Assembly: GCF_041751335.1 (NCBI RefSeq)
Contig: NZ_JBGSXS010000138.1
Location: 6,505-70,504 of the forward strand
Length of the DNA stretch: 64,000 nt
Reading direction: 5' to 3'
Source: Aquiflexum sp.
GTDB taxonomy: Bacteria > Bacteroidota > Bacteroidia > Cytophagales > Cyclobacteriaceae
Part shown: piece by piece, positions 1 to 64,000 of the stretch
How the letters are laid out: every line of letters begins with the position of its first letter
Numbering within the stretch: position 1 is the first letter of the stretch
Made by a program: the position numbers and the translations under genes
Notes under the pieces: model-generated
Told to the model about the DNA's origin: nothing
Databases searched by the model: none
The model's input: the letters and a program-made list of their open reading frames with translations, nothing else

Positions 1-1885
1 CCAGCAGGTTCAAAAACCCACCTTGGTACTGAGTCATAACAAAACATTGGCAGCACAGCTTTATGGGGAATTCAAACAGTTTTTCCCAGAAAATGCTGTA
101 GAGTATTTTATTTCCTATTATGATTACTACCAGCCAGAGGCATTTATTCCAACCAGCGGAACTTATATTGAAAAAGACCTTTCGATCAATGAAGAAATTG
201 AAAAACTTAGGCTAAGTGCAACTTCGGCGCTTTTGTCAGGAAGAAGGGATGTAATCGTGGTCGCTTCAGTTTCCTGTATATATGGTATTGGAAATCCGGA
301 GGAATTTGGGAAAAATGTCATCCGACTTCAGGAAGGTGACCGGGTCCCAAGAAATCAATTGCTTTTCAAATTGGTGGATATCCTGTATAGCCGAACCAAC
401 AATGAAATGACGCATGGAACATTTCGGGTAAAAGGTGATACAGTTGATATTTTTGTTGCCTATGCGGATTTTGCATTCCGTATTTTCTTTTGGGGGGATG
501 AAATTGAGGCAATCCAACGAATTGATCCTGCGACAGGAAAAAAACTGTCAGATGAAAAAATCATTTCCATTTTCCCAGCGAACCTATTTGTAACCGGGAG
601 AGATGTCATTGATACGGCTATTCATGAGATTCAGGATGACCTGATGGGGCAAGTGGCTTTTTTTGAAAAAGACATGAAACTCATTGAAGCAAAAAGATTG
701 AGGGAAAGGACGGAATTTGACCTAGAGATGATCAGGGAATTGGGTTACTGTTCGGGTGTGGAAAACTACTCTAGGTATTTTGACAGGAGACAACCTGGAA
801 CCAGGCCATTCTGTTTGATTGATTATTTTCCGGATGATTTTCTTTTGGTGGTGGATGAAAGCCACGTTACACTTCCTCAGGTAAGGGGGATGTGGGGTGG
901 AGACCGATCACGTAAAATCAATTTGGTGGATTACGGCTTCCGTTTACCATCAGCTCTTGACAACAGACCACTGAATTTTGATGAATTTGAGAGCCTGATC
1001 AATCAAGCCATATATGTCAGTGCTACCCCAGCAGATTTTGAACTGGCAAAAACCGAAGGCGTGGTTGTAGAACAGATTATCAGACCCACAGGTCTTTTGG
1101 ACCCGATCATTGCTGTGAGACCCAGTGCCAATCAGATTGACGACCTTTTGGAGGAAATAGATGAAAGAATAAAATCCGGTGACAGGGTATTGATAACAAC
1201 CCTTACCAAAAGAATGGCAGAGGAATTGCAAAAATATTTGGAGAAAACAGGAGTAAAAAGCCGTTATATCCACTCAGAAGTAAAGCCTTTGGACAGGGTT
1301 GAAATCCTACGGGAACTTCGCTTAGGAGTATTTGATGTGCTCGTTGGTGTCAACCTTTTGCGGGAAGGTTTGGATTTACCGGAAGTCTCGCTAGTTGCTA
1401 TATTGGATGCGGATAAAGAGGGTTTCCTTAGAAATGAGCGAAGTTTAGTACAGACTATCGGGCGTGCGGCTAGAAACGAAAACGGAATGGTCATCATGTA
1501 TGCTGACAAGGTTACAGCATCCATGAAGTTGGCCATTGATGAAACAAGTAGAAGGCGAAGTCTCCAAATTGCTTATAATGAAGCGCATGGAATAACCCCA
1601 ACCACCATTATCAAATCCAAGGAGAAGATCATGGGACAGACAAAAGTTGCTGATAGTAAGAAAAATGCCAAAACTTACGAGGACATGGTCAATGCAGAAA
1701 CTTTGGTAGCTGCAGATCCACTGGTACAATACCTAAGCAAAGAAAAACTGGAAAAACTAATCGTCCAGACTCAAAAAATGATGGAAAAAGCAGCCAAAGA
1801 ACTTAACTTTATGGAAGCAGCAAGGTTAAGGGACGAATGGCAGGGATTGAAAAATAGATTGGAGCAGATGAAGAGAGGGGTTTGA
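1..1885 (+). CDS. uvrB: Excinuclease ABC subunit B (5' end lies outside the window)
   Basis: [44 protein letters not shown] and QTIGRAAR motifs; C-terminal UVR domain. The frame is open from the window edge. Confidence 0.98.
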
Positions 1886-1938
1886 AAGGGAGATGCGAGA
1901 GACTAGATTCGAGATTACAGAGAAGAGTTGTTAGAATC

Positions 1939-2402
1939 AAAGCTTGTCCCGATGCAAATCGGGGAATAAAGAGACAAAGCCTGCCCAGAAAAAACCAATG
2001 ACATAAATCGGAGCAGCCGTCACCCAGACGGAGGAAAGCCTGCCCCGTCCCAATAGCTACCTTAGATTCGGAGGGTCTCATGAGGATCAGTAAATGATAG
2101 ATTTAAACTTAAAAAGAACCTCTTGAGATCCCTCGTACCTACCAATGACGTAATTGGACCGGCCCGTCACCCCGTAGGAAGTGTCTCATGAGGATCCGAA
2201 AATGATTTAAATAAACATAAATAGGACCTCTGGAGATTCTTCGTACCTCAGAATGACGACTGCCTAGTAGATAATCTGATGTCATTCCTTTTCTGAACAT
2301 TTGTAAAATGTTGAGGACTCGGGATGACGGCTGCCTAGCTGGGAACTTGATGTCATTCCTTTTCTGAACATTATAAAAAATGTTGGGGACTCAGGATGAC
2401 GG
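1939..2402. repeat. REP/BIME-like array of palindromic units bounded by GTCA...TGAC
   Basis: Two type-A units (about 2018-2150 and 2164-2258) share GTCTCATGAGGATC and GAGATYCYTCGTACCT...AATGACG. Two type-B units (2277-2330 and 2348-2402) share an identical 25-mer, TGATGTCATTCCTTTTCTGAACATT. A TCCCGAT-GCAA-ATCGGGG hairpin lies at 1947-1964. Confidence 0.8.
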
Positions 2403-2417
2403 TTAAAAAATCCAAAA

Positions 2418-3056
2418 ATGACCTTACAAGAGATACATAAAATCGCACAACAGGGAGAGGGATTGAGAGTGGAATTCAAAAAGAAAGCTGCATTTCCTGA
2501 AAAAATCGTAAAGGAAATGATTGCATTGGCCAATACTGACGGCGGGTATCTGCTGATCGGGGTGGATGATGACGGTACTGTAAGCGGTCAGCGATTTATT
2601 GAAGAGGAGGTTTTTGTGATGGAAAAAGCGATAACAGAATTCATCAAACCCAAACTAGAATATCAACTACAAGTAATTAAATTGAACCAAAAAAAGGGAG
2701 TTGCGGTATTTACCATCAGCAGATCCAATAACAGACCACATTTTTTAATGGAAGAAAATAGAAAGAAAGCATTTGTTAGGGTAAAGGATAGGAGTATTCA
2801 GGCAAGTAGGGAAATGTGGGAAATTCTTAGAAGAGGAAAAATTCAAAAAGACATGGTTTTCACCTATGGCGAAAAAGAAAATATTTTGATCAAAACGCTG
2901 AGTGATAAAGGTAAGATTACCCTCAAAGAATTTCAGAATTTGGCCAAACTCCCGAGATTTTTAGCCTCAAAAACCTTGGTCCGCCTTGTTTTGGCCAATG
3001 TCATACGAATAGTTCCCCAGGAGCTTGAGGATTTTTATATTCTCAAAGAATCATAA
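2418..3056 (+). CDS. AlbA_2 (Schlafen-like) domain protein with probable C-terminal winged HTH
   Basis: EGLRVEFK...ALANTDGGYLLIGVDDDG signature; short C-terminal HTH-like region. Confidence 0.85.
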   Translation: MTLQEIHKIAQQGEGLRVEFKKKAAFPEKIVKEMIALANTDGGYLLIGVDDDGTVSGQRFIEEEVFVMEKAITEFIKPKLEYQLQVIKLNQKKGVAVFTISRSNNRPHFLMEENRKKAFVRVKDRSIQASREMWEILRRGKIQKDMVFTYGEKENILIKTLSDKGKITLKEFQNLAKLPRFLASKTLVRLVLANVIRIVPQELEDFYILKES

Positions 3057-3989
3057 AGGTAAAGCTGTCCCGAATTTTTGGTTGAATCCGGCTATCCCCT
3101 GTAACCCTCCTGTATGAAGGGCCAATAAATGGGATCCTATCGGAAAAAAGTCCTCCCTTATAAGCTCCATGATCCCAAACATCATTTTTCCAGTATAAAC
3201 TTGATCCAAAGGAATTTGGAATTGGCTGTAAAACCAACGTATAAAATCAATCAATTCCAGATTTGTTTTTCCATAGCCTCCAAAATGGAATTGATTGAAA
3301 ATCTGATAATCACCTGAAGGATTGATGTTGAATTTCGACAATAGCTTACTTATTTCATCAAATATGAAATCCCCTTTTAAGGCCGAAAATCCCAAAAGCT
3401 TTTGATGTGGAGCAATACTATCCATCAACCCTGCAAAAGTACCTCCTGTTCCGATTGAGGTAGTTATATGCGAAAAGTCAGATGTCAATTTATTTAATAT
3501 TTCCTTTGTCCCCTGAATGGCCAATTGATTAGTTCCTCCTTCGGGAATCACGTAAAAATCTCCGAATTCTCCTTCCAGCTTATTTATTATTTCCACATCA
3601 TTTTTTCTTCTATAATCTTCCCGATTCATATAATGCAATTGCATACCACATGACTGCGCAAAAGAGAGCGTTGGATTTAGGGGATGGTGTTCATCCCCAC
3701 GGATCACGCCGATAGCATCAAAACCCAATTTTTTAGCGGCGGCTGCCACAGCAAAAATATGATTGGAATAGGCTCCTCCAAAAGTCAAAAGAACTGATTT
3801 TCGTAGTCTTTGTGCTTCAATCAGATTGTATTTCAATTTAAAAAATTTATTACCTGAGGCCAATGGATGTACTTGATCCAGTCTTTTGATGGACAGACGA
3901 ATGCCTTTTTCCTTCAACAAAGGAAAATCAAGTTCTTGGGTCTCTATTTGGTTGGGGATTAACAACGCTCTCAAGTAATAAAACTCCAA
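3051..3989 (-). CDS. ACC deaminase/D-cysteine desulfhydrase family PLP enzyme (start uncertain)
   Basis: SGNKFFKLKY, TFGGAYSNH, IPEGG, GTGGT, LDQVYTGK and HTGGLQG motifs. Confidence 0.92.
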   Translation of the reverse strand: MEFYYLRALLIPNQIETQELDFPLLKEKGIRLSIKRLDQVHPLASGNKFFKLKYNLIEAQRLRKSVLLTFGGAYSNHIFAVAAAAKKLGFDAIGVIRGDEHHPLNPTLSFAQSCGMQLHYMNREDYRRKNDVEIINKLEGEFGDFYVIPEGGTNQLAIQGTKEILNKLTSDFSHITTSIGTGGTFAGLMDSIAPHQKLLGFSALKGDFIFDEISKLLSKFNINPSGDYQIFNQFHFGGYGKTNLELIDFIRWFYSQFQIPLDQVYTGKMMFGIMELIREDFFPIGSHLLALHTGGLQGIAGFNQKFGTALPL

Positions 3990-4015
3990 ATAGCAAAAAC
4001 TTTATCAAAAGCCCT

Positions 4016-4023
4016 TAATTTTG
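4016..4023 (+). promoter_or_regulatory. Bacteroidota -7 promoter element, 4 nt before the rluD ATG
   Basis: TAATTTTG matches TAnnTTTG. Confidence 0.6.
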
Positions 4024-4027
4024 CATC

Positions 4028-5071
4028 ATGAGAAATCAAATTGAACCTGAAAATTTTGAAGAGGACGAAGAAGTTGAACTATTTGAACACCACAGTTTTG
4101 TGATAGACAAAGGACAAAGTTTGCTGAGGATAGATAAATTCCTTACTGACAAAGTAGCCAATTCAACTCGAAATAGGGTTCAGAATGCCATAGAAGCAGG
4201 CAATGTTCTGGTGAACGGAAAACAGGTAAAACCCAATTATAAAATCAAGCCTTTGGATGAAATCAAAGTGTTTATGGAAAAACCGGTGATGCATTCTGAA
4301 GTACTTGCAGAACCCATTCCGCTAGATATCATTTTTGAGGATGACTACCTTTTGATTATCAATAAACCACCGGGAATGGTTGTCCATCCTGCCCATGGCA
4401 ATTGGACCGGAACACTCGTCAATGGATTGGTATATTATTTCAATCAGCTTCCTACCTTACCGGGAAATAGCGGTAGGCCCGGGCTTGTACATAGGATAGA
4501 TAAAGACACCTCAGGACTTTTGGTAATTGCCAAGTCAGAAATAGCCATGACAGATCTGGCAAATCAGTTTTTTCACCACAACATAGATAGAACTTATCTG
4601 GCTTTGGTGTGGGGAGAACCTAATGAGGATGAAGGCACAATCATTGCCCATGTTGGTAGAAGTCCCAAAAACAGAAAAGTCATGGAGTCCTACCCTGATG
4701 GTTCACAAGGAAAGCATGCCATTACCCATTGGAAAGTCATCAAAAGACTACGCTATGTCACTTTGGTTCAATGTAACTTGGAAACAGGCAGAACCCATCA
4801 AATACGGGCCCACATGAAACATATTGGACATCCCTTATTCAATGATTCCATGTACGGAGGAGACAAAATCAGAAAGGGAACCCAATTTGCCAAGTACAAG
4901 ACTTTTATACAAAACTGTTTTGACCTGATGCCAAGACAAGCACTTCATGCTAAATCCCTTGGCTTTGTTCACCCCATCACGAAGGAAAGAATGTACTTTG
5001 AAACACCCCTACCAACTGATTTTGAGGGGGTCCTTGAAAAATGGGAAAACTATGTCAAATATGAAAATTGA
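4028..5071 (+). CDS. rluD: RluA-family pseudouridine synthase with S4 domain
   Basis: RIDKFL S4 domain, NKPPGMVVHP, HRIDKDTSG, TGRTHQIRAH, QALHA. Confidence 0.93.
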   Translation: MRNQIEPENFEEDEEVELFEHHSFVIDKGQSLLRIDKFLTDKVANSTRNRVQNAIEAGNVLVNGKQVKPNYKIKPLDEIKVFMEKPVMHSEVLAEPIPLDIIFEDDYLLIINKPPGMVVHPAHGNWTGTLVNGLVYYFNQLPTLPGNSGRPGLVHRIDKDTSGLLVIAKSEIAMTDLANQFFHHNIDRTYLALVWGEPNEDEGTIIAHVGRSPKNRKVMESYPDGSQGKHAITHWKVIKRLRYVTLVQCNLETGRTHQIRAHMKHIGHPLFNDSMYGGDKIRKGTQFAKYKTFIQNCFDLMPRQALHAKSLGFVHPITKERMYFETPLPTDFEGVLEKWENYVKYEN

Positions 5072-5260
5072 GGGAATTTGGGATTTTAAAGTTGGATATT
5101 CGATCAAATAAAAACTTAATTACCATTGCTGAGTTTTCAAAACCGAAGGCTTCGAAATCGATTTAAAATAATTACTTTTTAAAAAATTCTTGTTTTTTTA
5201 CAAAAACTGTAAATTTTAGCTAATATTTTTACATAATTATAAAAAGTTAAGTTTTCTTGT

Positions 5261-5268
5261 TAAATTTG
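5261..5268 (+). promoter_or_regulatory. -7 promoter element upstream of tRNA-like element 1
   Basis: TAAATTTG matches TAnnTTTG, 38 nt upstream of the element. Confidence 0.55.
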
Positions 5269-5306
5269 TAATGTTAATAACAGCACTGAAATTAAATTCA
5301 TTGCAG

Positions 5307-5372
5307 TGTAGGATTAATAAAAGGCAAAAGTTTTCATAGAAGACTTTGGAGGTTCGAAACCTTCTCCTACAT
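5307..5372 (+). ncRNA. Minimal tRNA-like RNA, element 1 (acceptor stem plus T arm, no D stem)
   Basis: TGTAGGA 5307-5313 pairs with TCCTACA 5365-5371. T arm GGAGG-TTCGAAA-CCTTC at 5348-5364. 9-bp hairpin AAAGTTTTC-ATA-GAAGACTTT at 5327-5347. Unpaired GG-containing linker. Confidence 0.7.
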
Positions 5373-5403
5373 CCGGTTATTTTGGGTTTATTGTTAATTG
5401 ACT

Positions 5404-5440
5404 AAAGCTGTGAGATTTTGTTTCACAGCTTTTTGTTTTT
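5404..5440 (+). terminator. Rho-independent terminator after element 1
   Basis: AAAGCTGTGAGA-TTTTG-TTTCACAGCTTT followed by a T tract. Confidence 0.8.
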
Positions 5441-5639
5441 AATCCATAATAGCGAACATTAAAGTGGCAAATCATTGAAAGTATAGTTTTATTGAATATC
5501 CTTCATTGATAATACCCTAATTAAATACTCTTTTTCAAGGCGTAATTATTTTATTTACATTTATTATAGCTTATTTTTAAAAATAATATAAAAAATATAT
5601 CTTTTATTTAATTTAATTTTAATAAATAGATCCCTTTGT

Positions 5640-5647
5640 TAATTTTG
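5640..5647 (+). promoter_or_regulatory. -7 promoter element upstream of tRNA-like element 2
   Basis: TAATTTTG in the same TGTTAAWTTTG context as the promoter of element 1. Confidence 0.5.
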
Positions 5648-5751
5648 ACTCATTATTAAGCCAATGGACTTATCATTACTTGATAAAGAATGTTTGTCTA
5701 AAAAGTAAATATCTGCAAAAGTGCAGTGAATTAATTCCATTAAAATCATAA

Positions 5752-5887
5752 TGTAGGATGTTGAAACTGGCAGACAAGCCCTCCTGTCTCGGGGGTGGGG
5801 ATTCCGATTTTTCGGTTCGGATAAAGTGCATCAAGAGCTCTGATGTAGCCTAACTACCCCGTGGAGGTTCGAATCCTTCTCCTACAG
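5752..5887 (+). tRNA. Atypical tRNA or tRNA-like RNA, element 2: anticodon GTC (Asp) with a 67-nt branched variable arm
   Basis: Acceptor TGTAGGA/TCCTACA; D arm TTG-AAACTGGCAGA-CAA; anticodon arm CCCTC-CTGTCTC-GGGGG; variable region 5796-5862; T arm GGAGG-TTCGAAT-CCTTC; discriminator G5887. Confidence 0.8.
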
Positions 5888-5944
5888 CAAAAATGTTTAG
5901 TTCTTTTCAATTATTAGGCAAACTTCTTGTTTTAAGAAACATTT

Positions 5945-5964
5945 AACAGGTTGCCTGTTTTTTT
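5945..5964 (+). terminator. Probable terminator after element 2
   Basis: AACAGG-TTG-CCTGTT followed by a T run. An alternative longer pairing with TAGGCAA at 5915 is possible. Confidence 0.6.
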
Positions 5965-6038
5965 GCATTACAAATTCAAAAACCCTATCGCTATTTTTCC
6001 AAAGCATTTGTATTACTTTTACTTGCGTAGTTTGTAAT

Positions 6039-9000
6039 ATGGAAAACAAAAAGAAAGATAGCGTAGCAAAAAATAGGAGATACAGAAAATACCTTCGAAT
6101 AGGTGGTATTCTAGTTTTCGTATTGGTTTTCCTGCAAACGGTCTTTTATTTCGGTTCAGATTTATTATTGAGAAATTACCTCAAGGAGAGGGTAAATCAA
6201 GCCTCAGATAACAAATATGAGATTGATTTTGACAGATTTTATATCCTTCTTCTTCAGAGAGGTATCTCTTTCAAAGGTCTAAAAATCAATCCTGTTGAAG
6301 ATAAATTCATTGAACTTGTTGATGCACCCTATTACAAAATTTCCATTCCTGACATTTCTTTGACCCGACTGAATTACCTTTTCAGGAAAAAAGAATTTGT
6401 CATAGGCAATATAGATTTGGTTAATCCTGCTGTTGACTTCAGACTGAAAAAAGGGGATTCATTTGAACCTTCCACTGACGAATCGGCCCTCCTTATACTT
6501 CAGGAGGAAATCAAAAAATCCTTTTTGACAACCAGGTTAAAAGAAATCAGGATAAAAAACATCAATATTAAAGAGGCGGATGTTCTACTAAAAAATTTCA
6601 TCGCACAAAAGGCCATCAAGGCAGATCACACAAGCATCTATCTAAAGGACATTCAGTTGCTACAAATGAGATCTCCTGAAACACCTTTTAATGCAGAAGG
6701 CTTTTCTTTTGAGCTTCAGAATTTTGAAATCCTGCTATCGGATAGTGTTCACACCATCCAATCATCCGAAATCAAAGTCTCCTCAATTGATCAGTACATC
6801 GAGGCAAAAAGGGTGAATATTACTCCGGATTTTAGCAAAGCTTCAGCTACCTACTTTCAAGTTGAGCTGGAGGATTTACTCCTAAGTGATGCTGATATCA
6901 ACAAGGTTTTTTACACATCAGAAATAGAAGTCGGTGAACTCAAATTACAAAAACCATCATTCAATTTATTTTCCGGTATAAGACCTGAAAGAAAAGAAAT
7001 CAAACTGGAAACATTTGACCTTTATAATTTGATTGAAGGGATTTTGCAATCCATCAATATCAATCATTTAAAAATTGAGGAAGGGAAATTCACCCAAAGG
7101 GCTACATCCGATCCTGACAATTACAGGATTAAAGCAGAGCGGATAGATTTCAACATGGAGGATTTTTATGTGGGACCTAATGAATCCAAAAAAACCAATC
7201 AGTTCTTTTATGCCAATCAGGCTTCGGTCGAACTATTTCAGGTTGATTTAGCACTGGGAGATAGTCTTCATTGGATTCAGGGGGAATATGTAAGACTTTC
7301 CTCTTTTGATGATGAAATCAAAATTTCCGGATTCAAACTTTTCCCGATAAATGAAAATCAACAGCCTGAGGGTAAAACCCTTTTGGAAATTGAAGTTCCC
7401 GAATTGATGATCAACAATGCCAATCTCAAGAAAACTTATAATCAGGGCATCATTGATATCAATGAAATTGTTATCAACAATCCTAATATTTTGCTCAGGG
7501 ACGTTCAGGGTGGTAAAAATCAGGAAGGAGCTTTTGACTTAAAAAAAATATCGAGGGATTACCTTGAAGGCATCTACGTAAACCGTTTGGTCATTAAGGA
7601 AGGATCGCTCGTAGTGGACAATAACATCAGAATCAGACAGGATAGTCTTTCATTTGGCAAAGTAAGTGTGGTATTGGAAAACTTTGCCCTTGACCAGGAA
7701 ACGGAGGAGTCCGATAGTAAGGGAATATTCTGGGCAGACCACTTACAGCTTGAATTAGAAGACTACGCCCTAAAATTAGCGGATAACCTTCATGTCTTTA
7801 AGGCCGATAGGGTATTTATTGATACAAAAAACGGTCAGATAAGGATCAATGGCTTTGCCCTCCAACCATTCAACAAAAGCCAGATTCAGACATCTGTGGA
7901 CAGATATGGTGTCAGTACAACATTGGACATCTTTGTTCCCCAATTTCAAGCTACAGGAGTGGATGTTAGGAAGGCCTACTTTGATGGCATACTCAAAGTC
8001 CAGCAAATCCGAATCCCGTCTCCCAAGATAAATCTCTATAGATATCGTCCTAAGGTTGGAGACGATTCGGAAAAAATGGACAGTGGGGAAATGCTGAATT
8101 TATTGACCAATTACTTTTCAGAAGTTCAGGTAGATTCCCTTATCATTCAACGTGCAACCTTGAATTATGAAAACTTATTTGGAGACAGGACCAGGACATT
8201 TTCGGAGGATAATGTTTCTGTTGCGGTCAAAAACTTTCATATTTATGAAGGAATCAATCCAGATGCCATCAATTCGCTTTTTTCTGATGAAGTGGACCTT
8301 AGTCTCAACAATTATATATTTAATATAGCAGGTGGCAAATATAATATCCTAGCAGACAGGATCAATTTCAACACTGCAAAAGAAGAAATTATAACTCGAA
8401 ATGTCAGACTTACTCCAAGCGTAGGATTTTCTGATAAAACCAGAATTACAGCAGTAATACCCTCTCTCTCGTTTAGAGGAGTGGATCTTGAAGCATTTTT
8501 ATTTGACAATACATTGAACCTTGAAATGGTCAATCTTACAGGTTCGGCGGTTGAAATATTAGTCAACAATGACTGGAGAGACACCGAAGCACAATCCACT
8601 AGAAGGAGGGCAAGGGACAGAACCCTTCCAAAAAACATTGAAATCGTTATGATTGACACGATTGAAGCCAGCAATGCCCAGTTCAGTCTTTCTTTCAGAG
8701 ACAAGGGAATTCAGCGGGACTTGATCAATACAGGGATAAATTTAAGTGTTTTTGACTTTCTTCTGGATTCCGCAAAAATTGCAAAAGGTGAAATTGCAGG
8801 CTTTTTTGGCGGTATGTCTTTGGGTATTGATGAATTTTGGTTAACCTTAAATGACAGTATTCATCAGGTGACATTTTCCAAAGTAGAACTTGACACAAGG
8901 TATGAAGGAATATTGGTCAATAATTTCAGGATTATTCCCAAAAACCTTTCCGGAAAACCAGGAGTACCTGTTTTTTCAGGACATATTCCTACAGCCCTGA

Positions 9001-10403
9001 TCAAAACAAATTCACTGGCTGAATTGCAGACCAGTAAAGATCTTTGGATAAAAGAACTCAGGCTTTTTAGACCAGACCTCGAATTTTTTATTGACCAAGA
9101 AAAACCTGTAAATGTAAGGAAAGAAGAAAAATCAACTGAAAAAGGAATTCTAGAAAGTTTAAGAATTGATGAATTTGAAATTGTTGAAGGGGACTTTGCT
9201 ATTTTTGATAAAAACTCATCAAAAGCACCTCAAGAATTTAAATCAATCAATTTTGGACTTGAGAAGTTACAATTTGACCTTATAGATCTCAGTAGATTGA
9301 ACAGAAAAGAATTACTCAAAAAAGATTTTCAACTGACTCTCCCAAACTATGAAATCCTCCTTAAAGACAGTTTGAACAAAGTAAAAATCGGTCTGATTTC
9401 ATTAACTAATAATGAAATAAAACTCACCAATGTTGAATTTATACCCAGGTATGGTAGGTATCAGTATAGCAGGATGGTAGGAATGCAGACTGATGTAGCC
9501 AATATCCACATTCCAGTCATCATAATAGATGGAGCTGACCTTGATGGTTTTTTGGAAAATGAAACCATTGTTGCCAAATCAATCAGAATTAGCGATATCA
9601 AGGCTGATCTTTTCAGAGATAAAAGATTCCCTAAAAAGCAGGATGTTTTCAAGGCTATGCCGCAGGAATTAATGAAAAAGGCAGGAGTTCAGTTATCCCT
9701 AGATTCATTATTTATTGAAAATGCCACCATAAATTATCTTGAATTTCCTGAGAATGGTATGGTCCCAGGAAATATTTCTTTCAGCAATATGAATGTGGCT
9801 TTTTACCCATTCCATCTGACCAAAGAAAATGAACCATTTCCTGTTGAAGAAATTTTTCTTTTGGCCAATGCCAAACTCAATGGTCAGGCTGATCTGAATC
9901 TTCAGGGACAATTGTTTTTTGAAAAACCTTTTCCAATGAAAATCAGTGCTCAAATGGGTGAGTTTGATCTGGAATATTTGAATTCAATTCTTCAATCCAA
10001 TGCATTTTTGCGTGTCACGGAGGGAAAAATCAATGGTGCTGATTGGTCATTTACGGCGGATGAGAAAGAAGCCGTGGGTAGAATGATTTTGTTGTATTCG
10101 GATTTAAAACTGGAATTATTGGATGAAAGGACTCTCGAAAGAGGTACCGGTAGAACAGCCATACTCACTTTCGTTCTCAATACCTTTGCTGTCCGAAGCA
10201 ATAACCCAAGAAGATATCTCAGAAAACCCATCAGCTCCAACATATATGAACTTCGAGATACCGAACGGTTCATTTTTAATTACTTGTGGAGCACAACCCT
10301 TAGTGGGCTAAAAGGTAGCCTTGGACTAGGTCAACCAAAGGTTCCTAAAAGAAGGAAAATGGAAGCTGAAGAGGTGAGAAGGCGGAAAAAAGAGAAAAAA
10401 TAG
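6039..10403 (+). CDS. Large membrane-anchored, beta-rich repeat protein (AsmA/DUF748-like)
   Basis: 1454-aa ORF with one N-terminal TM segment, alternating hydrophobic strands and about six internal repeats. Confidence 0.65.
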   Translation: MENKKKDSVAKNRRYRKYLRIGGILVFVLVFLQTVFYFGSDLLLRNYLKERVNQASDNKYEIDFDRFYILLLQRGISFKGLKINPVEDKFIELVDAPYYKISIPDISLTRLNYLFRKKEFVIGNIDLVNPAVDFRLKKGDSFEPSTDESALLILQEEIKKSFLTTRLKEIRIKNINIKEADVLLKNFIAQKAIKADHTSIYLKDIQLLQMRSPETPFNAEGFSFELQNFEILLSDSVHTIQSSEIKVSSIDQYIEAKRVNITPDFSKASATYFQVELEDLLLSDADINKVFYTSEIEVGELKLQKPSFNLFSGIRPERKEIKLETFDLYNLIEGILQSININHLKIEEGKFTQRATSDPDNYRIKAERIDFNMEDFYVGPNESKKTNQFFYANQASVELFQVDLALGDSLHWIQGEYVRLSSFDDEIKISGFKLFPINENQQPEGKTLLEIEVPELMINNANLKKTYNQGIIDINEIVINNPNILLRDVQGGKNQEGAFDLKKISRDYLEGIYVNRLVIKEGSLVVDNNIRIRQDSLSFGKVSVVLENFALDQETEESDSKGIFWADHLQLELEDYALKLADNLHVFKADRVFIDTKNGQIRINGFALQPFNKSQIQTSVDRYGVSTTLDIFVPQFQATGVDVRKAYFDGILKVQQIRIPSPKINLYRYRPKVGDDSEKMDSGEMLNLLTNYFSEVQVDSLIIQRATLNYENLFGDRTRTFSEDNVSVAVKNFHIYEGINPDAINSLFSDEVDLSLNNYIFNIAGGKYNILADRINFNTAKEEIITRNVRLTPSVGFSDKTRITAVIPSLSFRGVDLEAFLFDNTLNLEMVNLTGSAVEILVNNDWRDTEAQSTRRRARDRTLPKNIEIVMIDTIEASNAQFSLSFRDKGIQRDLINTGINLSVFDFLLDSAKIAKGEIAGFFGGMSLGIDEFWLTLNDSIHQVTFSKVELDTRYEGILVNNFRIIPKNLSGKPGVPVFSGHIPTALIKTNSLAELQTSKDLWIKELRLFRPDLEFFIDQEKPVNVRKEEKSTEKGILESLRIDEFEIVEGDFAIFDKNSSKAPQEFKSINFGLEKLQFDLIDLSRLNRKELLKKDFQLTLPNYEILLKDSLNKVKIGLISLTNNEIKLTNVEFIPRYGRYQYSRMVGMQTDVANIHIPVIIIDGADLDGFLENETIVAKSIRISDIKADLFRDKRFPKKQDVFKAMPQELMKKAGVQLSLDSLFIENATINYLEFPENGMVPGNISFSNMNVAFYPFHLTKENEPFPVEEIFLLANAKLNGQADLNLQGQLFFEKPFPMKISAQMGEFDLEYLNSILQSNAFLRVTEGKINGADWSFTADEKEAVGRMILLYSDLKLELLDERTLERGTGRTAILTFVLNTFAVRSNNPRRYLRKPISSNIYELRDTERFIFNYLWSTTLSGLKGSLGLGQPKVPKRRKMEAEEVRRRKKEKK

Positions 10404-10583
10404 AGATACCTCGGAGGTAGACTAACAAGATATGAAAGGGTTAGAAACAAGAAACAAAGCCTGTCCCGAAAATTAGAGAACCAGGAAGCGAGTGCTTATA
10501 GTTCTGAATGCCCGCGCGAGTGATGAAAGACAAGAAAGAGTTGGGAATACAATAACATGTGCCAAATTTAGATTTTACAAAAA

Positions 10584-10603
10584 AAGCGGCATAAAAGCCG
10601 CTT
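10584..10603 (-). terminator. Terminator of metK
   Basis: AAGCGGC-ATAAAA-GCCGCTT with an A run on its left, which is a T tract on the minus strand. Confidence 0.8.
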
Positions 10604-10606
10604 GAT

Positions 10607-11860
10607 TTAAAGATTGAAAGTTCTCTTTATGGAATCCACATAATCTAACTTTTCCCAGGTAAACAGTTCTACATCAAAAGTCAAGGTCTTGCCATCAGGA
10701 GTTTTGAAAGTTTTGGTGACCACTTCATTTTTCCTTCCCATGTGACCATAGGCGGCAGTTTCCTCATAAATTGGACTTCTAAGTTTCAACCTCTGCTCTA
10801 TGGCGTAGGGTCGCATATCAAAGAGTTTTTCCACTTTTTTGGCAATCTCCCCATCACTTAACTGTACTTTGGATGTTCCATAAGTATTGACATAAATACC
10901 CATAGGCTTGGCCACACCAATGGCATAAGAAACCTGTACCAATATTTCATCGGCGATGCCTGCCGCCACCATATTCTTGGCGATATGCCTCGTAGCATAA
11001 GCAGCTGAACGGTCTACTTTTGAGGGGTCTTTCCCGGAGAATGCACCTCCCCCGTGAGCGCCTTTTCCTCCATAAGTATCTACAATAATTTTTCTACCAG
11101 TTAAACCAGTATCACCATGAGGACCCCCAATTACAAATTTTCCGGTCGGATTAATATGGTAAGTGATTTTATCCGTAAATAATGCTTGGATTTCAGGCTT
11201 CAATTGAGCAACCACCCTCGGAATCAAAAAATTGATCATGTCACTTTTGATCTTAGCCAACATTTCAGGTTCATCGTCAAAATCATCATGTTGTGTAGAT
11301 ACAACAACCGCATCAATTCTTTGGGGGACGTTATCATCTGAATACTCAATAGTAACCTGAGACTTCGCATCCGGCCTGAGATAGGTTATTTCCTTATTTT
11401 CTCTTCTGAGTAGAGCTAATTCTCTCAATATCCTGTGTGAAAGGTCCAAAGCCAAAGGCATATAATTATCAGTTTCCTTTGTGGCATAACCGAACATCAT
11501 TCCTTGGTCTCCGGCACCTTGTTCTTCTGGATTGGACCTGTCCACCCCTTGATTGATATCAGGGGATTGTTCATGGATGGCAGAAAGAATTCCACAGGAG
11601 TTCCCATCAAACATATAGTCACCTTTCGTATAACCAATACGGTTGATCACATCCCTGGCGATTTTCTGTACATCCAGATAGGTCTCGGATTTTACCTCAC
11701 CGGCAAGAATAACCTGTCCTGTGGTAACAAGCGTTTCACAAGCAACTTTTGAACTGGGATCAAAGGCCAAAAAATTGTCAATCAACGCATCTGAAATCTG
11801 GTCGGCGATTTTATCGGGATGACCTTCAGATACTGACTCTGAAGTAAATAAATATGGCAT
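10607..11860 (-). CDS. metK: S-adenosylmethionine synthetase
   Basis: [19 protein letters not shown] and GGGAFSGKD; start reassigned to MPYLFTSES. Confidence 0.98.
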
Positions 11861-12012
11861 ATAAATAATCGATTTTAACGCATGTTCTAACGGTGCGTAA
11901 AAATAAGGTTTCAAGGGGAAAGAAAAAATTTAATTCATAAACGGTAAATTCGATTCTTTCCAAATTTGGAACTTGATTACTAATACTATATTTTTAATTG
12001 ATGGAATCTCCT

Positions 12013-13461
12013 ATGGTAAAAAAAACTCTAATATTTATTCTAATTGCATTTCTCGCGCTTTTTCAGGAATGCAGGGAAAAGCAAAAAGCTCCTGAAATAA
12101 AATTTGACTTAAAAGGTGAAAGTAAACTCACTTTCAAAAATTTAAGCAATTCACCTGTTCAGGTCAAATTTGAAAAGTGGTCCAGCATTCCGGTGGACTT
12201 TGTTGATATTAATGCTGTAGTGGACCAAGGAGAAAGTTATTCGGTAAACTTGAAAAACCATAGCATGGATTATATCTATTTGGACTTAAACAAAGTAGAC
12301 TTCAATGTTTTTATGCTACCCGGTTCTAATGAAACCATTACTATTTATAAAAATGATTCGATTGATTTCTCTGGTTCTTTGGAAAGTATCAACCAATTTC
12401 TTTATCAAAACTCTAAAAAAGACTTGGGCTTTAACAAGCTTAATCATGTCAGTGCCATGGCAACTCATGGAGAAAAAGAATTTAAGCGATTCATCCAATT
12501 AAGTGACTCGGTTCATCAGGTCCAATTGAAAAACCTCGAATCCAACAAGTCATATTTGCCTGATTGGTATGTAAAGCTGGAAAAGGAAAGATTGGCATAT
12601 AGAAATGTGGCAAATAAAATGAACAGCATATCCTACAGAAAAAGCATGCTCAAAATCGAAGATGAGATTCCTGAGGGGTTTATGGAAGAATTGGCACAAT
12701 CCGTACAATTGGAAAATGAGAAATTTATCGGGGAGTCAAATTATATGCTTTTTTTACATGAATACGCCAATTTTCACAGCCAAAAATTATCGGCTTATAA
12801 AACTGATAGTAGCGATACCAAGCAATCATTTATAATATTGAAAGCGCAAGAAATTGATAAATTGTTTGCTGGTAAAGTTAAAGATGCCTACTTAGCCGAA
12901 CTTTCAAGCATGTTGATTAAGAATGTCAGATCGGAATATGATTCTTTGGTTTTAAATTATTTCACTGATGAGGAATTACGGGATTTAATCAGGGAGTTCT
13001 ATGAATCAAGTGTGACATTGAAGCCTGGGACACAAATGCCCTATTTCTTTCTTGAAAATCAAATGGGAGAAGATGTAGAATCCAAAGACTATCTCGGCAA
13101 CATTTTGCTGATAAATTTTTGGGCAGATTGGTGCAAGCCCTGTATTGAGGAATTTCCCCATGAAAATGCTCTTGTGGAAAAATATAAAGGAAAGCCTGTA
13201 AAATTCCTGAACATCTGCATTGAATCCAAACCGGAAAGGTGGAAGGAATATATCCGCAAATATGATCTTAAAATGGACAATCTCTTTGCTGAGGAGAATT
13301 GGACCCGAAAGCTAAAAAATGATTATGGCATTCTTGGGATTCCGCATTCAGTCCTTATCGACTGGAATGGAAATATTGTGGAAAATAAGACAAGAACTGC
13401 TAGTAGGGGAATAGATAAATTGATTGATGAGTTGTTAGAGGAAATGAAATCACCCTTTTAA
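12013..13461 (+). CDS. TlpA/ResA-like thiol-disulfide oxidoreductase, probable lipoprotein
   Basis: Signal peptide ending in Cys; C-terminal NFWADWCKPC and GIP motifs. Confidence 0.85.
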   Translation: MVKKTLIFILIAFLALFQECREKQKAPEIKFDLKGESKLTFKNLSNSPVQVKFEKWSSIPVDFVDINAVVDQGESYSVNLKNHSMDYIYLDLNKVDFNVFMLPGSNETITIYKNDSIDFSGSLESINQFLYQNSKKDLGFNKLNHVSAMATHGEKEFKRFIQLSDSVHQVQLKNLESNKSYLPDWYVKLEKERLAYRNVANKMNSISYRKSMLKIEDEIPEGFMEELAQSVQLENEKFIGESNYMLFLHEYANFHSQKLSAYKTDSSDTKQSFIILKAQEIDKLFAGKVKDAYLAELSSMLIKNVRSEYDSLVLNYFTDEELRDLIREFYESSVTLKPGTQMPYFFLENQMGEDVESKDYLGNILLINFWADWCKPCIEEFPHENALVEKYKGKPVKFLNICIESKPERWKEYIRKYDLKMDNLFAEENWTRKLKNDYGILGIPHSVLIDWNGNIVENKTRTASRGIDKLIDELLEEMKSPF

Positions 13462-13502
13462 TCCTTACCTTTGTCTTCCATATAACCAATCCCAAAACCC
13501 TC

Positions 13503-14672
13503 ATGAACGAAAGGTATATGCGAAGGGGTGTTTCTGCCTCCAAAGAAGATGTACACCAAGCAATTTCGAAATTAGATAAAGGACTTTTTCCTAAGGCATT
13601 CTGCAAAATAGTTGAAGATACTTTGGGAAATGACCCGGAATTCTGCAATATCATGCATGCAGATGGGGCAGGCACAAAGTCGTCATTGGCTTACATGTAT
13701 TGGAAAGAAACAGGTGATTTAAGTGTATGGAAAGGTATCGCTCAGGATGCCATTATCATGAATATCGATGACCTGCTTTGTGTCGGTGCCATCAACAATA
13801 TACTTGTCTCATCCACGATTGGGAGAAATAAAAACCTGATCCCCGGTGAGGTGATCTCAGCTATTATCAACGGCACAGAAGAAGTCCTGCAAATGCTGAG
13901 AGACCATGGGGTAAATGTAGTCCTAACAGGTGGGGAAACAGCCGATGTCGGTGACCTTGTCAGGACGGTGATTGTGGACAGTACAGTCACATGTCGCATG
14001 AGAAGGGATGATGTGATCTCCAATGAAAAGATCAGGGCCGGTGATGTGGTTGTTGGTCTATCCTCATCAGGCCAGGCCACCTATGAGGATTTTTTCAATG
14101 GAGGAATGGGCAGCAACGGTCTTACCTCAGCCAGACATGACATATTCAGCAAATTACTGAAAACAAAATATCCTGAAAGCTACGACCCAGCGGTACCTGA
14201 TGAGTTGGTATATTCTGGTAAGTACAATTTGACCGACCCAGCTCCAGGTCTACCCGTCGATATGGGTAAACTGGTATTATCCCCAACTAGGACTTATGCA
14301 CCAATAATGGTAGATGTTTTGAAATACCTACGTCCTAAAATCAATGGGATTGTGCATTGTAGTGGTGGAGCGCAGACAAAAGTGCTCCATTTTGTAGACA
14401 ATGTCCATGTCGTAAAAGACAACCTTTTTGAAACTCCTGTGCTTTTCCGAACCATTCAGGAAGAAAGTAAAACCGACTGGAAGGAAATGTATAAAGTATT
14501 CAATATGGGACACCGCATGGAAATATACCTGGAAGAACGATATGCTGAAGAAATCATTGATATAGCCGAAACTTTGGGTGTTGAAGCTAAAATCATCGGA
14601 AGAGTCCTCCCTCATGAAGGTAAAAAAGTAACCGTGCAGGGAAAACACGGCACATTTGAATATGAATCTTGA
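13503..14672 (+). CDS. purM: AIR synthase, Bacteroidota type
   Basis: RGVSASKEDVH, HADGAGTK, GGETAD, GSNGLT and VFNMG. Confidence 0.93.
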   Translation: MNERYMRRGVSASKEDVHQAISKLDKGLFPKAFCKIVEDTLGNDPEFCNIMHADGAGTKSSLAYMYWKETGDLSVWKGIAQDAIIMNIDDLLCVGAINNILVSSTIGRNKNLIPGEVISAIINGTEEVLQMLRDHGVNVVLTGGETADVGDLVRTVIVDSTVTCRMRRDDVISNEKIRAGDVVVGLSSSGQATYEDFFNGGMGSNGLTSARHDIFSKLLKTKYPESYDPAVPDELVYSGKYNLTDPAPGLPVDMGKLVLSPTRTYAPIMVDVLKYLRPKINGIVHCSGGAQTKVLHFVDNVHVVKDNLFETPVLFRTIQEESKTDWKEMYKVFNMGHRMEIYLEERYAEEIIDIAETLGVEAKIIGRVLPHEGKKVTVQGKHGTFEYES

Positions 14673-14808
14673 AGTAAAAGTATTTTAAATTAAAAATAGA
14701 ATCATTGATTTTAACCCAGTTTAAGCATCATAAGTTGAATGGAAAATTCGTGCTTACTTTTTTTCCTCTTTCTTTGGTTTTTGTAACTTTCATAAACTCA
14801 AAATAGTA

Positions 14809-16152
14809 ATGCCCAAATCCATTGCTCATAGAATTTTTAAGGTATTTGCATGGATAGTGGGTATCATTGTTTTTTTGGCTTTGGCTACTTTGACAAGAGT
14901 CGATTGGATGGACTATAAAGAAATGGATTATTACCATGAAACCATGGCCCATTTGGATACCCTCCCTATGCACTCTTCTGAAGGTGCAGCATGGCTGGCC
15001 GGTTGGTCATCTGTAAATGCAACCCCAAATAGTCCAGCAAAACTAGTAGGATACAAACCTCGTGGAAAATACCAATTTGTACAGGACAGCAGCTTTATTA
15101 AAACTTTGGTTTTAGGTAACGGTATATCCAATATCGCTTTTTTAAATTATGAACTGATGATTGTTCATCCTTACCTTCATCAAAAGGTCAATGAAGCTAT
15201 AGAAAAAGAAAATTTACCCCTTGATTACATTTATTTTACAGCTACTCATACGCATAGTGGCATGGGAGGCTATATTCCCGGAATTGTCGGTAAGCTTGCA
15301 TTGGGAGGAAAAGATGAAAAAATAATGAACTTACTGACATCAAAAACCATAGAAAGCCTAAAACATGCTCTCAGCAGTCAAGATTCAGTAAACATATTTT
15401 TTCAAAAGTCCCGGGCAGATTCATTGGTCGCAAATCGACTGGTAGCAGAAGATCCGATAGATCCTTTTGTCCGACAAATGATATTTGAAAAAAAGAACGG
15501 TCAGAAGGCAACCATCCTTACCTTTAGCGCCCATCCTACTATTCTCAATTCAAAGTTTATGGGTTTGTCAGGTGATTATCCACATTACCTAACAAAATTT
15601 ATGGAAGATTCAGGCTATGATTTTTCACTTTTTGCAGCTGGCACTGTCGGCAGTCATAGACCCGTGGCCAATGGAAACTTGGCAGAAAATGTTTTGGAAT
15701 ATGCAAAGGTCCTTCACGAAAATATAGATGGCAACATCGTTTTGACTGAAAAAAATAGCCAAAATAATCTAAAAATGGCTCTCATTCCACTAGCACTTCG
15801 AAAAGCCCATTATCGGATAAGGGAAAAAACCCGTATTCGCCCTTGGATATTCAACTTGGTATTTGGTGATACCAATCCTCATTTTGATTGGGTCCAAATC
15901 GGAAACACTTTATTTATAAGTTCCAGTGGGGAAATTTCAGGAGTATTTATGTCCCAATGGGAATCCATTGCCAATGAAAAAGGTCTTAATCTGATCATCA
16001 CTTGCTTCAACGGAGGATATATAGGATACATTACACCCGACCAATACTACAATTATAAACTCTATGAGGTTAGGGATATGAACTGGTTTGGACCTTATAA
16101 TGGAGCCTATTTTGATGAAATCATTAATAGACTGATTCAAAAAGCAGACTGA
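14809..16152 (+). CDS. Neutral/alkaline ceramidase-like protein
   Basis: ATHTHSG, SAHPT, SGDYP and GYIGYI motifs; N-terminal TM. Confidence 0.7.
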   Translation: MPKSIAHRIFKVFAWIVGIIVFLALATLTRVDWMDYKEMDYYHETMAHLDTLPMHSSEGAAWLAGWSSVNATPNSPAKLVGYKPRGKYQFVQDSSFIKTLVLGNGISNIAFLNYELMIVHPYLHQKVNEAIEKENLPLDYIYFTATHTHSGMGGYIPGIVGKLALGGKDEKIMNLLTSKTIESLKHALSSQDSVNIFFQKSRADSLVANRLVAEDPIDPFVRQMIFEKKNGQKATILTFSAHPTILNSKFMGLSGDYPHYLTKFMEDSGYDFSLFAAGTVGSHRPVANGNLAENVLEYAKVLHENIDGNIVLTEKNSQNNLKMALIPLALRKAHYRIREKTRIRPWIFNLVFGDTNPHFDWVQIGNTLFISSSGEISGVFMSQWESIANEKGLNLIITCFNGGYIGYITPDQYYNYKLYEVRDMNWFGPYNGAYFDEIINRLIQKAD

Positions 16153-16163
16153 AGTTAAGATTG

Positions 16164-17003
16164 TTAAATCAGCAGCAAAACCAATGGTAAGATAAAAACA
16201 GCTTCCAATTTTTGCCGGACAACTGCTACATCTTTGCCAATTGAAGCAAACTGAATAAGGTGGAACAATAGCATCAACAAAAGCAGGCTGGTATGAATTC
16301 TGAAAAAAGATGGTTGCCAAAATAGGATTATTATCAAAAATATAAGACAAAAAACTCCCAAATACCAAATCAAACTAGATATCTGGGTTTTTGTAAATAA
16401 AACTAATATTGATCCAAATTTGTCCCTTTCATCACCCTTTTGATCGATAAATGAGAGTATTAGAAGATTTAAAAAAGCAATAATCAAATAAGCTAACACC
16501 AATAGAAAATAAATCTTTGGATCAAAATCAGGACTTTTTAATATCCATGGAACCAAAGTAATCCCTGAAACATAAAATCCAGCCGTAGAAATTTCTTTTA
16601 GCCATGACGCTTTTTCTCCAAACCATTTCAGGCAACCCATCCAAAGCGCCATCGAAAGGGCTAAAATAATTCCAGGGATAATCGTAAAGTAGATTTCTGA
16701 AAAGAAAATCAAAAGTAAAAACCCAATCAGCATAACAAGTAACCAAGATATTGATATTAATCTAAAATATTTCTGATGAAATTGATGTCTTGGCGAAGTA
16801 GCTTTTTCTTTGGCCAACTTAGCATCAACCAAATGATCCAAAGTATAGATTCCCCAAACAGCGAATCCCAATAGGAAATAAGACAGAAGGGGACAGGAAG
16901 TTTCAAGAATCTCTGAAAAGAAATACATCCCCGCCATCGAACCGAATACCACATCTATTGACAGTAGGTTGAAAAAATACAAGGTTCTAGTAAATGCTTT
17001 CAT
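16164..17003 (-). CDS. Polytopic membrane protein, UbiA prenyltransferase-like
   Basis: IYTLDHLVD and DQKGD acidic motifs; about 8-9 TM helices. Confidence 0.55.
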   Translation of the reverse strand: MKAFTRTLYFFNLLSIDVVFGSMAGMYFFSEILETSCPLLSYFLLGFAVWGIYTLDHLVDAKLAKEKATSPRHQFHQKYFRLISISWLLVMLIGFLLLIFFSEIYFTIIPGIILALSMALWMGCLKWFGEKASWLKEISTAGFYVSGITLVPWILKSPDFDPKIYFLLVLAYLIIAFLNLLILSFIDQKGDERDKFGSILVLFTKTQISSLIWYLGVFCLIFLIIILFWQPSFFRIHTSLLLLMLLFHLIQFASIGKDVAVVRQKLEAVFILPLVLLLI

Positions 17004-17094
17004 CAAGCATAAATATATAGCCAATAAATTTAAAAGCTGAAATGGTTTTTGACTTATGATAATTTATATATTGACATCGTAAAAATCTGATCCT

Positions 17095-17730
17095 ATGAAA
17101 AAACTCCTATTGACACCATTATTGGTTCTAACATTAATTTCTTTTGCATTTCCACAAACCAAAATCAAAGTCGCCTGTGTGGGAAACAGTATAACCCAAG
17201 GACCTGGACGGGAACACCCTGAAAGTTACCCGCTTCAACTTCAGGAGATACTTGGAGAAACTTATGAGGTGAGAAATTTTGGAGTAAGTGGTAGAACATT
17301 ATTAAGAAAAGGGGACTATCCGTACTGGAATGAACCTCAATTTGAAGAGGTAAAGGGTTTTCAGCCTGATATCCTAATCATCAAATTAGGGACGAATGAT
17401 TCAAAATCACAAAATTGGCAATTCAAAGATGAGTTTGTTCAGGATTATATTGACCTGATAAACACATACAAAAAACATATGCCCAAAAAGGGTAAAGTCT
17501 ACATCTGTATTCCTGTTCCAGTTTTCAAAACTAACTATGGAATCACTGAAGATATTTTGGTAAATGAGATGAGACCAATGCTATTGGAAATAGCTAAAAA
17601 GTCTAAATCAAAGGTCATCAACCTTTATAATCCTTTATTGGAACACTCCGACTTATTACCAGATGGCATTCATCCAAATACTGAAGGATTGACCATTATG
17701 GCTACCGAGATTTCAAAAGCCATAAAGTAA
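17095..17730 (+). CDS. Secreted SGNH/GDSL esterase
   Basis: GNSIT, NFGVSG, GTND and DGIHP blocks; signal peptide. Confidence 0.9.
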   Translation: MKKLLLTPLLVLTLISFAFPQTKIKVACVGNSITQGPGREHPESYPLQLQEILGETYEVRNFGVSGRTLLRKGDYPYWNEPQFEEVKGFQPDILIIKLGTNDSKSQNWQFKDEFVQDYIDLINTYKKHMPKKGKVYICIPVPVFKTNYGITEDILVNEMRPMLLEIAKKSKSKVINLYNPLLEHSDLLPDGIHPNTEGLTIMATEISKAIK

Positions 17731-17755
17731 AAAAGCTGCCTATTCGGCAGCTTTT
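17731..17755. terminator. Bidirectional terminator between the esterase gene and atpG
   Basis: AAAAGCTGCC-TATTC-GGCAGCTTTT between convergent genes. Confidence 0.85.
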
Positions 17756-17778
17756 AGGGTTTAATTGTTAGCTATATT

Positions 17779-18651
17779 TTAACTCCCTTCAAGGGCATTT
17801 GCACCAGCAACAATCTCTAGGATTTCATTTGTAATGGCAGCCTGACGAGATCTGTTGTAAAGCAACTTCAATTCTTTCAATAAATCTCCTGCATTTTCTG
17901 TAGCCTTGTCCATAGAGGTCATCCTTGCACCATGTTCAGAGGCATTACTTTCCAAAACTGCTTTGAAGAATTGTGTCTTCAATGCAGTAGGCACTAAATC
18001 CTGAACCACGTATTCTTTGGAAGGTGATAGGATATAATCCGTATTACTTACAGAAGTAGCTTCTGCTGGATTCACCCCCATAGGAAGAAACTGCTCAACT
18101 GTCAAATCCTGTATCGCCACATTTCTGAAATGATTATAAACCATCATCACACGGTCAAACTTCTTGGAAGCAAAACCTTCCATGGCATAAAGTGCAATTT
18201 TACGGACATCATCATAAGCCACGTCAGCAAAAATCCCGTAATAATCGGCATTTACCTGATATCCCTTTTTTGAGAAAAACTCAAAGGCTTTTTTCCCTAA
18301 AGGAAGTATGGTCACGTTTGAATCCTTGAATTTTTTTTCAATCAAATTAACTCCAGCCTTGATGGCATTTGAATTAAAAGCACCACATAGTCCTTTGTCA
18401 GAAGTCATTACAACCACTAGGACATTTTGAACAGGCCTTTGTTCAGCATAAACCACCTCCAATTCATCACCCATACCTGATATCACATCATTAAGGATAA
18501 CAGTGAGTTTTTGGGAATAGGGACGCATTTTAAGAATCCTATCTTGGGCTCTACGAAGCTTTGCTGCCGCTACCATTTTCATGGCACGGGTAATCTGCTG
18601 GGTAGAGGTCACCGAAGTGATTCTTTGTTTTACTTCCTTAAGGTTTGCCAT
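17779..18651 (-). CDS. atpG: ATP synthase F1 gamma subunit
   Basis: ITRAMKMVAAAK, DKGLCG, RQAAITNEILEI. Confidence 0.98.
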   Translation of the reverse strand: MANLKEVKQRITSVTSTQQITRAMKMVAAAKLRRAQDRILKMRPYSQKLTVILNDVISGMGDELEVVYAEQRPVQNVLVVVMTSDKGLCGAFNSNAIKAGVNLIEKKFKDSNVTILPLGKKAFEFFSKKGYQVNADYYGIFADVAYDDVRKIALYAMEGFASKKFDRVMMVYNHFRNVAIQDLTVEQFLPMGVNPAEATSVSNTDYILSPSKEYVVQDLVPTALKTQFFKAVLESNASEHGARMTSMDKATENAGDLLKELKLLYNRSRQAAITNEILEIVAGANALEGS

Positions 18652-18731
18652 AAGATGCTATAGTCAGAAAATAAATATTTTGGAACAGGTCCTGAAAAGT
18701 TTCGGTTTCTCAAGACCTGTTAATTGTTGAA

Positions 18732-20312
18732 TTATTGTTTGGCATATTTTATAGACAAATCCTTAGCTGCCTGTTCAAGAATTTTTCCCGCTGCATCTAT
18801 ATCGCCTTTAAGAATCAACTTTAATGCGTCAGGATAACTGCTCTTCAAAAGATTGAAAAACTCTTTTTCGAATTGTCTCGCTTTATCAACAGGGATGCTA
18901 TCCATGAATCCTTTAGTGGAAACATAGATTATTGCCACCTGGTATTCCACCGGAACAGGTGAATATTGAGGTTGTTTCAAAATTTCTTGGTTTCTCCTAC
19001 CTCTATCGATAGTTCTTTTAGTGGTAGGATCTAAATCAGATCCGAATTTGGAGAAAGCCTCCAGTTCACGGAACTGCGCCTGATCAAGTTTTAGCGTACC
19101 TGCAACCTTTTTCATGGCTTTGATCTGTGCATTACCTCCAACCCTGGATACCGAGATACCCACATTGATCGCAGGACGGATACCTGCGTTAAATAGGTTG
19201 GTCTCTAGGAAAATCTGTCCATCAGTAATAGAGATTACATTGGTAGGAATATAAGCAGAAACGTCACCGCCTTGGGTTTCAATAATTGGTAAAGCTGTCA
19301 AAGATCCGCCGCCTTTCACCAAATGCCTGATTGATTCCGGCAAATCATTCATTTGCCTCGCAATCTCATCAGAATCGTTGATTTTAGCAGCTCTTTCCAA
19401 TAATCTGGAGTGAAGATAAAACACGTCACCTGGATAAGCCTCACGTCCCGGTGGTCTTCTCAATAACAAAGACACCTCTCTATATGCAACTGCCTGCTTG
19501 GAAAGGTCATCAAAAATAATCAAAGCTGGACGACCGGTATCCCGTACAAATTCACCGATACAAGCACCTGTAAATGGCGCAAAAAATTGCATTGGGGCCG
19601 GATCTGAAGCAGAAGCTGATACTACAACAGAATATGGAAGCGCACCACCTTTTTCAAGTGCCGCTACAATACTCGCAACAGTAGAAGCTTTTTGACCTAT
19701 GGCTACATATATACAAAATACAGGTTCTCCTCTTTCGTAAAATTCTTTTTGGTTTAGGATTGTATCTATGGCAACTGCAGTTTTACCTGTCTGACGGTCA
19801 CCAATGATCAATTCACGCTGGCCCCTACCAATTGGAATCATAGAGTCAATTGCTTTGATACCAGTTTGAAGTGGTTCAGTAACCGGCTGTCGGTAAATTA
19901 CCCCAGGTGCTTTACGCTCCAAAGGCATTTCATATAGTTGTCCCTCTAATGGACCTTTTCCGTCAATTGGGTTACCAAGAGTATCTACCACCCTTCCAAG
20001 CATACCATCGCCTACTTTGATAGAAGCAATCTTCTTGGTTCTCTTGACATTGTCGCCTTCCTTTACCAGTTTGGAATCTCCAAATAGTACAGCACCTACA
20101 TTGTCTTCTTCCAAGTTGAGAACCATCGCTTTAAGACCGTTGTCAAATTCCAACAATTCACCGGCTTGGGCTTTGGTAAGTCCATATATACGGGCTACAC
20201 CGTCACCCACTTGGAGTACAGTTCCCACTTCTTCAAGTTCAGCCTCAGTTTTGACATTGGAAAGTTGTTCTCTCAATATCGCTGAAACTTCATCAGGTCT
20301 AACTTGTGCCAT
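18732..20312 (-). CDS. atpA: ATP synthase F1 alpha subunit
   Basis: GDRQTGKT and [23 protein letters not shown]; start reassigned to MAQVRPDE. Confidence 0.98.
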
Positions 20313-20343
20313 TATATTTATATTAAAATGTTTTTCAATGATT

Positions 20344-20904
20344 TTAGAATGTTTTGACGAAATATCTCTGGGCAAATCTGAGTCTCAATGTCCTCAATTT
20401 TCCGCTAATTGAGTCGTCAAGAAGCTTATCGTTTACTTTTAGGACAAATCCACCGATTATATCTTTGTTTATTTTTTCAACCAATTCTACCTTTTCAAGT
20501 CCTGAAATTTCTTTGACAATTTCTACAAAACTTTTCTTTAGGCCTTCATTAAGCGGTAAGGTAGTCGTTACCTCTGCCACTTGTATTCCCATATGAAGAT
20601 TGTACTGTCTTTGAAATTCCTTTGCTGTAGCCAAAAGGACAGCGGATCTATTCTTCCTCGTTACTATTTCAAAAAAGGTAATTGTAATTTTATTGGCTGT
20701 CTTTTCAAAAAGTGCCTTGAGGATATTCAACTTCTTATCTGTGGATACAATTGGACTTTCCAACATGAGTACAAAATCTCTGTTCTCTAATGCAATAGAC
20801 AACAACCGATTAACATCCCCTATGACTTCTTCAAGCTGATTTTTTTCGACGGAAAGCTCTAACAATGCTTTTGCATACCGGGATGCGACTTTAAAATCTG
20901 ACAT
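20344..20904 (-). CDS. atpH: ATP synthase delta subunit
   Basis: [15 protein letters not shown]...DDS; operon position. Confidence 0.95.
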
Positions 20905-20906
20905 AT

Positions 20907-21401
20907 TTAGTTCAGCTTAAGATCATTTACAAATTGCTCTATCAATGCCTGTTGTGCAGCATCCTTAGTTAAGTTTTCCTTTAATAATTTTTCAGCTATT
21001 TCCAGGGATAAAACACCAACCTGAACCTTAACCTCTTCCAAAGCAGCAAGCTTTTCGGTTTCAATGGCTGCTTTTGCATTCTCAATCATTTTAGCACCTT
21101 CAAGAGAAGCCGCGTTTTTGGCCTCTTCAATCATCTGCTTAGAAGTCTCACTTGCTCTATGCAACATCTCATCTCTTTCTATTTTTGCTTCATGAATGAT
21201 TTTTTCATTTTCAGCTTTTAGGTTAGCCATTTCATTTCTGGCAATCTCTGCTGATTTCAGAGCTTCTTCAATGCTTCTTTCTCTATCATCCAATGCCGAA
21301 AGTATTGGCTTCCAAGCATACTTGGAAAGGATAAACAGAACGATCAGAAATCCAAGAGCGGACCAAAAGATCAAACCTAAACCTGGAGTAATAAGTCCCA
21401 T
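20907..21401 (-). CDS. atpF: ATP synthase F0 b subunit
   Basis: N-terminal TM, AWKPIL..L..RE..I, coiled coil. Confidence 0.95.
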   Translation of the reverse strand: MGLITPGLGLIFWSALGFLIVLFILSKYAWKPILSALDDRERSIEEALKSAEIARNEMANLKAENEKIIHEAKIERDEMLHRASETSKQMIEEAKNAASLEGAKMIENAKAAIETEKLAALEEVKVQVGVLSLEIAEKLLKENLTKDAAQQALIEQFVNDLKLN

Positions 21402-21441
21402 ATTGAATTATTTTTTTTTTTAATACTTGTCCAATTAAAGA

Positions 21442-21468
21442 AAGAGGTTGGCCTATCGCCAACCTCTT
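21442..21468 (-). terminator. Intra-operon hairpin after atpE
   Basis: 11-bp perfect inverted repeat AAGAGGTTGGC/GCCAACCTCTT with a T-rich tail on the minus strand. Confidence 0.7.
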
Positions 21469-21476
21469 GATTCTTT

Positions 21477-21731
21477 TTACAAAGTGTAATCACCCAAAGC
21501 AATAAGTAGACAAACTACTACTGCAAACAGGGAAACCACTTCAATAAGTGCAGCGATAATCAACATGGCAGTTTGGATTTTTCCAGCTGCTTCAGGTTGA
21601 CGGGCAATGCCCTCCATCGCTTGACCACCGATTCTACCAATACCTAGACCTGCGCCTATTGCAACAATTCCAGCACCGATACCAGCACCCATCAGTGCAA
21701 ATCCGGCAGTTAATAAGATTGAAGTTAACAT
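21477..21731 (-). CDS. atpE: ATP synthase F0 c subunit
   Basis: GxGxGxG, ARQPE loop, conserved Glu in ALIE. Confidence 0.97.
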   Translation of the reverse strand: MLTSILLTAGFALMGAGIGAGIVAIGAGLGIGRIGGQAMEGIARQPEAAGKIQTAMLIIAALIEVVSLFAVVVCLLIALGDYTL

Positions 21732-21770
21732 ACTTGTTTAGTTTTATAAATTGAACAAAGAAATTCTAAA

Positions 21771-22799
21771 TTAATGATGATCATGGTCTGCTACAGCCGT
21801 TCCAACATACATGGCTGTAAACAGGGTAAATACATAAGCCTGAATAGTCGCAACCAAGAGTTCGATCAAGTTGATAAATACAACCATCAAAGTACTTGCA
21901 ACACCAACTACCATGGATTCAAAAACGAATATTAAGGCAACAAAACTCAAGATCACGATGTGGCCTGCTGTAATTGCCACAAATAGCCTGACAACAAGAG
22001 ACGCTGGTTTGGTGAAAATACCGATGATTTCCACAGGAACAATTATCGGTAAAAGCGCAATTGGTACACCTGGTGGCATAAATATATGTTTCCAATATCC
22101 TTTATTCCCATTGAAAACTGTCAATAACAAGGTAAATACACCCAATACCAAGGTAAATGCAATATTTCCTGTAAGATTGCCCGCTTCTGGGAATAAACCA
22201 ATGAGGTTACCTATCCATATAAAAAAGAAAAGGGTCAATAAGTATGGAGTAAATCTTCTATAGTGCTTGGGTCCGATCTGCGTCAATGCTATCTCATCCC
22301 TTACAAAAATCACCAATGGCTCTATAAAGGAGGCAATTCCTTTCGGTGCGGTTCCAGGATTATTTCTATAATGCTTGGCAGTTGACAACATCAAATAAAG
22401 CAAAAGAGCAATGATAATAAACATCATCATTACGTTTTTGGTGATAGAAATATCATAAAATGTCCTTGACTCATCCTCGGCATGAAGGGCATGATCTTCA
22501 TCTATGTAATATCCACTTACACCATAATTTTTACCGAATTTGTGAGTGTCATGATTTTGGAAATTAGAAGACAAAAAGAACTCCAGTCCTTGATCAGGAG
22601 AATAAATGATCACCGGAAGTGGTAAAGTGACGTGAGTGTGGCCAATTGTAGCGAAATGCCATTCGTAATTGTCCATTACGTGAGGGATTAGAAACCCCGT
22701 CTTACTCTCATCGTCTCCGGCTGCTTGGACAGAATTTGAAAAGCTTAGCCAAAATACTGAAAATAAAATACTTAGGCAAAGAAATTTACGGACCATCAA
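21771..22799 (-). CDS. atpB: ATP synthase F0 a subunit
   Basis: SLVVRLF, AGH, IQAYVFTLF. Confidence 0.96.
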   Translation of the reverse strand: MMVRKFLCLSILFSVFWLSFSNSVQAAGDDESKTGFLIPHVMDNYEWHFATIGHTHVTLPLPVIIYSPDQGLEFFLSSNFQNHDTHKFGKNYGVSGYYIDEDHALHAEDESRTFYDISITKNVMMMFIIIALLLYLMLSTAKHYRNNPGTAPKGIASFIEPLVIFVRDEIALTQIGPKHYRRFTPYLLTLFFFIWIGNLIGLFPEAGNLTGNIAFTLVLGVFTLLLTVFNGNKGYWKHIFMPPGVPIALLPIIVPVEIIGIFTKPASLVVRLFVAITAGHIVILSFVALIFVFESMVVGVASTLMVVFINLIELLVATIQAYVFTLFTAMYVGTAVADHDHH

Positions 22800-22814
22800 A
22801 TGATTTTTTAGTAC

Positions 22815-23201
22815 CTAATTTGAATTTGGGCGCAAATTACTTATTAAGGTGTATATATCAAACAATAAGTAAAAGAAATAAATCGCAAAGAAATTGACCA
22901 CAAACAAAATTAAATTTTCAGTGCCGATGAAAAGTAGGATAGCAACAAAACCAATACTTGCCAAAAAACGAATGGCCATTGCACCTAAAAGAATATTGAC
23001 GGAATTTTCTTTGCTCAGCTCCAAAAGATAATGTGAGAACATTCCCGTCAACCATGTTAGAAGAACAAAGAATGACAGAATCATCCACATAGTTTCATGC
23101 ACCCAATCAACCTTGATATATTCCTGCAAAAGGAAGATGATACCTGCGATTATCAGTGAAAAAAACAATAATTTAATGGTCAGTTTTTTTATGGCCTTCA
23201 T
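22815..23201 (-). CDS. Four-TM AtpI-like membrane protein
   Basis: Four hydrophobic segments; directly upstream of atpB. Confidence 0.6.
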   Translation of the reverse strand: MKAIKKLTIKLLFFSLIIAGIIFLLQEYIKVDWVHETMWMILSFFVLLTWLTGMFSHYLLELSKENSVNILLGAMAIRFLASIGFVAILLFIGTENLILFVVNFFAIYFFYLLFDIYTLISNLRPNSN

Positions 23202-23225
23202 TTTTAAGACATGTAGGCCTCAAAA

Positions 23226-23477
23226 CTATAATTTTTTCTTGTCATCCTCTGATTTTTCATCATTTTTCATACTGATGAACAATTGATAAAAAGCAACCAA
23301 GATAGATAGGAAACAAAACAGCAAAAGCCAAACAGGAAACCTCATCAGGCTTTTTTGTTGAACATACCATCCTAGCCAAGTGCCCAGTCCAATAATGGTG
23401 AATAGCTGAAAAGAAAGACCTATATATTTGAGATAGGTATTAGAGTGAGGCGATTTGTTTTTTTGGCTGCTCTTCAC
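23226..23477 (-). CDS. AtpZ/AtpI-family small membrane protein
   Basis: YLKYIGLSFQL...LGWY pattern; two TMs. Confidence 0.75.
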   Translation of the reverse strand: MKSSQKNKSPHSNTYLKYIGLSFQLFTIIGLGTWLGWYVQQKSLMRFPVWLLLFCFLSILVAFYQLFISMKNDEKSEDDKKKL

Positions 23478-23874
23478 TTTGGTTTGACTTGGAAATTACC
23501 AAGGATTGGCTTGAAGATGTCATCTGACATTTTCCATTGAAAACCGCACCGTTTTCTACCACAAGTTTTTGGGTAGTGATGTTTCCAGTCACAATTGCGG
23601 TTTTGTTGAGGTAGAGGGTTCCCGAACAGTGTACCTCTCCTTCTACCTTACCTGAAATTTCTGCATCGGGTGATGAAATATTGCCAATAATGATGGCGGA
23701 ATCTCCAATCACGATCTTAGTCTTGGATTGGACTAAACCTTCCAAGTGTCCTTCTATGCGGATGTTACCTGAGGCATCGATATCACCTACAATCTTGGTT
23801 TCCTTCGAAATTACATTTGTGGAGTTGACCATCTCCACAGCCGATTTCTTTTCTGTTGTGTTGTTGTTGAACAT
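23440..23874 (-). CDS. Bactofilin (polymer-forming cytoskeletal protein)
   Basis: IVGDI...IRIEG...VTGNI...LVVENGAVFNGKCQM beta-helix pattern. Confidence 0.9.
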   Translation of the reverse strand: MFNNNTTEKKSAVEMVNSTNVISKETKIVGDIDASGNIRIEGHLEGLVQSKTKIVIGDSAIIIGNISSPDAEISGKVEGEVHCSGTLYLNKTAIVTGNITTQKLVVENGAVFNGKCQMTSSSQSLVISKSNQSEEQPKKQIASL

Positions 23875-23876
23875 AG

Positions 23877-24740
23877 CTAATCAAATGTGATGAATTCTTG
23901 GGGATTAAGTGGGGTACCTTTGTACCAAAGTTCAAAATGGAGATGTTGTCCTGAAGTAAGCTCACCTGTATTTCCAATAATGGAAATAATTTCTCCTCCT
24001 CTAACTACATCTCCAATCTTCTTCAATAATACCGAATTATGTTTATAAATAGAAATCAATTCGTTAGAATGTTGGATGCCGATTATATAACCTGTATCCA
24101 AGGTCCATGTGGAAAGAATGACTGTTCCATCTGCAATGGTTTTGACAGGTTCATTTTCTTTGGCTACAATATCAACACCGAAGTGGTCATTCTGTGGCGC
24201 AAACACTGAGGTGATTACTCCTTTGATAGGTGAAAAGAAAAATGTTTCTATAAAAGTATTTTTAGATACTTCTATCTGACCCGTGAAATCTAATGGCATC
24301 CCTTTGAATTCTTCCAAAATACTTTTGGTTGCTTCACTAGGCTCAAAGGATTCAGGTCGTCTTGCTTCTCCAAGTGTGGACGTATCCTCCGACATTAATG
24401 GGTCAAAATCACTTTCCCCGTCGATTACCCTTTGAATATTTGACAAATAATTGTCTTTTTGCCGTACAGTATTAGACAAGGAGTCCACCAAATCAGATAA
24501 GGCAATTATCTTTGCTGTGTTTTCGGACTCCATGTATACCGGATCAAACCACTGTCTTAGGATGGTCTTGGTCATTAAAAGGGAAAAAGCAAATAATAAT
24601 ATAAACAAAAAGGAAAACAGAATGATAATCCTGCCAAAGGAGATATTAAATGATCCTAAAACAGAAAAATCATGTTCTTTTCTGATGACAAACAGGTATT
24701 TTGAGGTCAGCCAGTTTGCTATTTTTTTCTTAAGACTCAA
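23877..24740 (-). CDS. M23 family metallopeptidase
   Basis: HFGVD, YKH and HLHFE zinc motifs; N-terminal TM. Confidence 0.92.
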   Translation of the reverse strand: MSLKKKIANWLTSKYLFVIRKEHDFSVLGSFNISFGRIIILFSFLFILLFAFSLLMTKTILRQWFDPVYMESENTAKIIALSDLVDSLSNTVRQKDNYLSNIQRVIDGESDFDPLMSEDTSTLGEARRPESFEPSEATKSILEEFKGMPLDFTGQIEVSKNTFIETFFFSPIKGVITSVFAPQNDHFGVDIVAKENEPVKTIADGTVILSTWTLDTGYIIGIQHSNELISIYKHNSVLLKKIGDVVRGGEIISIIGNTGELTSGQHLHFELWYKGTPLNPQEFITFD

Positions 24741-24847
24741 TCTTTTGCTATTTGATTTGGGGATTCAAAAATATAATAATAATTCGAAGCGTTTACTAAA
24801 TTACATCATTTACAGTAATTTAGGAAAATTATGGCAAAGGCGTTAGC

Positions 24848-27490
24848 ATGAACCGATTCAAATATTTATTTCTATTTATCATCACCCTTCTGGTACTGTC
24901 CTGTTCCTCAGAACGTAACACGTTTACTAATAGGATGTATCACAATACAACGGCAAAATATAATGCATATTTTTATGCCAATGCTAAAATTGAAGAGTTG
25001 GAGACTGGTATTCAAAATAACCATAGGGAGGACTTCAGTCAAGTACTTCCTGTTTTCTATACCATTGACAGTGCTTTTATTGAACAAAATGAGGAGCTGT
25101 TAAAAGAGGTACGGGAGTTTGCTTCCCGTGCTGTGGATTGGCATAGGATCTCAAAGTGGAAAGATCCAAGTTATTTTTTGATAGGAATGGCAGATTATTA
25201 CAATGCAGAGTTTGATGATGCAGCCAATACTTTCAGGTATTTAAATGTCAACAGCAAAAAGAAAAAAATCAGGCATCAAAGTCTTGTCCAATTAATGAGA
25301 CTTTATACTGATCAGAAAAAATTTGAGGATGCCACATATGTCATTGACTTCTTAACAAAAGAATCCGGTATAAGCAAAGAGAATAAATTTCACCTTTACA
25401 AAACACTGGCCTATTATTATGACAGCAGGGAGGATATAAACGGAAAAGTAGGTTCACTCGATAGAGCGCTCGGTTTTACTAAGGACAAAAAGGAAAAATC
25501 ACGGATCAACTTTATCCTTGCACAACTTTATCAGAGAGAGGGGCTTGATGCATTGGCGTATGACTATTATCTCAAAGCTGTCAAGGGGAATCCTCCTTAT
25601 GAAAGAAGCTTCTTTGCACTATTGTATGCTCAGCAGGTGGCCGAACTCAATAAAAGTAAAGATATCAAAAAAGTAAGGACTTACTTTGATGACCTATACA
25701 AGGACAGTAAAAACAGGGATTTGAAAGATGTCATTCTTTATGAAAAGGCACTATTTGAGTTGAAACAGGATGAATTGGAAGAAGCTGAAATTCTCCTCCG
25801 GAGAGCTGCAAAGGAAGAGGGAAGTAACCCAATTCAAAAAGGTTATATTTATGAAAAACTGGCCGAAATTAGTTTTGATATCAAAAATGACTTCAGGGCA
25901 GCAAAGTATTATCTCGACAGTGCCCTGACACATTTCAGACCGACTGATTCTTCCTATGATTTTATAGTGGCAAGAAAAGAAATCCTTGATCGATATGTTA
26001 CCAACTATGATACAGTAGAAAAATATGACAGTCTCATCCAACTCAGTGGATTGAGCCGGGAAGAACAGGAGTTGATTGCTGAGGCATTTATTAAAAGTGA
26101 AGAAGAACGATTGATTCGTCAAGCCGAAATAAAAGACCAACCCAAGTCTGCCGGAATTTTTGACAATCTACTTGCTTTCGGTGGCAGAGGTGGCGGGGAA
26201 TCATTTTACTTTGATAATGCTGTAGCCTTGCAGCAAGGTTCCATTGATTTTAATAGAAATTGGGGAAACAGACCTTTGCAGGACAACTGGAGGAGAAATG
26301 TGCAAAGTTTGCAATCCACTGCTACAAGTACCAATACTTCCGATCTTGATGATCTAGCTGATTCAGATGCAGAAGCTGATCTGGAGGAAAATTCCGCTAT
26401 TTCCCAAATTCCCGATGTTGAAACGCTATTGGCCCAAATACCAAGCGATCCTGCTCAAATACAAGCCATGAAATTGGACTTGGAAAAATCTTATTTTGAA
26501 TTGGGTAAGATTTTGTTTTTTGATTTAAGAGTTCCCGAGATCAGTATAGAATACCTTGAAAGCTTGATAACCAAATATCCTAATACCATCAAAAAACCTG
26601 AAGCCTACTACATTCTCTATTTGGCAAAAAAAGAAATCGGCAGAGATTTTCAGGCTTATGCACAGCGATTAAACATGGAATTTCCTGAATCTCCATACAC
26701 ATTTTCGGTAAATAATCCAGATGGAAGTGTTGGGAATTTGGCTTATTTGGAATCATCCAAAAATTATAAGCAAGCTTATGAAATGTATTATAATAGGCAG
26801 TATCAGACTTCAAGACAACTAATACGTACAACTTTAGAAGCTTATCCACTAACCAGAAATACCGACAGATTATTGCTTTTGGATATAATGGTTTCAGGTA
26901 AAATCGATGAATCTGATCGGTATAGACAAAGGCTCGAAAATTACATCCAAACCACGGAGAACGAAGATTTGACAAATATGGCAAGAATTATGCTTGCTGT
27001 ATTGACTGGTGAAAGTGATGGTTTAAATGGAGATGATCTTGATGAGGAATTGGATGAAAGTCTTGAAGATGAAGATCAGATAGTGGAAGATAGTGAAGAA
27101 GATAATGAGGTTGAGGAAAGTCCTTACAATGAAAATCCTAATCAAACCCATATATTTGTGATTGTCCTTCCTGCAGACCAATCCAAAGAATCCAAAAATC
27201 TTTTGGCTGACCTTGAAGTATTCCATTCTCAGAATTTCGCCAGTTCAAGACTCCGTACCGGCAATATGAACCTTAGCCGTGAAAATGTAATTTTCATAGT
27301 AAGTCCTTTTAACAATGCTGAAAAAGGCCTAGACTACAGAGAAAAATTCTTAAACAATTTCCAAACTGCAGCCATTTCTGATGAAAACAAAGCAAATACT
27401 TTCCTGATTTCAATCGAAAATTTCCAAGAATTGAACAAAAGAAAAAACCTGGATGAATACAGATCATTCTATAAGAAAGCATACCAATAA
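24848..27490 (+). CDS. sprE: TPR lipoprotein SprE/PorW of the type IX secretion system
   Basis: Lipobox LSC; YHNTTAKYNAYF; TPRs; FYFDN...WGNRPLQDNWRR. Confidence 0.85.
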   Translation: MNRFKYLFLFIITLLVLSCSSERNTFTNRMYHNTTAKYNAYFYANAKIEELETGIQNNHREDFSQVLPVFYTIDSAFIEQNEELLKEVREFASRAVDWHRISKWKDPSYFLIGMADYYNAEFDDAANTFRYLNVNSKKKKIRHQSLVQLMRLYTDQKKFEDATYVIDFLTKESGISKENKFHLYKTLAYYYDSREDINGKVGSLDRALGFTKDKKEKSRINFILAQLYQREGLDALAYDYYLKAVKGNPPYERSFFALLYAQQVAELNKSKDIKKVRTYFDDLYKDSKNRDLKDVILYEKALFELKQDELEEAEILLRRAAKEEGSNPIQKGYIYEKLAEISFDIKNDFRAAKYYLDSALTHFRPTDSSYDFIVARKEILDRYVTNYDTVEKYDSLIQLSGLSREEQELIAEAFIKSEEERLIRQAEIKDQPKSAGIFDNLLAFGGRGGGESFYFDNAVALQQGSIDFNRNWGNRPLQDNWRRNVQSLQSTATSTNTSDLDDLADSDAEADLEENSAISQIPDVETLLAQIPSDPAQIQAMKLDLEKSYFELGKILFFDLRVPEISIEYLESLITKYPNTIKKPEAYYILYLAKKEIGRDFQAYAQRLNMEFPESPYTFSVNNPDGSVGNLAYLESSKNYKQAYEMYYNRQYQTSRQLIRTTLEAYPLTRNTDRLLLLDIMVSGKIDESDRYRQRLENYIQTTENEDLTNMARIMLAVLTGESDGLNGDDLDEELDESLEDEDQIVEDSEEDNEVEESPYNENPNQTHIFVIVLPADQSKESKNLLADLEVFHSQNFASSRLRTGNMNLSRENVIFIVSPFNNAEKGLDYREKFLNNFQTAAISDENKANTFLISIENFQELNKRKNLDEYRSFYKKAYQ

Positions 27491-27520
27491 AATCCCCACA
27501 TCCTTAATTTCAGAATTTAA

Positions 27521-29797
27521 ATGACCCAAAAAATAATTAGAGTAATTTGGATAACCTTCGCAGCGGGACTGATAGGGTTTGTTTTATTTGTCTGGGCAGT
27601 CAGTGGAAATTTTTTAGGACTCTTTGGTGAGTTGCCTGATTTCAAAGAATTGGAAAATCCTCAAAGTGAGGTTGCCTCCGAATTATATTCCTCTGATGGC
27701 ATGCTTATGGGGAATTACTTTAGAGAAAACCGAAGTCCTGTTTCCTATTTTGAGCTTTCGCCCAATCTTGTCAATGCCCTGATCGCAACAGAAGATGTTC
27801 GTTTTGAAAAACATTCAGGTATTGATTTACATAGTATGGGAAGAGTTTTGTTCAAATCCCTAATTCTCAGACAAGGCGCGGGTGGTGGAAGTACCTTAAG
27901 TCAGCAAACTGCTAAAAACCTTTTCAAAACCCGCAACCTAGAGTCTCAGGGCATATTGAGCCGGGTGCCGGGACTTAGAATGCTGATCATCAAAACCAAG
28001 GAATGGATAGTGGCTGCTAAGCTGGAAAAATCTTATACCAAGGATGAGATTCTCACACTTTACCTCAACACTTCCGAATTTGGAAGTAATGCTTATGGAA
28101 TAAAAACTGCATCTAAGACTTTCTTCAATAAGGAACCCTCAGAACTGAATGTTCAGGAATCTGCAGTGCTTGTGGGTTTATTCAAAGCACCATCTTATTA
28201 CAGCCCGGTCTTTAATCCTGACAATTCTCTTAGAAGAAGGAATACCGTGTTGTATCAAATGGAGAAATACGGTATGCTGAGTGAGTTGGAATATGACTCA
28301 TTGACGAAAATGCCGATTGAACTTGATTATAAAGTGGAAAATCAAAATCAGGGAATGGCCACCTATTTCCGTGAAGTAATCAAATCGGATCTGATCAAAT
28401 GGACAAAAGAGAACCTGAAGCCTGATGGAACACCTTATGATCTTTTCGGAGATGGACTCAAAATATACACTACCATCGATAGTAGGATGCAACGCTATGC
28501 GGAAGAAGCCGTGCAGGAACATATGAGGGAGTTGCAGAGAAAGTTTGAAAAAGAAATGGGCAATAGAGAACCATGGATTGACAACAACGGACAGGTCATA
28601 GCCAACTTTATAGAAACTCAGGTAAAACGAACAGAAGCATACAGGAATTTGGTAAAAAGATATGGTGCCAATTCAGATTCGGTCAATATCAAGCTCAATG
28701 AGAAAAAAAGAATGAAAGTTTTCTCGTGGGATCGGGATGAAATTGATACACTTTTGAGTACCATGGATTCCTTGAGGCATTATAAAAAATTCCTTCAAAC
28801 CGGATTTGTTTCCATGGATCCAAAATCAGGTCATATCAAAGCTTGGGTTGGGGGTATCAATTACAAACATTTCAAGTTTGACCATGTGCGTCAGAGTAAA
28901 AGGCAGCCTGGTTCCACTTTCAAAGCATTTGTTTATGCCGCTGCTATTGAGAATGGTTATAGCCCTTGTTACACCGTTGTTGACCAACCTATAGAAATCA
29001 ATATTCCTGGACAGCCTACCTGGACCCCAAAAAATGCTGACGGCAAATTTTCCTATGAGAAGATGTCTATCCGATTGGCAATGGCACAATCGGTTAACTC
29101 TGTATCTGCATACATGATGAAAAAACTGGGGCCAAGAATAGTTGTTGAAACTGCCCACCGACTAGGAATCACTAGCGATTTGGAAGAGGTTCCGGCTTTG
29201 GCTTTAGGTACAAGTGATGTCTCTGTGATGGAAATGGTGGGTGCGATGGGAACTTTTGTCAATCAAGGAGAACATATCGTCCCATTCTATATTGATAGGA
29301 TAGAAGATAAAAACGGTAATTTATTGCAGCAATTCACCCCAAAGAAAAAACCGGCCATGAGTGAGGAACATGCTTACTTGATGTTACATATGCTAAGAGG
29401 AGGTTTTGAAGAAACAAGGGGAACAAGTCAAGGTGTCCCTTGGTCATTGAGAGATGAAGGTAACCAATTAGGTGGGAAAACAGGAACCACGCAAAATGCC
29501 TCAGATGGTTGGTATATGGGCTTAAGCAAAGACTTGGTTTCTGGTGCTTGGGTAGGCGGAGATGACCGTGCCATTCACTTCAGAAGTTGGGTCAGTGGAC
29601 AGGGCGGACAGACAGCAAGACCAATATGGGTCAAATATATGTCTAAGGTTTATGCTGACACTTCCTTGGGAATCACCAAAGGCGCATTCCCTAGGCCTGA
29701 AAGGCCATTGAGCATTGAAATCGATTGTGGAAAATATCAGCTTGAAAACAGCAGGTTTTCTGATTTTGATTATGACGCCAAAAGGAACGATTTCTAA
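27521..29797 (+). CDS. Class A penicillin-binding protein 1A
   Basis: EDVRF..H.G, GGSTLSQQ, STFK, SVN and KTG motifs. Confidence 0.95.
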   Translation: MTQKIIRVIWITFAAGLIGFVLFVWAVSGNFLGLFGELPDFKELENPQSEVASELYSSDGMLMGNYFRENRSPVSYFELSPNLVNALIATEDVRFEKHSGIDLHSMGRVLFKSLILRQGAGGGSTLSQQTAKNLFKTRNLESQGILSRVPGLRMLIIKTKEWIVAAKLEKSYTKDEILTLYLNTSEFGSNAYGIKTASKTFFNKEPSELNVQESAVLVGLFKAPSYYSPVFNPDNSLRRRNTVLYQMEKYGMLSELEYDSLTKMPIELDYKVENQNQGMATYFREVIKSDLIKWTKENLKPDGTPYDLFGDGLKIYTTIDSRMQRYAEEAVQEHMRELQRKFEKEMGNREPWIDNNGQVIANFIETQVKRTEAYRNLVKRYGANSDSVNIKLNEKKRMKVFSWDRDEIDTLLSTMDSLRHYKKFLQTGFVSMDPKSGHIKAWVGGINYKHFKFDHVRQSKRQPGSTFKAFVYAAAIENGYSPCYTVVDQPIEINIPGQPTWTPKNADGKFSYEKMSIRLAMAQSVNSVSAYMMKKLGPRIVVETAHRLGITSDLEEVPALALGTSDVSVMEMVGAMGTFVNQGEHIVPFYIDRIEDKNGNLLQQFTPKKKPAMSEEHAYLMLHMLRGGFEETRGTSQGVPWSLRDEGNQLGGKTGTTQNASDGWYMGLSKDLVSGAWVGGDDRAIHFRSWVSGQGGQTARPIWVKYMSKVYADTSLGITKGAFPRPERPLSIEIDCGKYQLENSRFSDFDYDAKRNDF

Positions 29798-29849
29798 TTA
29801 AGGTTCCGGTCTTATTATCAAATGTTTGAACTGTACCTAAGCTTAAAAT

Positions 29850-29888
29850 AATACCAATGCCTGTAATGATACAGGCATTGGTATTTTT
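29850..29888 (+). terminator. Terminator after PBP1A
   Basis: 16-bp perfect stem AATACCAATGCCTGTA-ATGA-TACAGGCATTGGTATT followed by Ts. Confidence 0.85.
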
Positions 29889-29919
29889 ACAGAAAATAAA
29901 CTCTTTTTTATATTTGTAC

Positions 29920-31728
29920 ATGATGCAAGCCTCGTCTTATGCTGTTGAAGAGCACCACAATCTCCCTGATTTACCTGGAGTTTATAAATATTACAATCTA
30001 GAAAATGAACTGATCTACGTAGGAAAGGCCAAGAGCCTCAAAAAAAGAGTCAGCAGTTATTTTTTGAAAAATACAGGAGTCAACTATAAGACCAAAAGAA
30101 TGGTCAGGGAAATCCGAAAGATTGAAATAACCATTGTAGACAACGAATTTGATGCGCTGCTGCTAGAAAACAACCTGATCAAAAAAACACAGCCAAGATA
30201 CAATATACTGCTGAAGGATGACAAGACTTATCCTTATTTATTGCTGACCAATGAGCCTTTTCCAAGAATCTACCCTACTAGAAAAATGATTCCTGGGAGA
30301 GGCTCTTTTTATGGTCCCTTCGCCAGTGTGAAGGCCATGAACAATGTGCTGGAGCTTATCAGAAGCATATTTACTATACGCACATGCAGGTTGGACCTCA
30401 GCCCCACGAAAATCCGTGATCAGAAATATAAAGTATGTCTGGAATACCATCTTGGCAACTGTCTAGGGCCTTGTGAAGGTCTCCAATCAGAACCTGATTA
30501 TCTCAATGAAATTGAGCAGGCCAAAAACATATTGAAAGGAAATATGGGTGTTGCCAAGACTTATTTCAAAAAAAACATGCAAGATGCTGCCGAAAATCTG
30601 GCATTCGAACGTGCACAGTACTTCAAAAACAAATTGGAATTATTGGAAAAATACCATGCCAAATCGCTCATTACCAATCCATCTATCAGTAACTTGGATG
30701 TTTTTGGTATTGAAACAGATGATAAAACAGCTTATGTAAACTACCTGAAAATTATAAATGGTGCTGTGATCATTACCAAAACTGTAGAGTTACGGAAAAA
30801 ATTGGATGAAACAGAAGCAAAGTTATTGCTGACGGCGATTGTAAGACTTAGAGATCAGTTCAATAGTGATGCCCAAGAAATCATTGCCAATATACCATTA
30901 GATGAGGAATTTGAAGGTTTCAATTTTTCTGTTCCAAAAATCGGTGACAAAAAGAAATTGTTAGAGCTCTCGTTGAAAAATGCCAAATACTACAAAAAGG
31001 AAAAATTACTGGCATCAGGTGATGTAAGTGACAAAAAATTCAGGGTATTGAAACAGCTTCAGTCTGACCTTTCACTCAAGGAGATGCCAGACCATATAGA
31101 ATGCTTTGACAATTCCAATATTCAGGGTACAAATTCAGTTGCAAGTATGGTCTGCTTCTTAAACGGAAAGCCGGCCGTCAAAGAGTATAGACATTACCAT
31201 ATCAAAACGGTCATAGGTGCCAATGACTTCGCCAGTATGACAGAAGTAGTTGGAAGAAGGTATCAGCGATTGATTGAAGAAGAAAAACCACTACCAAAAC
31301 TAATCGTAATCGATGGAGGAAAAGGGCAACTCTCTTCTTCTGTAGAGGCGCTTAAAGAATTAAACATTTATGGAAAGATTCCTATCATAGGCATTGCCAA
31401 GCGCTTGGAGGAAATATATTTTCCTGAAGATCAGTTCCCCATCCATATAGACAAAAAATCAGAATCCCTGAGATTGATACAAAGGATAAGAGATGAAGCC
31501 CACAGATTTGCTATCACTTTCCACAGGCAGGTCAGGAGCAAAAATGCTATTGGTTCTAAACTGACTGATATTGAAGGAATAGGTGAGAACACTGCAGGAA
31601 AACTGCTGAGCAAATTCAAATCTCTCAAGAAAATACGTGAATCCACGCTTGAGGAAATATCAAGCATCGTGGGAAAAGATAAGGCAGAAAAGGTTTACGA
31701 TGCATTAAAGGAAAAAAAGAGCGGTTGA
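29920..31728 (+). CDS. uvrC: Excinuclease ABC subunit C
   Basis: GIY-YIG (PGVY...YVGKAK), ECFDNS, IDGGKGQ, RDEAHRFA, HhH. Start moved downstream of the terminator. Confidence 0.97.
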   Translation: MMQASSYAVEEHHNLPDLPGVYKYYNLENELIYVGKAKSLKKRVSSYFLKNTGVNYKTKRMVREIRKIEITIVDNEFDALLLENNLIKKTQPRYNILLKDDKTYPYLLLTNEPFPRIYPTRKMIPGRGSFYGPFASVKAMNNVLELIRSIFTIRTCRLDLSPTKIRDQKYKVCLEYHLGNCLGPCEGLQSEPDYLNEIEQAKNILKGNMGVAKTYFKKNMQDAAENLAFERAQYFKNKLELLEKYHAKSLITNPSISNLDVFGIETDDKTAYVNYLKIINGAVIITKTVELRKKLDETEAKLLLTAIVRLRDQFNSDAQEIIANIPLDEEFEGFNFSVPKIGDKKKLLELSLKNAKYYKKEKLLASGDVSDKKFRVLKQLQSDLSLKEMPDHIECFDNSNIQGTNSVASMVCFLNGKPAVKEYRHYHIKTVIGANDFASMTEVVGRRYQRLIEEEKPLPKLIVIDGGKGQLSSSVEALKELNIYGKIPIIGIAKRLEEIYFPEDQFPIHIDKKSESLRLIQRIRDEAHRFAITFHRQVRSKNAIGSKLTDIEGIGENTAGKLLSKFKSLKKIRESTLEEISSIVGKDKAEKVYDALKEKKSG

Positions 31729-31739
31729 AACCGCTCTTT
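31716..31739. terminator. Bidirectional terminator between uvrC and gldN
   Basis: AAAGAGCGGT-TGAA-ACCGCTCTTT, overlapping the uvrC stop codon. Confidence 0.8.
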
Positions 31740-31745
31740 AATTTT

Positions 31746-32564
31746 TTACCATTCCCAAAGTCCGTTTTCGAAATCGAGAAGTTTATATTCAAATTCAAGA
31801 GAATTTAAAAATGCTTGCAATTCAGGATTGGGATGGTCAGATTTAACCAAATCCGCAATATAAGCATTGTCGGGATTTGTATATCTTCTGACAATTGATC
31901 TAAATAACCTTTGATCGAATACCTGATCATAAGTAAGTACTTTTGCAGTATTTTGGAAAATCAACCATTTGGCTTCAGGATGATCCATGAAATGATTGTA
32001 AAAATCCTTAAATCTGATATATCCTATCGTCTTTTGTCCTGCATTTGCATTGGTCTGCGAAGGCATCACCAGCTCAATGTATTTCACATCGAATTTGATC
32101 TGTGAATGGTGCTTGTCAAACACAAAATCTTCCATGAAATCCAAGTAATACAATTGCTTTACAAAGATACTATCCCCATTAGCTGCGATCCAGAAATTCT
32201 CCTGAAACTCCGCAATGGACAAAGGTCTTGTAAATTTATCGTCTCCGAATACTTCCAAAGCATTGTCCTCAACTATGGCTTTATAGATATGGTTGACTAT
32301 ACCATCATTTTTGGTATCACCTGATCCGTAAAGCGGTTGATTGTACTTTTCTCTAAGGTCGATCCTTCTCCAGACAGCCAATTGATACATCTTATCGTCT
32401 TCCCTGATAGGATGTGCCGAAAAAATGGTGTCTTTTTTAAACTGTCTGTCTCCGTAAGAAGATGGATTGACACTGGTGGCGCCTTGTCCTCTTGCATCTA
32501 AGCCTAGGATTATCACACAAAGCGATAATAGACCAATGAATTTAGTATGAAGTTTCATATTCAT
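31746..32564 (-). CDS. gldN: Gliding motility/T9SS protein GldN (PorN)
   Basis: IREDD...VWRRIDLREKYNQP, EDFVFDK and a C-terminal FE..LWEW; follows gldM. Confidence 0.9.
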   Translation of the reverse strand: MNMKLHTKFIGLLSLCVIILGLDARGQGATSVNPSSYGDRQFKKDTIFSAHPIREDDKMYQLAVWRRIDLREKYNQPLYGSGDTKNDGIVNHIYKAIVEDNALEVFGDDKFTRPLSIAEFQENFWIAANGDSIFVKQLYYLDFMEDFVFDKHHSQIKFDVKYIELVMPSQTNANAGQKTIGYIRFKDFYNHFMDHPEAKWLIFQNTAKVLTYDQVFDQRLFRSIVRRYTNPDNAYIADLVKSDHPNPELQAFLNSLEFEYKLLDFENGLWEW

Positions 32565-32599
32565 TTTATTTAGGGGCAATACCCGAAGGCATTGTCCAA

Positions 32600-34207
32600 T
32601 TATTTAATTACTATCCTGTAGATTTCAGGACTCGCCAAGTTAGTCTTAATCTTATTTTGACGGAAATTGGTTCTTGTTACTTCCGTCACCCTCACAATCA
32701 GGTTATCTCCAGTTCTAGCTGCAGCCAATAGATTTCTGATAGCTACATTTTTCCCTGAAATATTTACCCTTTCACGTGGCACATCATTTCTTAAGAGAAT
32801 CACCTCTCCGCCTGTAATTTCGAAATTTGCATCCCTAGCCATCGTCCTACCGAAAGTTGGTTCAGGAATAGCTTCTACAATCAAAGTTGAAGGTCCTGGA
32901 GCTGGATATGGAACACTTAAGTCAATTGCGCCTCTTCCATCAAACAAACGGATTGTAGGAGCAGGAACTGGCTTAATATCATACGAAACATCTCCGATTT
33001 TATTGCCTCCACTGCTAACGCCGATGTTTACTTTCCCAGAACTTCCCGGAATCACAGTCAGCTGCCCGGGTCTACTACCTTGAATAGAGGTACCGTTAGA
33101 TACCGTGAAACTTGGAGCATATGAATTACCCAATGCGGGCACATCAATCAAAAGATCATTGGCGCAATCAGCATACAGTTGGTTGACTACTTCTGAAGTA
33201 ACCTTGATTATCGGCTGGGCAACGTAGTATTCATACTCAACAGGAAGCACTTTAGTTTCTCCTCCAACATTGGTGGTAATTTCACCTTTAAGGATTCTTT
33301 TGGCCAAACCTCTATCGTCATATTGACTAGCAGGTTGTGCTGTGAATTCTATTTTACCAAAACCGTTTTCGACAGGAACTGCTCTTCCATCAATCGTCAT
33401 CTCCGGAGCATCCGAAGAAGATGATGAGGCAATAAACATGTCTCCTTGGAATTTAGTGCCTGCTGCTACTACATTGGATAGGGCTGCAACTCGTGCTTCA
33501 ACAATATCAGCTTTAAAATAAAATGAACCAATTGAAGTAGTTATGGCAGACAATGCCTCACTTTCAATGTTCAAAACTTCATTTTGATATTGTGAAATCA
33601 ATGCCATTACTGCACCAACAGGAGATTTCACGAAATTAAGATTCACAAAGTTTTTATTCCTTGCTTCTGAATCATTCTGGAAAATCTCAATATCCTTAGC
33701 ATCCTTAGCGATATCCCCAAAAGACATATCAATTCCAAGGTCATTCAATATTTTCGAAATTTCAACAGGGTAAGTATTGAGCCTTTCCTGCATTTCAAAC
33801 CCTTTCCTGTTGTTGTTGAAGATATTACCAGGAACATCGGTATTCTTTAAAGATGAACTCCTGAACTGACCTTTTTCGTCTCTGGCATTGGAAGTTTCAA
33901 TCAATTCCTGTTTTAAACTTTCCAGGTAATTGAAGATATCAGCAGTTTTACTTCTGACTTCTTGCGAAGCAGCAACCTTAGGAACATCACGGGGATTATT
34001 TCCTTGTTGTTCAACGGTATTCTCTATAGTAGATACCATGAACATATTCTTATTGACGTAGTTTTTTGAGGTTCTCTCCAAACCGTCATTCAATAGCACA
34101 AACTTTTGAAGGATCTGATTACTTACCTGCAAAGCCAGCAAAGCTGTCAATACAAGGTACATCATTCCTATCATCCGTTGCCTTGGTGTTTCTTTTCCTC
34201 CAGCCAT
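32600..34207 (-). CDS. gldM: Gliding motility/T9SS motor protein GldM (PorM)
   Basis: MAGGKETPRQRMIGMMYLVLTALLALQVS. Confidence 0.96.
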   Translation of the reverse strand: MAGGKETPRQRMIGMMYLVLTALLALQVSNQILQKFVLLNDGLERTSKNYVNKNMFMVSTIENTVEQQGNNPRDVPKVAASQEVRSKTADIFNYLESLKQELIETSNARDEKGQFRSSSLKNTDVPGNIFNNNRKGFEMQERLNTYPVEISKILNDLGIDMSFGDIAKDAKDIEIFQNDSEARNKNFVNLNFVKSPVGAVMALISQYQNEVLNIESEALSAITTSIGSFYFKADIVEARVAALSNVVAAGTKFQGDMFIASSSSSDAPEMTIDGRAVPVENGFGKIEFTAQPASQYDDRGLAKRILKGEITTNVGGETKVLPVEYEYYVAQPIIKVTSEVVNQLYADCANDLLIDVPALGNSYAPSFTVSNGTSIQGSRPGQLTVIPGSSGKVNIGVSSGGNKIGDVSYDIKPVPAPTIRLFDGRGAIDLSVPYPAPGPSTLIVEAIPEPTFGRTMARDANFEITGGEVILLRNDVPRERVNISGKNVAIRNLLAAARTGDNLIVRVTEVTRTNFRQNKIKTNLASPEIYRIVIK

Positions 34208-34246
34208 ATTATTTCACAAAAAGATTAAACATTGTTTTAACTAGGC

Positions 34247-35047
34247 TTAACCTTTCATGGCTGTTAGCATTCCACCATATATTTTATTGAGTGAGCTCAC
34301 GTTTTGGTTGAGTTTGGCCAATTCGTTTTTGAACTGATCAGTTTCTTTACCTGCTTCATTGAGGCCTTCCATAGCCGTGGAAATATTGGCATAGAACTTA
34401 TTCAATGTTTTCAAGTGGGTCTGTGCATCCAATAATTCCATTTCGTAGACATTATTGAGTGCTGAGAGGTTTTTAGTCACCGTTACCACTTGACTGTGGT
34501 ATTCCTTAGCATCAGTAGAGGCATTTGAAAGCTCAGTAAGTGCCATTGCTGTTTTACCGTAAGATTGGTTAATATCCACCAAAGTCTTGGAAGCAGTTTT
34601 TACATTTGTCGCATATTCATTGGTAGCTACTGCTGCATCTGCAAGCGAGCCCATTCTTTCAGCAGAGGTTGCGAGATTCTGCATTCCTTTGCCCAAGCTA
34701 TCCAACAAATCAGGACCAATTTTAGCATTGGAAAGCATATCATCAAATTTCTGGGTGATGTTTTCTTTTGGCTCTTTTTTGGATGATTTAGCCGCTTCAA
34801 GTTCTTCACCTGCCAATTCAGGATAGACCTTTGACCAGTCTATTTCTTCGTGTTTTGGTTCAAATGCAGATAAGAAAAATATCAGTGCTTCTGTCGTAAG
34901 ACCGACACCGATCATTAAACTAGCTCCTTGCCAGTCTAGAATTTTAAACATTGCACCAAGGATTACAATTGATGCACCGATACCGTATATCATGGGCATG
35001 ATATCACCGTAGAATTTGTGTTTAAAGGAATTTTTGTTCTTTGCCAT
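34247..35047 (-). CDS. gldL: Gliding motility/T9SS motor protein GldL (PorL)
   Basis: YGIGASIVILGAMFKI...TEALIFFLSAF; C-terminal YGGMLTAM. Confidence 0.96.
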   Translation of the reverse strand: MAKNKNSFKHKFYGDIMPMIYGIGASIVILGAMFKILDWQGASLMIGVGLTTEALIFFLSAFEPKHEEIDWSKVYPELAGEELEAAKSSKKEPKENITQKFDDMLSNAKIGPDLLDSLGKGMQNLATSAERMGSLADAAVATNEYATNVKTASKTLVDINQSYGKTAMALTELSNASTDAKEYHSQVVTVTKNLSALNNVYEMELLDAQTHLKTLNKFYANISTAMEGLNEAGKETDQFKNELAKLNQNVSSLNKIYGGMLTAMKG

Positions 35048-35097
35048 AATAAATAAAAGTAAAGAGTTTAGAGTGATTAAGTTTAGAGTTGTTTTTT

Positions 35098-36192
35098 TTA
35101 CCTTTTCCTTCTTCTATTGTTGTTCACATTCATAGAGCCGGATCTTCCTAAATAGGTCATTGTTGTTCTGAATCCAATATGTGCAGTTTTTACATCCTGG
35201 AATTCATAAGTTCTTGTACTTGTTTCCAAGTAGTGAGCGATGTCTTTCCAAGATCCACCTCTTACTACTTTTCTTTTTTCATTCGGGTTATCATACTTAG
35301 GATCCAAATCCCAAGTCAATGCACCTCCAACTGGACTGTAAGCGTCCAATACCCATTCGGCTACGTTGCCTGACATGTTGTACAATCCAAATCCATTCGG
35401 AGCAAATACATCAACCGGCGCAGTGTAAGCGAATCCGTCATCAATGTAATTTCCTCTACCTGGTTTGAAATTGGCCATGAGGCATCCTCTTTTGTTTTTC
35501 AGATAAGGACCGCCCCAAGGATACTTGGCCACTTCCTTACCGCCTTTTGCAGCGTACTCCCATTCTGCCTCTGTTGGTAACCTGAATTGAGGATAATCGA
35601 AATCAGATTTGTCATTGGCATTTAGATGATAAGTTCTCCACTGGCAATACATGTGTGCCTGCTCCCAGCTTACACCAACTACGGGATAGTTGTCAAAAGC
35701 TGGATGGTCAAAATAGAACTCCATCAAAGGATCTCCATAATGGAAAGTAAAACTGGTGTTCCAAACGGTAGAGTCAGGAAGTACCTCATCCAGATTGAAC
35801 TGGGGAGGATCTTTCAATGTAGTCGGAGTACTGTAGGTATATTCACCTAACCTTACGGCTTCTACAAATTGCCTGTACTTGTTGTTGGACACCTCGTACT
35901 TATCCATGTAAAATTCCGAGATGGTAATCTGTTTGTTTAAAGAAGACTGCGTGAATGCAATATCCTCATCAGCCTGACCCATCCAAAAAGTCCCTGCCTT
36001 TACGGGCACCATGTCCTTAGGCAAAACTTGCTGCCAAATGACTCTCTTCGGAACACCAGTTACTTCTCCCCGTCTGTTGTCTTTTTCACTGGCTGAACCC
36101 TTCTTGCCTAAAAGTCCACAACTTGGCAGAACTGCTACTACCAAAAGGGCTAAAATCAAGGTGAAAATGCGTGAATTCATTTTTCTAGACAT
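35098..36192 (-). CDS. gldK: Gliding motility lipoprotein GldK (PorK)
   Basis: Lipobox; FGE-sulfatase fold motifs YPVVGVSW, RLPTEAEWEYAA and RGGSW; upstream of gldL. Confidence 0.92.
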   Translation of the reverse strand: MSRKMNSRIFTLILALLVVAVLPSCGLLGKKGSASEKDNRRGEVTGVPKRVIWQQVLPKDMVPVKAGTFWMGQADEDIAFTQSSLNKQITISEFYMDKYEVSNNKYRQFVEAVRLGEYTYSTPTTLKDPPQFNLDEVLPDSTVWNTSFTFHYGDPLMEFYFDHPAFDNYPVVGVSWEQAHMYCQWRTYHLNANDKSDFDYPQFRLPTEAEWEYAAKGGKEVAKYPWGGPYLKNKRGCLMANFKPGRGNYIDDGFAYTAPVDVFAPNGFGLYNMSGNVAEWVLDAYSPVGGALTWDLDPKYDNPNEKRKVVRGGSWKDIAHYLETSTRTYEFQDVKTAHIGFRTTMTYLGRSGSMNVNNNRRRKR

Positions 36193-36311
36193 AAATTACA
36201 TATAATGAGTTGTTAAATAACTTGTCCATTTTTCAATAGGAACAAGAGCGAAAAGTAAAGTAAATTCTTAGAAATACACAAATTTAATTTACCAATTTCT
36301 ATATTTTTTTT

Positions 36312-37283
36312 TTAAAACCTGAATCTTGGAGTCCTTTGAATTGTCCTTTGGAACTCTTTTGTTACGTCCGGCAATACATAAGATAACATGAACTCATGAC
36401 TGGTTGGAGATTTGGCTTCTATACCACTTACTACCAAGTCAAATGCATATCCTATTCTAAGTGAATTGTCTTTAAGAAGGCTATATCCTGTAATCAAGGA
36501 AACCGATTCTTCTCCTCTAAACGCCAAACCCGCACTTACTTTTTGATTGTATGTCGCTATAACGCTGACATCGTAGGAAAAATTATTAAAAGAGACAGTT
36601 TTCAATAAAATACTTGGCTCAAAATCCCAAAGCGCAAATGTTCTTATCCTATAACCTAACATCAGGTAAGAATGATTCTTTAATTGGTTTTCCAATGCAC
36701 CCTCCCCAAAATCAAAGCCCGGTTCATTGATATGGCGGCTGCTCAAGGCCATATAATACTTTCCTCTATCATAAATAACTCCTGCACCATAATTGATGTT
36801 CATCTGAGTCTCGGAACCTGATTGAGGAAGTCTTGGGTCTTCATTTACAGTTCTTAGGTCTTCATAATTTAATGTACTTGAATAAATACCACCCATGGCA
36901 CCGAAGCTTAATGTTCCCATCCTTAACCTTTTGTGATATGCCAAAGAAAGATTCACTTCCTGATTGGTGGTAGGTCCTATGTTATCATTAACAAAATTAA
37001 GGCCAACTCCCAATTTTAACTTTTCTATTGCAGCCTGAGCGGAAACTAATTGGGTTATCGGGGGATTACCATTGTTGCCCGAGTAATTCAACCATTGTGA
37101 TCTGTGAAGAGCAGAAAACCTATAGCCCCCATCTTTTCCGGCAAAGGCTGGATTAAAATATGTGCTATTATACATATACTGTGTGAATTGGGCATCTTGC
37201 TGCCCGTCTGCCTCCAAAAACAAAAAACAACTTGATATGAATACCAAGAGATACTTCAGGAAATTGAACTCAAGCTTAACCAT
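36312..37283 (-). CDS. porP: PorP/SprF family T9SS outer-membrane protein
   Basis: QQDAQFTQYM...NPAFAG, HRSQW, GYAFD, SHEFMLSY, C-terminal TPRF. Confidence 0.9.
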   Translation of the reverse strand: MVKLEFNFLKYLLVFISSCFLFLEADGQQDAQFTQYMYNSTYFNPAFAGKDGGYRFSALHRSQWLNYSGNNGNPPITQLVSAQAAIEKLKLGVGLNFVNDNIGPTTNQEVNLSLAYHKRLRMGTLSFGAMGGIYSSTLNYEDLRTVNEDPRLPQSGSETQMNINYGAGVIYDRGKYYMALSSRHINEPGFDFGEGALENQLKNHSYLMLGYRIRTFALWDFEPSILLKTVSFNNFSYDVSVIATYNQKVSAGLAFRGEESVSLITGYSLLKDNSLRIGYAFDLVVSGIEAKSPTSHEFMLSYVLPDVTKEFQRTIQRTPRFRF

Positions 37284-37357
37284 GCATAAATAAAATAATC
37301 TTTTAAAACCCTATTCTACACAATTAAACTGATTTTCACCATAAAAGATTGTAAGAA

Positions 37358-38131
37358 TTACAAATTATTTGCCTTTTTTATATAAAGCTCCAAAGCCCCG
37401 GTCATACTAGGTGCATTTGGCATGGGTGCTTCGATATCTAAAATTAGACCTTGATCCCTTACTTCCTGTGCCGTGGTCGGACCAAAAGCAGCTATTCTGG
37501 TATTATTCTGTTGAAAGTCAGGGAAGTTGTGTTTGAGTGATTTAATACCCGATGGGCTAAAAAAAGCAAGAATATCATATTTAATATCTCTCAAATCATT
37601 CAAATCTGCTGCAACTGTATGATATATTATGGCCTCAGTGAATGCAATATTCATTTTGGTCATATAATCCGGTATCTCCGCTTTTCTAATATCAGAGCAA
37701 GGAAAAAGATATTTTTCGGATTTATGTTTTTTGAAATAATCAAACAAATCTGTGGCTGTCTTCTGACCTACAAAAAGCTTTCTCTTCCTGATGACAATAT
37801 ATTTTTGTAGGTAATGGGCTGTTTGATCGGAAATACAAAAATACTTCATGTCCGCCGGCATCTCTATTTTCAGTTCTTTACAAATGGTAAAAAAGTGATC
37901 AATTGCATTCCTACTGGTAAAAATGACCGCAGTATGTTTTAAGATATCTATTTTCTGCCTCCTGAAATCTTTTACTTTAACAGGTTCCACCTGGATGAAA
38001 GGCCTAAAATCTATTTTCAAATTATATTTTCCGGCCAACTGAAAATAGGGTGATTTTTCATCTGTCGGCTTTGGCTGTGAAACTAAAATACTCCTTACCG
38101 GATTGAATCTGTCTTTTGTAGATTTAGTCAT
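37358..38131 (-). CDS. hemD: Uroporphyrinogen-III synthase
   Basis: ILVSQP, FTSRNA, FFSPSG and AAFGPTT. Confidence 0.88.
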   Translation of the reverse strand: MTKSTKDRFNPVRSILVSQPKPTDEKSPYFQLAGKYNLKIDFRPFIQVEPVKVKDFRRQKIDILKHTAVIFTSRNAIDHFFTICKELKIEMPADMKYFCISDQTAHYLQKYIVIRKRKLFVGQKTATDLFDYFKKHKSEKYLFPCSDIRKAEIPDYMTKMNIAFTEAIIYHTVAADLNDLRDIKYDILAFFSPSGIKSLKHNFPDFQQNNTRIAAFGPTTAQEVRDQGLILDIEAPMPNAPSMTGALELYIKKANNL

Positions 38132-38171
38132 CGTTTTACGCTTCTCCTTTTGATTACTGTTCTCTATTCAT

Positions 38172-39290
38172 TCACCCAATGATAACTTTGCTAAGTATCA
38201 GAAAGGGGACAATTTCCGCGGTGCAAATGTAAACAAATAAATGGTAATTTTTAAAGTTGAGCCTATTCGACATAATTATAAATAGCATTACTACTCCAAT
38301 TAAATAAATCCAAAAGAATCCATACAAAAGATATTTGATGATCATTTCAAGTTCAAAAAAGTCATTTAACAGTACAAAACTCACCATAAATGCAATGCTG
38401 AAGGTAGATATTGAAATGATCCTGAACAGGTAAAAAAAATGGGCATTGACAATTTTCCCAAGCTCAAAGAAAAATGCCAACACCCTCAGAAATGCAAATT
38501 TTAGTACTGCCAACAAGATCAAAAATCCAGATCCGAACAACCAATTAAGAAACAACTGATTAAGATCTCCATTCACAAGAACTATCAGATTTTCCCTATC
38601 CAGAAATTTGATAAACATCATTCCCAATAGAAATGCCAGCATATTGACAATCAAAAGGTAGAATATTACATCCAATGCAAAAAATTTCTGGAGTGAGTTG
38701 GATTCTGAAAAATCCTCTGCTGAAAACACCGCCGCGGGCATGATGATCAGCTTGAGGACAAGCGGATAAATCATTTTATAAATAGCCAAAAGAAACAGTA
38801 TTGTCAAAAGGGCAAAAAAGAAAAAATCATTAAAATCATTTTTCTCCCTTTTCTCGGGCAATTGACTTTTCAGGCTATCCCCACTAATAGGTTTGACCAA
38901 TTTTTCAAAAAACCCCTTTTGAATCGAGACTGCTTCAGGGTCTATACCATTTTTGATGATGCTCAAAACTACTTCTCCCTCGGGTGTACCCTCTAAGATT
39001 TTTTCAAGTTCAGATGAAGGAACAATCAGGGTGGTATCCACTGCTGCATAAAACCAAAGTCTCCCATCCAAAAACATGGTTGATTCTTTGGGAAAACTAA
39101 ATCTAAAACTGCTTTTAGGAAATGATTGAAGGTCAACTTTTATATCAAGAGCTGAATAGGACCGTGCTTTTCTTTGGGGGTAAAGTTCTTGAATTTTGGA
39201 GTTGTAATTTTCCAATATTTGGGAAAATCCATCCACAGAACAGAAAAGAAGACAAAAACCTAAGACCAACTTATAAAAATTTCCCTTCAT
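38172..39290 (-). CDS. DUF4271-like membrane protein
   Basis: C-terminal multi-TM region ending HLFVYICTAEIVP; upstream of hemD. Confidence 0.75.
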   Translation of the reverse strand: MKGNFYKLVLGFCLLFCSVDGFSQILENYNSKIQELYPQRKARSYSALDIKVDLQSFPKSSFRFSFPKESTMFLDGRLWFYAAVDTTLIVPSSELEKILEGTPEGEVVLSIIKNGIDPEAVSIQKGFFEKLVKPISGDSLKSQLPEKREKNDFNDFFFFALLTILFLLAIYKMIYPLVLKLIIMPAAVFSAEDFSESNSLQKFFALDVIFYLLIVNMLAFLLGMMFIKFLDRENLIVLVNGDLNQLFLNWLFGSGFLILLAVLKFAFLRVLAFFFELGKIVNAHFFYLFRIISISTFSIAFMVSFVLLNDFFELEMIIKYLLYGFFWIYLIGVVMLFIIMSNRLNFKNYHLFVYICTAEIVPFLILSKVIIG

Positions 39291-39293
39291 CTT

Positions 39294-41018
39294 TTAGAAT
39301 CTACCTGTGTATCCAAAATGGATTTTTGAAAGATTAATAGCAAAGTCCTGAACATTAGATCCACCCAAACCATAAACAAAATTGAATATCCCGTTGCCAG
39401 TTTCTAAACTGAATCCCATTCCTGCCGAAAAGGTGTTGTCAACGGGCAATCCCTGTATATTATTCTCTAACCTTCCCATGTCGGCAAAAATCATAAAATA
39501 TGAGTAGGTATCAAAATAAAATCTTGGCTCCACATTGAGATAAATATAATTATTGGCAAAAAAGAAATTTTCATTGAAGCCCCTGATACTTTGAAGCCCA
39601 CCCAACCTGAACAAGTCGTTGAGCAAAAGATTTTCGTTTTGAACAATTCCTCCCGATAATCTTGTAAACAAACCCCACTGTTGGTTAAAATAGAAATACT
39701 TTTCAAATCTACCCTGTAAATAATATTGTAAAGTTCTTAGGTCAACCCCTTCATATAAAGATGGAGGTATGGCTGTATTCTCGATCAGGTTCTTGTTTCC
39801 TATGGCAAATTCCATTTCTGCAAATGCTCCCCTTCTGGGGAAAAATACATCATCAAGCCAAAAATGAGCATAATTTACCCCATAGTTGTTGAACCGAAAA
39901 TCACCCGCCACTGGTAAAGCTGTAATTTCACTCAGTCCAGTTGATGTTAACAAATCACCTGCCTGTCTACGGGTGAAGAATTTCAGATAGCCATCTGAAT
40001 TGAACCTGTAACCAAAACTTAAACGGAAATCCCTATTCAAAAAAGTAGTATCTTCTTTCAACAATGAAAATGAAACGCCCATATCAATCATTGACCCCAA
40101 TAACATGGGTTCAAATGCCGCTACCTTCAAATTCTGGGAAAATTGATTGAACCTTTGCCAATGGAGTTCATAGTTCCTGCCACTTCCACCCAAATTGTGG
40201 AGCATAACATCAAACTGACCTGTAACCAATAACCTTCCTCCTTCAAGTTCATTAGGCAAAAAGCCAATAATTCCATCGATAGAGTTGATTTTTCGGTCAT
40301 TGATAGGCAAATAAAGTGTTGCCTCCTCATTCTGAAAACTCAGTTCAGGTTCTTCTGACCATCTTAGATAAGGCAGGTTTCTGATCTGCTGAATTCCATT
40401 CTGTACTTTTCTTTGTGAAAAAGGTTCACCAGGTCTAATCTGTAAAAAGTTTGAAAGAAACTTAGGTTTTGTTTTTGAATCACCGGTGACTTTTAATGTA
40501 TCAAAAGTGATAAAAGGTCCAAGGTCCAAGTTCAGCGCTGCCGAAAATTTATTTCCATCCCTTTCGAGGCTATCCAATTTTACAGAAGCAAAAGGATAAC
40601 CTTTATTTTCTGATTCTTTGATGATGGATTCAAACAACCTGTACACCTGCCTGTAATCAAATGATTTTTGGTTAAATCTTTTCATGTCTGCACCCGCTTT
40701 GACTAAGACCACAGATTCAACATTCCCCTGCCTCAATGTAACCCATTCAAACTTTTTGCCTGTATCCACACTTAGCCACAAGGAATCTTTAGATTTGAGC
40801 AAGACACTTTGAATTGGATCTAGATATCCCAATTGGTACAATTCCTGAAAACGTGTCCTGATAAATGCGGCTTTTGCCAAAGAATCGCTGAAAACCTGCT
40901 CATCCACCAAGTTAATGCCCCCTTTGGTTTCCAACTTCAACCAATTTCTCTCTTGGGAAAAAGATTGGAAGCAAACCAAAAAAAATAAAAGAAGGAGGAA
41001 TAGTAGGGTGCTTTTCAA
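39294..41018 (-). CDS. Omp85 (BamA/TamA-like) POTRA plus beta-barrel protein
   Basis: ENKGYPFA POTRA motif, LGGLQSIRGF lid motif, terminal Phe. Confidence 0.85.
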   Translation of the reverse strand: MKSTLLFLLLLFFLVCFQSFSQERNWLKLETKGGINLVDEQVFSDSLAKAAFIRTRFQELYQLGYLDPIQSVLLKSKDSLWLSVDTGKKFEWVTLRQGNVESVVLVKAGADMKRFNQKSFDYRQVYRLFESIIKESENKGYPFASVKLDSLERDGNKFSAALNLDLGPFITFDTLKVTGDSKTKPKFLSNFLQIRPGEPFSQRKVQNGIQQIRNLPYLRWSEEPELSFQNEEATLYLPINDRKINSIDGIIGFLPNELEGGRLLVTGQFDVMLHNLGGSGRNYELHWQRFNQFSQNLKVAAFEPMLLGSMIDMGVSFSLLKEDTTFLNRDFRLSFGYRFNSDGYLKFFTRRQAGDLLTSTGLSEITALPVAGDFRFNNYGVNYAHFWLDDVFFPRRGAFAEMEFAIGNKNLIENTAIPPSLYEGVDLRTLQYYLQGRFEKYFYFNQQWGLFTRLSGGIVQNENLLLNDLFRLGGLQSIRGFNENFFFANNYIYLNVEPRFYFDTYSYFMIFADMGRLENNIQGLPVDNTFSAGMGFSLETGNGIFNFVYGLGGSNVQDFAINLSKIHFGYTGRF

Positions 41019-41065
41019 TTTGGAGCAATTGGTTTAACTATCTTTGAAGGCTAAAAGTAAACAAA

Positions 41066-42193
41066 TTGTCCGGTATCTACATCCATATTCCTTTTTGCAA
41101 GCAGGCTTGCCATTACTGTGATTTTCATTTCAGTACCAACACCAATCGCACTAATGAAATGGTGGATATGATCTGCAGGGAACTGGAATTGAGAAGTGAT
41201 TACCTCCCCAAAGGCAAACCTGTCAATACCATTTATTTTGGCGGAGGAACTCCGTCATTACTCAGCGCTGCCCAGATCGGAAAAATTCTGGACCAAATCC
41301 AACTCTATTACCAACTGGACTTGAAGGAACTCACGCTTGAAGCCAATCCTGATGACCTGAACGCAAAAAACCTGCAAGACTGGAAAGCGCTTGGTCTTGA
41401 TAGATTAAGTATAGGAATTCAGACCTTCGATGCAGAAATTCTTCGATTCTATAATCGGGCGCACAATTCAAAAGAATCTCTTAACGCGATCCTAATGGCA
41501 AAAGCAGTGGGTTTCCAAAAACTTTCCATTGACCTGATTTATGGTTTCCCCTCAGATAACCATAACATTTGGAAAAATGACCTCCAAATAGCTTTGGACC
41601 AAGACCCTGGACATATCAGCAGTTATTGTCTGACTGTAGAACCAAAAACAGCTTTGGGAAACTGGGAAAAAAGAGGATTGTACTCCCATTCAACAGAAGA
41701 CTTTGCCGCAGTGCAGTTTGAAATGCTGATGGAGTCTTTGGATAAAGTCGGCTATATCCAATACGAAATCTCCAATTTTGGAAAATTCGGACAGTTTGCG
41801 ATTCACAATACTAATTATTGGTCAGGAATTCCTTACTTGGGGATTGGGCCGAGCGCACATTCATTTGACGGCAATGTCCGGGGCTTCAATATTTCCAACA
41901 ATTCAAAATACATCGATAGCTTGAAAAACGACGATCTTGCCTTTACGGAAGAAAAAGCCACAAACCTAGATATTGCGAATGACCAAATCCTAACGGCTTT
42001 AAGGACTATTTGGGGGTTGGACCTGATCTCGTTTAAAACTGATTTTGGGTTTGACCTGCTTGATTTAAAAAACAAACAAATTAATTTCTTACTTAGTGAA
42101 CAACTACTCAGATTGGAAAACAATCACCTGACCTTGACCACTAAGGGTAAACTTTTGGCAGATAGTGTTGCCGTTTCCTTATTTTTGGATTAA
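41066..42193 (+). CDS. hemW: Radical SAM heme chaperone HemW
   Basis: YIHIPFCKQACHYCDF, GGGTPS, YEISNF, HN..YW. Confidence 0.92.
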   Translation: MSGIYIHIPFCKQACHYCDFHFSTNTNRTNEMVDMICRELELRSDYLPKGKPVNTIYFGGGTPSLLSAAQIGKILDQIQLYYQLDLKELTLEANPDDLNAKNLQDWKALGLDRLSIGIQTFDAEILRFYNRAHNSKESLNAILMAKAVGFQKLSIDLIYGFPSDNHNIWKNDLQIALDQDPGHISSYCLTVEPKTALGNWEKRGLYSHSTEDFAAVQFEMLMESLDKVGYIQYEISNFGKFGQFAIHNTNYWSGIPYLGIGPSAHSFDGNVRGFNISNNSKYIDSLKNDDLAFTEEKATNLDIANDQILTALRTIWGLDLISFKTDFGFDLLDLKNKQINFLLSEQLLRLENNHLTLTTKGKLLADSVAVSLFLD

Positions 42194-42214
42194 ATGGCCT
42201 AACTTTGATCATCC

Positions 42215-42529
42215 ATGGAACACAATAGATACAACTCAGGAAGAAAAAAAGATGCCGCCCCACTTCAGGAGGCTTTTGAAGAACTCTTGAAGGCTTACAG
42301 GTTAAAAGATAAATTTGATGAGAAGGTATTGATGAATGCCTGGCCCGAACTGATGGGCAAAACAGTCGCCTCCAGGACCTCGGGGCTGTATATCAAGGAT
42401 AAGAAACTTTTTGTAAAAATAACCTCCGGTCCTGTCAAGTCCGAGCTGAACATGAACAGGACCAAAGTATTGGATTTGATAGCTTCTAAATTCGGTAAGG
42501 GTATTATCGAAGATATAGTTATACTTTGA
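42215..42529 (+). CDS. DUF721 (DciA-like) protein
   Basis: AWPELMG..VA..T pattern; 104 aa. Confidence 0.75.
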   Translation: MEHNRYNSGRKKDAAPLQEAFEELLKAYRLKDKFDEKVLMNAWPELMGKTVASRTSGLYIKDKKLFVKITSGPVKSELNMNRTKVLDLIASKFGKGIIEDIVIL

Positions 42530-42531
42530 AT

Positions 42532-43245
42532 CTAATCTTGGGCAGCAAAAACCTTTTTCATCAAAGCAGAAGTTCTTTGCAAAGGGTTTTCACGAATGTT
42601 TTTCTCTTCCTCTGCAATTAGGGTAAACAATCCATCTATTGCCCTGTTGGTCACATAAGCATTCAGGTCGGGATCGATTTTTCTGGTGGTCAGCGGAATC
42701 GTATTATAGGCATTGGCCAAATCCCCATAATATTTTGTAGCCCCGACTTCATTGAGGGATTCTTGGATTTTGGGCTGGAACAAGGCTACCAATTGGCTTT
42801 CAGTTGTTCTTCTCAGATAGTCCGTAGCGGCGTTTGGTTCTCCTTTGAGAATCTGGAATGCATCCTGAATGGTCATCTGCCTGATCGCACCTATAAAAAT
42901 AGGCTTTGCTTCTATGGCTGCCTTCTCGGCACCTCTGTTGATGGCGAGCATTGCCCTGTCCACTTCACTTCCAAGTCCAATTTGTCTTAGGGTATTTTCC
43001 ACCCTTCGGGCATCTTCGGGCAATAATATTCTGATCAGGTCATTTTTGAAAAACCCATCAGTCTGGGAAGCCTGATCTGCACCTTTACTTATTCCTTGGA
43101 CCAAAGCCTCCTTAAGCCCTGAACCAACTTCCTGTTCGGTCAAAGCTCCTTGGCCTGCAGCCTGTAAGATTCTATTGATATCTGCGGACGAACATGCACT
43201 GGCAATCAACAATATAATAATGCTGTAAATTTGAATGTATTTCAT
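42532..43245 (-). CDS. DUF4197 lipoprotein
   Basis: GLKEALVQG, INRGAEKA, YVTNRAIDGLF..IAEEE..IR.NP. Confidence 0.88.
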   Translation of the reverse strand: MKYIQIYSIIILLIASACSSADINRILQAAGQGALTEQEVGSGLKEALVQGISKGADQASQTDGFFKNDLIRILLPEDARRVENTLRQIGLGSEVDRAMLAINRGAEKAAIEAKPIFIGAIRQMTIQDAFQILKGEPNAATDYLRRTTESQLVALFQPKIQESLNEVGATKYYGDLANAYNTIPLTTRKIDPDLNAYVTNRAIDGLFTLIAEEEKNIRENPLQRTSALMKKVFAAQD

Positions 43246-43338
43246 AAAATGGTTTTTAACAATATTTTGCAACTATGGCGGTTAACGTGATCAGGATATT
43301 TAAGTTTGTTTCTGTAATATTGTGCTTGACTATCTAAA

Positions 43339-45402
43339 ATGCTTAACATCCCAAGACCAAATATCGGTAAAATAAGTGTTTTGGTGGCCATATTAGCTTG
43401 GTTGGCTTTACTTTTTGTCGATATCACCAGGATTTTTGAGACAGTAAACCGATTGGAGCCCAATATGGCACCACAGGTTTCCTATGTATTGGAAATACTT
43501 TTTTTCATCACCGTTTACCTCTTTTACAATTATTCCATCAATAAAAATGACGACCTCGATTTTCTGGATCTGATCTGGAGGGGTGCATCGACAGGACTTC
43601 TGGCAACTTCTATAGCATTGTTCATCAACTTTTTTTATCAGATGCTGGGTGAAGGTAGGCTTGCAGCAGACCCTTTGTTAAGAAACTTCTTTTATCATGT
43701 CAATTTTGCCATGATTACGCTCTTCCTTATTTCCTGTTCCTTGCTTTGGAAACATCTAATTCTATATCAAAAATCCAAAAGAGTTGTACAACAATGGCAG
43801 GCTTTTGAGATCCTGATGCTGATCAGTATGTTTTTCATATTCTTCAATGAAAACAACCTCGATTACAGTTTTCTGTTTGGATTTGTCTTTTTGGCATTTT
43901 TCTCAGCTTCTCTATCGGTCAATCTCAAATGGATACCATACCTCACTTTCAAGGAAAAATGGAAATCGATTCTGTTTTTTGTAATTATACTGGTCTCCAC
44001 CGCCTATCTTTTCTTTGAACTCTTGTCCTATAGTGGCAGCAACCTCACATTTGTCAATCTGACGGACAACCTGTTTTTGATGGGCCTGTTTGCTTTTGTA
44101 TTTATTTACTCGCTTTTCAGTTTTTTGGTCACGCTTTTCAATTTGCCTACCTCATCGGTATTCGAACAGAAGCTTGTCGAAGCCATTAATTTTCAGCGAT
44201 TAAGCCAGTCCATCAAACCTGGACAAGATGAAACACAGGTGTTAGATATCCTGATAGATTCCAGTATGAGTGCCGCTTATGCAGATGCTGGTTGGCTGGA
44301 ATTGCTGGACAGTGATGATAAAAAGGTGATCATTCAGGAAAGATTTATCGATGAAGATATTAGGGAAGAACTCTATGAACTTATGTCCAACACTAGGCCA
44401 TTTTCAGAGTTTAATTGGAAGGCTTCAGACAATGACACCAGAAAATACCAAGGAAAAATCCCCCACAATATTTTCAAATCAGCTATAATGATGCCTCTCA
44501 TGGTCAATTCCAAAACCATTGGGAGGCTATTTTTGATCAAAGAGGTCAAAGATGGGTTTAATAAAGAGATGATCAACATCATCAACACCTTTGTGGGACA
44601 AGCCTGTATTTCCGTCGAAAATTACAGACTACTGAACGAAGCCATCAAAAATGAACGGTATAAAGAGGAACTCAAAATTGCCCAAAGGGTACAGCGTAGT
44701 CTCCTCCCCACCGAATTGCACCATAATGAATGTTTTGAGATCAGTGGTTTTTCCGAAGCTGCGGACGAAGTTGGGGGAGATTATTATGAAACGAAGGAAA
44801 TAAGCAGCAACCTCTTTGCCATCATTATCGGTGATGTCTCCGGCAAGGGCACCTCAGCAGCCTTTAATATGTCCCAAATGAAAGGCATATTTCACAGCTT
44901 GGTCCAATTAAATCCCAGTCCGGGAGAATTTCTTGCAAAAGCTAATGTTGCCCTGAGCCAATGCCTTGAGAGAAATCATTTTATCACCACCGCATATTAT
45001 TTGGTGAACACCAAAATCAAAAAAATCAGGTACAGTAGGGCGGGGCATTGTCCGACACTATTTTATGATGCAAGCGTTGAAAGCTGTGATTACCTAAGTT
45101 CAGACGGTCTTGGACTTGGAATTGTCCGCAGTGCCCTTTATGAAAATTACATCCATGAGTCAGAATTTGAATTTGAAAACGATGATGTTGTTGTCCTGTT
45201 CACAGATGGAATCATAGAAGCAAAAAATGAATCAGGAGTAGAATTTGGATACGAAAGGCTGAAAAAAACATTGATGGGCTTGCATCATTTCGGCGCCGAG
45301 GAAATTCAAAAAAAAATACTAGAACATATTTACGGATTTGTGGGGCAAAGCAATATGCCTGATGATGATTTTTCATTATTGGTCATCAAATTTAACCCAT
45401 AA
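43339..45402 (+). CDS. Membrane-bound GAF plus SpoIIE/PP2C phosphatase (RsbU-like)
   Basis: About 8 TMs, GAF-like region, VGGDYY, GDVSGKG, RAGH, FTDG, DDFS. Confidence 0.9.
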   Translation: MLNIPRPNIGKISVLVAILAWLALLFVDITRIFETVNRLEPNMAPQVSYVLEILFFITVYLFYNYSINKNDDLDFLDLIWRGASTGLLATSIALFINFFYQMLGEGRLAADPLLRNFFYHVNFAMITLFLISCSLLWKHLILYQKSKRVVQQWQAFEILMLISMFFIFFNENNLDYSFLFGFVFLAFFSASLSVNLKWIPYLTFKEKWKSILFFVIILVSTAYLFFELLSYSGSNLTFVNLTDNLFLMGLFAFVFIYSLFSFLVTLFNLPTSSVFEQKLVEAINFQRLSQSIKPGQDETQVLDILIDSSMSAAYADAGWLELLDSDDKKVIIQERFIDEDIREELYELMSNTRPFSEFNWKASDNDTRKYQGKIPHNIFKSAIMMPLMVNSKTIGRLFLIKEVKDGFNKEMINIINTFVGQACISVENYRLLNEAIKNERYKEELKIAQRVQRSLLPTELHHNECFEISGFSEAADEVGGDYYETKEISSNLFAIIIGDVSGKGTSAAFNMSQMKGIFHSLVQLNPSPGEFLAKANVALSQCLERNHFITTAYYLVNTKIKKIRYSRAGHCPTLFYDASVESCDYLSSDGLGLGIVRSALYENYIHESEFEFENDDVVVLFTDGIIEAKNESGVEFGYERLKKTLMGLHHFGAEEIQKKILEHIYGFVGQSNMPDDDFSLLVIKFNP

Positions 45403-45429
45403 CCAATACCTACATAACGCGTATAGAAA

Positions 45430-45771
45430 ATGATGCTACAAATAGAGAAAAACATTGAAAATGACCATTCGGTACTCAGCCTTATCGGCGAAATCGATGC
45501 CAGCAATTCAGTGGAACTTGATGAGGTGATATTAGAAATGGTACAAGGCGGAGTCCGAAACCTATTGGTGGATTGCGAAAACCTGGAATATATTTCCTCT
45601 GCCGGTCTCGGTGTATTCATGTCTTATTTGGAAGAATTTCAGGAGAAAGAAATCCGTCTTGTCATTTTTGGACTAAAGGAGAAGGTGTTTCAGGTATTTA
45701 ATATCCTAGGCTTGGATCAATTGATGAAAATCAAGTCCACCAAACAGGATGCCCTTGATGAAATAATATGA
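45430..45771 (+). CDS. STAS anti-anti-sigma factor (RsbV-like)
   Basis: GEIDA and LEYISSAGLGV with the phospho-Ser motif. Confidence 0.92.
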   Translation: MMLQIEKNIENDHSVLSLIGEIDASNSVELDEVILEMVQGGVRNLLVDCENLEYISSAGLGVFMSYLEEFQEKEIRLVIFGLKEKVFQVFNILGLDQLMKIKSTKQDALDEII

Positions 45772-46184
45772 ATCATGAACTGAAACTATATTGTGATACC
45801 ACACGCTTATCAGACCTGAGACATTTCTTGGGAAGTATCCTTGAGGCTACACCTTTGACAGAAGTGGATCAGCATCAGGTGATCCTGGCCGTGGAAGAAG
45901 TCTGTGCAAATCTGATTATCCATTCCCATGATTGCAATCCCAAAGAATACATTAACCTGACAGTAAAGGAAAGTGATGATGTTATGATTTTTGAAATCAT
46001 GGATTTTGGCCAAGGTTTCAACATCCTGGAATATCAGGAACCCGAAATTTCTTTTGTCAAGAAAACCAAGAGAAAAGGAGGTCTTGGTATCATTCTTGTC
46101 AAAAGGATTATGGATAAAATTGAATTCGAAACCAAAGCCAACATCAATATCTGCCGCTTACACAAGATCTTGAAATCCAAATAA
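45768..46184 (+). CDS. Anti-sigma factor Ser kinase (RsbW-like)
   Basis: LAVEEVCANLIIH, DFGQGF, GGLGI..V..IMD. Confidence 0.9.
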   Translation: MNHELKLYCDTTRLSDLRHFLGSILEATPLTEVDQHQVILAVEEVCANLIIHSHDCNPKEYINLTVKESDDVMIFEIMDFGQGFNILEYQEPEISFVKKTKRKGGLGIILVKRIMDKIEFETKANINICRLHKILKSK

Positions 46185-46272
46185 TTGTTAATTAAGCCAT
46201 CATTAAACCCAAAGGCACCGAAATTTTTCAATTAAATTTGTAACATTGCACTGATATTCCGGACTGCCATTT

Positions 46273-48282
46273 ATGATGAATTCAAATCAAATCAAGCTTT
46301 TATTACTCGCTTTGGTATTTTCATGTAGCCCAAAATCCACAATAAAAACAGTGGATGAGGAGCCTGATATCAAAAGTCCTCTAGTTACTATTGGAAACGA
46401 AGAAATCTTTGCCGAGGAATTTTTATACATGCTTTCTAAAAACAGGAATTTTGATAGTCCTGATGAAAAATTAAGCGCAGCTGAGTTTGATGAAAACTTT
46501 AGGCTTTTTGTAAATTATAAACTTAAAGTCAAAGAGGCCGAAAATCTTGGGCTTGACAAGACAGACGAGTTTTTTCAGGAATATGAAGTATTTAAAGAGG
46601 ACCTTACCCAACCTTTTTTAATCAAAAATTCCCTGCAGGAGGGTGAATTGATGAAAGCTTACAGCAGGATGAAAGAGGTGGTCAAAGCCAGCCACGTTTT
46701 GTTACAATTTCCGCCCAATGCCAGTCAGGCTGATACCATTTCTGTACTCCGGATGGCCCAGAAATTAAAAAATGATGCCGAAAACGGAGCTGACTTCAAT
46801 GAACTTGCATTTGAACATTCCGACGATCCATCTGCCAAGGATAACAAAGGAAGTTTGGGTTATTTCACCGCACTTCAGATGGTGTCCCCTTTTGAAGATG
46901 CTGCATTTGGCCTTGAAGTAGGTCAGATATCTGACCCTGTCCTGACCAACTTTGGATATCATATAATAAGGTTGGAAGACAGAAAGCCTAATCCAGGTGA
47001 AATAAGGGTATCCCACATTCTTGTCCGAACCCCAGCCAATGACCCTGTCAGCGAAGAGCGGGCCTTGAGAAAAGTGGGGGAAATATATGCTGAACTTCAA
47101 AAACCTGAGAGTATTTGGGAAGAAATCTGCCAATCGTATTCTGAGGATCCCGGCACCAAAAATACCGGGGGGGCATTGCCTTGGATAGGTTTTGGTTCAG
47201 TGATTCCCGAATTTGAAAGGGTTGCGTTTGCTCTTTCGGAAGAAGGGGAAATATCCCCACCGGTCAAAACACCCTACGGATACCACATTATCAGGTTGGA
47301 AGAAAAGAAACCCCTCGATTCGTATGAAGAGTTGGAGGAGATGATCAAATCCAGGATATTAAGGGACAGCAGGTCGTCCCTGATACAGTCCCAGGTTGTA
47401 GCTATTCAAAAATCAAGGTATGGTTTTGAAGAAAATGAAAAACTGGCTGCCCTCCTTGAAGAGACCTTTACTCAAAATCAAAGAAAGGATGTGCCTGATA
47501 TCCTGCTGGAAAGAAACCTAATTGACTCAGTGCTATTTAGCATTCCTGATCATTCCAAAACTGTTGGTGATCTTTTGGATTTTATGAATTCAGAAAAACA
47601 GGTGATTCGTACCAATCCCCAGAATTACTTTTCCAATTGGTATGAGAAATTTATAGAAGTCAATTTATACGAAGCAGAGATACGAGACCTTTCTGAAAAT
47701 AATCATGAATACAGGTTACTGATACAAGAATACCGTGACGGTATCCTGCTGTTTTCGCTAATGAATGATCAGGTGTGGCAAAAAGCAATTGAGGACAGTT
47801 TAGGTCAAGTGAAATTCTATGAAGAAAATTTGGATCGGTACCAATGGAAGAACAGGGTTGAGGCCCTTATAATCACAATGGGGAAAGAGGAAAGTACCCC
47901 TGCTGTTCGTAGGTTCCTTTCCGACAAAAAATACATGTCAAACCTAGGTGACCGTCTTGAGAACACATTTCTTTTGAACAATCCGCTCGCCTTTACCTTT
48001 ACAGATGGCATATTCGAAATAGAATCTCATCCTGTATTGATGCGGGCAGATATTAACAAAACCTTCCAAGAGATCAAAGTCGACAACAAAACGCATTTTG
48101 TTGTCGTTGGAGAAAAACCCGGTCCTGGACCGAAAAAATATGAAGAAACAAGGGGAAAAGTCATTCAGGATTATCAGGAATATCTCGATAAAAAACTCAT
48201 TGCCACTTTGAAAGAAAATTACATCATTCAAGTTGATGAGGATGAGAAACAAAAAATATTCGATGCTACAGTCAACAAATAA
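46273..48282 (+). CDS. Parvulin-type PPIase lipoprotein with two rotamase domains
   Basis: KASHVL...GSLGYF...FGYHII and RVSHIL...YGYHII. Confidence 0.9.
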   Translation: MMNSNQIKLLLLALVFSCSPKSTIKTVDEEPDIKSPLVTIGNEEIFAEEFLYMLSKNRNFDSPDEKLSAAEFDENFRLFVNYKLKVKEAENLGLDKTDEFFQEYEVFKEDLTQPFLIKNSLQEGELMKAYSRMKEVVKASHVLLQFPPNASQADTISVLRMAQKLKNDAENGADFNELAFEHSDDPSAKDNKGSLGYFTALQMVSPFEDAAFGLEVGQISDPVLTNFGYHIIRLEDRKPNPGEIRVSHILVRTPANDPVSEERALRKVGEIYAELQKPESIWEEICQSYSEDPGTKNTGGALPWIGFGSVIPEFERVAFALSEEGEISPPVKTPYGYHIIRLEEKKPLDSYEELEEMIKSRILRDSRSSLIQSQVVAIQKSRYGFEENEKLAALLEETFTQNQRKDVPDILLERNLIDSVLFSIPDHSKTVGDLLDFMNSEKQVIRTNPQNYFSNWYEKFIEVNLYEAEIRDLSENNHEYRLLIQEYRDGILLFSLMNDQVWQKAIEDSLGQVKFYEENLDRYQWKNRVEALIITMGKEESTPAVRRFLSDKKYMSNLGDRLENTFLLNNPLAFTFTDGIFEIESHPVLMRADINKTFQEIKVDNKTHFVVVGEKPGPGPKKYEETRGKVIQDYQEYLDKKLIATLKENYIIQVDEDEKQKIFDATVNK

Positions 48283-49141
48283 ATATTTGTTTCTAGCATT
48301 GATGATAAGCATTTCATCTTGTGATTTATTTAAGTTCAAATCCTTGGAAGATGCTGAGGAAGACCCCATCATCGCCAGTGTTGGCAACCATAACTTAAGG
48401 AAATCAGAACTTGCCTTCATCAAAGGTGAAACCAATACAGCTGAAGACAGTACAAATATTGCAGGGCGATATGTTCAATCTTGGATAAGAAAGCAATTAA
48501 TGATCATAGAAGCCGGCAAATCAATGTCATTTGATGAAGCCGAGATCAACAGAAAACTCTTAGACTACAAATATGCCCTGATGGTATATGAGTTTGAAAA
48601 GAAATATGTAGAGGATAATCTTTCCCGAGAAATTACTCAAAAAGAGATTGAAGATTATTATCAGGCCAATCAGGCCAATTTCAGCCTCAAGGAAATCATT
48701 GTCCGGACCAATTTTCTGAAAACTGATATCGCTGCCACTGCTCAGAACCGAAACTTGGAAAAACTCCTGAGGTCAAACAATCCAGCAGATGGAAGTGCCT
48801 TAAGGGATTTGGCTTCCAAACAGGCCAGTAATTACTTTCTTGAAGATTCTACTTGGGTCAGATTTGAGGATATAATCATCAATACGCCATTGGCCAACCA
48901 TGCCAATAAAGTGGAACTTCTCAGAAATAATAAACTGATCATTACCGATGATGAAAGGTACCGGTACTATTTCAAAATACTGGAATACAAATTGCAGGAC
49001 CAGTTTCCCCCGCTCGAATTTGTCAGGGATGAAATCACCAAGATTCTGACCAATAGAAAAAGAATTGTCTTGGTGGAACAACTGCAAAAAGAAATTTACA
49101 ACAGAGCATTAGAAAATGAAGCGTTTACAATATATGAATAG
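48263..49141 (+). CDS. SurA/PPIase-like chaperone lipoprotein
   Basis: Lipobox SSC, IIASVG, EIEDYY; lies between two PPIase genes. Confidence 0.7.
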   Translation: MLQSTNKYLFLALMISISSCDLFKFKSLEDAEEDPIIASVGNHNLRKSELAFIKGETNTAEDSTNIAGRYVQSWIRKQLMIIEAGKSMSFDEAEINRKLLDYKYALMVYEFEKKYVEDNLSREITQKEIEDYYQANQANFSLKEIIVRTNFLKTDIAATAQNRNLEKLLRSNNPADGSALRDLASKQASNYFLEDSTWVRFEDIIINTPLANHANKVELLRNNKLIITDDERYRYYFKILEYKLQDQFPPLEFVRDEITKILTNRKRIVLVEQLQKEIYNRALENEAFTIYE

Positions 49142-50522
49142 GTTTAGTTTGAAGTATTTAATTGTCATTTCCCTTGTTCAACTATTGGTTACTGTGGGAT
49201 TTTCCCAAACCGAAACTGCCCAAGAGGCAGCTAGACCAACCGGTCAGGTTTTGGACAAAATTGTGGCAAAAGTCAATAATTATATCCTGTTGGAATCTGA
49301 AGTGCAGAAGGCATATATGGAAGCTATTTCTCAATCCCAGCAGGGATTTGAAGCCCCAAGTAGGTGTGAAGTTTTTGAATCCCTTATGATCAACAAACTG
49401 ATGGTGGCCAAAGCAGAGCTCGATTCTGTCATGGTATCCGATGCAGAGGTCATGTTTCAAGCTGACCAAAGATTCAGTATGGTGATGGCACAGTTTGGTG
49501 GAGATGAAGAGATGTTTATTGAAGTTTATGGTAAAACATCCGACCAGTTGAAGGCTGAGATTGAAGACTTGCTCAAGGAACAGATGATAGTCCAGAAAAT
49601 GCAGGGAAAAATTACGGAAGGCCTTACCATCTCACCTGCTGAAGTAAGAAAATTTTATACAGCCATTCCCAGAGATTCGCTCCCCTTTTTCTCCGCTGAG
49701 GTAATTGTTGGTCAGATCGTCAAACGCCCTGAAGTCAACCGCGCCACTAAAGACAGTGTGGCAAACCAACTCAGCATCTTCAAAGAAATGATCAATGAAG
49801 GCACCTCTGATTTTAAAACCCTAGCAACCCAATATTCACAAGATCCTGGATCCGCTGTTCAGGGAGGTGAACTGGGATTTTTCAGAAGGGGTGAATTGGC
49901 CCCTGAATATGAAGCTACTGCCTTAGGACTAAGACCTGGGGAAATCAGTGATCCTGTAGAAACCATGTTTGGATTTCACATGATTCAGCTATTGGAAAGG
50001 AGGGGAAATACATTCAATACCCGTCATATTCTACTCAGGCCTGAACCTTCCGAAATCGACATCCAAAAGGCAGAACGTTTTTTGGATAGTTTAAGAAATC
50101 TGATTGTCGATAAAAAAATAGAATTTGCAAAGGCAGCTAAGGATAATTCGGATGACAGAAATACTTCTGACAACGGCGGTTTTTTCACGGACCCCAATAC
50201 ACAATCAAACAGGTTGACTTTAAGGACCCTAGAAGATCCCATTCTCTATTTCACATTGGATAGTATGCAGGTGGGTACAGTCACCAAGCCATTGCGATAT
50301 GAAGATGAACGAAATGGACCACAGGTAAGGATTCTTTATTACAGAGAAAAATTCCCGGCACATCGCGCCAATTTGGATGATGATTATGAAAAATTAAAAG
50401 CGGCAACCCGGAGAAAAAAAGAAGAGGGGATTTTGGGCCGATGGTTCGTTTTGGCCAAGGAGGATGTCTTCATAGATATTGATCCTTCCTATGATAGATG
50501 TGAAGTATTGAAGGGTAAATAA
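49134..50522 (+). CDS. surA: SurA-like chaperone/PPIase
   Basis: LDKIVAKV...ILLES N-domain and parvulin domains (SQDPGS..GGELG, RHIL). Confidence 0.85.
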   Translation: MNRFSLKYLIVISLVQLLVTVGFSQTETAQEAARPTGQVLDKIVAKVNNYILLESEVQKAYMEAISQSQQGFEAPSRCEVFESLMINKLMVAKAELDSVMVSDAEVMFQADQRFSMVMAQFGGDEEMFIEVYGKTSDQLKAEIEDLLKEQMIVQKMQGKITEGLTISPAEVRKFYTAIPRDSLPFFSAEVIVGQIVKRPEVNRATKDSVANQLSIFKEMINEGTSDFKTLATQYSQDPGSAVQGGELGFFRRGELAPEYEATALGLRPGEISDPVETMFGFHMIQLLERRGNTFNTRHILLRPEPSEIDIQKAERFLDSLRNLIVDKKIEFAKAAKDNSDDRNTSDNGGFFTDPNTQSNRLTLRTLEDPILYFTLDSMQVGTVTKPLRYEDERNGPQVRILYYREKFPAHRANLDDDYEKLKAATRRKKEEGILGRWFVLAKEDVFIDIDPSYDRCEVLKGK

Positions 50523-50541
50523 TTTTGGGAAGTAAAAAAAG

Positions 50542-50602
50542 AAAGTCGGAAGACTAAGAAAGCCAACTAATCAAATGTTGGCAATTGGCCTTCCGACTTT
50601 TT
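50542..50602. terminator. Long hairpin between convergent transcripts
   Basis: AAAGTCGGAAG/CTTCCGACTTT outer stem with a GCCAAC/GTTGGC inner stem. Confidence 0.65.
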
Positions 50603-50629
50603 CATTGATTCAGTTTATTGAAGATTTGC

Positions 50630-50712
50630 TTACGCTACTATTGCTTCTTTTTCCACCGCGACAACTTTTTCGAGGGCTTGGGAAATATCCCAAATAATAT
50701 CAGATAATGCTC
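50630..50712 (-). pseudogene. Possible 3' relic of a Cys/Met-metabolism PLP enzyme (MetY/MetZ-like)
   Basis: Translates as EH-(frameshift)-SDIIWDISQALEKVVAVEKEAIVA*, resembling the family C-terminus E(H/D)xxDIIxDLxQAL. No start codon. Confidence 0.4.
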
Positions 50713-50728
50713 ATTACTTCGCATGATC

Positions 50729-51067
50729 TCAACCGACCTTGCTCATAATCTCTCCATAGGTGATCCCCATATGGCTGTTGTCATAGACGGCAATTCCATT
50801 TTTAATCAGAATAACTTGCGGGGATTGATGGTATACGCCGAATTCCTGGGCAATTTTATTGGAAATATCCCGATAACTGATCAGATCTAAAAAATAAGGA
50901 GAAACCTTTTCGAAATCCGTATCCTTCCAATTTCTGTTCAGTCTGTCAAATGCCATACTGCTGATGGAACACCTACTTGAATGTTTAAAAATCAGCACAG
51001 GCTTCTCTTGACTTTGCTTCTTTAGAGCTTCTAGTTGTCCTACATTTTCTATTCTTTGCCAATTCAT
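50729..51067 (-). CDS. ytxJ: Monothiol bacilliredoxin BrxC/YtxJ-like protein
   Basis: IFKHSSRCSIS, R.ISN.IA..FGV.HQSPQ. Confidence 0.88.
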   Translation of the reverse strand: MNWQRIENVGQLEALKKQSQEKPVLIFKHSSRCSISSMAFDRLNRNWKDTDFEKVSPYFLDLISYRDISNKIAQEFGVYHQSPQVILIKNGIAVYDNSHMGITYGEIMSKVG

Positions 51068-51403
51068 ATTCTTAAATTTTCTTAATCTAGATCAGTCATT
51101 CAATAATTTTGAATCAAAAATAGTTCCTTTCATGTAATTTTGCTGTTTGAAATACGACGTTCCTTTTAATAAAGGTATGCTTCTTGCAATTGAAGCTTAT
51201 TGTTTCTTTGTCAGGTTTTGGCAAATGAATAAAACAATATGATTAACTGCTTTCTTACCAGCAACCACTGAAACCAGGTTGATGGGCCAAATGAAAATAT
51301 TGTTGTCTCAAGACAGCTTTCTATGGACAATTATCATCGATTCAAGGTTTGTATTTCTTACGACTGACAAATTGAGATAATCATTACTAACTACCAATGA
51401 TTT

Positions 51404-52804
51404 ATGAAATCCACAAGTATCAAAATTCTGATCATATTATCTTTCCTTATCAATACTTCCTGCAAAAGTATCAAGCCAGACAGAGCTCCCGCCGCTTCGT
51501 TGATTGATTTGCCCAGTTCCCGCTCTACGGTTAACATACCGATTGTTATTCCGCTATCCTACTTGGAAAATAATCTGAATCAAGACTGGAGCAGTAAACT
51601 TTTTGCCGACAAAGGCCTCCCTCTTGGTGGGGGGATGTTTGCAGATCTGAATGTTACAAGAACAGGGAAGATTTCTTTGAGAGGATCTGAAAACAATACC
51701 ATCAATGTCAAGGTGCCCATGAACATCATCGGTGACCTGAAAATCGAAAAAAAAGTGTTTGGCCAGAACCTGTCCACGAATTTCCCTTTCAATGAAAACC
51801 TGATTCCAGAGATCAGCTTTACACCTGAAATCGGCAGCAATTGGGACCTGAATGTCAAAAATCTCCAGATCAACAGCTCGGGAAGATCCATGAAATACAA
51901 CCTTTTGGGTTTTGAAATTGATTTGGATCCCTTGGTAAAAGGACAATTGCAAAAGGTATTGGACAACCAACTTTCGGCCTCTAATTTGAGTCGGCTTGAC
52001 TTTAAGCACATAGCCCAGGAGACATGGGATGCTTTTTCTGAACCTTACACGGTAGTTCAGAACGGGATTACAGCGCATTTTTATTCGGTACCGGACAGGA
52101 TAATGGTCAAAGAAGAGATCACCGTCGACCAAGAGTTAATCCTATATTTGGGTTTGGAGGGAGAAATGTTTTCAAAACTAGGCTCTAAACCAATAATAGA
52201 AAAAAAAGACCTTCCCGATATTACCGTGAATGAAAGCAAAGAAAATCAGATTGACCTTGTTCTACCTTTGACCATCCCCTACCAGGATCTGGATGAATAC
52301 CTCAATTCCACTTTTTCCGGTCAGCAAATCCGGACCAACAGAACAACAGTGATTTTTCCTTCCAATCTGACAACCCAAAAATACGGTGATAAAACCCTCT
52401 TGAGTATGGATTTCAAAGCTGTAAGAGATGGGAAGAAAGATGTAGAAGGGAAAATGTATTTTGCAGGGAAGCCGGTATTTGACCAAGAATCTGAATCACT
52501 GATTTTTGAAGAACCTCAATTTGATGTGAACACAGGGGACTTTTTTTCCAATCTGGGAATCAGGCTCAGAAAAGGCAAAATCCAAAGACAAATCAAGAAA
52601 TTAGCCGTATTGCCCATTGGTGAATTGATGGACAATGCGCGGAAGGAAATGGCAGAACAGGGATATTTCGAAACTGATTTTGCGAATTTTAAGGTATTGA
52701 ACCCCAGTTTGGATGTGGAAGGGATATACAGCACAGCTGAGGACATCAGGGTGTTTATCAGGAGTCAGGGAAAAATGGATGTGCAATTGAAGGATGTGAG
52801 GTAG
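51404..52804 (+). CDS. DUF4403-like lipoprotein
   Basis: Lipobox TSC; STVNIPI.IPL..LE..LN and a repeated L.IPY..L..YL motif. Confidence 0.7.
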   Translation: MKSTSIKILIILSFLINTSCKSIKPDRAPAASLIDLPSSRSTVNIPIVIPLSYLENNLNQDWSSKLFADKGLPLGGGMFADLNVTRTGKISLRGSENNTINVKVPMNIIGDLKIEKKVFGQNLSTNFPFNENLIPEISFTPEIGSNWDLNVKNLQINSSGRSMKYNLLGFEIDLDPLVKGQLQKVLDNQLSASNLSRLDFKHIAQETWDAFSEPYTVVQNGITAHFYSVPDRIMVKEEITVDQELILYLGLEGEMFSKLGSKPIIEKKDLPDITVNESKENQIDLVLPLTIPYQDLDEYLNSTFSGQQIRTNRTTVIFPSNLTTQKYGDKTLLSMDFKAVRDGKKDVEGKMYFAGKPVFDQESESLIFEEPQFDVNTGDFFSNLGIRLRKGKIQRQIKKLAVLPIGELMDNARKEMAEQGYFETDFANFKVLNPSLDVEGIYSTAEDIRVFIRSQGKMDVQLKDVR

Positions 52805-53143
52805 TCTGGTTGGGTTAGGTCAGGTTTGGACGCTTTAGGAGTATCTCCAAGTTGCATCAGGTTTAATAATTGGGAGATGACCGATGTCGGTTGACCGATG
52901 TTGGGGGCTCGAAAAACCACGAAGTGCCAGCGAGTCCTTTAAGGCTGGATTAAACTTTTAAGAACTTGATAGCTGGAAAACTGGAAGGAAAACTTTTACA
53001 AACTAACTAATGTTTAACAATTTCTTTTATCAATGCGGATTCTTATATTGATGCTAAGGAAATCAACCTGGGCATCCGGTTCGAAGTAAATATTCGCTGA
53101 TTAAACATGTCTTTTGTATCTTAACATAAAATTTGGAGCCCTA

Positions 53144-53446
53144 ATGGAAAAAAAGGAAAAACCAATATTCGAAAAAAGGATTTTTTGGGATGTGGATTTT
53201 GCGAAACTTGACTATGATGCAAAAGCCAATTTCGTGATAGAGCGGGTTTTTGAGCGGGGGGATGTACCCGATATCCGAAATTGCAGAAGGTACTATGGAG
53301 ATGAGAAAATTTCGGAAGCATTGCTCAATGCTAAGTTTTTACCCGAAATGACGATGTATTTAGCAGCGGCGGTTATTGATAAACCCATCACAGAATTTAG
53401 ATGCTACAAACTAAGACAGTTGAACCCGGAACTCTTTCCGTATTGA
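53144..53446 (+). CDS. DUF6922-like small protein, putative antitoxin
   Basis: FWDVD...LD......FVIERVFERG...YYG; overlaps the downstream nucleotidyltransferase gene. Confidence 0.75.
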   Translation: MEKKEKPIFEKRIFWDVDFAKLDYDAKANFVIERVFERGDVPDIRNCRRYYGDEKISEALLNAKFLPEMTMYLAAAVIDKPITEFRCYKLRQLNPELFPY

Positions 53447-54027
53447 AAATGCTAATGAAAATCCCAGAAATGAAGGATTTTCATTTAGTCGGAGGAACAG
53501 CCTTGTCATTGAAATATGGACATAGAATTTCAGTGGATTTGGATTTATTCAATTGTCAATCTTTTGAAAATTCACTAATTGAAGACTGTCTGGTAGATTT
53601 TTTTGGGGAAGAGTTTAAAGTAAGAAACAGTAACCCGAAAATCGGAATATTTTCATTTATTGAGGAGGTAAAAATAGACCTCATTAAACACCCATTCCCC
53701 CTAATCAAACCTGTTCAGACTATCGAAGGAATTAGATTCTTTTCCACGGAAGACATTATAGCTATGAAAGTTCAGGCCATCTTGGGTAGAGGCAAAAAAA
53801 AAGATTTTTGGGATATAAGCGAATTGCTCCAGCACTACACAGTTGCTGATTTTATCCAGTTTCACCGAGAGAAGTATCACAGACAAAATCTGCTGATATC
53901 TGTTCCCCAGGCATTGATTTATTTTGGAGATGCAGAAGAAAGTGAGGATCCCGTCAGTCTCAAAGGGCAAACCTGGAATAAGGTCAAGAAATCTATTGAA
54001 AAAAAAGTAAGGGACTTTTTAGTATAA
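53401..54027 (+). CDS. AbiEii/AbiGii-family nucleotidyltransferase
   Basis: LVGGTALSL..GHRISVDLDLF, AMK..A...R..KKDFWD. Confidence 0.88.
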   Translation: MLQTKTVEPGTLSVLKMLMKIPEMKDFHLVGGTALSLKYGHRISVDLDLFNCQSFENSLIEDCLVDFFGEEFKVRNSNPKIGIFSFIEEVKIDLIKHPFPLIKPVQTIEGIRFFSTEDIIAMKVQAILGRGKKKDFWDISELLQHYTVADFIQFHREKYHRQNLLISVPQALIYFGDAEESEDPVSLKGQTWNKVKKSIEKKVRDFLV

Positions 54028-54080
54028 AGATAAATGGTTACCCGCTTCTTTGCCAAAAACCCAATATTCTACTACAAACA

Positions 54081-54123
54081 GGTCGGAATCCCGATAGCTA
54101 TCGGGACGAAGTCGGAAGTCCGA
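54081..54123. repeat. 18-bp perfect palindrome inside short GTCGGAA repeats
   Basis: TCCCGATAGCTATCGGGA at 54089-54106, flanked by GTCGGAA and GAAGTCGGAAGTCCGA. Confidence 0.75.
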
Positions 54124-54208
54124 TGTACTGGACATTTCAGGTTCCTGGCGAGAATTATATTGAATAACCATTTTACTGGCATCATTGCGTACATACATAA
54201 AAAAAATC

Positions 54209-54970
54209 ATGAAACTCGATAACCGAACATTTATCATTACCGGTGCCACAAGTGGGATGGGAAAAGCCATTGCCATCGAATTTGCAAAAGAAGGTGCCAA
54301 TCTCATTTTGAGCGGAAGAGATCAAGAAAAAGGAAATGCCTTGGTGGCTGAATTGCTAGAAAAGGGGCATATTTCAAAATTTTTACCCGGTGATGTACGC
54401 GAAATCGACTACAACAAAAAACTGGTAGAACTGGCCATAGACACTTTTGACAACCTGGACGGAGTAGTTACCAATGCGGGAATGCTAGGCCTTTCTCCTG
54501 TGACCTCATTGGATCCTGAAATCTGGGACAGGACTTTTCGAACAAATGTGGATTCCGTTTTTTTCTTACTTAAATATGCCCTTCCTGAAATGCTCAAGAG
54601 ATCTTCAGCATCCGTTGTGGTCAATGCGTCCATTGCAGCTTACAAATCCTTCCCCAATCATCCTGCATATTGTGCCTCTAAAGCAGCATTAGTGGCTTTG
54701 TCCAAACAAATGGCCGTGGATTATGGCCCTACAGTGCGTATCAATGCTATTTGTCCTGGACCGGTTGACACACCTTTCATCCATGCCTCCGCCATAGCAT
54801 TCCCCGATCCGGTCAAAGCTGTTGAAAATGCCGGCAAGGCCACGCTGCTTAAAAGTCTTGGGACACCTGAGGATATTGCCAAATTGGTTTTATTCCTAAT
54901 GTCAGATGACGCTTCTTGGATTACAGGCAGTGCATATACTATTGATGGGGGAATTTTAGCGGGGGGATAG
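54209..54970 (+). CDS. SDR family oxidoreductase
   Basis: TGATSGMG, NAG, YCASK, CPGPVDT, DGG. Confidence 0.95.
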   Translation: MKLDNRTFIITGATSGMGKAIAIEFAKEGANLILSGRDQEKGNALVAELLEKGHISKFLPGDVREIDYNKKLVELAIDTFDNLDGVVTNAGMLGLSPVTSLDPEIWDRTFRTNVDSVFFLLKYALPEMLKRSSASVVVNASIAAYKSFPNHPAYCASKAALVALSKQMAVDYGPTVRINAICPGPVDTPFIHASAIAFPDPVKAVENAGKATLLKSLGTPEDIAKLVLFLMSDDASWITGSAYTIDGGILAGG

Positions 54971-54984
54971 GAACCAAGAATTTG

Positions 54985-55719
54985 TCATATCCTTTTGATA
55001 CTATTCATCAAATTCTCTTTAAACATCCTACTGATCGGAATTACTTTTCTATTGATTTCCAAATGGGAATCACCTACCGCATCCAGTTTTTTAATATTCA
55101 CTACGTAGGAACGGTGGACGCGCAAAAAATCTTTACTGACTATTTTTTCACAAAAAGTATTTAATGGACTCACTATTGTGAAATGTTGATCCGAGGTGAT
55201 GATGTTACAATAGTTCCTTTCAGCTTCTATATAAAGTATTTCATCGAGCATGACCTTGATCAGTTTGTTTTGGCTTCTGATAAAAATCCGATCTTCCAAT
55301 GTCTCCACAGTGGATGCACCAATTTTCTTTTCCACATTTTCTTCTGTGATTTTCTCTACCACAAGGGCTATTGTCCTTTCTAGGTTGAGTTTATTGAAAG
55401 GTTTAGTAATAAATGCATAGGGATGGGTTTCTTTTGCTTTTTGAAAAGAATCCTCATCGGAGTTCGCAGTAAGATAAATCAATGGAATATCGAAAAATTT
55501 TTGGATGGACTTGGCAGTTTCGATTCCGTTGAGTTGCCCTTTCAGATTGATATCCATTAGGATGATATCAGGATGGTTTTCTCTGGCATGGTTGATGGCA
55601 TCCTCTCCCCTTGACTCAATCCCGGTGACCTCATAGCCCAATTTGGAAAGCTGCAAAGAAATATTTGCTGCGATGATCATATCATCTTCTACTATTAATA
55701 TCCTTATATTATCGTTCAT
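54985..55719 (-). CDS. LytTR-family response regulator
   Basis: REC domain (VEDD, MDI, KP) plus LytTR motifs ILYIEA and FLRVHRSYVVN. Confidence 0.95.
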   Translation of the reverse strand: MNDNIRILIVEDDMIIAANISLQLSKLGYEVTGIESRGEDAINHARENHPDIILMDINLKGQLNGIETAKSIQKFFDIPLIYLTANSDEDSFQKAKETHPYAFITKPFNKLNLERTIALVVEKITEENVEKKIGASTVETLEDRIFIRSQNKLIKVMLDEILYIEAERNYCNIITSDQHFTIVSPLNTFCEKIVSKDFLRVHRSYVVNIKKLDAVGDSHLEINRKVIPISRMFKENLMNSIKRI

Positions 55720-57659
55720 GCTGCTTTGCCGATTTGAAATTCAAAAAACACTTCTGTTCCTCTACTTTTAACCAAAGTCATATTTCCATCCAATTGCCTG
55801 GTCAATAAATTTATGAGCTGCGTTCCAAATCCAGTTCCTTTGATTCCACTATCCATATCAAAACCTACACCATCATCACTCACTTTCAAATGGAGATGTG
55901 AATCAGTTTCTGACAGACTGATAGTAACTTTTCCTTTCCTTTTATCTGGAAAGGCATACTTAAGTGAATTTGTAATCAGCTCATTGACAATCAAACCTAT
56001 TGGAATGGCCCTATCCACGTCAAGCTCCAAGGAATCCATGGCACAGTCAAATGTAATCTGTTCGGTGGCATCAAAGGAATCTATGATATATCCCCCCAAA
56101 TTCCGAAAGTATTGCTTCATTTCGATTGAGGTCATATTTTCCCCTTGATAGAGGTTTTGGTGGATCATTCCCATGCTATGTACCCGATTTTGACTTTCAA
56201 TCATGATGTCCTGAAGTTCTTGGTTATCAATCTGGGAAGTCTGCAAGGAAAGTAGGCTGGAAATGGTCTCTAGGTTGTTTTTTACCCTATGGTGGATTTC
56301 TTTCAATAAAAACTCCTTTTCTTTATTCTGTTTTTCAAGAAGCAAACTATATTTCTTCCTTTTAATGAAAACCCTGTAAAGAAAAAAGAGGAAAAAGATC
56401 ATCAATCCTGTCAGAATCAGCGTGAAAACCTGTATGGTTGCCTGCTGTTTCAATTTTTCCATTTGCAATGAAATTGTACTTTCCTTTTGGTTTAATTCCA
56501 TTTCGGTTTGCATTTGGGCAATTCTTTGATCCGCATCGGAGTTGAAAACACGCTGAGTCAGTTCATGATATTTTTTATAGGCCTTAAAAGATTCCTTGAT
56601 GTTGTTCTTTCCTTCATAAGCCTCACTCAATTCCTGATAGATCAGACCTAAATAATATATGTCTCCAAAATCTTCTGTTGCCGTTCGGATACTTCTCTGT
56701 AGGTATGTTATGGCAGTATCAAAATCCCTTTCCTGGTTTTTTAGCTTTCCGAGGGAAAGTAGAGAGCGGACAACCATAAAATCATTCTCCAACAACTCTG
56801 CATATTTCAGCGCTTCCTTTCCTGATTTATAAGCATTTTCATAATCATCTATTTGACAATATAATTCAGTAAGGGCAATATAGGTGTCACTAAGATTATT
56901 ATAGAATCCATATTTTTCACCGATTCTTGCCGATCTTTGAAAGTAAGGCAAAGCTTCTTGATACTTGTCGAGCTCCACCAAATTATTCCCCAATACGTGA
57001 AGTGTAAAATCGAAATCAAGATCTTTTAAGCCCCTATCTTCAAACAATGCTATTGACTTCATGCCATATTCCACTCCTTTTTCAAACTTTCCCTGTTTCC
57101 AAAACAGATTGCTCATATCCGAATATGCCATGGCTTGAGCTTTTGTATCCTGATATTTTTCTCCCAATTGTAAAGTTTTGGTCGCATATTCAAAAGCTTT
57201 GCTCAAATCCCCTCTTCGCTCATAAACATAACCTAAATTTGTCAGAAGTAGCCATGTTTCGGATTCCGGTATTTTTTCCAAGGCACTTCTCAGGACAATT
57301 TCTGCATAATCCAATTCTTCTAACCTTAATAAGATGGCACCCTGGGAGACCTGCATTCTTCCTTCCCAAATGTCATTGTTTGCCTCTCTGACCTCCTCCA
57401 AACCCCGATTGATGATTTCCAATGATTTAAGAAGGTTTCTGGTATGATAATAATATCCAAGGTCATTGATGACCAAAAAACGCAAATCTTCCTGATGAAT
57501 GATTTCCAAAGCTTTTTCCAAATTATCTAAGTAATCTGCCTCAAACTCATCTGTATCCACAAAAATCCTTGAATAATTAAATTCACCATCTATGTTTACA
57601 ATTTGGGCGGGAAGGTAAAAGTGGATGAAAAATAAGAAAAGCATTAAATACTTCGTCAT
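55716..57659 (-). CDS. TPR-sensor histidine kinase, HisKA_2 type
   Basis: Signal peptide, TPRs, TM, EIHHRVKNNL, NELITNSLKYAF, DDGVG. Confidence 0.93.
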   Translation of the reverse strand: MTKYLMLFLFFIHFYLPAQIVNIDGEFNYSRIFVDTDEFEADYLDNLEKALEIIHQEDLRFLVINDLGYYYHTRNLLKSLEIINRGLEEVREANNDIWEGRMQVSQGAILLRLEELDYAEIVLRSALEKIPESETWLLLTNLGYVYERRGDLSKAFEYATKTLQLGEKYQDTKAQAMAYSDMSNLFWKQGKFEKGVEYGMKSIALFEDRGLKDLDFDFTLHVLGNNLVELDKYQEALPYFQRSARIGEKYGFYNNLSDTYIALTELYCQIDDYENAYKSGKEALKYAELLENDFMVVRSLLSLGKLKNQERDFDTAITYLQRSIRTATEDFGDIYYLGLIYQELSEAYEGKNNIKESFKAYKKYHELTQRVFNSDADQRIAQMQTEMELNQKESTISLQMEKLKQQATIQVFTLILTGLMIFFLFFLYRVFIKRKKYSLLLEKQNKEKEFLLKEIHHRVKNNLETISSLLSLQTSQIDNQELQDIMIESQNRVHSMGMIHQNLYQGENMTSIEMKQYFRNLGGYIIDSFDATEQITFDCAMDSLELDVDRAIPIGLIVNELITNSLKYAFPDKRKGKVTISLSETDSHLHLKVSDDGVGFDMDSGIKGTGFGTQLINLLTRQLDGNMTLVKSRGTEVFFEFQIGKAA

Positions 57660-57717
57660 ACGGTAAATATAAAATAAAAAGCCTTTGAAAATCAATTATT
57701 TGCATCTTAAAATATTT

Positions 57718-57767
57718 CTCGGAAAGAAAATAGCCTTGTTGGGACAATTTTGGGGTCGGTTCGTCCT
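57718..57767 (+). promoter_or_regulatory. Putative LytTR operator 1 (21-bp-phased repeats)
   Basis: CTCGGAAA at 57718, TTGGGACA at 57739, TTCGTCCT at 57760. Confidence 0.7.
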
Positions 57768-57842
57768 AACCTCTTCGAGAAGTTTATGGAAAAAATTGAC
57801 ATTGTTTCAGAAATTTCAAAAACAACCTAATTCAAGATTTGT

Positions 57843-58610
57843 ATGAAAAGATTAATAAATTATTTAGGCCTCTGTGCATTAGGATTAGTCCTGAGTTGGA
57901 CTATATCCTCTCCTCTGAAAGCCCAAACGGAGCCACAGGGCCATTTGATGTCAGTCACGGAATTTACTGTAAAGCCTGGCCATGAGATGCAGTTTAGGGA
58001 AGGCATCAAAGCCTGGAAGGCCTGTTACCTTGAAAATAAAGGAGAATGGACCTGGAGGCTTTGGAATAGACAGCAAGGCGAAGGTAACGTCTATGTCCTA
58101 GCATCCGATATGGCCAACTGGGCTGAAATGGATAAAACTGATGAGAAGGGAAAAAATTGTCAAATGCTTGCCATGAACATGATCAATCCCCATGTCGAAA
58201 AAGCCACAAACCATATTACCCGAATTCAACCGGAAATCAGTAATAACAACCCTTTGGAAGGAGAAATCATCCGAGTTGGATTTTATAAACTGAATACTGT
58301 TCATGGTTATAAAATGATGGAAGTGGTAAAAGAGGTCGAAGCTATCCGTAAAAAAGCGGGTATAAGCATCCCTGGATATTGGTATAGCTGGGTAACAGCA
58401 GATCCCGAAAGTCCCGATTATCATGTAGTAACAGGCTACAAAGATTTTGCAGCTATGGATATTGTCCAAGAAGGTGTATGGCAAACAGTTGAAAAAACCG
58501 CTGGAAAAGCCAAAAGGGATGAACTTCAGGCAGCTTTTCGCTCATCCCTTGAAAGTTCATGGACCTACATCTACAAGTTGGACAAAGACCTCAGCAGGCC
58601 AAGTAAGTAA
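57843..58610 (+). CDS. Secreted protein with two NIPSNAP/dimeric alpha-beta barrel-like halves
   Basis: Signal peptide; internal duplication (YVLASDMANWAEMD and YHVVTGYKDFAAMD). Confidence 0.6.
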   Translation: MKRLINYLGLCALGLVLSWTISSPLKAQTEPQGHLMSVTEFTVKPGHEMQFREGIKAWKACYLENKGEWTWRLWNRQQGEGNVYVLASDMANWAEMDKTDEKGKNCQMLAMNMINPHVEKATNHITRIQPEISNNNPLEGEIIRVGFYKLNTVHGYKMMEVVKEVEAIRKKAGISIPGYWYSWVTADPESPDYHVVTGYKDFAAMDIVQEGVWQTVEKTAGKAKRDELQAAFRSSLESSWTYIYKLDKDLSRPSK

Positions 58611-58662
58611 TTAAAAACATTGAATAACCCTTATTGAATGAATAAAGATAATGTTAGTTGAT

Positions 58663-58716
58663 AAAAATTGGGCGGCGGCAATTAGGGTAAACTTTTTGCC
58701 AATGCCCGATTTTTTT
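58663..58716 (+). terminator. Hairpin plus T tract between 57843 gene and DUF418 gene
   Basis: AAAAATTGGGC...GGCAA...TTGCC...GCCCGATTTTT. Confidence 0.5.
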
Positions 58717-58740
58717 ATTTAAATAAATTAGACGAAAATT

Positions 58741-60090
58741 ATGACAGTTCAAGTTGTCCCCTCCAGTCTTAAACCCATTCAGGCGACAGACAGAATCGCT
58801 TCTCTAGACATTATGCGGGGGATAGTCCTTTGCGGAATATTGATCATGAACATCAATGGATTTGGCTTGGCATTTGGGTACAATAACCCTTCCATATTAG
58901 GCGGAGATAAGGGATTGAACCTTTACACCTGGATGGCGACGAATCTACTATTTGAGGGAACGATGCGGGCATTGTTTTCTTTACTTTTTGGAGTCGGCAT
59001 GTTTATTTTTTTGGATAGGATAGTGAAAAAAGGTGCTGGGATCAATGCTGCTGATATTTATTTTCGCCGGATAACCTGGCTACTGGTTTTTGGATTAATC
59101 CATGGGTATTTACTCTTGTGGGTTGGCGAGATTCTTTACAACTATGCGCTGATGGGATTTTTGGTCTATTCTTTCCGGCAAATGGTCCCAAAGAAACTGA
59201 TTATCACAGGACTTTTGCTTTTCTGTATCGGAACCGGGTGGAATTATTATGAATACCAAAAAGATAAAGAATGGTTTTCCAAAGTTCAGCAAGCGGAGGT
59301 TTCAATTGCTTCCAGCCAAGAATTGACAAATGAATTGAAGTCAGCAAAAGATTCCTGGGAAAAACGGGAGGCTAAAAACTCACCTGAAGCTACTGAAAAG
59401 TTTATTGAAGAAATGCAAAAAGGATATTTTTCAGTTGTCAAACACCTTGGACCCATCATGTATGATTTTAATGTCACCGACCCCTACAGGGGAGACCTTT
59501 GGGATGTATTGAGCATGATGTTAATTGGGATAGCATTGTTTAAATGGGGATTGCTTTCAGGTGAAAAACCTGCATCTAAATATTGGCTTATGGTGGGCAT
59601 TGGGTATCCAATTGGGATTGCGATCAACTACTATGAGATGCAGCTGATTTTGGATGCTGAATTTTCCACGCTTTCATTTAGTCAGTCTAATATTACCTAT
59701 TACTGGGGGAGATTTTTTGTGGCGATGGCACACGTTGGTTTGATCATGCTGTTTTGCAAATCTCCTTTATTTGCCTGGTTGAAAACATCCCTTGCCGCAG
59801 TGGGCAAAATGGCACTTACCAATTACATGATGCACTCGGTGATCTGCATGTTTATTTTCACCGGAGTAGGCTTTGGTCTCTTTGGTCAATTGGAGCGTTT
59901 TGAACTGTTGTATGTGGTTTTCTCCATCTGGATTGTCCAGTTGATTGTGAGCCCGATTTGGTTACGGTATTATCATTTTGGCCCTATGGAGTGGGTGTGG
60001 AGAAGTTTGAGTTATCGACAAAAGCCACCGTTTAGGAAAGAGAATAATTCAGGTCATCCTCTTGGGAGAATGAAGGTTATACATGATTAA
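58741..60090 (+). CDS. DUF418 (YeiB-like) membrane protein
   Basis: RIASLDIMRG, LFSLLFG, GKMALTNY, GPMEWVWR. Confidence 0.92.
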   Translation: MTVQVVPSSLKPIQATDRIASLDIMRGIVLCGILIMNINGFGLAFGYNNPSILGGDKGLNLYTWMATNLLFEGTMRALFSLLFGVGMFIFLDRIVKKGAGINAADIYFRRITWLLVFGLIHGYLLLWVGEILYNYALMGFLVYSFRQMVPKKLIITGLLLFCIGTGWNYYEYQKDKEWFSKVQQAEVSIASSQELTNELKSAKDSWEKREAKNSPEATEKFIEEMQKGYFSVVKHLGPIMYDFNVTDPYRGDLWDVLSMMLIGIALFKWGLLSGEKPASKYWLMVGIGYPIGIAINYYEMQLILDAEFSTLSFSQSNITYYWGRFFVAMAHVGLIMLFCKSPLFAWLKTSLAAVGKMALTNYMMHSVICMFIFTGVGFGLFGQLERFELLYVVFSIWIVQLIVSPIWLRYYHFGPMEWVWRSLSYRQKPPFRKENNSGHPLGRMKVIHD

Positions 60091-60154
60091 ACCCCTCCAA
60101 AAAAACAATCCAAATCAGTTCGAATTTTGAATCAACCATAATTTCCCATTTTCA

Positions 60155-60204
60155 TTGGGGAAATAAATGCATGCATTGGGACAGTATATATACCGCTTCG
60201 TCCT
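60155..60204 (+). promoter_or_regulatory. Putative LytTR operator 2
   Basis: TTGGGGAA at 60155, TTGGGACA at 60176, TTCGTCCT at 60197. Confidence 0.7.
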
Positions 60205-60432
60205 TGATGCTTTTCTATTAAAAGGAATAAAAATTAACTTCTGTAATTATAAAAAAATCATACTAGGTCAAACAAAGAATTTTTATCCAAAACTGGCAAA
60301 ATGATACACATAACACATTAAGAGCTTGACACACAACTAGGGCTATTAGTGATCTTCCGATCTATAGACCCACATCTGAGGGAATGGAAGCGATAATGGC
60401 AGGACAATAATAGTTTAAGAAAAAAGGGGAAA

Positions 60433-60455
60433 GCCGAAAACCGCCTAGAGTAGGC
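60433..60455 (+). promoter_or_regulatory. Conserved 23-nt leader motif, copy 1
   Basis: GCCGAAAACCGCCTAGAGTAGGC, 17 nt before the ATG. Confidence 0.55.
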
Positions 60456-60472
60456 ATTAAACAACAAAAACA

Positions 60473-60994
60473 ATGAACAAAAAAAACTATTTCCGCATTG
60501 CAACAGCATGTATCACTCTTTCTCTATTCAGTGTTGCCTGCACACCCGCTCCCAAAGAAGCGACTGCACCCGAAGTAATGACTGTACCAGTAGCCCCAGC
60601 ACCGGATATGGCTGCCATCAAAGCTGAAATCCAAGCCTTGGAAAATGCTTGGGCTGCTGCTGATAATGCCGGTGATGTCGCAGCCTTGCTAGCCCTCTAT
60701 GCTGACGACGCCGTGAGTATGGGTGGAGATACGCCTATGACTGTTGGCAAAGCAGCCATTCAAAAGGAGATTGAAGCAAGTATGGCTTCCAGACCTGCAG
60801 GGTCTACTGTCAAATATGAAGTTTTGGATGTTTTTGGTAACGAAAACACAGTTACTGAAGTAGGAAAAACCACTAGAATGGATGCTTCCGGAAAAGTCAT
60901 TTCTACAGGTAAGTATATGGCTATCTGGGAAAAACGTGATGGCAAATATCTCTGTGTAAGGGATATCGGCAATAACGACTCAAAGGAAAATTAG
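60473..60994 (+). CDS. DUF4440/SnoaL-like (NTF2-fold) lipoprotein
   Basis: Lipobox VAC; W..A...GD...L..LYADDA, GK.AI and GKYMAIWEK..G motifs. Confidence 0.85.
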   Translation: MNKKNYFRIATACITLSLFSVACTPAPKEATAPEVMTVPVAPAPDMAAIKAEIQALENAWAAADNAGDVAALLALYADDAVSMGGDTPMTVGKAAIQKEIEASMASRPAGSTVKYEVLDVFGNENTVTEVGKTTRMDASGKVISTGKYMAIWEKRDGKYLCVRDIGNNDSKEN

Positions 60995-61024
60995 TCTCTT
61001 TCAGTCAATTCTATCATTTAGAAA

Positions 61025-61055
61025 ACTGGGGGGCTTTTCGAAATGTTCCCCCAGT
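61025..61055 (+). terminator. GC-rich hairpin after the DUF4440 gene
   Basis: ACTGGGGG/CCCCCAGT stem with a weak T tail. Confidence 0.45.
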
Positions 61056-61103
61056 CTTCCATTCTCAGTGAAAAATCTTAAAAGAATAGAATGAAACAGG
61101 CAG

Positions 61104-61126
61104 GCCGAAAACTGTGAAGAGTAGGC
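61104..61126 (+). promoter_or_regulatory. Conserved 23-nt leader motif, copy 2
   Basis: GCCGAAAACTGTGAAGAGTAGGC, 21 nt before the ATG. Confidence 0.55.
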
Positions 61127-61147
61127 AAAATTTTAAATAAAAAAACA

Positions 61148-61414
61148 ATGGCAACATATGTATTTCGTCACAAAGTAGGTGATATCGATGCTTGGCTAAA
61201 AGGCCATGAGGACCGGGTAAGATTATTCGCACCTGCATCCAATGGATTCAGAACTTTTCAGGATGCTGATGATCCCAAGTCCATATTGTTAGTAGTGGAT
61301 AGCGATGATATCGAGAAATTAGGTGCAATTATCAATGACCCTAAAATCCAGCATATCAAAGATACCCATACGGTACTGGAACCCATTACCATGTCCCTAG
61401 AAGTAAAATTGTAA
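61148..61414 (+). CDS. Small dimeric alpha-beta barrel (ABM/cyclase-like) protein
   Basis: HKV.D.DAW...R......FQD.DDP pattern; 88 aa. Confidence 0.6.
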   Translation: MATYVFRHKVGDIDAWLKGHEDRVRLFAPASNGFRTFQDADDPKSILLVVDSDDIEKLGAIINDPKIQHIKDTHTVLEPITMSLEVKL

Positions 61415-61532
61415 GTGGCATCAAGGGTGGTGTACGTTAGTCCAAACGAGCATTACCCTTAATTATTCGAACAAATCAATTTGGTCAACCTATCTCACAT
61501 GAAATTGAGATAAATATTAAAACCTATATAAA

Positions 61533-63950
61533 ATGAAGACTTTGATATGGTTAATACTTTTATCTATTTTAATTACACCATCCTTTTCCCAAGGAGTAAT
61601 TCAAGGTAAAGTTCATGATTCACAGGCCAAAGAAATGTCCTTTGCCAATGTCTTACTTTGGAACAAGCCTGATTCCGCTATGGTCAAAGGGGTTGTTTCC
61701 GATGAATCCGGTAACTTTATTTTCAAGGAGATACCCAAAGGAGAATATTATGTGGAAGTACATATCCTGGGATATGCCAAAACCCATTCACCGGTGTTCA
61801 GTTTTTTGGGAACAGAAAAAAATAATCTGGCAACAATCATTTTGGTTCAGGAAGACCAAAATCTGGACGAGGTAACGGTAGTTGCCACCCGGCCATTTTT
61901 TGAACTCGAACAGGGGAAAATGGTAGTCAATGTGGCCAACAGCATTTCCGCTGCGGGATTATCGGTCATCGATGTGCTGGATAGATCTCCCGGTGTAATG
62001 GTAAACAGGCAGAGCAATTCCTTATCGGTTTTAGGAAAAAACGGTGTGGTTATTTTAATGAACGGTCATAGGTTTAGGATGCCCATGGAAGCTGCCTATC
62101 AGATGCTGGCAGGTCTCAATTCCAGTGATGTCGAAAAGATCGAAATCATTACTGTCCCCCCTGCCAACTATGATGCTGACGGTGATGCGGGATTTATCAA
62201 TATCGTGATGAAAAAAGACAATGACATGATAGGTACTAATGGTATCCTGACCATAGGCCAAGGCTATGGATCTGGCTATAATGGTAACATGAGCTTCAGC
62301 CTCAACCATCAGGGTCCCAAATTCAGTTGGTTTGGGATTTTGTCTGCAACTTATGTCGATCAGGTTCAGGAATGGGAAGCCTTTAGAGGTAACAACAACG
62401 GATTTGAAGACATAGGTATCGAAACAACCACCGATCGTTTTGGCACAAGAAAAGCCATCAATTATCAGGCTGGATTTGATTATAAATTAACAACCAATAC
62501 CATCCTCAGTGGTTTGGTCAGTGGTTATAATAACCGGTGGGATATGACTGCACCCAATGTTACCAAATCCAGTTATTCCATTTCCCCGGATACCCTTGTC
62601 AGGATGACAACGATTGAAGAGAACTACTGGAGCCATATCATGGGCAATATCAATCTTCAGCATACCTTCCAGAACGGGCAGGTTATCAGTACCAATATAG
62701 ATTACCTTACCTACAAAAACTCCAATCCATCCTGGTATACCATTATGAATTATAATGAATCCAATGATTTGATCAGTTCGGAGGAATTCAGAATAACCAA
62801 AGACACTCCCATTGACCTTTGGGTGACAGACCTCAACCATTCCATGAAAATGGGGAAATCAGTAGCTATTGAATCAGGTCTCCGGGCTACTTTTTCAAAA
62901 TTCACCAATACGGTGGTCTTCGAGGAAAAATTGGGATCAGATTGGCTGATTGACCCCAAATTCACCAATGACGGCCTTCTCAATGAGGATATAATGGCCG
63001 CTTTTTCAACCGCAAAAATTGATTTTGACGAAAAGACTACCTTAAATGCAGGAGTCAGGTATGAAAACACCAAAACCAACCTGACGACCGTTTCTGGAGA
63101 GAAAATCGTTGACAGGCATTACGGGGATTTCTTTCCTACGGCATTTTTATCCAGAAAAATCAATGCCGACAACTTGGTACAGGTGTCTTACGGGCGCAGG
63201 ATTACAAGGCCCACTTTCAATCAGATGGCGCCCTTTGTGTTTTTTTCTGATCCTTTTACATTTTTCGCTGGAAATGAAAACATTTTGCCTACCTACACCA
63301 ATACCTTCAAAACAGATTATTCCTATAAGAGTATGCTATTTTTTGTACAGTACAGCCAGGACAAAAATGTAATCGCATCTTTCCAACCTACCCTCGATGA
63401 AGAAAGCAATACGGTGTTTTTAAGAACGGAAAATCTTGACCAAAGACAGACTGTTGCCATGATGGTTGCTTTCCCTTTAAAAATAACTTCATGGTGGGAA
63501 ACCCAAAACAATTTCACGGCCAATTATCAAAGAGTCAATTCAGAGTTGAATGGAGAGATTTATGAAGTTGACCAGAAAGGTATTCAGGTGGTGCTGACCA
63601 ATACTTTCGCCCTTCCCAAAAAATACACCATTGAGTTGATGGGCAATTATAATTCGCCCACTATCAATGGCTATTTCAATTGGCTTTCCCGGGGCTTTGT
63701 CAATCTCGGAATCCAAAAAGACTTTGAAAAGTCTGGGGTGTTGAGGGTATCCTGCAATGATATTTTTGAAACCAGTCAATTTAGATGGCAATCATTTGAG
63801 GGTGCTGATTTGGATTTCTCCGGCAGGTTGAAGTTTGAGAAAAGAGTATTCATGGCTACCTACACCTACAAGTTTGGTAACAGCAAAATCAAAGGAACAA
63901 GGGACAGAAAAGTAGGATCCCAAGAGGAACAGAGAAGGGTTACCAATTGA
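61533..63950 (+). CDS. TonB-dependent-receptor-like outer-membrane beta-barrel protein
   Basis: Signal peptide, CarboxypepD_reg-like domain, LDEVTV, plug (PGV...IEIITVP.A.YDA.G.AG.INI), RRITRP, YKFG. Confidence 0.88.
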   Translation: MKTLIWLILLSILITPSFSQGVIQGKVHDSQAKEMSFANVLLWNKPDSAMVKGVVSDESGNFIFKEIPKGEYYVEVHILGYAKTHSPVFSFLGTEKNNLATIILVQEDQNLDEVTVVATRPFFELEQGKMVVNVANSISAAGLSVIDVLDRSPGVMVNRQSNSLSVLGKNGVVILMNGHRFRMPMEAAYQMLAGLNSSDVEKIEIITVPPANYDADGDAGFINIVMKKDNDMIGTNGILTIGQGYGSGYNGNMSFSLNHQGPKFSWFGILSATYVDQVQEWEAFRGNNNGFEDIGIETTTDRFGTRKAINYQAGFDYKLTTNTILSGLVSGYNNRWDMTAPNVTKSSYSISPDTLVRMTTIEENYWSHIMGNINLQHTFQNGQVISTNIDYLTYKNSNPSWYTIMNYNESNDLISSEEFRITKDTPIDLWVTDLNHSMKMGKSVAIESGLRATFSKFTNTVVFEEKLGSDWLIDPKFTNDGLLNEDIMAAFSTAKIDFDEKTTLNAGVRYENTKTNLTTVSGEKIVDRHYGDFFPTAFLSRKINADNLVQVSYGRRITRPTFNQMAPFVFFSDPFTFFAGNENILPTYTNTFKTDYSYKSMLFFVQYSQDKNVIASFQPTLDEESNTVFLRTENLDQRQTVAMMVAFPLKITSWWETQNNFTANYQRVNSELNGEIYEVDQKGIQVVLTNTFALPKKYTIELMGNYNSPTINGYFNWLSRGFVNLGIQKDFEKSGVLRVSCNDIFETSQFRWQSFEGADLDFSGRLKFEKRVFMATYTYKFGNSKIKGTRDRKVGSQEEQRRVTN

Positions 63951-63961
63951 TCATTTTTTCC

Positions 63962-64000
63962 TTGGGAAAATAAATCCATGCATTGGGACAAAAAAGGGGT
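63962..64000 (+). promoter_or_regulatory. Putative LytTR operator 3, truncated by the window end
   Basis: 63962-63990 matches 60155-60183 at 27 of 29 positions. Confidence 0.65.

Follow-up and report, generated by a model that had tools for sequence, protein, structure and literature searches.

Genomic context of the two elements

The window, a 64,000-nt stretch of the genome of an Aquiflexum species (G000), carries two tRNA-like elements in tandem between an RluA/RluD-family pseudouridine synthase gene and a 1454-aa ORF that has no NCBIfam match at 1e-10 (Table 1). Both elements begin with the same 8 nt, 445 nt apart, and each is preceded by a promoter-like TAnnTTTG box, which we take to be the Bacteroidota-type -7 promoter consensus. 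The earlier note, made from the sequence alone, described an identical acceptor/T scaffold around unrelated inserts. The scaffold is indeed shared, the 25-nt T arm and 3′ acceptor strand being 96% identical. The interiors do differ in length (34 versus 104 nt), but that of element 2 is no foreign insert: it is made up of the D arm of a tRNA, an anticodon arm with GUC and a variable arm that branches, and the suggestion that the scaffold displays a cargo is not supported. Both trailers end in a terminator as claimed, and the terminator scan returned five terminator-like sites against 0.3 in shuffles. The trailer sequence of element 2 is not conserved, however, and at this locus the idea that a trailer is released as an sRNA is therefore confined to element 1. 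The quasi-palindrome reported in the leaders did not hold up, since it is not retained in both leaders of orthologous loci.

Table 1. Features of the locus (window coordinates)
Feature	Position	Strand	Basis or role
RluA/RluD-family pseudouridine synthase gene	4028..5071	+	upstream synteny marker; 13 loci with the gene in the orthologue comparison
-7 promoter box of element 1, TAnnTTTG	5261..5268	+	sequence; retained in orthologous loci
Element 1, minimal tRNA-like module	5307..5372	+	fold and orthologue comparison
Element 1 trailer, predicted trans-acting sRNA; terminator stem 5404-5432	5373..5439	+	invariance, target-site tests
Trailer seed, U/G-rich	5380-5393	+	within element 1 trailer
-7 promoter box of element 2	5640..5647	+	sequence; retained in orthologous loci
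Element 2, tRNA-Asp-like cloverleaf	5752..5887	+	covariation, covariance-model family
Intrinsic terminator of element 2	5945..5965	+	terminator scan (5945-5959)
1454-aa ORF	6039..10403	+	downstream synteny marker

Two further features lie near element 1. About 50 nt upstream of the promoter, two 5-nt arms separated by 5 nt form an inverted repeat (5198-5212); its downstream half-site recurs in orthologous promoters, and the repeat is a candidate regulator site. The leader also forms a hairpin (5277-5305) whose structure is retained in close relatives with a different sequence.

Standard annotation passes over both elements. ARAGORN, run as the earlier note had proposed, called no gene in the window, and its 2484 predictions at a relaxed threshold were discarded as noise. 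In the Rfam search, likewise proposed, element 2 had no match and element 1 only a sub-threshold one to tRNA, at 20.3 bits where the cut-off is 29; gathering-level matches were absent in six related loci too.

Element 2 is a tRNA-Asp-like cloverleaf with a giant variable arm

The acceptor stem of element 2 (5752-5758/5880-5886) opens with a U1-A72 pair and is followed by a class-II-like D arm with a 3-bp stem. The anticodon stem (5779-5783/5791-5795) presents GUC at 5786-5788 with U37 at 5789, and a branched variable arm of 67 nt (5796-5862) leads into the T arm (5863-5879) and the discriminator G73 at 5887. The variable arm combines a helix of 4 bp with variable hairpins and a purine-rich internal loop that is conserved; this loop, present in all long copies, presumably resembles the UAA/GAN motif. 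Many long copies, for example L038, L043 and L054, carry a second conserved motif of 11 nt in the distal variable arm.

Taken alone, element 2 folds no better than its shuffles (z -0.07). The proposed covariation check bore the cloverleaf out, with 99.8% of cells paired across 32 diverse homologues (54-64% in slid controls) and double changes in 9 of 25 pairs; these loci were mostly found by an anticodon-arm pattern, and the structure was named from the same sequences. Further compensatory changes occur in the anticodon stem of G031 and G039. Our covariance model scores the family at 90 bits or more, versus less than 68 for ordinary tRNAs. By this measure 29 of 41 relatives have a member, as do 10 of 140 genomes from elsewhere in the phylum. 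Four lower-scoring matches proved on inspection to be divergent members, and by our estimate the species collection has the core pattern in about 1100 stretches. Of 141 family copies, 138 have U1 and 135 have G73; among the 55 copies found without the anticodon pattern, 51 have GUC and all have a pyrimidine at position 37. Element 2 is a full cloverleaf tRNA mimic that is uncatalogued in Rfam and missed by ARAGORN.

An asnC-like gene is divergent from the element in 45 of 72 loci. Recurrent neighbours in loci lacking asnC include an AAA_26 protein (three: L036, L055, L073), an amino-acid kinase (two: L063, L089) and an aminotransferase (one: L106). The window's genome has two further long copies on contig C351, lying in tandem (L164, G000:C351:145-517), with G33 in the anticodon loop and followed by an element 1-type trailer. 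A 76-nt member in another genome (L354, G037:C23:55338-55413) has an AUC anticodon and no giant arm; that genome has AsnA.

Aspartate identity is determined by G34, U35, C36 and G73, and the GatCAB determinant is U1-A72, according to the accessible part of the source (PMC9976931). The identity elements GUC, G73 and U1-A72 are all present in element 2, as are gatB and one aspS in its genome, which also has AsnRS. AsnA and GlnRS were not found in this genome, which is 89.9% complete; with GlnRS not found, GatCAB is needed for Gln anyway. Whether the AspRS is discriminating turns on signature residues, and a literature search gave nothing on the point. An AsnB-like protein is recognisable by its N-terminal motif only. 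Two near-identical 613-aa glutamine amidotransferase ORFs (G000:C122:35654 and C290:1733), together with the duplicated small contigs C41/C146, fit the 4.5% contamination figure of the assembly.

Element 2 shares the GUC cloverleaf and G73 with canonical tRNA-Asp, for which the genome has two ordinary genes. We nevertheless rejected a canonical decoding tRNA-Asp on the grounds of U1 in place of G1-C72, a pyrimidine at position 37 and the 67-nt variable arm. U37 and the giant arm are likely to bar element 2 from the ribosome, and it is likely to be a non-decoding aspartate carrier or sensor. A role of the family as a strict replacement of asnA was also rejected: AsnA was found in 4 of the 41 relatives, yet two of these four also have strong members of the family and a third has a divergent one.

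Element 1 as a reduced copy

Element 1 comprises a 7-bp acceptor stem, a 13-nt unpaired linker containing GG, one variable hairpin, the T arm, U73 and C74, while the D stem and anticodon arm are absent. All 200 of its shuffled versions fold less well (z -4.5). The synteny comparison at rluD that had been suggested revealed a full-length copy with the same trailer in Algoriphagus (L041, L083) and short forms at this site in the window's genus, G008 and Echinicola. Eight distinct short forms in genome loci all keep the acceptor, T arm and C74, and five the 13-nt linker, with the discriminator drifting from G to U or A. The earlier note had conceded that an element 1 unpaired in relatives would count against the idea; the hairpin instead varies in sequence and re-pairs across the short forms. 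Metagenomes supplied two more short forms (three of 39 matches were short and two unparsed), and one 'short' match, L032, was left out as an adapter-bearing fragment at a contig end.

Among six orthologues, 3 of 38 interior columns are invariant, against 18 of 24 in the T arm and 3′ acceptor strand and 31 of 31 in the trailer. The genome G006 has independently lost the GUC loop and retains acceptor, T arm and trailer. Given this conservation pattern, amino-acid identity was lost, whereas the processing-enzyme surface and the trailer were kept. The suspected selection on the acceptor/T surface is supported. C74 is encoded in 39 of the 40 ordinary tRNA genes of the window's genome, which by motif also has an RNase Z-like gene. 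On comparative evidence, a conserved gene of the tRNA-Asp-like kind has been reduced in copy to give element 1.

The trailer and its siblings

A related U/G-rich trailer motif, in three main variants, follows within 50 nt of only 44 of 157 elements. In the window's trailer, the GGG of the seed is predicted to be partly paired in a weak hairpin. The seed also occurs without a tRNA body, divergent from asnC, in the window's genome and in four of five relatives with diverged flanks, and before a terminator on contig C400. The asnC-linked copy (L162, G000:C280:9300-9400) is a candidate free-standing sibling sRNA with a 5′ hairpin, the same seed and a terminator; about 50 nt of it are near-identical in G001, G186, G187 and G189, and it is absent at that place in G188. 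The C400 copy (G000:C400:3530-3625) places seed and terminator in the 3′ region of a gene for a 562-aa membrane protein, which we take to resemble L-lactate permease. To judge from its position, this sibling is possibly 3′-UTR-derived, and may link carbon source to the same targets. Feedback on the asnC mRNA itself was considered and rejected: a site was found in the window's genome only and in none of the 42 parsed asnC leaders of about 82 loci, and the site before asnC is not clearly present in five close relatives.

Complementary sites at start codons

The trailer is complementary to the 9-mer AAACCCAAA. Of the 84 A6C3 9-mers, this one is the most frequent within 30 nt upstream of 4033 ORF starts, with start codons set by a simple first-ATG rule; it has 31 copies, versus 11 for the best A6C3 9-mer without CCC. 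Its reverse complement occurs three times, so the site is strand-biased. The motif peaks at -20..-11, with 46 occurrences versus 7-9 per bin further upstream. A site variant with U for one C, which could pair through a G-U wobble, is also enriched. The most over-represented word before ORF starts of this genome is a different one, a 9-nt repeat-like motif with 14 copies that stands in tandem upstream of thiolase in the genus.

Catabolic enzymes account for 11 of 58 site genes versus 2 of 52 controls (60 were drawn from 284, and 52 of these were used; Fisher p 0.017, rising to 0.047 with a HutI-like fragment counted as a control hit), a category defined after the first hits, and 47 of the 58 site genes are not catabolic enzymes. 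The eleven are hppD (HPPD), hgmA (homogentisate dioxygenase), alanine dehydrogenase, serine dehydratase, two Glu/Leu/Phe/Val dehydrogenases, three acyl-CoA dehydrogenases, thiolase and FadD. In phhA and in one control, a CoA transferase, the site lies inside the first codons.

Sites and trailers also occur together between genomes. Other genera with the same trailer have the site in 16 of 21 orthologous leaders versus 18 of 282 for non-overlapping 6-mers, and trailer-less genomes have it in 1 of 34; site and trailer are inherited together, so that kin are not independent here. Clades with other seeds add to this picture. Where the seed continues with -AATGAG (the third type), 12 of 28 sites have the additional complement in front of the core, versus 1 of 15 in the window's genome; judging by their N-termini, we assume the site genes of this clade to encode amino-acid transporters, peptidases and TonB-dependent receptors. 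For the second trailer type, pairing with the leaders of its own group comes to -14.5 kcal/mol, versus -11.6 in trailer-less genomes; the third type pairs only slightly better with its own (-10.7 versus -9.6). Seed and site may covary between clades, with support for two of three seed types, while the window's own seed is not clade-specific genome-wide, with a ratio to control of 1.58 in cognate genomes versus 1.91 in another clade; the 'none' group of this count included G006 and G037, later found to have divergent members (G006 was moved for the 1/34 comparison). Such genome-wide pattern counts are noisy because most matches are not gene starts. By duplex energy, 14 candidate targets rank from 18 to 537 of 4033, and one of 20 trailer shuffles nearly equals the trailer in genome-wide pairing (462 versus 470). 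The trailer has the features expected of a base-pairing sRNA, namely a conserved seed before a terminator and conserved complementary sites near target starts.

Contigs from RNA runs of relatives

Contigs assembled from relatives' RNA runs cover the long element and the trailer, though such contigs cannot show ends or rank expression; the runs hold small shares of the stretch (0.04-0.08). Run X2 has flat depth across spacer and element, and in X4 and X6 the summed depth, which cannot rank expression, is far higher over element 2 than over the flanking genes. One 139-nt contig spans exactly 5752-5887, a weak hint. Contig breaks at 5375 coincide with paralogue divergence and depths cannot rank expression; neither is therefore used as processing evidence.

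Interpretation and rival explanations

Of the functions proposed for the scaffold, a processing signal that releases a trailer is the best supported for element 1, though not for element 2 with its unconserved trailer. We lean, without great confidence, towards the view that element 1 is a tRNA-shaped processing signal that frees the invariant trailer as an sRNA, which would pair with the start regions of mRNAs for amino-acid and acyl-CoA catabolism and probably repress them. A precursor would be transcribed from the -7 box, and RNase Z or a different enzyme of tRNA 3′ processing would cut it close to or at N73/C74. The product, an sRNA of about 65 nt, would pair about 10-20 nt upstream of the AUG, with repression rather than activation as the presumed effect. 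Ancestrally, a single transcript may have carried both the long RNA and the sRNA, probably under AsnC control at times of amino-acid or nitrogen scarcity; the window locus is not beside asnC. A broader scheme, which we regard as doubtful, would be an AsnC-controlled, RNA-only operon for amino-acid economy in which a hybrid tRNA (Asp anticodon, Asn-type acceptor) serves AspRS and GatCAB in making asparagine off the ribosome, and processing of the same transcript frees a catabolism-silencing sRNA; the two jobs would have been split in Cyclobacteriaceae, leaving the 66-nt tRNA elbow as a portable sRNA-release cassette.

The trailer could also be a base-pairing sRNA that is never cut off, with element 1 as an attached stabilising 5′ structure or protein handle, a reading we consider unlikely. 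C74 is an RNase Z antideterminant in Bacillus, which favours an uncut precursor, as does the free-standing asnC sibling, where a small 5′ hairpin takes the place of the tRNA body; a processed end was not seen in the RNA-run contigs, which cannot show ends. Yet ordinary tRNAs of this genome encode C74 too, and tRNA geometry, T loop and C74 in all eight short forms go beyond what a protective hairpin needs. Slightly more unlikely is that AAACCCAAA is a Bacteroidota translation enhancer or protein-binding site, the trailer match being incidental, or that the trailer sponges another RNA like 3′ETS-leuZ. In its favour, start regions are rich in A, and enrichment extends to related motifs and, in another clade, to the seed complement; moreover, GcvB sites are themselves enhancers, as stated in the available portion of PMC3879156. 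Against a general enhancer, the same genes in trailer-less genomes are nearly devoid of the site, variant seeds track variant sites, and the same seed is found at three unlinked kinds of locus.

Very improbable, in our estimation, is the proposal that the two elements serve the repair of damaged tRNA as decoys or cofactors, in the manner of YrlA or the predicted b7a-tRNA. It would fit tRNA mimicry stripped of decoding features, and b7a-tRNA is by description strongly tRNA-like in the accessible part of its report (10.1101/312249). The neighbourhood speaks against it, the usual neighbour being asnC. Neither RtcB nor TROVE was found in the genome (89.9% complete), and a scan of up to two ORFs on each side of 25 of 80 loci (the other 55 have asnC, rluD or the 1454-aa gene) found RtcB beside none and a band-7 protein once, two genes away. 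An assignment to b7a-tRNA by neighbourhood was rejected on these counts, and the earlier idea of a decoy for tRNA-targeting toxins found no support, nor did a role in RNA repair. Hardly more credible is a decaying pseudogene or integration scar whose trailer owes its conservation to recent gene conversion with the C351 copy. Element 1 does share 90% identity with that copy over its 3′ end and trailer, and its interior diverges fast; both acceptor strands, the element's own promoter and the re-paired hairpin nevertheless persist across genera, inspection found no integrase among the ORFs at 1-14000, and gene conversion leaves the conserved sites in unlinked mRNAs unexplained. We retain the release of the trailer by a tRNA-shaped signal as our working hypothesis.

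In Proteobacteria, the regulation of amino-acid metabolism by small RNAs is well established, and free-living Bacteroidota are major protein degraders in water and sediment. Our literature search found no description of such control for free-living Bacteroidota. If our reading is true, it offers a predicted regulon with named, mutable sites, a bacterial tRNA shape shrunk to an sRNA processing signal with intermediates visible in genomes, and a testable role for a widespread, uncatalogued tRNA mimic that is invisible to annotation.

Comparison with known systems

The literature search, whose coverage excluded most subscription papers, returned no description of the element family or the trailer. 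On the side of element 2, one of the closest systems is the tRNA-Asn of the AspRS and GatCAB route, with which it has U1-A72 and G73 in common according to the accessible parts of PMC9976931 and PMC4206432; unlike that tRNA, it has the Asp anticodon GUC, a pyrimidine at position 37 and a giant variable arm. The b7a-tRNA and YrlA Y RNA are likewise bacterial tRNA mimics that do not decode (10.1101/312249, as far as its available text goes). They are defined by RtcB, band-7 or Ro neighbours, which are not seen here, so that the separation is by neighbourhood and not by sequence. Rfam gave no model match above threshold for the elements or related loci, and a Y RNA was rejected with TROVE not found in the genome and no Y RNA match in Rfam. 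A tmRNA was likewise rejected, as ARAGORN found none in the window and one elsewhere in the genome.

For element 1, the comparison lies with RNAs shaped by processing. The mascRNA of MALAT1 is a reduced tRNA-like structure that acts as a processing signal for adjacent RNA (PMC8457004, in the part available). However, it is eukaryotic and matures the upstream RNA via RNase P, whereas the conserved partner of element 1 lies downstream. The E. coli 3′ETS-leuZ is a functional RNA from the 3′ trailer of a tRNA precursor that sponges sRNAs, by the accessible text of PMC8166272, and our trailer is likewise predicted to arise from the 3′ side of a tRNA-like precursor. Whereas 3′ETS-leuZ follows a working tRNA, the trailer here sits behind a non-decoding or vestigial carrier and has its complement in the start regions of mRNAs. 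In its predicted mode of action, the trailer of element 1 resembles the GcvB sRNA of enterobacteria, as portrayed in the available part of PMC3879156. Unlike GcvB, it follows a tRNA-like body, has a predicted length of about 65 nt and candidate targets that are mostly catabolic enzymes, and is without an Rfam match; membership of the GcvB family was rejected for want of any sequence or structure match in Rfam. The two elements are thus real, conserved and uncatalogued in Rfam, and can be likened to GcvB, 3′ETS-leuZ and mascRNA while being a member of none. What appears new here, from the sequence comparisons, is a reduced tRNA-like copy joined to an invariant trailer with complementary sites in start regions.

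Follow-up and report, generated by a model that had tools for sequence, protein, structure and literature searches.

A published survey counted 46 genera whose genomes have AsnRS and GatCAB and lack an asparagine synthetase, and it named Bacteroidetes among the genera in which AsnRS, GlnRS and GatCAB occur without such a synthetase (PMC4206432). Several of the marks that steer tRNAs in the indirect pathway have been described: the U1-A72 pair confers amidation by GatCAB, which G1-C72 and U20a prevent, the anticodon bases are the strongest bacterial determinants for aspartate, and G1-C72 helps E. coli AspRS (PMC9976931). In the T stem, G49-C65 and A51-U63 are reported to bar Asp-tRNA(Asn) from EF-Tu, the ester being left unprotected from hydrolysis (PMC1904265). 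tRNA-Asp is given among the tightest binders of EF-Tu and A51-U63 as weak, and tRNAs that stand out by weak EF-Tu binding have been proposed as candidates for roles outside translation (PMC3239215).

The window, by which we mean the whole stretch of 64,000 nucleotides of Aquiflexum sp. DNA analysed here, contains a tRNA-like RNA gene of 136 nt (5752-5887, on the forward strand like all features given below) that, by virtue of its U1-A72 pair, weak T stem and GUC loop, joins an aspartate anticodon loop to the top half of an indirect-pathway tRNA. With the tRNA-Asn of that pathway it shares U1-A72, G73, G49-C65 and A51-U63, an apparent dependence on GatCAB and an apparent part in filling the gap left by missing AsnA and AsnB (PMC1904265, PMC4206432, PMC9976931). 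It differs in having GUC and not GUU, U37, a variable position 33 and, across the family, a variable domain of 38-142 nt; it is likely no decoder, exists beside a normal tRNA-Asn and is paired with asnC. The RNA thus seems to work like a tRNA-Asn without being one, its anticodon and arm placing it outside that class. Canonical tRNA-Asp(GUC) (RF00005) has G34, U35, C36, C38, G73 and G2-C71 in common with it, but the RNA carries U1-A72 in place of G1-C72, a weak T stem in place of a tight one, a 3-bp D stem with A15/U48 and a giant arm, and is left unscored by RF00005 and ARAGORN; the short variable loop of the canonical molecule is replaced here by a 67-nt arm, and U33 and a purine at 37 are found in 74 and 5 of 88 copies respectively. 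The class II tRNAs for leucine and serine offer the likeness of a D arm with A15-U48, G18G19 and an extra D-loop base, and of a helical variable arm that stops one base short of position 48. Unlike them, the RNA has a constrained anticodon of the acidic amino acids and an arm three to ten times longer with a conserved internal loop of its own, and it has G73 and U35 in 88/88 copies where tRNA-Leu has A73 and A35.

Two sets of unorthodox tRNAs also invite comparison. The staphylococcal non-proteinogenic tRNA-Gly is likewise an additional isoacceptor whose T stem is predicted to escape EF-Tu and which has a normal copy alongside, but it is of normal size and donates to peptidoglycan ligases, with no amidotransferase link in the account given (PMC3239215). 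The allo-tRNAs and selC* tRNAs are rare tRNA-like genes whose arms are long and which in some cases carry GUC, but have 8/4 or 9/3 stems and diverse anticodons, in contrast to the 7/5 stems and fixed anticodon loop of the RNA (PMC5389517, PMC7609411); the string 'Bacteroid' is absent from the main texts of both reports. The acceptor stem of 7 bp and T stem of 5 bp also set the RNA apart from the 8/5 form of this allo-tRNA/Sec group. Our literature search, in which subscription papers were mostly out of reach, found no description of the RNA. In E. coli, asnC and asnA form a divergent gene pair; an asnC-type regulator likewise lies near the RNA gene in 63 of 80 loci, back to back with it in those inspected, with the differences that the partner is an RNA and not an enzyme and that the pair is broken up in the window genome.

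We read the RNA, at a probability of about one half, as a non-decoding tRNA-like molecule that is likely to be a substrate of AspRS and GatCAB and to supply asparagine in place of an asparagine synthetase. This reading derives from its occurrence only in company with GatB, its loss or decay in the presence of AsnA or AsnB, its pairing with asnC in most lineages and its invariant marks. The family is a concrete and testable candidate for the source of free asparagine in bacteria without a synthetase, and if the supply reading is true it would be a case of a tRNA turned into a metabolic cofactor and placed under the regulator of a biosynthetic pathway. Even if the supply reading is false, it constitutes a widespread, uncatalogued and abundant-looking RNA missed by standard tRNA finders, and a natural test of the arm size tolerated by AspRS, GatCAB, EF-Tu and the ribosome.

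The RNA gene, its transcripts and its arm

The gene lies alone between a gene for an RluA/RluD-family pseudouridine synthase (4028-5071) and an ORF of 1454 amino acids (6039-10403) that has no NCBIfam match. In the window's clade the RNA mostly follows rluD, and the 1454-aa ORF is conserved downstream of it. Running from U1 to G73, the gene obtains a covariance-model score of 124 bits. Its cloverleaf, as set out in a first-pass annotation made from the sequence, is present base for base: an acceptor stem (5752-5758 with U1 and G2, paired to 5880-5886, and G73 at 5887), a D arm (5761-5777) with a 3-bp stem, A15 and G18G19, an anticodon arm (5779-5795) with GTC at 5786-5788, U37 at 5789 and C38 at 5790, a variable domain of 67 nt (5796-5862), and a T arm (5863-5879) with G49-C65, G50.U64 and A51-U63, which is of the tRNA-Asn type and weak for EF-Tu (PMC1904265). 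The variable region is closed, as described there, by GGGG (5797-5800) against CCCC (5857-5860) and holds hairpins at 5804-5815 and 5827-5847; CCA is indeed unencoded, G73 being followed by CAA.

Folding energy gives no support for this structure (z = -0.32, with 66 of 200 shuffles equally good), and we take the cloverleaf as real, and not the product of chance, on the grounds of covariation and slid controls. In an alignment of 25 diverse homologues 98.7% of cells are paired, and pairing falls to 53-68% when the same alignment is slid. Pairs that change on both sides number 11 of 25, a figure reached in 0 of 500 shuffles; related sequences can beat a shuffle control of this kind, and weight is placed on the slid control and on per-pair swaps, which are seen in every stem, those of the D arm and the closing stem of the variable domain included, except the anticodon stem. 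ARAGORN found nothing in the window, and noise only when introns were allowed and the threshold lowered. Rfam gave no match at the gathering score and, at E up to 10 on 5072-6040, nothing tRNA-like over the RNA gene. The locus is a real and conserved RNA gene, tRNA-shaped with a huge folded side arm, and it belongs to a family that is uncatalogued in Rfam and missed by ARAGORN.

No sequencing run holds the window organism's own stretch (shares 0.05-0.09). Across the 271 bases compared, coverage by metatranscriptome contigs of relatives is confined to 5748-5889, and one RNA contig of 139 bases, from a relative, spans 5752-5887 end to end; contigs of this sort show presence and not level, strand or ends, and uncovered flanks are uninformative. 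They bear on a suggestion of the first-pass annotation that the arm is an excised insert, the RNA being a precursor whose splicing would yield a short tRNA-Asp. An arm-less version of 76 nt in one genome (G300, below) would suit a precursor, as would five joints of low depth (27-655) that skip 48-59 bases of the arm. The sides of these joints are only 20-24 bases long, their ends are scattered and undetermined letters lie in the gap, a picture expected of other members of the family, to which, and not to splicing, we attribute them; contigs of three studies, by contrast, cross the arm unspliced at depths up to about 6000, no single precise joint was seen, and there is no Rfam intron match. Splicing is, in our estimation, extremely improbable.

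The arm is built in three layers: first the closing stem, which covaries, next an internal loop that is conserved, and last a distal part that is free. The internal loop, which the first-pass annotation left unmarked, is the most conserved part of the arm; its 5' strand GGATAAAG (5819-5826) faces CCTAAC (5849-5854), its closing pair 5819/5854 holds in 208 of 216 copies (GC 193, AT 11, CG 2, GT 1, TA 1), and its inner pair in 207 of 216, with swaps between CG, GC and TA. We presume that it may be a motif of the UAA/GAN type. Hairpin 1 (5804-5815) is optional, being missing in 18 of 32 copies of the window's clade, and resembles a dispersed palindromic repeat of the window genome, where a 14-nt repeat like it has 30 exact copies; the full palindromic repeat occupies its place at two loci (L004 and L039). 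An earlier proviso, that the arm might be a recent insertion, holds for hairpin 1 only and fails for the remaining arm. The palindromic repeat is also found as an exact copy at window position 54091, and inserted in the D/anticodon region of two tandem copies elsewhere (L021, 1675-1986).

The loop of hairpin 2 (5827-5847) includes the palindrome GAGCTC at 5835-5840, which may serve as the tip of a kissing loop. GAGCTC occurs in 31 of the 32 clade copies, compared with 11.4 having any GC-rich palindrome in shuffles, and GC-rich loop palindromes of nine kinds occur in 39 of 60 phage copies against 10.4. No such excess is present in 188 other cellular copies (37 against 52 in shuffles), 118 of which have a GGTNGACC motif instead. 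Hence a kissing-loop dimer is plausible for the window's clade and the phages, and not for the family as a whole.

Upstream, the octamer TAATTTTG (5640-5647) is a candidate -7 box that recurs in front of several homologues, the call depending on what we take to be the promoter consensus of Bacteroidota; downstream is a terminator-like hairpin with a T run (5945-5967). A reduced paralogue of 66 nt (5307-5372) precedes the gene, with the same acceptor stem and T arm, T at 73 and a short GG loop, one short hairpin of free sequence replacing the anticodon arm and variable domain. It too is covered by RNA contigs. Such a copy is found at the same place in 5 of 18 loci scanned (L001, L002, L003, L005 and L006) and a full-length copy at its place in L007, L011, L019 and L023; the reduced form may be a stage of decay or a processing signal for the trailer that follows it. 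This conserved 31-nt trailer (5375-5405; 5375-5440 with its terminator) is identical letter for letter across the clade's genera where it lies between RNA and terminator, is covered by RNA contigs, follows the last copy on contig C351 of the window genome also, and is possibly a small RNA. Pairing of the trailer with the 5' leader of asnC was considered and rejected: among the leaders listed only that of the window genome has a complementary stretch, and of 130 distant copies only 12 have the trailer motif after them.

Conserved marks and the proposed fate of the charged RNA

Marks were counted over 88 distinct copies, which BLAST or a covariance model had picked out by their likeness to the window copy, with a script that demanded six of seven acceptor pairs; counts of the anticodon and T stem on loci found by a fixed pattern were circular and have been replaced by these. 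Invariant in 88/88 are U1-A72, G2-C71, G73, C38, U35, C36 and A15/U48. The anticodon is GTC in 83, TTC in 2, ATC in 2 and CTC in 1, with GTT in none; position 33 is T in 74, G in 12 and C in 2, and position 37 is T in 82, G in 5 and C in 1, so that both GTC and U37, whose conservation had been proposed as a check, are conserved. G49-C65 and A51-U63 are each present in 87 of 88 copies, A51-U63 being less fixed in phages (27 of 60 phage copies). Total length ranges from 106 to 212 nt, and an encoded CCA follows 30 of 226 cellular copies.

The window genome has two ordinary tRNA-Asp genes, the separate canonical genes whose presence it had been suggested should be verified, and their product has G1-C72, G49.U65 and G51-C63, unlike the U1-A72, G49-C65 and A51-U63 of the RNA. 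The genome's tRNA-Asn itself carries U1-A72. The D-loop of the RNA is close to that of the genome's tRNA-Leu, eight loop bases being identical to its tRNA-Gln, and contains one extra base after G19; tRNA-Asn of this genome has U20a too. The first-pass annotation had recorded U1-A72, although it missed its meaning as a GatCAB determinant; of its three suggestions, that of an AspRS substrate with a non-ribosomal role would fit the U35, C36, C38, G73 and G2-C71 found throughout, alongside the two ordinary genes. Glu-type anticodons with U1-A72 kept were seen in both copies of one genome (TTC; G097, L208) and in a copy of another (CTC; G080, L026), and these could be substrates of GluRS and GatCAB.

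That the RNA decodes, whether as an odd tRNA-Asp or as a tRNA charged with serine or asparagine that reads Asp codons in deliberate mistranslation, we consider very unlikely. The complete cloverleaf with GUC speaks for it, allo-tRNAs with GUC are reported to exist, and a long arm with G73 provides elements for SerRS; in some contexts a change of A73 to G73 is reported to turn leucine identity into serine identity. Against this stand position 33, occupied by G or C in 14 of 88 copies, U37 in 82 of 88, lengths up to 212 nt, the ordinary tRNA-Asp genes, and G33 in both copies on contig C351; the mischarged Asp-codon reader of the first-pass annotation is likewise disfavoured by positions 33 and 37.

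The weak T stem has been described as a mark of tRNAs that donate their amino acid outside the ribosome (PMC3239215), and the RNA could give aspartate or asparagine to a non-ribosomal transferase acting on envelope, lipid or protein, like the staphylococcal tRNA-Gly, with the conserved arm motif as the transferase site. No transferase gene, however, recurs nearby, asnC being the only recurring neighbour, and the swap with AsnA or AsnB would be left unexplained; such a donor is decidedly improbable.

For the supply reading, we put forward a specific form as a tentative proposal, somewhat more apt to fail in one of its parts than to hold in all of them, in which the RNA is the reusable core of an asparagine synthetase: AspRS would load it with aspartate, which GatCAB would amidate and which would leave it as free asparagine, while the arm blocks the ribosome, helps release and, in the window's clade and the phages, pairs molecules through its palindromic loop, the whole being regulated by AsnC and swapped for asnA or asnB. 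The RNA would be processed at both ends and given CCA in the manner of a tRNA, and be aspartylated by AspRS through G34/U35/C36, C38 and G73. EF-Tu would reject it by means of G49-C65 with A51-U63, the ribosome by means of the arm, U37 and the G33 variants, and U1-A72 would permit GatCAB to amidate Asp to Asn. Deacylation, spontaneous or enzymatic, would then free asparagine for AsnRS or other consumers, and AsnC would presumably induce the RNA when asparagine is short, as in the asnC-asnA system of E. coli. The arm is the weakest step in this scheme; it probably acts as a steric block with a protein-binding internal loop, and its palindromic tip may pair two molecules. Against the supply reading stand the three copies with Glu-type anticodons, the less fixed A51-U63 of the phage copies and the reported help of G1-C72 to E. 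coli AspRS; the extra D-loop base may also tell against it, a base at 20a being a reported GatCAB antideterminant.

Distribution with respect to asparagine synthetases, GatB and asnC

BLAST matches occur in 127 of 151 genomes of the window's family, often as several copies and in tandem, these counts being approximate since BLAST misses some copies (as in G094) and the set including one unpublished genome (G111). The window genome has three full copies, one in the window and two on C351. A pattern scan of the species collection returned 122 stretches from 5 of 64 parts, which scales to about 1800 in all, and the titles among the 80 matches listed were all of Bacteroidota (Chitinophagales, Cytophagales, Sphingobacteriales and Saprospiraceae). 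The 5' half of the RNA is present in about 170 viral stretches, from which 60 distinct full copies were extracted. On a further contig of the window genome, ARAGORN called four tandem tRNA-Cys(GCA) genes (G000 C240 10106-10824).

An asnC-like gene lies within 600 bases of the RNA in the 63 of 80 loci mentioned above and is divergent in the loci inspected. None of the window genome's three copies adjoins asnC; the asnC homologue of that genome lies on a separate contig, where a trailer-like stretch and a terminator are all that is left beside it, and has as closest solved structure E. coli AsnC (2cg4, E 2.4e-34), while scoring 164 bits against an NCBIfam cut-off of 227. The genome encodes GatA, GatB, AsnRS and one AspRS; at 89.9% completeness, neither AsnA nor a housekeeping-type AsnB was found in it. 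It has a single AsnB-like gene, whose neighbours appear to be polysaccharide-related; this gene passes TIGR01536, although with a score of 200 against 499 for the housekeeping family. GlnRS was not found either, which gives GatCAB an ordinary job in glutamine supply there; an idea that GatCAB would otherwise be jobless in this genome fails on the same ground.

Two samples of 149 genomes each, partly overlapping, were compared, one of the window's class (including unpublished G463) and one of the phylum, the genomes being kin and hence non-independent. In the class sample the RNA is present in 27 of 149 genomes, with GatB in 27 of 27 carriers and the RNA in 0 of 36 genomes without GatB. AsnA or a housekeeping AsnB is found in 21 class genomes, of which 0 have the long RNA. 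The phylum sample contains 38 genomes of the window's class, of which 15 have the RNA (two at weaker scores) and all 15 have GatB, one has GatB only and 22 have neither; outside that class GatB occurs in 108 of 111 genomes and the RNA in one. Within one genus (g286), a genome has AsnB only (G429) and two have RNA and GatB (G460 and G485). In family f3 two genomes (G182 and G230) are without RNA and GatB and seven others have both, two of them at weaker RNA scores; contrasts among kin are also found in family f5 (G166 and G368 against G322 and G507) and family f8 (G277 against three).

BLAST found no match in 9 of the 14 genomes of the window's family that have AsnB, compared with 15 of the 137 others. 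The RNA-less AsnB genomes tested, five of five, are also without GatB and gave no long model match, and three of four genomes without RNA and AsnB have AsnA. A complete, single-contig genome with AsnB (G133) retains a decayed copy of 95 nt beside asnC (L376, G133:C1:725352-725446) in which the anticodon loop, G73 and the CTAA motif are lost. Loss of the RNA tracks gain of AsnA or AsnB in the window's family, and such swaps recur across families and once within a genus. A match of the model over 182 nt in another genome (G159) is an artefact of tandem tRNA-Leu genes.

Several observations count against the supply reading. AsnRS is found in 24 of 27 carriers, and in the three that lack it (G433, G473 and G496), where asnC is still next to the RNA, no direct route leads from free asparagine to protein. 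Class genomes with GatB but with neither RNA nor AsnA or housekeeping AsnB number 81 of 149, which means that asparagine supply through GatCAB does not as a rule require the RNA; a pattern search of these 81 found no hidden short relatives, the matches in RNA-less genomes other than G300 being at chance level. Four AsnB genomes keep an intact copy (G014, G022, G064 and G093), and G300, which has AsnA and GatB, has the arm-less version of 76 nt with U1-A72, G73, ATC and U37 (L247, G300:C23:55338-55413). GatCAB is in any case needed for glutamine, and the window genome's copies stand apart from asnC. In G093 a copy and a housekeeping asnB stand back to back, about 1.1 kb apart (L377, G093:C87).

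Taken together, these results are compatible with release of free asparagine, with a scaffold for the enzymes or with their restraint. As a scaffold or booster, the RNA, perhaps as a kissing-loop dimer, would hold AspRS and GatCAB together and speed formation of Asn-tRNA(Asn) on the ordinary tRNA-Asn, with no turnover of asparagine itself. Such a role would explain the GatB, AsnA/AsnB and asnC patterns as well as supply does, and in addition the three AsnRS-less carriers with asnC still beside the RNA; it would agree with the palindromic tips of the window's clade and the phages, and the transamidosome is reported to have 5 to 14 components (PMC9976931). The lack of palindrome excess in the 188 other cellular copies speaks against it, however, and the invariant EF-Tu antideterminants would matter mainly if the RNA carries aspartate, and on balance we think a scaffold unlikely. 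Restraint would be the work of a decoy or sensor under AsnC control, which would bind AspRS or GatCAB and turn the indirect route down in times of ample asparagine. The same marks and distribution would be expected of it, as would the G33 variants and multiple paralogues, and RNA mimics that bind synthetases through anticodon loops are reported to exist (PMC9976931). Titration of GatCAB would, however, be costly in the window genome, which depends on it for glutamine as well, the decay of the RNA that followed gain of AsnB fits supply better, and carriage by many phages would be easier to read as supply; we hold a decoy to be distinctly unlikely.

Returning to the supply reading, we also considered whether carriers possess a discriminating AspRS that needs a surrogate with GUC. 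The AspRS N-termini are alike in carriers and non-carriers, in a comparison (71 of 91 sequences aligned) that includes the AsnRS-less genomes, whose enzyme must accept tRNA-Asn; this, together with the U1-A72 of the window genome's tRNA-Asn, leaves the idea unsupported. The diagnostic positions used in that comparison are those we take to be diagnostic, a literature search for them having given nothing. Four genomes of family f74 (G424, G456, G481 and G504) have a second AspRS fused to a GatB-like part in one frame of 1110-1120 amino acids.
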